From Candidatus Coprovivens sp. (GTDB lineage Bacteria > Bacillota_I > Bacilli_A > RF39 > UBA660), in contig JBJFGS010000005.1 in the NCBI GenBank assembly GCA_051892935.1, positions 1 through 26,303 on the forward strand: 26,303 nt of DNA, written 5' to 3'. Positions 1-26,303 of this stretch are shown here, in pieces. Below the pieces are notes generated by a model that saw nothing but the letters and a program-made list of their open reading frames with translations, searched no databases and was not told the DNA's origin. The stretch's first letter is position 1. The number at the start of each line of letters is the position of its first letter. The position numbers were made by a program, and so were the translations under genes.

Positions 1-17
1 AAAATTTATTCATAAGA

Positions 18-55
18 AAACCTCTAGAAAAATCTAGGGGTTTGTCTACACTCTG
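18..55 (+). mobile_element. Possible right end of an IS1182-like insertion sequence (hairpin followed by TTTGTCTACACTCTG)
   Basis: Hairpin AAACCTCTAGA/TCTAGGGGTTT (18-43) runs into TTTGTCTACACTCTG (41-55), which resembles recalled Firmicute IS1182-type termini. It abuts a terminator palindrome. No transposase in the window. Confidence 0.3.
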
Positions 56-56
56 G

Positions 57-87
57 AAAAATAATATACATTTTGTATATTATTTTT
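57..87 (-). terminator. Intrinsic terminator downstream of the 138-890 gene (possibly bidirectional)
   Basis: Perfect 14-bp inverted repeat AAAAATAATATACA-ttt-TGTATATTATTTTT. Confidence 0.65.
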
Positions 88-137
88 TCTTAATATATCC
101 ATTTAAATTATTTTGTAATAATGTAAAAACATACTAT

Positions 138-890
138 TTATACAAAACTATCATAAAATGGTGAAGAATCTGTTAAGCCTTCCATACCATCATAATAATT
201 TGTTATTGTGGAATTACTAAATAACAACACATTTCCTAAGCCTGATGCTGAGAACGTATAAGATTGAGACATATCAAAAGTAATATTTGCATTTCTTGCG
301 TGTTGATAAGTTCCATATACCGTTCCTGGATTCCCAGTTAATGTTACGATAAGAGACATATAGTGATCCGTTGCATCATCATACATATTCATTGTTATAC
401 CTACTCCTTTTGTTCCAAGTATAGTATTATCCCCTGTTGAATTATATGTGCTTAAAACAGAAGAGCCATTTTTTATAGCTGTTTGACTTCCATCAACTTT
501 AGTTATAGTAACATTATTAGATCACCTTAAAGCGATTACGTCATATTTTGTTACAACTGGAGTTTTTAACCAATCTAAACTCAAATATATTCTATAAATA
601 TTTGTTGATACATTATGCCTTTTATATTCCATTGTAATTTTTTTGTATTCCGTTTGAATACAAGGAACACTTTCTCCTTCTACTATACAGTAAGTTTGTG
701 AGGCTGGACTTATAAGCATATCTTGGTTAATTTCTTCTTCTGTCATCTCAATATTATCAGTCATAATTACATTTCCAATATAGTCATAATGAGTGATAGT
801 CTTTACATACATTTCATTTTTTTCTACTTCTTCTGCTTGAACTGTAGTAAACAAGCATAAACTTACTATTAGTAGTATTAACTTTTTCAT
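138..890 (-). pseudogene. Secreted protein gene (250 codons) with one in-frame TGA at 522-524; pseudogene or readthrough CDS
   Basis: ORFs 522..890 and 138..392 share a frame. Manual translation across 393-521 is open (…KYDVIALR*SNNVTITKVDGSQTAIKNGSSVLSTYNSTGDNTILGTKGVGITMNMYDD…). Signal peptide MKKLILLIVSLCLFTTVQA; RBS AAGGAGG. Confidence 0.7.
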
Positions 891-2041
891 TTTTTTACCT
901 CCTTATTTTTAATATTCTCTGCTATAAATTTATAAAATTCTTTGCATTCTTTTTTTAATTCAGTTGAACATTTTTTTGTTAAACATGTTACTTTGTTGTT
1001 TTCTATATCATATAGAACTTCTTCAGTGTTTTCGTTTTGTTTTTTTGCATAATATATGTTATTTTCCGGATATTTTTCACTGTTATATTTTATATCAAAG
1101 CAATCTGATTCATAGCTATTATTCGAATTAACTCTTACAAAACCACTATTCGTATCAACTGTTATTGTCATATTTTTCATTTCTTTTTTTAATATATTAG
1201 ACGAAACTTGAATATAACCTTCTGATAATAATTTTTTCTTCAATTGCTCATTTTCTTTTATCACTTCTTTTTCTATTGTATCTTTGTTATCAATCTTTTC
1301 TTCTGATATTGCCTCCATAGATTTTGGAAGATAGTTGGTATTTTTAATAATTATTTTATTATTAATCTTTATTTTTTCTATTGTAGTTCCAGACTCGTCT
1401 TCAAAAGTTACTTCTAGATACCAATTGTCAATATTATCTATTTTTTCTTTACTAAATATTTCGTTATAACCATTGTCTTCAATACTTATGTTAGTAGTTC
1501 CACCTACTATAACTTGATCTTCGTTTTTTAGAATTACAGAGATTATATCTTCTTCTTTTAACTTTTCGCTATTTTTAATTATTAATTCACCCGATACCAA
1601 TACATTTTTTGTATTAGATTTAATAAATAATCCATCTGTATAGTGAAAGTTTTTTGATTCTCCATATAATTGATATACTGCAGTTTTTCCATAATTACCA
1701 AAGAAGTATATAATTGTTGATAAGATAAAAGTTATTAACAATATAAATACTATTGTAAGAGTTATTATTTTTTTCTTTGATTTTTTCTTTTCATATTTTA
1801 CATACTCTATTATTGCTTTATCTTCTTGTGGGTCTTTTGCTCCGTTTAGTAGTTCATTTACTGAAATATCTAGTTCTTTACATAGTGGTTGCATTAAGGA
1901 TACTTCTGGTAGACCTTTACCACATTCCCACTTTGATACTGTTTTTTCGCTAATATTCAATTTGTCTGCTAACTCTTTTTGAGTTAGTTCTTTGTTTTTT
2001 CTTTCTTTTGATATGAATTTACCAATGTTTTCTTGGTTCAT
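887..2041 (-). CDS. Membrane-anchored XRE/Cro-C1 HTH regulator with extracytoplasmic domain
   Basis: N-terminal HTH (LTQKELADKLNISEKTVSKWECGKGLPE), one hydrophobic helix at about aa 92-114, long hydrophilic C-terminus. RBS AAGGAGTGA; ATGA overlap with the next gene. Confidence 0.85.
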   Translation of the reverse strand: MNQENIGKFISKERKNKELTQKELADKLNISEKTVSKWECGKGLPEVSLMQPLCKELDISVNELLNGAKDPQEDKAIIEYVKYEKKKSKKKIITLTIVFILLITFILSTIIYFFGNYGKTAVYQLYGESKNFHYTDGLFIKSNTKNVLVSGELIIKNSEKLKEEDIISVILKNEDQVIVGGTTNISIEDNGYNEIFSKEKIDNIDNWYLEVTFEDESGTTIEKIKINNKIIIKNTNYLPKSMEAISEEKIDNKDTIEKEVIKENEQLKKKLLSEGYIQVSSNILKKEMKNMTITVDTNSGFVRVNSNNSYESDCFDIKYNSEKYPENNIYYAKKQNENTEEVLYDIENNKVTCLTKKCSTELKKECKEFYKFIAENIKNKEVKK

Positions 2042-2083
2042 ATTATCACTCCTTTTATGAGTTCATTTTATTATAGAAGATAG

Positions 2084-2113
2084 AAAAAAAGAACCCACGA
2101 ATCGTAGAGTTCT
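2084..2113 (-). promoter_or_regulatory. Palindrome upstream of the XRE gene (putative operator and/or second terminator)
   Basis: Minus strand AGAACTCTACGATTCGTGGGTTCT followed by a T-run. It lies where a -35 would sit for the TATAAT at 2070-2075. Confidence 0.45.
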
Positions 2114-2118
2114 GCAAC

Positions 2119-2140
2119 AAAAAACTGCTTATTAAGCAGC
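2119..2140 (-). terminator. rpmE intrinsic terminator
   Basis: CTGCTTA-A-TAAGCAG plus T-run, overlapping the stop codon. Confidence 0.7.
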
Positions 2141-2344
2141 TTCGTTGTTGTAACCGAATTTTTTGTTGAATTTTTCAACAGCACCAGTCTTTTTAGCTTT
2201 TCCTTGTTTTCCTGTATAGAATGGATGACATTCATTACATACTTCGATATTAAGAACTTCTTTAGTTGATTTAGTAGTAAATGTTGCACCGCATGCACAA
2301 GTTACTTTGCAATCCTTAATTTCTGGATGGATATCTTTTTTCAT
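2132..2344 (-). CDS. rpmE: 50S ribosomal protein L31 (type A, Zn-binding)
   Basis: MKKDIHP…CACG…[14 protein letters not shown]. Start moved to ATG 2344 behind GGAGAA. Confidence 0.97.
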
Positions 2345-2401
2345 TACTATTCTCCTTCCGCCATGTTTCATTTTTGAAACATAGTAATTTTCTTCGTCTA
2401 A

Positions 2402-2432
2402 TGTATTATATCACAAGAATTCAACTATTCAA
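2402..2432 (-). promoter_or_regulatory. sigma-A promoter of rpmE
   Basis: TTGAAT-16-TATAAT with TG extension (TGATATAAT, -10 at 2405-2410). Confidence 0.65.
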
Positions 2433-2458
2433 TAGTTAAATTAATTTTTTTACATCTT

Positions 2459-2992
2459 TTATGATTTTTTAAATATTGATAGTATTTTACCAACTGTAAA
2501 TACTATACTATCACTATTTTTAGTGGCAACTTCTTTAAATACCGCTTTAAATCCGACAGTACATGAAGAAATTATCGCAGTTATTGTAACTGATGTAATT
2601 GTTGAAGCTAAAGAGAAATCAAACATACTTGCTATTGCAATTGTAAGAACTGCTCCTAAACTACCACTTACTATACCACATATATCTCCAATAACATCAT
2701 TGCAAATTGATGCTACTTTTGTTGAGTTTTTTAATAATCCTATTGCTTCTTTAGCACCTTTCATTTTTTTTGATGCTTTTGCATGAAGATTTGCTTCTTT
2801 ACTAGTTAAGACTGCTACTCCTATCATATCAAATAATATTCCAATTGCTACAACTAAAATAATTATGAATACTAATATTATAGTAGGAAATGAATTAGCC
2901 ATTATAGTTGATATTCCACTGAATAATATTGATAGAATAAAAGCTAGTATAAAGATTGTGACTAACCAATTTATGTTAGTATTTTTTTTCAT
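2459..2992 (-). CDS. oapA: OLE-associated protein A (4-TM, DUF21/CNNM-like membrane protein)
   Basis: Family motifs FDMIGVAV, LHAKASKKMKGAKEAI and CNDVIGDICGIVSG (D-x3-D). Directly downstream of an OLE-like RNA. RBS AAGGAGA (3001-3007) favours ATG 2992 (177 aa). Confidence 0.9.
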   Translation of the reverse strand: MKKNTNINWLVTIFILAFILSILFSGISTIMANSFPTIILVFIIILVVAIGILFDMIGVAVLTSKEANLHAKASKKMKGAKEAIGLLKNSTKVASICNDVIGDICGIVSGSLGAVLTIAIASMFDFSLASTITSVTITAIISSCTVGFKAVFKEVATKNSDSIVFTVGKILSIFKKS

Positions 2993-3029
2993 TATATTAT
3001 TCTCCTTAATATATTTTTTCAAAAAAAAA

Positions 3030-3496
3030 ATGTAATGGTATATTATAAATTAATTTTACGGCTTTGGTCGAGTTGAATTTCTCTAATTCTTACCATCGAT
3101 TACTCTTTGGCGATTTCTCTTTAAAAGAACTAATCGAATGTTACCAGTTCGATTACTCGATTACCACTTAGTCCGCACTTCAAACCTTATAATATGTACA
3201 TCCTAGAGAATTTCTCTAACACATAGTGACTATTCTTATTCGCTTTTGCAGTCATATTTTCAATTTCTATCCCATATGACCACTCACGACATGCGCTGTT
3301 TTATCTTTACCACTGACGGGATAAAAGGAAGTATTATAACTATATGCCATTATAGTATATCCTTAAATCTTAAATCATATATTCACCCGAATCTGGGCGA
3401 GACAAGCAAATATACAAAGTGTCATTAAGCACAATTGGTAGATTTTTAGGCCCACCTTCAAATAATATTTGTGACTAGGATAATGCACCACAACAT
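3030..3496 (-). ncRNA. ole: OLE RNA (ornate, large, extremophilic), compact ~467-nt variant
   Basis: OLE-conserved strings in the expected order: CUAGUCA, UUUGAAGGUGGGCCUAAAAAUC, GCCCAG, AAUGGCAU, UGAGUGG, UGCAAAAG, AGUGCGGACUAAGUGGUAAU, UUAAAGAGAAAUCGC, GCCGUAA. The 5' end (3480-3496) pairs with the 3' end (3030-3046) at 15 of 17 positions. Internal stems at 3131-38/3148-55, 3251-57/3274-80 and 3299-3305/3320-26. Adjacent to oapA. Confidence 0.92.
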
Positions 3497-3503
3497 GTAT
3501 AGC

Positions 3504-3532
3504 ATTTTAGCAAAATTTTTATTTTTTGTCAA
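3504..3532 (-). promoter_or_regulatory. sigma-A promoter of ole-oapA
   Basis: TTGACA (3532-3527)-17 bp-TAAAAT (3509-3504) with TG extension. Predicted start 3496-3497 coincides with the 5' end of the closing helix. Confidence 0.85.
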
Positions 3533-3608
3533 ATTGAAGTAAAAATTTTTAAATATAATAAATTATATGTTGATTTTATAAAAAAATGCCTTTAAAAAAA
3601 CAAGAGTA

Positions 3609-4871
3609 CTACTCTTGTTCTGTTATTTTAACTTCTATTTGAGCTCCAACATTTCTTAACTTTTCTACTATATTTTCATATCCACGAAGTATATGATCTA
3701 TTTCATTTACTATAGTTGTTCCATCGGCTATTAATCCGGCAATTACCATAGCAGCTCCAGCCCTTAAATCTGTTGCAGTTACTTCTTCACCTTTTAGAGG
3801 AGTTGGTCCTACTATGATTGCTGTTCGATCGTTTACTCGTATGTTGGCTCCCATTTTTTGAAGATATTTTATATGTCCCATTCTATTTTCATATATAGTT
3901 TCTTCGAATATGGACATTCCATTAGCTTGGGTTAATAGAACACTCATTGGTTGTCCTAAATCCGTTGCAAACCCTGGAAATACTAGAGTTTTAACATTTA
4001 TAGCTTTGTATTCTGAAGGTTTATTAATTATTAATGAGTTATTGTCAATTTTTATGTTAACTCCCATTTCCTTTAGTTTTGATAGAAGAGCTTCAATGTG
4101 TTCTTCAATTATTCCAGATATTTTTAAATCTTTTCCAAGTAGTGCGCCTATTATTGTATAGGTTCCTGCTTCTATTCTATCTGGAATTACATCAATTACT
4201 CCTTTTCCTAGCTTTTTTACACCTTCTATTTTAATTTCACTTGTTCCAGCTCCCGATATTTTAGCTCCCATGTTATTTAATAGACTAGCTATGTTAACAA
4301 TTTCTGGTTCTTTAGCAGCATTAGAAATGTATGTGGTACCTTCTGCTTTTACTGCTGCAAGCATTATATTTATTGTTGCACCTACTGAGGCAAAATCTAA
4401 ATATATTCTAGCTCCTTTTAATTTTTCAGCTTTAAAGATATACTTATTTCCTTCAATAGTTACTTCTGCTCCAAGTTTTTTAAAGCCATTTATGTGAAAA
4501 TCAATTGGTCTAGATCCTATGTTGCAACCACCTGGGAAATATATTTCAGCATAATGAAATTTGGCTAGTAAAGCTCCCATAAAGTAATATGATGCTCGTA
4601 GTTTTTTACTTAAATTTTCTGGTACAACTTTGTTTTCAATATTTCTGGTATTAATCTTCATCGTTTCGTCTTGATATTCTACTTTTCCATTTAACAGTTC
4701 AATTATATCGATTAATGCGTTTGTATCAGAAATATTTGGAACATTATATAGTATTACTTCTTCATCAGATAGAATAGCTGCTGGAATAAGAGCAACTACG
4801 CTATTTTTAGCACCACTAATTTTGATTTCTCCAGTTAATTCTTGCTGACCATTAATTATTAGTTGTTTCAT
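3609..4871 (-). CDS. murA: UDP-N-acetylglucosamine 1-carboxyvinyltransferase (MurAB/MurZ-like)
   Basis: SGAKNS, LRASYYFMGALL, PGGCNIGSRP (catalytic Cys), PDRIEAGT, ATDLRAGAA. Confidence 0.96.
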   Translation of the reverse strand: MKQLIINGQQELTGEIKISGAKNSVVALIPAAILSDEEVILYNVPNISDTNALIDIIELLNGKVEYQDETMKINTRNIENKVVPENLSKKLRASYYFMGALLAKFHYAEIYFPGGCNIGSRPIDFHINGFKKLGAEVTIEGNKYIFKAEKLKGARIYLDFASVGATINIMLAAVKAEGTTYISNAAKEPEIVNIASLLNNMGAKISGAGTSEIKIEGVKKLGKGVIDVIPDRIEAGTYTIIGALLGKDLKISGIIEEHIEALLSKLKEMGVNIKIDNNSLIINKPSEYKAINVKTLVFPGFATDLGQPMSVLLTQANGMSIFEETIYENRMGHIKYLQKMGANIRVNDRTAIIVGPTPLKGEEVTATDLRAGAAMVIAGLIADGTTIVNEIDHILRGYENIVEKLRNVGAQIEVKITEQE

Positions 4872-4915
4872 ATTATCACACTCGTACTTCTATTCGAATA
4901 TTTCTTCTCAGTTTT

Positions 4916-4944
4916 AATATATGATTAATTAGGCCTTTTGTCAA
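4916..4944 (-). promoter_or_regulatory. sigma-A promoter of murA
   Basis: TTGACA-17-TATATT. Confidence 0.65.
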
Positions 4945-4966
4945 TTTGAAAGTATATTGTTGACAC

Positions 4967-5476
4967 TTATGATGTTAATTGGGAAATAATTTCTTTTATG
5001 AAGGATTTATATTCGATATCTTCATATTTTTCAGATGTTGATTCTAGTAAACATAATGGTGGATACATAACACACCACCAATTATTTCCCGAACCATTTC
5101 CCAAAGTTATTACTAAAGATTCATATTTACCTTCTTTATATGTTATTCCTTTGTATTCTTTTTCTGGGAAATAATTTTCTCCATAGTTTATACTATATGG
5201 TATATTATATTTATTAATTGTATTTTTTATTACTTGTTCATTATTTTTTATTATTTCTCTAGTTTCTTCTAGAGATTTTGATTCTTGAATTAATTCAAAT
5301 AAATTGTTTTCTAAGTCTTTTTTTATTAGTAATTTAGTGTTTTGATCTATTTTGTCATTACTATTAGCAATGATTCTGAATCTAATACTATCTTCTGGAA
5401 TTATTATATTTTTTTCTTTAGTTATCCACATATACATTACAATTATTATCAACATTATGTATATTATTTTTTTCAT
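4967..5476 (-). CDS. spoIIR: Stage II sporulation protein R
   Basis: IRFRIIANSN…DQ, FPEKEY…G.YESLVITLGNGSGNNWWCVMYPPLC. N-terminal signal/TM. Lies downstream of prfA-prmC as in B. subtilis. Confidence 0.95.
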   Translation of the reverse strand: MKKIIYIMLIIIVMYMWITKEKNIIIPEDSIRFRIIANSNDKIDQNTKLLIKKDLENNLFELIQESKSLEETREIIKNNEQVIKNTINKYNIPYSINYGENYFPEKEYKGITYKEGKYESLVITLGNGSGNNWWCVMYPPLCLLESTSEKYEDIEYKSFIKEIISQLTS

Positions 5477-5512
5477 AAAAAATCACCTATTTATATATAG
5501 GTGTATTTTTTT
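5477..5512 (-). terminator. Hairpin between prmC and spoIIR that contains the spoIIR Shine-Dalgarno
   Basis: Minus strand AAAAAATA-CACCTAT-atataa-ATAGGTG-ATTTTTT-ATG. The AGGTGA SD is in the 3' arm. Confidence 0.55.
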
Positions 5513-5517
5513 ACTAT

Positions 5518-6240
5518 TTATTCACTAGTTATAAATATAAATCTGTCTAGATGTTGGAGATCTTTTTTTAGATAAATGTTTGATTTTGGAAAATATTTTT
5601 TAGCAATATTAACAATATCTTGCCCTTGTTCTTCTCCTATTTCAAAAGCTATTATATATTTTGGTTCTAAGTAATTTGATGCTTGTTTTAAAATTTCTTC
5701 ATAAAAGTAAAGTCCATTGTTAGGAGCATATAAAGCAATATGAGGTTCGTTATTTTTTACTATATCCATTATTTCTTCATCTTCTCTTATATATGGAGGA
5801 TTACTTATTATACAATTATATTTATCTGAAACATTTTCAAATATGTTACTTTTTATAAATTTTATATTTGTATCATTTTCTTGAGCATTTGTTATTGCTA
5901 CTTCTAAAGCTTCTTGGGAAATATCTATTGCTGTTATATTACTATTGGGAAATAATTTTTTTAAAGTTATAGGAATACAACCACTTCCTGTTCCTATATC
6001 TAAAATCTTTAAGTTACGATTGTGAAATAATTGTTTAATTATTTCACTTGTTTTTTCAACTAGTTCTTCTGTTTCTCTTCGAGGAATTAAAACATTCTTA
6101 TTTACTTTAATTATGTTTCCATAGAAGTTGACATCACCTACTATGTATTGTACAGGTTCACCATTTTTTAATCTTTCTATTGCGGTTTCCAAGTTATCTT
6201 CTGGATGAAGATATTTTTTTAAATATTCTATTTCTTCCAT
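5518..6240 (-). CDS. prmC: Release factor glutamine methyltransferase (short N-terminus)
   Basis: GEPVQYIVG, VLIPRRETEELV, LDIGTGSG, SNPPY. Confidence 0.96.
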   Translation of the reverse strand: MEEIEYLKKYLHPEDNLETAIERLKNGEPVQYIVGDVNFYGNIIKVNKNVLIPRRETEELVEKTSEIIKQLFHNRNLKILDIGTGSGCIPITLKKLFPNSNITAIDISQEALEVAITNAQENDTNIKFIKSNIFENVSDKYNCIISNPPYIREDEEIMDIVKNNEPHIALYAPNNGLYFYEEILKQASNYLEPKYIIAFEIGEEQGQDIVNIAKKYFPKSNIYLKKDLQHLDRFIFITSE

Positions 6241-6256
6241 ATATAAACTTCTTTCT

Positions 6257-6284
6257 AAAAAAACTAATTCAAAAGAATTAGTTT
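6257..6284 (-). terminator. Terminator-like hairpin between prfA and prmC
   Basis: AAACTAATTC-tttt-GAATTAGTTT plus T-run on the minus strand. Confidence 0.55.
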
Positions 6285-6291
6285 AAATTTA

Positions 6292-7347
6292 TTATTCTCC
6301 TTTAAGTTTTCTTTGTAAATCTTCTGTAATTAATGCTTCTATTATATCATCAATAGCACCATCCATTACTCTATCTAATGTATTAGTAGTAAAACCAATA
6401 CGATGATCTGTAACACGATTTTGAGGATAGTTATAAGTTCTAATTTTTTCTGCTCTATCTCCTGTACCTATTTTACTTTTTCTTTCGTTTCCAACTTGAG
6501 CATCTTGAGCTTCTTGAGCAGCTTGATATAATCTTGCTTTTAATACTTCCATTGCTTGAGCTTTATTTTGAATTTGACTTCTTTCATTTTGACAGGTAAC
6601 AACTGTATTAGTAGGTAGATGGGTTATACGTACAGCTGATGGTGTAGTATTTACTCCTTGTCCTCCATGACCTGTTGCACAGAATGTATCTATTCTCAAA
6701 TCATTTGGATTTATTTCTATTTCAACATCTTCAACTTCTGGCATTATTAATACTGTTGCTGTTGATGTTTGAATTCGACCATTTGATTCTGTTACTGGTA
6801 TTCTTTGCACTCTGTGAGAACCTGATTCGTATTTTAATTTGGAATAGACATTTTCGCCTTTTATTTTAGCTTCTATTTGAGAAAAACCGCCTGCGGTACC
6901 TGGTTCTGAGTTAATTACTTCGATTTTCCATCCTACTTTATCTGCATAGCGAGAATACATTCTAAATAAATCGCCAGCAAAGATATTAGCTTCATCTCCT
7001 CCGGCAGCTCCTCTTATTTCCATAATAATGTCTTTATCATCATTTTCATCTTTAGGAATTAGTAATATTTCTAGTTCTTTAATTAATTCTTCTTTTTTAT
7101 TTGTTGCTTCTTCTAATTCTAGTTTAGCCATTTCCCCCATTTCAGGGTCGTCTAATAACATTTTGGCTTCTTCAATATTATTATTTATTTTTTTATATTC
7201 ATTATACTTTATATAAGTTTCTTCCAAATCTTTTTGTTCTTTTGATAATTTTTTTAGTTGATTATAATCTCCTAATATTTCTGGTTTAGATAGCTCTGTA
7301 GTTAAGTCTTCATATCTCTCTTTTATAGCTTCTAGTCTTTCAAACAT
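6292..7347 (-). CDS. prfA: Peptide chain release factor 1
   Basis: GGDEA, HRVQRIPVTE (PxT motif), GGQGVNTT, RTYNYPQNRVTDHRI. Confidence 0.98.
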   Translation of the reverse strand: MFERLEAIKERYEDLTTELSKPEILGDYNQLKKLSKEQKDLEETYIKYNEYKKINNNIEEAKMLLDDPEMGEMAKLELEEATNKKEELIKELEILLIPKDENDDKDIIMEIRGAAGGDEANIFAGDLFRMYSRYADKVGWKIEVINSEPGTAGGFSQIEAKIKGENVYSKLKYESGSHRVQRIPVTESNGRIQTSTATVLIMPEVEDVEIEINPNDLRIDTFCATGHGGQGVNTTPSAVRITHLPTNTVVTCQNERSQIQNKAQAMEVLKARLYQAAQEAQDAQVGNERKSKIGTGDRAEKIRTYNYPQNRVTDHRIGFTTNTLDRVMDGAIDDIIEALITEDLQRKLKGE

Positions 7348-7366
7348 AGTTTCACGCCTTTCGTTT

Positions 7367-7382
7367 TGTATTATATCACAAG
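7367..7382 (-). promoter_or_regulatory. Extended -10 promoter of prfA
   Basis: CTTGTGATATAATACA, identical over 16 nt to the rpmE promoter core (2402-2417). Confidence 0.6.
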
Positions 7383-7408
7383 TTAGTTAAAAGTAAAAAA
7401 CAAATGAT

Positions 7409-7852
7409 TTATACCATTTGTTCTTCGTCTTCATCTATTATTACTAGGTCTTTTAAATCGTCATCATCATCTGTTAAATCATCATCGTCATTGTCATCAT
7501 TAAAGATATCTTCATCTTCTTCTGGTTCTTCTTCTAAATCATCTAAATCTAAATCAGCTTCGATGTCTTCTTCATCTTCTTCGTTATCCACAACTACCTT
7601 AACAGAATGTTTAGCTTTTAAATCCCAAAGACCATTTTCTAACATAATAAATCTTTGATCTGTTGATAATACATCGAAAAATGCTGGTAATTTATCTATA
7701 AATTCATCTTCTGAAAGATTTAATAAATTACATACTTTTTTAAATAACTCATTAATCTTCATTTGATTGTTTTCTTCTTTTAATATTAATTCTGCTATAT
7801 CATCATATGACATTGCTTCCAATTCTTCTTGAGTTAACTCTTTTAATTTCAT
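7409..7852 (-). CDS. rpoE: RNA polymerase delta subunit
   Basis: DQRFIMLENGLWDLK motif and long D/E-rich tail. RBS GGAGGT before ATG 7852. Confidence 0.93.
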   Translation of the reverse strand: MKLKELTQEELEAMSYDDIAELILKEENNQMKINELFKKVCNLLNLSEDEFIDKLPAFFDVLSTDQRFIMLENGLWDLKAKHSVKVVVDNEEDEEDIEADLDLDDLEEEPEEDEDIFNDDNDDDDLTDDDDDLKDLVIIDEDEEQMV

Positions 7853-7946
7853 TTTAATGACCTCCAAAATAATTCACTAGACACCATTATACATAATTTT
7901 TTATATATGGCAATAGTAAATTTTAAATTTTTAAAAATTTTAAAAT

Positions 7947-9698
7947 TTACATTTTTTCTGGTACTTCTATACCTAGTATATTCAATAGTTTTAAATTGTT
8001 ATCATATATTACTTTTGTTAATACTAACCATGATTCTTGAAGTACTTTGTTTTCTTCTGTTAGAACATGATTATTTGAATAGAAGTTATTGTATAAGTTT
8101 GTTACTTTATATAGGTATTCAGCTATATCATTAAGTGATTTTACTGTTATTGATTTAGTAAGAGTACTTCTTAAATTCAACATACATATAATTATATCTC
8201 TATCCATTTTACTATTTATAATACTATAGTTTTTAAAGCTTATTTTAGCTTCGCTGGCTTTATTTAATAAAGATTTCATTCTAATTGTTGAATATAGTAA
8301 ATATGGACCTGTTTTGCCTTGTAAATCACTAAATTTAATAGGATCGAAATTGTAATCTGTTAATCTATATGGTATTAAGTCAGCATATTTAACAGCTGCT
8401 ACTGATACTTTATCAGCAATAATATCTCTTTCTTCTCCTGTTATATTAGGAAGAATTTTCTTTTCACATTCTACTTTAGCTAGATCTAGTAATGACTCAA
8501 GAGTCATTACGCCACCATCTCTTGTTTTAAAAGGTTTACCATCTGCACCATTCATAGTTCCAAATGGGATGAATTCTAGTTTTGTTTCTTCTGTTACTAT
8601 TTCTGACTTTTTAGCTGCTCTAAATACTTGTTCAAAATGAAGTGATTGTCTTGCATCTGTTAGATACCATATTTCATCTGGATTAAAGAGTTTCATTCTT
8701 TCCCATATACATGCTAAGTCAGTTGTTTCATATGATGCTGAACCATTTGATTTTACTAGTAATAATGGTGGTACTTCATGATCGTCATTTTCTTCTTTTA
8801 CATCAATTATTCTTGCTCCTTGAGATTCTTCTACTAAGTTTTTAGATTCTAGATATTCTAACATTTCAGGAATGTATTTATTTCCATCTGATTCGCCTTC
8901 CCATACTTCAAATGTTGTATTTAATCTATCATAAATTCTTTTAATATCTGCTTTTGATACATTCATTATATGATTCCATAAAGCCATTAATCCTTTATCA
9001 CCATCTTGAAAGCTTGCTGTGATTTCTCTTGCTTCTTCCATATATATTTCATCTTCTTTAGCTTTGGAACTTGCAAATGGATATATTTCCATTAAATCAT
9101 CATTTGTAACTGGTGATTCTATTGGATATTCTCCATCATAGTTCTTATCAAAGTATGGAAGATTTGGATAACGATGCTTTAATTCTGTCATAACTAGGCC
9201 AATTGGTCTTCCCCAATCTCCTAGATGAGCATCTGCTATTGTTTTATTTCCTAAGGCATTGGCTAGTCTTTTTAAAGCTTCTCCAATATTAGCACTTCTT
9301 AAATGACCAACATGAAGAGCTTTAGCGACATTTGCTCCTCCATAATCTAAAAAAATTGTTTTTGGATTATCATTTTCATAATTTAAATTAATATTGTCTT
9401 TTAATTCATTAACATATTTAATTAATTCTTCATTTTTAAAAGTTATATTAATAAATCCAGGACCAGCAATATTTATATCTTGGTATTTATCATCCTTTTT
9501 TATACTTTCTACTATTTCTGTTGCAATTTCTCTTGGATTTTTACCATATTGTTTAGCCATTCCCATGACTCCGTTATACTGATAATCGCCAAATTCAGGT
9601 CTTGATGATACGTTTAATACTACACTATCTGTATCATAACCACATTCTTTTATTTTATTTTTTATATATTTTTCTTGTTCTTCTATAAAACTACTCAT
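7947..9698 (-). CDS. argS: Arginine--tRNA ligase
   Basis: FGDYQ, AGPGFIN, LHVGHLRS (HIGH), GDWG, FKTRDG, TGPYLLY. ATG 9698 preferred (AAGGATGAT). Confidence 0.97.
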   Translation of the reverse strand: MSSFIEEQEKYIKNKIKECGYDTDSVVLNVSSRPEFGDYQYNGVMGMAKQYGKNPREIATEIVESIKKDDKYQDINIAGPGFINITFKNEELIKYVNELKDNINLNYENDNPKTIFLDYGGANVAKALHVGHLRSANIGEALKRLANALGNKTIADAHLGDWGRPIGLVMTELKHRYPNLPYFDKNYDGEYPIESPVTNDDLMEIYPFASSKAKEDEIYMEEAREITASFQDGDKGLMALWNHIMNVSKADIKRIYDRLNTTFEVWEGESDGNKYIPEMLEYLESKNLVEESQGARIIDVKEENDDHEVPPLLLVKSNGSASYETTDLACIWERMKLFNPDEIWYLTDARQSLHFEQVFRAAKKSEIVTEETKLEFIPFGTMNGADGKPFKTRDGGVMTLESLLDLAKVECEKKILPNITGEERDIIADKVSVAAVKYADLIPYRLTDYNFDPIKFSDLQGKTGPYLLYSTIRMKSLLNKASEAKISFKNYSIINSKMDRDIIICMLNLRSTLTKSITVKSLNDIAEYLYKVTNLYNNFYSNNHVLTEENKVLQESWLVLTKVIYDNNLKLLNILGIEVPEKM

Positions 9699-10044
9699 TA
9701 TTATCATCCTTTATTAATAATTCTATTTTAAAATTTTCTTCGTCACTTGATATTTTATATTCTAATATTATATTATTATTATCTTTTTTATACATTATTT
9801 TTTCTACTTCTATGTCAAAATTCATATTTTGACTTTTTAATAAGTATAAACCTGTTTTTGCTTTTATATTTAATTCAAATTTATATTCTTCTGTTTCTCT
9901 AACAAACCGTGTTGGTCCTACTACTGTTTTTATACCATCTAACAAAAAGATGTATTCTAGATTTTTTTCTATAGCTACTATATCTTTAAATTCTTTATCT
10001 AGCCGATATTCTTTATATAAATATAAATCTATTATCTTTTTCAT
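9691..10044 (-). CDS. Hypothetical beta-rich protein, YwiB/DUF1934-like
   Basis: Immediately upstream of and overlapping argS, as ywiB is in Bacilli. Alternating beta pattern ending in LEYKI…FKIELLIK. RBS AAAGGGA. Assignment rests mainly on synteny. Confidence 0.55.
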   Translation of the reverse strand: MKKIIDLYLYKEYRLDKEFKDIVAIEKNLEYIFLLDGIKTVVGPTRFVRETEEYKFELNIKAKTGLYLLKSQNMNFDIEVEKIMYKKDNNNIILEYKISSDEENFKIELLIKDDNNE

Positions 10045-10131
10045 AGTATCATGTCCCTTTTTGTTTGTGATTATAACATAATAATTATAAGTTTGCACTT
10101 ATATTTTAATTATTTTTTTTAATACTAATTA

Positions 10132-12090
10132 ATGGGTGTTATTATGGGACTTATAAAAAAATTATTTAAATTTGTTTTTTTGTTAATTATTATTATTTTA
10201 ACTTCGATTGTTGGTTTATATATTTATGCCTTCTTTAGCCCTGAACTTGATATAAAAAATGCTAATCAATTTTATATTTATGATGATAAAGATGAGTTAA
10301 TTTATCAAGGGTCTGGAAATAATGAGTGGGTTTCCTTAAATGAAATTTCGCCTAATTTAATTAATGCTGTGTTAGCAACTGAAGATAAAAACTTCTATAA
10401 ACATCATGGATTTGATTATTTAAGAATTATAAAAGCTATGTATACTAATATAAAAAATGGGTCTATTGTACAAGGAGCTTCTACTATTAGTCAACAATAT
10501 ATAAAAAATATGTATTTAGATTTTGATAAAACTTGGAAAAGAAAAATTGAGGAAGCTTTTTTAACTTTGAGGTTAGAAGTTCAATATGATAAAGATGATA
10601 TTTTAGAAGGATATTTAAATACTATTAATTTTGGTCAAGGTAATTATGGTATTGAAAATGCAAGTCAATTTTATTTTAATAAGAAAGCTAGTGAATTAAA
10701 TCTTGAAGAAGCAATTATTTTGGCTGGAATACCTAAAGCTCCTAATAAATATAATCCTGTTACTAATTATAATTCTTGTATTAAAAGAGCTAAGATTATT
10801 GCTAAAATTATGCTTAATAATGGGGAAATAGATGAAAAAACTTATAATAATCTTTTTGTTGATAATATAGAAATATATGGTAAAAGAAATGATAATGATT
10901 TAAATATGTTAATGTATTATCAAGATGCAGTATATAATGAATTGTATAATTTAGATAAAATACCAGATTCACTTATTGAATCTGGAGGATTAAAAATATA
11001 TACTTCTTTAAATTTAGAAGCTCAAAGTATTATGGAAAAAAATATAACTAAATATATGAGTGATTCACAAATGCAAGTTGCAAGTATTATAATTAATCCA
11101 CATACAGGTGGTGTAATGGCATTATCTGGTGGTGTTAACTATGCAATAAGTCAGTATAATAGAGCGATTAATTCAAAGAGACAAGTTGGTTCTGCTATAA
11201 AACCATTTTTATATTATGCAGCATTAGAAAATGGTATGGTATCTAGTTCTACTTTCTTATCTGAACCTACTACTTTTATGTTTTCTACTAATCAAAGTTA
11301 TTCACCATCTAATTACAATAATAAATATGGAAATAAAAATATTACTATGGCAGCTGCATTAGCTTATTCTGATAATATATACGCTGTTAAAACTCATTTG
11401 TTTTTAGGTGAAGAAACTTTAGTAAACATTGCTAATAGAATGGGGATAAAAGAAAAATTAGAACCTTTACCTTCGTTAGCTCTTGGAACTTCGGAATTAT
11501 CAATGATTGACTTTGCTAGAGGTTATACTACATTAGCAAGTGGAGGATATAAAAAAGAAATCACTTTTATTAATAAAGTAGAAGATATGAATGGAAATGT
11601 TTTGTATGCGAAAGATAATAAAGATGATTTAGTATTAAATGAATCATATACATATATTTTAAATGAAATGATGACTTCGACATATAATTCAGCTTTTATT
11701 GATTATAATACTCCAACCGTAATGAGTATTGCATCAAAAATATCTAGTAAATATGCAATTAAAACAGGTTCTTCTGGTACTGATTGTTGGATGGTTGGAT
11801 ATGATTCGAATGTTTTAATGATGGTGTGGAATGGCTATGATGATAACGAGGAATTACAAGTTAAAGATGGTACTATTTCTAAAAATATTTGGGTTGATAC
11901 TATGGAAAATTTAAATATTGAAAAGAAATGGTATGATATGCCTAATAATGTAGTCGGAGTCCCACTTGATGCTATTACAGGGGAGGTTACAAATAACAAA
12001 GAGAAAACAAATATTTTTTATTATGTAAATGGTAGTGAATATAATAATCAAGATACCGAATTTGTTTATAAAGAAAAGACGACTGAATAG
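10132..12090 (+). CDS. Class A penicillin-binding protein (transglycosylase/transpeptidase), PbpG/YwhE-like
   Basis: TG motifs EDKNFYKHHG, GASTISQQ, RKIEE; TP motifs SAIK, SDN, KTGS; N-terminal TM. Start may be ATG 10144. Confidence 0.93.
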   Translation: MGVIMGLIKKLFKFVFLLIIIILTSIVGLYIYAFFSPELDIKNANQFYIYDDKDELIYQGSGNNEWVSLNEISPNLINAVLATEDKNFYKHHGFDYLRIIKAMYTNIKNGSIVQGASTISQQYIKNMYLDFDKTWKRKIEEAFLTLRLEVQYDKDDILEGYLNTINFGQGNYGIENASQFYFNKKASELNLEEAIILAGIPKAPNKYNPVTNYNSCIKRAKIIAKIMLNNGEIDEKTYNNLFVDNIEIYGKRNDNDLNMLMYYQDAVYNELYNLDKIPDSLIESGGLKIYTSLNLEAQSIMEKNITKYMSDSQMQVASIIINPHTGGVMALSGGVNYAISQYNRAINSKRQVGSAIKPFLYYAALENGMVSSSTFLSEPTTFMFSTNQSYSPSNYNNKYGNKNITMAAALAYSDNIYAVKTHLFLGEETLVNIANRMGIKEKLEPLPSLALGTSELSMIDFARGYTTLASGGYKKEITFINKVEDMNGNVLYAKDNKDDLVLNESYTYILNEMMTSTYNSAFIDYNTPTVMSIASKISSKYAIKTGSSGTDCWMVGYDSNVLMMVWNGYDDNEELQVKDGTISKNIWVDTMENLNIEKKWYDMPNNVVGVPLDAITGEVTNNKEKTNIFYYVNGSEYNNQDTEFVYKEKTTE

Positions 12091-12098
12091 TCGTCTTT
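12075..12098. terminator. Bidirectional terminator between convergent pbp and noc
   Basis: AAAGACGACT-gaat-AGTCGTCTTT perfect 10-bp stem. Confidence 0.8.
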
Positions 12099-12100
12099 AT

Positions 12101-13573
12101 TTAGTCTTTATAAATTCTCATGGTTATTTGATAATTAGTATCAAAATCTATTTCTTCTACATCAATAAAGAATCCGTTTGATCCTAAGCTTTCAATACAA
12201 GAACGTATATTAGCAATAGCATCTTTTAAATCCATTCTTTTTTGGCCTGTTGGACTTTCTTTATATCCAGTTTGTAGTTTATCTACAGCCATCATTGGAT
12301 CAACAATTTTATCTTTTTGCATTTCTAATGTAATCTCTTGAGATTTTTCCGTTGCTGGAGTGAAGAATTTATTATTTGGATTTAACTCAAAATCTGTATT
12401 TATCATCTCATCTTTTACTGGTAATTGATTAGTTTGATTCATAAATTCTGTTTTTTCCTCTTCTTTATTTGTAGTAACAAAGGAATTACCTTCGTTTGGT
12501 GCATCAAATATTTCCAATCCATTATCATTTGAAGTCATTCCAGCTGGAGCAGTAAACACTGGTGCAGCTGGAGATTGTTGATTATTTATATCAAAACTAA
12601 AGAACTTACTTGCATCGTTGTTATTTGTAATGTTTTCTGCTGGAACAAAAGTACTTGATGAATTAGGTGTTGCAATATTAAATTCTGGAATAGTTGTCGC
12701 TGTTGTAAAATTATTTCCATCGTTTACTATTGGATTATTAAATAATTGATTTGAATTATTATTTATTTCTGATTCTAAAGTATCTAATGGTTCCATCATA
12801 GTATTATCAACTAATGGCTTGTTTTGATTTTTGTTTAATTTTGTTATATCAACTGCATTTGCTTTTATTTCTTCCAAGCTAGGTGTACCTTGAACTACTG
12901 GTACTTCTCCACTCGATTCTTCTTCAGCACCGACCATTATTATTTCATCATTACTTGCACTATCTGGCACTGATTTTATTTTTTTCAATTCTAAATCTAA
13001 TTGCCTTACAGTTAGTCTTTCATTAATGATTCGGTGTAACCATTCTCTTTGTGCTGCTTTATCTTGTAATGATAACAAAGTTCTTGCATGTCTTTCAGAT
13101 ATTTTCTCCTCTAATAGCGCTTGTTGAACTTCTTCGTCTAAGTTTAATAATCTTAATTTATTGGCTATTGCTGGTTGAGAAAGTCCCATTCTTTTAGCTA
13201 ATTGTTCCTGAGTAAGATATCCTTTATCAAGAAGGTTTTTGTATGAACGAGCTTCTTCTATTGCAGTCAAATCTCTTCTTTGAATATTTTCAACTAATGC
13301 GACTTCTGCAGATTTATTATCATCTATATTAGCAATAACTGCTGGTACTGTTGTTAGTCCTGCCATTTGAGCAGCTTTATAACGACGTTCACCAGCAATT
13401 ATTTCGTATTTATCTCCTAATTTTCTTAATACAAGGGGTTGAATTATTCCATGTTCTTTTATTGAATCAGATAATTCTTTTAATCCTTGTTCATCAAATG
13501 TTAGTCTAGGTTGAAACCTGTTAGGAATAATATCCTCTACGTGTACTTGTAATACTCCTGTTTCTAAATTCAT
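12101..13573 (-). CDS. noc: Nucleoid occlusion protein Noc (ParB family) with long low-complexity insertion
   Basis: PNRFQPR, IIAGERRYKA (CTPase), ENIQRRDL, Noc-type HTH SQPAIANKLRLL…SERHAR, Noc-type C-terminus AIANIR…EEIDFDTNYQITMRI. Located after rsmG. Confidence 0.85.
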   Translation of the reverse strand: MNLETGVLQVHVEDIIPNRFQPRLTFDEQGLKELSDSIKEHGIIQPLVLRKLGDKYEIIAGERRYKAAQMAGLTTVPAVIANIDDNKSAEVALVENIQRRDLTAIEEARSYKNLLDKGYLTQEQLAKRMGLSQPAIANKLRLLNLDEEVQQALLEEKISERHARTLLSLQDKAAQREWLHRIINERLTVRQLDLELKKIKSVPDSASNDEIIMVGAEEESSGEVPVVQGTPSLEEIKANAVDITKLNKNQNKPLVDNTMMEPLDTLESEINNNSNQLFNNPIVNDGNNFTTATTIPEFNIATPNSSSTFVPAENITNNNDASKFFSFDINNQQSPAAPVFTAPAGMTSNDNGLEIFDAPNEGNSFVTTNKEEEKTEFMNQTNQLPVKDEMINTDFELNPNNKFFTPATEKSQEITLEMQKDKIVDPMMAVDKLQTGYKESPTGQKRMDLKDAIANIRSCIESLGSNGFFIDVEEIDFDTNYQITMRIYKD

Positions 13574-13617
13574 TAGATCAGCCCCTTTTTATAGTCTTAT
13601 CTATTATTAATAATACA

Positions 13618-14346
13618 TTATTTCCCATTCAATTTCAATGGGTTCTTTATGATTTTTTCATATCTTCTAGGATACTCTTTTGGTGTGTTTTTATTTTTTA
13701 ATATTCTTAAAATATTTCTTTCTCCTCCATTTTTTGGAAGTTCAAAATTTATTGTTTTTTCTAAAATTCCACCTAATTTTTCGATCGCATATAGTGAATC
13801 GTTAATCTCTTCTTGGTTTGATCCTTTTAGAGCTATAAAGTAACCATTAATTTTTACTAAAGGTAATGATAATTCTGATAATACAGTCATATTAGATACT
13901 GCTCTAGCTGTTACTATATCGAAAGATTCTCTATTATTTTTACAGAATTCTTCGGCTCTTTCATTATATAGATTTATTTTGCTTAATTCTAATCTTGAAA
14001 TTAATTCTTTTAAAAATGTTATTTTTTTATTGTTTGAATCTAAAAGAGATACTTCAATTTCGGGATATACTATTTTTATAATCATTCCAGGGAATCCTGC
14101 TCCTGTACCTATATCTAATAATTTATGGCACTTTGTCATGTCTATTGCTTTTATTATTGTTAATGAATCATAGAAATGTTTTAAATATACTTGTTCTTCT
14201 TCTCTTATTGCGGTTAAGTTAGTATGAGAATTATACTCTAAGAGATATTTACAATATATATCTAATTGTCCTATTTGTTTATCAGTTAATTCTATTCCTA
14301 ATTCTTTAACATAATCAATAAATTCTTTTTTATTCATCTTTTCCAT
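13618..14346 (-). CDS. rsmG: 16S rRNA (guanine-N7) methyltransferase
   Basis: NLTAI, KHFYDSL, DIGTGAGFPG, TARAV, TPKEYPR. Start may be ATG 14337. Confidence 0.97.
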   Translation of the reverse strand: MEKMNKKEFIDYVKELGIELTDKQIGQLDIYCKYLLEYNSHTNLTAIREEEQVYLKHFYDSLTIIKAIDMTKCHKLLDIGTGAGFPGMIIKIVYPEIEVSLLDSNNKKITFLKELISRLELSKINLYNERAEEFCKNNRESFDIVTARAVSNMTVLSELSLPLVKINGYFIALKGSNQEEINDSLYAIEKLGGILEKTINFELPKNGGERNILRILKNKNTPKEYPRRYEKIIKNPLKLNGK

Positions 14347-16198
14347 ATTCCTTCTTTAAATATACAGATAAAATCGATATATCTGATGGATTTACTCCAC
14401 TAATACGTATTGCTTGAGCTATTGAAGTTGGTCTTACTTCTTTTAATTTTTGTCGTGCTTCACTAGCAATATTGTTGATTTTATCATAATCAATATCAGC
14501 AGGTATTTGTTTTTTTTCTAGTTTTAGCATTTTTTCTGCTTCTTTATATGCTTTGACTATATATCCTTCGTATTTTAAGTTGATTTCAACTTGATTTTGA
14601 ATTTCTATATCATATGGTATATCTATTAATGAAGATAAAAATTCCATATTTAATTCTGGCCTTTTAATTAATTGTTCTAAACTTAATGATGAAGTTGGTA
14701 TTTGATAGTTATTATTTTTAAATATCTCTCTTACTTCAGATGTTATTTTTAACTTTGTTTTTTTCATGTATTCTATAAGACTTGCTATTTCATTTTCTTT
14801 TTGTTTTAATTTTTTCATTTGTTCATCTGTAATTAATCCTATTTCATAGCCTTTTTTTCTTAGTCTTAAATCTGCGTTGTCACTTCGAAGAAGTAGTCTA
14901 AATTCTGCTCTGCTTGTTAATAATCTGTATGGATCTCTTATGCCTTTAGTTATTAAGTCATCAATTAGTACTCCAATGTAAGCCTCTGAACGTTTTAAGA
15001 TTAAAGGTTCCTTTCCCTCTAATTTAAGACTTGCATTTATTCCTGCCATTAATCCTTGACAAGCAGCTTCTTCGTATCCACTAGTTCCATTGATTTGGCC
15101 TGCGGTAAACAAGTTTTCAATTATTTTTGTTTCTAAGTTTGATTTAAGTTGGGTTGGATAGATTGCATCATATTCAATTGCATATCCATATTTTAATATT
15201 TTGGCATTTTCAAACCCTGGTAAACTATGAACCATTTGGTCTTGAATTTCTGGTGGCATAGAAGTTGAGAATCCTTGTAAGTACATATCGTCGTAATATC
15301 TACTTTCAGGTTCTATAAATAATTGATGTCTTTCTTTATCTGAAAATCTAACCACTTTATCTTCAATAGATGGACAATATCTTGGACCTATTCCTTTTAT
15401 ATCATCTAGTGCTCCATACATACTTGATTTATTCAAATTATCTCGTATTATTTGGTGTGTCTTTTCTGTTGTATAAGTTAAATAGCATGGCTCTTGTTCT
15501 TCAATTTTATAACATGGTTCTAAATCAAAACTAAAAGTGTAATATTTATTATCTCCTGGTTCTAGTTTTGTTTTTGAAAAATCAATTGATTTTCTATCAA
15601 TTCTTTGGGGTGTTCCTGTTTTTAATCTAATTATATTAAAACCATACTCTTTTAGTTTGTCACTCAAAAAGTTTGATGGTCTTTCTCCGTGTGGTCCTTT
15701 TCTTGTTCGTGTATTTCCCACAAGTATATCCGCTTTTAAGTAAGTACCTGTTGTTAAAATTGTTATTTTAGAATTTATTCTTGTACCATCTTCTAATATT
15801 ATTCCTTTTACTCGGCTATTTTCCACAATAAGGTCTTCTACCATACCTTCTTTAATATCAAGATTTGGTAATGATTGTAGCGTATTTAGCATTTCTTTTG
15901 GATATGTTATTTTATCTCCTTGAGCTCTTAATGATTGAACTGCTGGACCTTTAGCGCTATTTAGCATTTTTATTTGAAGGTGGGTTTTGTCTGCTATTTT
16001 ACCCATTATTCCACCTAAAGCGTCTATTTCTCTAACTACTATTCCTTTAGCACTTCCTCCAATGTGAGGATTACAAGGCATATCTGCAATATTTTTTAAA
16101 TTACTTGTAATTAATAAAGTCTTATGATTTTTTTTAGCACATGCATATGATGCTTCGCATCCTGCATGTCCACCACCAACTACTATAATATCATACAT
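14330..16198 (-). CDS. mnmG: tRNA uridine-5-carboxymethylaminomethyl synthesis enzyme
   Basis: VVGGGHAGCEA, KTGTP, GPRYCPSIEDK, GQINGTSGYEEAA. Confidence 0.98.
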   Translation of the reverse strand: MYDIIVVGGGHAGCEASYACAKKNHKTLLITSNLKNIADMPCNPHIGGSAKGIVVREIDALGGIMGKIADKTHLQIKMLNSAKGPAVQSLRAQGDKITYPKEMLNTLQSLPNLDIKEGMVEDLIVENSRVKGIILEDGTRINSKITILTTGTYLKADILVGNTRTRKGPHGERPSNFLSDKLKEYGFNIIRLKTGTPQRIDRKSIDFSKTKLEPGDNKYYTFSFDLEPCYKIEEQEPCYLTYTTEKTHQIIRDNLNKSSMYGALDDIKGIGPRYCPSIEDKVVRFSDKERHQLFIEPESRYYDDMYLQGFSTSMPPEIQDQMVHSLPGFENAKILKYGYAIEYDAIYPTQLKSNLETKIIENLFTAGQINGTSGYEEAACQGLMAGINASLKLEGKEPLILKRSEAYIGVLIDDLITKGIRDPYRLLTSRAEFRLLLRSDNADLRLRKKGYEIGLITDEQMKKLKQKENEIASLIEYMKKTKLKITSEVREIFKNNNYQIPTSSLSLEQLIKRPELNMEFLSSLIDIPYDIEIQNQVEINLKYEGYIVKAYKEAEKMLKLEKKQIPADIDYDKINNIASEARQKLKEVRPTSIAQAIRISGVNPSDISILSVYLKKEYGKDE

Positions 16199-16216
16199 AG
16201 TTATCAACACTCCTTT

Positions 16217-17581
16217 TTATTTCCCAAGGCAAAATCTACTAAACATTTCATCTAGCAATTCTTCTTCGTAAGTAGTACCATTTATTGTACCTAATTGTTC
16301 CCATATATCTTTAATGTCTAGTTCAATCATATCTATAGGTTGATTATTTTGTAATCCTTTCTCTATTTCTTTAATCGAATCAAGACACTTTTCTAAAATA
16401 CTGATGCTTCTTGTATTACTTAGATATGTTGGATCTGTTGTTTCAATTTGGGAAATATTAAATAATTCTATTATTTTTTCTTTTAATTCTTCTATTCCTT
16501 GATTATTTTTTATACTTATGTTGATAATTTTTGATTTATCAACATTTAATTCTTCTATATTTATTTTTCTTTCTAAATCATTTTTATTAATGATTATTAA
16601 ATAATTTTTATCTTTTATTTCCTTTAGTATTTTTTGAATATCTTCACTTATTGGTTCATTGTTGTTAATAATAAATAAAATAAGATCGGATTCGTTCATC
16701 ATTTTTAGACTTTTTTCTACTCCTAGAGATTCAACTAAATCGTCTGTTTCTCTAATACCTGCTGTATCTATAATATTTAGAAGTATTCCGTTAATGTTTA
16801 TTTGACCTTCTACTATATCTCTAGTTGTTCCAGCTATATCTGTTACTATTGCTTTTTCTTCTTCTAATAATGTGTTTAATAAACTACTCTTACCTACATT
16901 TGGTTTACCTATTATAGATGTTTTTATACCATCTCTTATTATTCTACCATTTTTTGATTCTCTCAATATCTTTTCTATCTTGTTTTTTAGCTTTGTTATT
17001 TTAGGAATTAGAATATCATTTGTAATTATATCTACATCATCATATTCTGGATAATCTATATTTACATTGATGTTTGATATTATTTGTACCATATCATCTC
17101 TTAATTCATTAATAAGATTAGATACTTTACCTGTGATTTGGTTTACTGCTAATTCTCGTTGTGTATTTGTTTTAGCATTTATTATGTCCATTACTGCTTC
17201 TGCTTCAAGTAAGTCTATTCTTCCATTTAAAAAAGCTCTTTTGGTGAATTCTCCTGGCTCAGCTAATCTACAACCGCTAGTTAATAATAATTCTAGTACT
17301 TTATTTGTTGATGCTATTCCTCCATGAGTATTAATTTCCACAGTATTCTCAGTTGTAAAAGTACGAGGAGATAACATAACAGATACCAGTACTTCATCTA
17401 TTATATTTCCTGATTTATCAATAATATTTCCGTAATTTATTGTATGTGATTCTACTTTTTTTAAATCTTTACCTTTAAATATTTTTGATACGATATCAAC
17501 AGATTCTTCTCCGCTTACTCTAATTATTGATATAGCTCCTATTCCTTGGCTAGTTGCTATTGCACATATAGTATCATTCAT
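16217..17581 (-). CDS. mnmE: tRNA modification GTPase
   Basis: PGEFTKRAFLNGR, GKPNVGKSSL, GTTRD, DTAG, C-terminal FCLGK. Confidence 0.98.
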   Translation of the reverse strand: MNDTICAIATSQGIGAISIIRVSGEESVDIVSKIFKGKDLKKVESHTINYGNIIDKSGNIIDEVLVSVMLSPRTFTTENTVEINTHGGIASTNKVLELLLTSGCRLAEPGEFTKRAFLNGRIDLLEAEAVMDIINAKTNTQRELAVNQITGKVSNLINELRDDMVQIISNINVNIDYPEYDDVDIITNDILIPKITKLKNKIEKILRESKNGRIIRDGIKTSIIGKPNVGKSSLLNTLLEEEKAIVTDIAGTTRDIVEGQININGILLNIIDTAGIRETDDLVESLGVEKSLKMMNESDLILFIINNNEPISEDIQKILKEIKDKNYLIIINKNDLERKINIEELNVDKSKIINISIKNNQGIEELKEKIIELFNISQIETTDPTYLSNTRSISILEKCLDSIKEIEKGLQNNQPIDMIELDIKDIWEQLGTINGTTYEEELLDEMFSRFCLGK

Positions 17582-17662
17582 TAAGCTCACTCCTTTTGGC
17601 TCGTATTATAGCACATTTTAATAATATGGGAAATATTTTATTTCATTTATATTATATCAAAA

Positions 17663-17680
17663 TTATTTCCCGGGAAATAA
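17663..17680. promoter_or_regulatory. Noc-binding site (NBS), perfect palindrome
   Basis: TTATTTCCCGGGAAATAA contains the B. subtilis NBS consensus ATTTCCCGGGAAAT exactly. Intergenic, next to TGnTATAAT elements at 17651-56 and 17605-10. Confidence 0.8.
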
Positions 17681-17696
17681 AAAAAGAAGAATGTTT

Positions 17697-18317
17697 TTAT
17701 TCTTCTTCTGTTTCAACATATCTAATTACTATATGTCTATTTGGTTCTTCACCTTCGCTTGTTGTTGATATATTTTTAAATTTTGTTAGTGCGTTGTGAA
17801 TAATTCTTCTTTCGTAAGAATTCATATTATCTAAACTAACATCAATTTTAGTTTTTTGTACTTCTTTAGCAATTCTTTTTGCTGTTTTTTCTAAGTTGCT
17901 AATTTTCTTTTCTTTATAATTTTCAACATCTAATAATATATAAGGATATATTCCAATCTCGTTATGAACCATTTGTCTTAATATTGTTTGTATTGCGGTT
18001 AGTGTTTGTCCGTTTTTTCCAATTAAAATGTTATTTTTATCTGAATACATTTTAATGTTTATTTGTTCATCTCTAATACTAGTTTCTAATTGGCTTTCAA
18101 TTCCCATATTGTTTAGTAGTTCTGATAATTTAGTTTTTAAGTATTCAGCAATATCTGAAATTTTTATGATGCTACATTTATAAGTTGTTGCTTTAAATAG
18201 TTTTCCCTTTATTTCTTCTTCTTTGAAAAAGACTTCATTTTCATTAACATTTAATGATGTTAATGCTTTTTCTTTAGCTTCTTCTTTAGTTTTTCCTTCA
18301 AATACTTCTAACTTCAT
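17697..18317 (-). CDS. jag: Jag/EloR/KhpB RNA-binding protein (Jag-N, KH, R3H)
   Basis: FEGKT.EEA, LIGKNGQTL, MNSYERRIIH, SEGEEPNR. Confidence 0.95.
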   Translation of the reverse strand: MKLEVFEGKTKEEAKEKALTSLNVNENEVFFKEEEIKGKLFKATTYKCSIIKISDIAEYLKTKLSELLNNMGIESQLETSIRDEQINIKMYSDKNNILIGKNGQTLTAIQTILRQMVHNEIGIYPYILLDVENYKEKKISNLEKTAKRIAKEVQKTKIDVSLDNMNSYERRIIHNALTKFKNISTTSEGEEPNRHIVIRYVETEEE

Positions 18318-18318
18318 C

Positions 18319-19260
18319 TTAAATCCTCTTTTCAATTATTTTCTTTATTATAACATTTTGAATAACAGCAAATAGGTTTGTTACTATCCAATATAAGGCT
18401 ATGGCTGTTGGTAAACTCAATGATGCAAACGATACCATGACAATCATAAATATAAACATATATTTCATTTGTTGAGCCATTTCTGGTGGTTGATTCTGAT
18501 TATTTCCCATTGAGTTTTTGAATGATAAGAATGTTGATAAAATAATTAGCACTATTAGGATAAGATATATATAATTATGTTGTGATATTCCTGTAGTTGG
18601 TGTCATTCCTAAATTCATTCCTAGGAATGTTCCTTCAAAAATGGCTGGTACTCTATTAATTGCTTCTAAGAATGCAAAGAATAATGGAAGTTGAATAAAT
18701 GCTCCTAAACATCCTCCTACTGGATTAATATGATACTTTTTATATACCATCATAGTTTCTTGACTTTTCATCATTAGTGAATCATTGTCTGTTTTATCTT
18801 TGTATTTTCTTTCAATTCTTGCTATTTCTGGTTGAGCTTTTTTCATATTTTCTGATTGTCTAACTGTTTTAATTTGAAGAGGCATCATTATTAATCTAAT
18901 TATTAAACCAATTATAATAACTGAGATACCTATATTATTTACTAGATATCCGAGATTTAAAATAATCCAAGCAAGTGGTTTGATAAATATTGTTTCCCAA
19001 AGACCTTTATATTTTATTTTATTTGGTGTAAATTCCTTACAAGTTGGTAATTCTTCTAATTTTACTTCTAATTTATCATTATACTTTTCATATGTTTCGT
19101 ACAATTGCTCATTTTCTGGTTTACATAAGATATTTGATGTCAAAGTCTGACCAGTTTCCTTATTAGTTACAACTTCCTTACCATCTTTAAGTTGACTGGT
19201 ACAACCAGTACATAAAATAAATAGCAAGATAATTATCAACAATTTTGTTTTTTTCTTCAC
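18319..19260 (-). CDS. yidC: Membrane protein insertase YidC/SpoIIIJ (lipoprotein)
   Basis: Lipobox LCTGC, IRLIMMPL, NPVGGCL, QLP, LYW. GTG start with AGGTGA RBS. Confidence 0.95.
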   Translation of the reverse strand: MKKKTKLLIIILLFILCTGCTSQLKDGKEVVTNKETGQTLTSNILCKPENEQLYETYEKYNDKLEVKLEELPTCKEFTPNKIKYKGLWETIFIKPLAWIILNLGYLVNNIGISVIIIGLIIRLIMMPLQIKTVRQSENMKKAQPEIARIERKYKDKTDNDSLMMKSQETMMVYKKYHINPVGGCLGAFIQLPLFFAFLEAINRVPAIFEGTFLGMNLGMTPTTGISQHNYIYLILIVLIILSTFLSFKNSMGNNQNQPPEMAQQMKYMFIFMIVMVSFASLSLPTAIALYWIVTNLFAVIQNVIIKKIIEKRI

Positions 19261-19270
19261 GTTATCACCT

Positions 19271-19591
19271 TTATTTTTCTAATAATTCTACTAGAGCTTT
19301 TTCTAATACTTTAAATTCAGTATTTGCACAGCTCTTTCTAATCATTATAATATAATTATGACTATTTTTAAATAAATTTCTGTGATTATCTATTATGAAT
19401 CTTGTTTGTCTTTTTAATTTATTTCTTATTACAGCTTTTCCTACTTTTTTACTGATAGCAATACCATACATTGGATTAAGATTCTCTTTTAACGTTGTAT
19501 ATATAACAAAATAGTTGTTTTTCTTATACTTACCATTTCTTATAATATTATTAAAAACTTTTTGATCTTTTATGGTTTCTATTCTTTTCAT
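19271..19591 (-). CDS. rnpA: Ribonuclease P protein component
   Basis: GIAISKKVGKAVIRNKLKR. Confidence 0.95.
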   Translation of the reverse strand: MKRIETIKDQKVFNNIIRNGKYKKNNYFVIYTTLKENLNPMYGIAISKKVGKAVIRNKLKRQTRFIIDNHRNLFKNSHNYIIMIRKSCANTEFKVLEKALVELLEK

Positions 19592-19616
19592 TCTAGTCAT
19601 CCCTTTTTTAATACAT

Positions 19617-19640
19617 AAAAAACCACTTAGTGAAGTGGCT
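19617..19640 (-). terminator. Terminator/attenuator hairpin after rpmH
   Basis: AGCCACTT-cact-AAGTGGTT plus T-run. Confidence 0.65.
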
Positions 19641-19765
19641 TATTTTACAACTATTCTTTTACGTCCTTTTTTTCTTCTAGAGTTTAGAACATTACTTTCT
19701 TTTCTTGCGAAAAAACCGTGTTTTTTTGCTCTTTTTCTATTGTTTGGTTGATAAGTTCTTTTCAT
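19640..19765 (-). CDS. rpmH: 50S ribosomal protein L34 (41 aa; not in ORF track)
   Basis: Manual translation [41 protein letters not shown]; RBS GGAGGTG. Confidence 0.96.
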
Positions 19766-19798
19766 ATAATACACCTCCACATCTAAATAAGCTCCCTT

Positions 19799-19828
19799 AT
19801 TATAAACTTATGATTTAAAAAATGTCAA
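19799..19828 (-). promoter_or_regulatory. sigma-A promoter of rpmH operon
   Basis: TTGACA (19828-19823)-18-TATAAT (19804-19799). Confidence 0.7.
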
Positions 19829-19836
19829 GAATTATC

Positions 19837-20046
19837 TTATAAACAATACATTTATTCCTTAATTTAAAGTTATCGACAAAATGCTGTGGATATGTGGATA
19901 ACTTTTTGCACATGTCAATATAAAAATTGTTGATAGTGTTGATAAAATATGAAATGTCAGTATTTATAAGAGATGAATTGTTACTAATTTTGTTTATAAT
20001 TTGTTTATAACTAATTTTTTTAAATTAATTCTTTTATTTTTCCACA
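19837..20046. other. oriC part 1: DnaA-box cluster upstream of dnaA
   Basis: Consensus TGTGGATAA 19893-19901 and TTTTCCACA 20038-46. Near-consensus boxes at 19837, 19870, 19885, 19928, 19937, 19991 and 20002. Coding strand switches here. Confidence 0.9.
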
Positions 20047-20087
20047 GCATGAGTTAAAATATTTGTACATAAATGGTTTGAAGTGGG

Positions 20088-21464
20088 GTGATGGAATTGA
20101 ATTTTGATGATATTTGGATAAAAGTTCTTGAAATTATAAAAAAAGAACTTAATCCAGTATCTTTTAGTACATGGTTTTCAGATACCAAGATTCATAATAT
20201 AACTGATAGTAAAGTATATTTGTTAGTTCCTATGCCTTTACACAAAAGAATGTTTCTATCAAATTATTACGATATAATTACTGATTCTTTTACAAATGTT
20301 TTAGGAGAAGAAAAGGATATAGAATGTCTATTAGAGGAAGAAATTAATGCACCTATTGAAAAAATGGTAGCACAAGTTGTTGATAATCCTGATGTTATTC
20401 ACAAAACTTCAAACTTAAAATTTGATAGTAATTTAAATAAATCTTTAAATTTTGATAATTTTGTTGTTGGTGATACAAATAAATTTGCAAGAACTGCTGC
20501 ATTAGCAGTGGCTCAAAATCCAGGAGTTCAATATAACCCTTTATTTATATATGGAAAGAGTGGATTGGGTAAAACTCACCTAATGCATGCAATTGGAAAT
20601 TATATTACAGAGAATAATAAAGACTTAAAAGTTTTATATACTACTAGTGATGATTTTAGGAAAGACTATACAGGTATAGTCAATAACGCTGATAATTCTT
20701 TAGATTATGCTAATGATTTTAAGAATAAATATAGAAATATTGATGTTTTAATTATTGATGATATTCAATACTTGGTTGGAGCTGAAAAAACTCAAGAAGA
20801 ATTTTTTCATACTTTTAATGACTTACATGGGAGAAATAAGCAAATAATAATTAGTTCTGATAGGTCTCCAGAAGATTTAAAATTACTGGAAGAAAGACTT
20901 AGGAGTCGATTTGCATGGGGACTACCAGTGGATATTTATCCACCTGATTTTGATTTGAGATGTCGAATAATAAAAGATAAAATAAAGAAACTTACTATTG
21001 CTGATAAAATGACAGATGAAGCTGTTGATTTTATAGCAAATAATTGTGATACTGATGTTCGAAGTTTGGAAGGAGCTATAAATAGATTAGTTGCTTATAC
21101 TGCTATGATTGTTCCAGAAAAAATAGATTTAGAATTTGTAAACGAAGCTTTAAAAGATTACATAACAAAAAATCCTTATATTACAAACGATATAGTTAGT
21201 ATTCAAAAAGCTGTTGCTGATTATTATAAATTGACTGTGGAAGTACTAAAAGGTAAGAAAAGAAGTGCTAATATTGTTTATCCAAGAATGGTAGCTATGT
21301 ATCTTTGTAGAATGCTTACTGACCAATCTTTTCCAAGAATAGGATTAGAATTTGGTGGTAGGGATCATTCAACTGTTATTCATGCTGTTGATAAAATAGA
21401 AGAAGATTTAAAAAGTAATAGTCAATTAAAAGAAATTATTAATGAAATAAAGAGTAAATTGTAA
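20088..21464 (+). CDS. dnaA: Chromosomal replication initiator
   Basis: NPLFIYGKSGLGKTHL, IDDIQ, RLRSRF, FGGRDHSTVIHA. Confidence 0.99.
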   Translation: MMELNFDDIWIKVLEIIKKELNPVSFSTWFSDTKIHNITDSKVYLLVPMPLHKRMFLSNYYDIITDSFTNVLGEEKDIECLLEEEINAPIEKMVAQVVDNPDVIHKTSNLKFDSNLNKSLNFDNFVVGDTNKFARTAALAVAQNPGVQYNPLFIYGKSGLGKTHLMHAIGNYITENNKDLKVLYTTSDDFRKDYTGIVNNADNSLDYANDFKNKYRNIDVLIIDDIQYLVGAEKTQEEFFHTFNDLHGRNKQIIISSDRSPEDLKLLEERLRSRFAWGLPVDIYPPDFDLRCRIIKDKIKKLTIADKMTDEAVDFIANNCDTDVRSLEGAINRLVAYTAMIVPEKIDLEFVNEALKDYITKNPYITNDIVSIQKAVADYYKLTVEVLKGKKRSANIVYPRMVAMYLCRMLTDQSFPRIGLEFGGRDHSTVIHAVDKIEEDLKSNSQLKEIINEIKSKL

Positions 21465-21600
21465 TACTGTGAATAAAATGTTAGTAATTTTTGATTTATC
21501 CACATATAAAAAAAGATAAAATCTCAGTAAATTGTTGAAAAAATTGTACTTATCAACATTATCCACACTATAATAATAATAATAATTTAATAATAAAAGA
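21465..21600. other. oriC part 2: DnaA boxes, DnaA-trio-like repeat and AT-rich unwinding element
   Basis: TGTGAATAA 21468-76, TTATCCACA 21496-504, tandem TTATCAACA/TTATCCACA 21550-67, followed immediately by CTA(TAA)5 and an AT-only tract. Confidence 0.9.
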
Positions 21601-21615
21601 AAGAAGGAATGAAAA

Positions 21616-22734
21616 ATGAAATTTACAATTGGAAAAAATTTATTATTAGAAAATTTGTCAAATGTAGTAAAAGCTATTTCGACAAAAAATATAATTCCTA
21701 TATTAAATGGTGTTAAATTTGAATTAAATGAAGAAGGTTTATTTTTAACTGCAAGTGATAGTGAATTAACTATTAGAGCTTTTATTGAAAAGAAGGATAT
21801 AACAAATGTTGAAGAAACTGGTTCTATTATCATTCAAAGTAAATATATATTGGATATTATAAGAAAAATGCCTTCTGATTTAATTAATTTTGAATTAATG
21901 GATGGTTTAAAAATTAAAATTTATTCTGATAATTCTCAATATGATTTAAATTGTTTAGATCCTAAAGAGTATCCTAGTTTAAAACTAGAAGAAGTAGAAA
22001 AACCAGTTATAGTAGATGGAAATACTTTTAAAACTATTATAAGTCAAACAGCATTTGCAATTTCTACTCAAGAATTGAGACCTTTGCTTACAGGACTTAA
22101 TTTTAAAATAGTTGGTGATGTTTTTGAATGTATAGCTACAGATTCTTATAGGTTAGCTAAAAAGAATATAAAATTAAATGTTCCTTCAGAAGAAGAAATA
22201 AATATCGTTATTCCTGGTAAAAATATTATGGAATTAGATAAGATTATTCAAGATGAAGAAAATGTTGAAATGCATGTATTCAGTAACAAAGTTTTATTTA
22301 AATATAAAAATATTATATTTCAAAGTAATTTATTATCTGGAACATATCCTAATACTTCAAATTTAATACCTAATGATTTTGCTATAATTGTAAACACTAA
22401 CTTAAATAATTATTTTAGTGCTATTGATAGAGCAGCATTATTAACTCAGAGTAAAGATAAAAACATTGTAAAAATGAAAATAAAAAATAGTCAAATGATT
22501 ATTAATTCATATGCTTCAGAAATAGGTAAGGTTGAAGAAAAATTAGATGTTGAAACTCAATCTGATGCAAATATTGATATTTCATTTAGCGCTAAATATA
22601 TGTTAGATGCTTTAAAAACTATGAAAGATGAAGAAATATTAATATTACTTAATGGTGAGGTAAAACCTATTGTTATAAAGTCTATGAACGATGAATCTTT
22701 AATTCAGTTGATTTTACCAATTAAAACTTATTAA
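21616..22734 (+). CDS. dnaN: DNA polymerase III beta clamp
   Basis: IPILNG, RPLLTG, ATDSYRLA, C-terminal LILPIKTY. Confidence 0.98.
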   Translation: MKFTIGKNLLLENLSNVVKAISTKNIIPILNGVKFELNEEGLFLTASDSELTIRAFIEKKDITNVEETGSIIIQSKYILDIIRKMPSDLINFELMDGLKIKIYSDNSQYDLNCLDPKEYPSLKLEEVEKPVIVDGNTFKTIISQTAFAISTQELRPLLTGLNFKIVGDVFECIATDSYRLAKKNIKLNVPSEEEINIVIPGKNIMELDKIIQDEENVEMHVFSNKVLFKYKNIIFQSNLLSGTYPNTSNLIPNDFAIIVNTNLNNYFSAIDRAALLTQSKDKNIVKMKIKNSQMIINSYASEIGKVEEKLDVETQSDANIDISFSAKYMLDALKTMKDEEILILLNGEVKPIVIKSMNDESLIQLILPIKTY

Positions 22735-22746
22735 TTATATAAAATG

Positions 22747-22780
22747 GATTGCTTAATTTGATTAAGTAATCTTTTTTTTT
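22747..22780 (+). terminator. Intrinsic terminator after dnaN
   Basis: GATTGCTTAAT-ttg-ATTAAGTAATC plus T9. Confidence 0.8.
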
Positions 22781-22806
22781 ACAAAAAAATTAAAAATATT
22801 ATAAAA

Positions 22807-22833
22807 TTCGACATTTTTAGAAATTTTTCGACA
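22807..22833. promoter_or_regulatory. Two Spo0A-box consensus sites upstream of comK
   Basis: TTCGACA (reverse complement TGTCGAA) at 22807-13 and 22827-33, direct repeat with a 20-bp period. Confidence 0.55.
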
Positions 22834-22883
22834 AATACTTGGTATATAAGGTTGGTAAATTTTGGAAAGAGGGAGGTTTTATA

Positions 22884-23336
22884 ATGGATTCTTATGAAAT
22901 AAATGAGGATACGGTTGCATTAATTCCAAAAGATGAAAACAATACTATTGTATATGAAGTTGATAACTCGTTTGTTATCAACAAACCAGCGTTGAAAATA
23001 GTAGAGGAGAGCTGTGAATATTTTGGTAGTTCATTAGAGGGAAGACAAGTTGGTACTTCTAAATTAGTTGGATTTACTCATAAAGTTCCTGTTATAATAG
23101 CAGAGAGCTTTGATATAATATTTTTTCCAACATTATCACCAAAAAATGAAATGTGTGCATGGTTAGCTTATAATCATATTCATATGCCTGATAAATTTAA
23201 AGATAAAACTATTATTCAATTAAAAAATGGTAAAAAAATATTAGTAAATGTATCAACAGCAATTATTCATAATCAATTATATAGGTGTTCAAGATTAAAA
23301 GATACATTATTCTTAAGAAAAAATAGTAAAAAATAA
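22884..23336 (+). CDS. comK: ComK-family transcription factor (150 aa)
   Basis: YEINEDT.ALIP, IVEESCEYFGSSLEGR..G, THKVPVII, FFPTLSP.N..CAW. RBS GGGAGGT before ATG 22884. Confidence 0.9.
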   Translation: MDSYEINEDTVALIPKDENNTIVYEVDNSFVINKPALKIVEESCEYFGSSLEGRQVGTSKLVGFTHKVPVIIAESFDIIFFPTLSPKNEMCAWLAYNHIHMPDKFKDKTIIQLKNGKKILVNVSTAIIHNQLYRCSRLKDTLFLRKNSKK

Positions 23337-23338
23337 TG

Positions 23339-23364
23339 AAAAAGCTACTTTTAGTAGCTTTTTT
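23339..23364 (+). terminator. Intrinsic terminator after comK, followed by extended -10 (TGTTATAAT, -10 at 23369-74) for recF
   Basis: AAAAAGCTACT-ttt-AGTAGCTTTTTT. Confidence 0.8.
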
Positions 23365-23441
23365 GTGTTATAATTAATTCGAGGTATAGGAGTACTCAAA
23401 AAACACTTTTTTTTAATAATGGTCGTAAAAGAGGCTAAAAA

Positions 23442-24548
23442 ATGAAAATACAGCATTTGAAATTATTGAATTTTAGAAATTATGAAAAATTGGAAATTAG
23501 TTTTTCTTCAAATTATAATATTATATATGGTAATAATGGTACTGGAAAAACTAATTTAGTAGAGAGTATTTATGTATTAGCTTTAACTAAATCTTTCAGG
23601 GGAACTGTTGATAAGATATTAATTATGAACAGTAAGGAAGTTTGTCGAGTTGAAGGGGAAGTTTCGGATAAGTACACAAATAAATATAAGTTAATAATTA
23701 AAGATGGTGGAAAAAAAGTAAAGATAAATAATACTAAAGTTGATAAATTAAGTGATTATATTTCACAAATTAGTGTTGTACTCTTTAATCCTGATGATTT
23801 AAGATTTATTAAAGATTCTCCGACAGTTAGAAGAAAGTCAATTAATTTAGAGATATCACAGATTAATAATGCTTATTTAAAAAATTTAAATATGTATAAT
23901 AAACTATTGAAACAAAGAAATTCATATTTAAAAACGACTAATATTAATGCTAATTCATCTAGTGATTATTTAAATATTCTTACAAATAAGTTAATTGATT
24001 ATGGAGAAAAAATCTATAATTCTAGAAAAAAATATATTGATTTATTAAATAGTAGGATAGGTGATATTTACAATAGTATTTGTGGTATTTCAGATTTAAA
24101 ATTAGAATATATATCTGATTATAAGAATTTTGATAGAGATAAAGTTTCACAAAAATATGTAGATACTTTAAATAGAGATATTATTCTTGGAAAAACTTCT
24201 ATTGGAGTTCATCATGATGATGTTAGATTTAAATTAGAGGGATATAATATTAAAGATTATGGATCTGAAGGACAACAGAAAAATGCTATTATAGCCTATA
24301 AATTGACTGAATTAGAGATTTTTTATCAAATTAGGGGTAATTATCCTATTTTAATATTAGATGACTTATTTAGCGAATTAGATAAGTTTAAAATCAATAA
24401 TATTTTAAAATTAATTAATAAAGATATTCAAACTTTTATAACTACTACTGAAATAGATAAGATTAATGAAGATATCTTATATAATAGTAAATTGTTTGAG
24501 GTAGTAGAGGGGTATGTAAGGGAGGTAAATTATGAAAGAAGAATATAA
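23442..24548 (+). CDS. recF: DNA replication/repair protein RecF
   Basis: [38 protein letters not shown]. Confidence 0.97.
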
Positions 24549-26303
24549 TGATAGTGATATTCAAGTTTTAGAAGGATTAGAAGCTGTTAGAAAACGTCCT
24601 GGAATGTATATTGGTACAACTAGTGAGAGAGGATTACATCATCTTGTTTGGGAAATAGTTGATAACGCTGTAGATGAAGCTTTAGCTGGGTATTGTAATG
24701 ATATTGAGGTTATTATTGAAAAAAATAATGTTATCTCTGTAAAAGACGATGGTCGTGGAATGCCTACAGGTCGTAATGAAAAAACGGGTTTATCTACAAT
24801 TGAAACAATTTTCACAGTATTGCATGCAGGTGGAAAATTCGGTGGAGGAGGATATAAAGTATCCGGAGGATTACATGGAGTAGGTGCATCTGTTGTTAAT
24901 GCTTTATCAAGTTGGTTAGAAGTTCGTGTATATAGAAATGGAAAAGTTTATTTTCAAAGATTTGAAAATGGTGGACATCCTGTTGATGAACTAAAAATAA
25001 TAGATGAGTGTGATAAGGATAGAACAGGAACTACTGTTACTTTTGCTGCTGACCCTACAATATTTAAAGAAACAACTATATATAATTACGAAACATTAGC
25101 TACAAGACTTGAGGAATTAGCGTTTTTAAACAAAGGTTTAAGAATAATACTTAAAGATTTAAGAGAAGATGAAAAGAGTGATGTTTTCTATTATGAAGGT
25201 GGTATTATTGAATTTGTTAAAAAACTAAATTCTAATAAAAAAGTTTTACATGAAAATGTTGTTTATGTAGAAGGAAATGTTGATAATATTTCATTGGAGG
25301 TAGCTTTTCAATATAATGAAGACTATAATTCTAATTTATATTCTTTTACTAATAATATTAGTACCCATGAAGGTGGTACTCATGAAGATGGTGTTAAACG
25401 TGCTTTAACAAGAATAATTAATAATTATGCTAAAAATAATAAAATATTAAAAGATAATGATGATCCACTTACTGGTGAAGATGTTAGAGAAGGATTAACA
25501 ATGATAATTTCTTGTAAGCATCCAGATCCACAATTTGAAGGTCAAACGAAAACTAAGTTAGGTAATGCGGAAGTAAGAAAAATTGCTGATGATATATTTA
25601 GTGAGGGATTAGAGAGATTTTTACTTGAGAATCCTGATGAAGCTAGAATAATTTTAGATAAATCGATGACAGCTTCAAAAGCTAGACTTGCTGCAAAAAA
25701 AGCTAGAGAGCTTACTCGTCGAAAGGGCGATTTAGATGTTACTAATTTTTATGGTAAATTGTCTGATTGTAAGAGTAAAGATCCTTCTGAATGTGAAATA
25801 TTCTTAGTCGAGGGAGATTCAGCTGGAGGTTCTGCCATTAAAGGTAGAAATAGTATGACTCAAGCAATTCTTCCTTTGAGAGGTAAAATATTAAATGTTG
25901 AAAAAGCAAGGTTAGATAGAGCACTAAGTAATGAAGAAATTAGAACAATTATTACGGCATTTGGTACTGGTATTGGTGATGATTTTGATTTATCTAAATT
26001 AAGATATAATAAAATTATTATAATGACAGATGCCGATGTTGATGGTGCACATATTAGAGTATTATTATTAACATTATTTTATCGTTTCTTTAAACCGATT
26101 GTAGAAGCTGGACATGTATATGCTGCTCAGCCTCCATTATTTTGTATCAAGCATGGACAGACTATTAAGTATGTACTTGATGAAAAAGAAAGAGATGAAT
26201 ATTTAGCAACTTTAAAACCTGAGACTAAGAGGGATATCTTAAGAATGAAAGGTTTAGGAGAAATGGATGCTGAAGAATTAAATGAAACAACTATGGATAT
26301 TGA
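24532..26303 (+). CDS. gyrB: DNA gyrase subunit B (truncated by window end; not in ORF track)
   Basis: [28 protein letters not shown]…LHAGGKF…EGDSAGG…PLRGKILN…MTDADVDG…KGLGEM. RBS GGAGGT; overlaps the recF end by 17 bp. Confidence 0.97.

Follow-up and report, generated by a model that had tools for sequence, protein, structure and literature searches.

A shortened OLE RNA without P7, P8 and the distal P9 arch in Candidatus Coprovivens, and still shorter OLE forms among related gut bacteria

An interval on the minus strand of a 26,303-nt stretch of a Candidatus Coprovivens sp. contig (the window; JBJFGS010000005.1, positions 1–26,303) appears to encode a functional OLE RNA that is shortened in a way already published for gut bacteria of RF39. 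This reading comes from sequence comparison, and we give it a probability of about 90%. Short 'variant' OLE RNAs were described in RF39 and TANB77 gut bacteria by Fernando and Breaker (2024, mSphere; PMC11332333), and Candidatus Coprovivens has been placed in the order RF39 (PMC8035907). Taken singly, the locus is genuine but not novel, and adds a further copy to a short form already on record. At ~120 nt below the usual length, the window OLE lacks P7, P8 and the outer portion of P9.

An Infernal scan of the whole window against Rfam matched RF01071 (OLE RNA) at 3019–3507 on the minus strand, flanks included (230.4 bits, E 4.4e-64, not truncated). The match spans model positions 1–616, and its score stands against a gathering cut-off of 50 bits. 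One OLE copy was found in the source genome (1.81 Mb, 53 contigs, 92.2% complete). The likely transcript runs from ~3497 to 3030 and is about 468 nt long. A sequence-only reading had called an OLE RNA at 3030–3496; this call lies inside the Infernal match and agrees with the likely transcript, and the comparison with RF01071 that it had named as a check gave a significant, full-model match. Its description of the interval also held. The only ORF of at least 40 aa inside is a 60-aa plus-strand frame (3246–3428), so that the interval is indeed ORF-poor, and the relatively high GC content is a modest local peak (0.338 for 3056–3525 versus 0.25–0.29 in overlapping neighbour windows). The strings conserved in OLE RNAs were seen in order in the Infernal alignment. 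The proposed end-to-end closing helix can form five pairs: the conserved 5' sequence GUGGUGCA (3484–3491, minus strand) contains GUGGU (3487–3491), the 5' strand of P1, and its partner ACCAU lies at 3035–3039.

A sigma-70-type promoter was predicted at 3504–3532 (minus strand), consisting of TTGACA, a 17-nt spacer and TAAAAT, with TG before the −10 box. It scored 11 of 12 matches, was the top site within 2300–3700 and predicts a start near 3497; in the alignment, TATAAT-like boxes of the relatives stand at an equal distance before GUGG. Between murA and the ole promoter stands a terminator-like hairpin at the end of murA (3599–3619; reported on the plus strand, with a T-run also after it on the minus strand). 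The 3' end of the RNA carries ACCAUUACAU and then a U-run, and an ORF preceded by an AAGGAG ribosome site starts ~40 nt further on. This ORF (2459–2992, minus strand, ATG at 2992, 177 aa) is, by position and homology, oapA, encoding a membrane protein. Its homologue directly follows OLE in 147 of 155 other loci, named Bacillaceae included (e.g. Lederbergia, 2e-36), which bears out the earlier placement of the RNA directly upstream of oapA. Pfam gave a weak CNNM match under its cut-off (E 1.4e-4), as expected because a relation between OapA and MpfA has been reported (PMC11332333). NCBIfam assigned the ORF to no family, and the lone match was a chance-level one to cardiolipin synthase (E 0.0096).

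The gene context may be noted separately. Flanked by murA and rpmE, ole and oapA make up a small, separately promoted unit here (window 2132–7347). This arrangement differs from the isoprenoid-type cluster commonly reported for ole, which in H. halodurans is long and, according to a review (PMC12265935), yields a single polycistronic RNA. The genes spoIIR, prmC and prfA are upstream of ole–oapA on the same strand. An L31-Firmicutes ribosomal-protein leader (RF03156, 38.6 bits) was found at window 2352–2384 (minus strand), directly before rpmE (2132–2371, minus strand), with its own promoter-like site at 2432–2405.

Helix names P4 to P9 follow our own mapping of the text of three papers onto the Rfam structure line (PMC12265935, PMC12286853 and PMC11332333). 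In this mapping, P4 denotes the hairpin with an A-rich loop, P5/P5.1 the one with the GCCCAG loop and P6/P6.1 the one with the AAUGGCAU loop; the pair of hairpins that has been lost corresponds to P7 and P8, and P9 is the long stem, which bears the palindromic kissing loop L9.3. Past the AAUGGCAU hairpin and before UGAGUGG, Infernal placed only 8 and 12 nt against model stretches of 44 and 36 positions, and at the P9 tip only 4 nt against 50 model positions. In the Rfam structure line, the first missing block corresponds to two hairpins, and the second to the distal long stem with a GGCC loop. The full set of canonical helices, with P7, P8 and an extended P9, is therefore not present in the window OLE; that set defines the full-length form only, as variants too are counted as members of the family. 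Natural shortening with loss of the central P7/P8 region, as first proposed, was thus confirmed by Infernal and by the alignment.

The location of the loss was only partly as proposed. The sequence-only reading had placed most of it between AAUGGCAU and UGAGUGG, where 60 of the ~127 missing model positions fall; 46 more belong to distal P9 and ~11 to a small hairpin at model positions 424–435. Measured against full-length relatives of the order, the loss is ~72 nt in the P7/P8 zone and ~44 nt in P9. Between AAUGGCAU and GUGAGUGG the window RNA measures 64 nt, versus 91–155 nt in 29 full-length relatives of the order, and the P9 stretch is 36 nt versus 77–85 nt in the same relatives; the stretch after P9 is unchanged (77 nt versus 71–80 nt). 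By these sequence distances, the shortening is roughly 60% P7/P8 and 40% distal P9, and the earlier reading saw the first part only. The hairpin at model positions 424–435 was also absent from the one P7/P8-bearing relative aligned by Infernal, and the unchanged next stretch suggests as much for the full-length relatives; it therefore lies outside this reduction. In place of P7/P8 there is an A-rich linker (3290–3319, minus strand) that varies in length and sequence and holds GAUAAAA (3299–3305). The truncated P9 (3240–3289, minus strand) keeps its base and the GGGAU/UGAAA motif; the distal ~46 nt and the palindromic apical loop are gone.

Equally short RNAs proved common. Within the genus, an OLE match of 479–491 nt was found in 20 of 24 other species, and the 4 genomes without a match are 65–90% complete. 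In the order sample, 96 of 151 genomes carried OLE, with the source genome counted: 66 matches were 564–620 nt long, 9 were 533–555 nt, 19 were 480–516 nt (window included) and 2 were 378–381 nt. The 480–516 nt forms occurred in 18 further species of the order. No OLE match came from 16 further families, 15 of which belong to other orders of the class, with one genome searched in each. A Bacillota-wide sample consisted of 120 species genomes chosen by an exact conserved 16-mer and is biased to carriers of that 16-mer; in 93 of these 120 the OLE RNA was measurable between end anchors, with a median core of 570 nt and 12 cores of 470 nt or less. The window core is 436 nt. The titles of the 12 short cores include uncultured Bacilli bacterium, Firmicutes bacterium CAG:582 and Candidatus Coprovivens sp., with Bacillota, Bacilli as NCBI lineage. 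Two of the Coprovivens records share their OLE and OapA with two genomes of the genus. The novelty first attributed to a short OLE RNA was therefore lost, since such RNAs are common in the genus, the order and the Bacillota sample and are already published for RF39 and TANB77.

Genome streamlining had also been offered as the cause of the shortening. Across the 96 genomes of the order, the Spearman rho between OLE length and genome size was 0.06, a purely descriptive value because related genomes are not independent, and within the order this explanation is unsupported. Median genome size was 1.1 Mb with full-length OLE, 1.2 Mb with the 480–516 nt forms and 1.6 Mb in this genus. Although the genomes in this sample of the order are only 0.8–1.6 Mb, 66 of 96 OLE RNAs are full length, so that the short form is typical of a subclade rather than of the RF39-type order at large.

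Relatives with sequence (79) were classed by counts of alignment columns; the set is biased, being made up of the 30 best-scoring long forms, all order-sample forms of 555 nt or less, and 21 genus copies. Both elements were kept in 29, only P9 was short in 5, only P7/P8 were lost in 6, both were lost in 37, and 2 were very short. P9 length was graded in the short class, at 34–57 nt.

We then compared the window OLE with the published forms. In PMC11332333, variant 1, mostly from TANB77, has P7, P8 and P9 in shortened form and in many cases no OapB site on P13, and variant 2, common in RF39, lacks P7 and P8 entirely; RF39 and TANB77 are largely without OapB and OapC. A literature search found the terms 'variant 2' and OLE RNA together only in that paper. 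The window OLE is like variant 2 in that P7/P8 are absent, oapA is adjacent, the same nucleotides are conserved elsewhere, the host is an uncultured gut bacterium with relatives in RF39, and OapB and OapC were not found. The fit is not exact, as the variant 2 passages in the text of PMC11332333 are silent on P9, which is truncated here. With variant 1 the window OLE shares the shortened P9 and a reduced-genome gut host without OapB and OapC. It differs in two respects: P7/P8 are shortened in variant 1 but absent here, and variant 1 often lacks the OapB-binding end of P13, whereas the window P13 keeps its GUAA loop and one bulge. Full-length OLE RNAs, such as those of H. halodurans and Clostridium acetobutylicum (577 nt, cryo-EM dimer; PMC12286853), belong to the same covariance-model family with the same order of conserved blocks. 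They have the P4, P5.1 and P6.1 dimer loops, the 3' domain and the oapA partner in common with the window OLE, and differ by ~120 nt of extra length, which includes the P7, P8 and distal P9 kissing loop that are missing here.

Could the window RNA belong to a distinct, unnamed short class and not to variant 2? This possibility draws on the co-occurrence of complete P7/P8 loss, as in variant 2, and truncation of P9, as in variant 1, on the retention of OapB-type GNRA hairpins that are often absent from variant 1, on the four separable states among the 79 relatives (29/5/6/37), on the silence of the variant 2 text about P9, and on the way in which the published classes were drawn, namely by binning bit scores from the authors' own model and not by architecture (PMC11332333). 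However, the RF39 hits behind the variant 2 consensus share a score bin into which sequences like the window's probably fall. That bin spans 235–310 bits with the authors' model, and the 230.4 bits obtained here with Rfam are on a different scale. In addition, the published variant 2 figure may already show a short P9, and the graded P9 length amounts to variation within the described trend. We consider a separate class unlikely and keep to a short OLE RNA of the published kind.

We aligned 51 short-type OLE RNAs: 21 from the genus, 18 from the order and 12 from the wider sample. RNAalifold predicted 106 pairs on this alignment, 69 of them with compensatory change, and recovered P4, P5, P6, the short P9, P10, the 3' domain and a long-range helix UAUNCUAG/CUAGNGUG. 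P1 can pair in most of the 51 sequences and shows limited covariation. In the window, the long-range helix has UAUCCUAG (3475–3482, minus strand) as its 5' strand and CUAGGAUG (3199–3206) as the partner. This helix, formed by alignment columns 28–35 with 359–366, encloses the entire 5' domain, and its pair 31:363 is CG in 22 sequences, UA in 15, GC in 13 and AU in 1. The P4 hairpin (3437–3456, minus strand) with its A-rich loop CCUAAAAAUC is kept according to alignment and covariation; CUAAAAAU of P4 is invariant in 51 of 51 sequences, and the A-rich loop is the first published dimer centre (PMC12265935). The long P5/P5.1 hairpin (3373–3419, minus strand; loop CGCCCAG) is also kept and has many compensatory pairs. 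Both GCC in the P5.1 loop and the complementary GGC in the P6.1 loop are invariant throughout the 51 sequences. The P6/P6.1 hairpin occupies 3320–3369 (minus strand), with the loop AAUGGCAU at 3344–3351 and a 3' strand that includes UUUUAUC (3320–3326). Paired cells made up 98.2% of this hairpin, with 87 compensatory cells, and 10 of its 14 pairs changed on both sides; none of 500 shuffles paired as well, and the pairing beat all slid controls. The kept P9 stem showed covariation too. P10 is a small hairpin, GAGAAAUUCUC (3206–3216, minus strand), whose pair 350:356 is AU in 30 sequences and GC in 21. The 3' domain (domain 2; 3040–3196, minus strand) is complete: model positions 436–595 aligned without large gaps and with covariation. 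It contains GGACUAAGUGGUAAUC, P13 (3132–3154; GUAA loop, one bulge) and P14.1 (3093–3110; GUAA loop).

The strong P6 pairing bears directly on the hairpin that had been proposed for the centre of the RNA. In that model, the usually multibranched central region collapses into one functional 28-nt hairpin (3299–3326) that replaces P7/P8. Seven bases on each side, UUUUAUC (3320–3326) and GAUAAAA (3299–3305), are indeed complementary in this one sequence. Across the 51 sequences, however, 65.0% of cells were paired versus 64.0% in shuffles, 131 of 500 shuffles did equally well, and covariation equalled the shuffle mean. The 5' arm, UUUUAUC, is taken up as the 3' strand of P6 and is followed by the variable A-rich linker. 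Moreover, the local fold of 3240–3345 was no better than that of shuffles (z −0.31) and did not include this hairpin. This linker aligns poorly, and a shifted small hairpin is possible in some species. We regard the collapse into a conserved central hairpin as highly improbable.

The stretch between P4 and P5 deserves a separate remark. The Rfam consensus has an AUCGAU palindrome there (GGGCACAUCGAUGAAG); the corresponding stretch at 3420–3436 (minus strand; alignment columns 76–97) is poorly matched and variable in the short type, and reads GUGCUUAAUGACAC here. A review has placed an OapA-binding site close to this stretch, at P4a (PMC12265935). Median OapA length was 172–179 aa in the three P7/P8-less classes (very short included) versus 194–195 aa in the two classes that keep P7/P8 (loci L001–L051 and L172–L199); starts were called mechanically, and start-codon choice may explain part of this difference. 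The RNA–OapA interface may have changed along with the shorter OapA.

Four dimer centres have been described for OLE RNA: the A-rich P4 loops, two P5.1–P6.1 kissing pairs and the P9 palindromic kissing loop (PMC12265935). Lyon and Breaker noted that P7 and P8 are not dimer contacts, perhaps explaining their natural loss (PMC12265935), and Kretsch et al. listed L7 among the loops of one bridge (PMC12286853). Of the parts lost here, the distal P9 arch alone is named as a dimer contact in the text of both structure papers. We examined the apical P9 loops predicted by RNAfold. A G/C-containing 4-nt palindrome was present in 32 of 35 long-P9 relatives versus 1 of 42 short-P9 relatives. The loop palindromes of the long-P9 relatives (L022–L051 and L178–L182) were GGCC (18), AGCU (8), GUAC (4), CUAG (2), GAUC (1) and UGCA (1). 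GGCC, AGCU and GAUC are palindromes named in the cryo-EM paper (PMC12286853). GUAC, CUAG and UGCA are self-complementary too, and this additional covariation fits a kissing loop. The short P9 loop contains AAUU, which we considered as a replacement for the kissing palindrome and rejected; it is A/U only and comes from the conserved UUGAAA motif. We expect that the window RNA keeps three of the four dimer contacts and is without the P9 arch. Among the relatives, the kissing partners P5.1 and P6.1 were either kept together or lost together.

Partner proteins were searched for in the source genome, which is 92.2% complete. No L7Ae-family gene (the family of OapC/YbxF) was detected in it, and the B. 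subtilis control was detected. An OapB query from Lederbergia citrea, confirmed against PDB 7k9b 'OLE-associated protein B' (E 2e-32), had no match in this genome at E up to 1. A genome search for the KOW domain found only L24, located between L14 and L5, and a 190-aa frame that we take to be NusG from its length alone. No CorC_HlyC domain, which is borne by MpfA-type transporters, was found in this genome either, and bS21 was present. The GUAA (GNRA) loops of P13 and P14.1 and the P13 bulge are kept, though no OapB was found.

Contigs with 0–3 mismatches from four metatranscriptomic libraries of four studies fall within 3040–3483. Contig depth was very high at 3110–3217, a universally conserved block, and there the contigs come from many organisms. 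As to expression of the OLE locus, such contigs are a weak hint, as strand, ends and level are invisible in them and DNA may be included. The flanks at 3488–3900 and most of oapA had no near-identical cover in these libraries, which is not evidence on the transcript ends.

By analogy with Halalkalibacterium halodurans, the window RNA would bind the membrane protein OapA and would sit at the membrane as a stress-response particle; membrane localisation via OapA and stress phenotypes are known only for that species (PMC12265935). Dimerisation would probably still proceed via the P4 and P5.1/P6.1 contacts, without the P9 kissing loop. Because the OapB and L7Ae-family (OapC) genes were not found, the particle is perhaps reduced to the RNA and OapA, possibly with bS21. 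That the locus is instead a functionless, decaying OLE remnant in a reduced genome, or an assembly artefact, is the least probable alternative of all. In its favour are the absence of two stems and an arch, the failure to find OapB and OapC, and the 4 of 24 same-genus genomes without an OLE match. Against it, 20 independent genus assemblies and 18 species outside the genus show the same architecture and length, the kept helices carry compensatory changes, oapA is intact, the promoter is near consensus and RNA-library contigs cover the OLE RNA.

To follow the history of the losses, a maximum-likelihood tree was built quickly from the adjacent OapA proteins; it represents a single small protein, includes four long-branch rows and is not a species tree. 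All but one of the P7/P8-less rows fell in one group of 45 (SH-aLRT 89), which also contains L050, a long-branch row that keeps P7/P8. The minimum number of changes on this tree was at least 3 for the P7/P8 state and at least 7 for P9 length. Three rows were exceptional for P7/P8: L050, L178 and the long-branch L181.

Beyond the window RNA, very short OLE matches of 378–381 nt (134–139 bits) were obtained, two from genomes of the order (L172:1001–1378 and L173:1001–1381, both plus strand) and a third from a pattern scan (L223:2515–2892, minus strand). The scan of genome contigs returned 10 stretches, of which 3 were OLE and 7 were chance matches in unrelated phyla; 30 relatives of genome G103 yielded no further very short form. 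In the Infernal alignment, model positions 74–277 (P5, P6, P7 and P8) were reduced to 12 nt in these RNAs and P9 still aligned. They keep P4, the whole 3' domain and a long P9 hairpin with a GAUC loop. An intact oapA of 172–174 aa follows OLE at all three loci, and a TTGACA box lies upstream at two of them. There is almost no covariation among the three RNAs because they are 95% identical. On the OapA tree, the very short forms nest within the P7/P8-less group. Their Rfam scores lie well below the 235-bit floor of the published survey, on a scale that differs from that of the authors' model; if that model scores them similarly, they may be unreported. The 378–381 nt form is rarer and is a more interesting lead than the window OLE.

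Taken jointly, these forms can be read as a natural OLE deletion series in RF39-type gut bacteria that dissects the published dimer, a tentative reading that we hold at clearly less than even odds. In this series, P7/P8 may have been lost essentially once, in one subclade, and the P9 arch with its palindromic loop may have been lost repeatedly while the P4 and P5.1/P6.1 contacts stayed. The 378–381 nt RNAs may have taken the opposite course, with P5–P8 lost and the long P9 kept.

The window RNA of ~468 nt with its own OapA, apparently without OapB and OapC, offers a construct for testing the need for the P9 kissing loop and for P7/P8 in folding, in dimerisation and in binding to OapA. Comparison with its relatives indicates that pieces of the 5' domain have been lost in separable steps, and that the loss is not tied to genome size in the order. 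If all forms work, the A-rich P4 loop would be the sole dimer contact common to every form, and the irreducible OLE particle would consist of P1–P4, a P9 stem and the 3' domain, with OapA alone.
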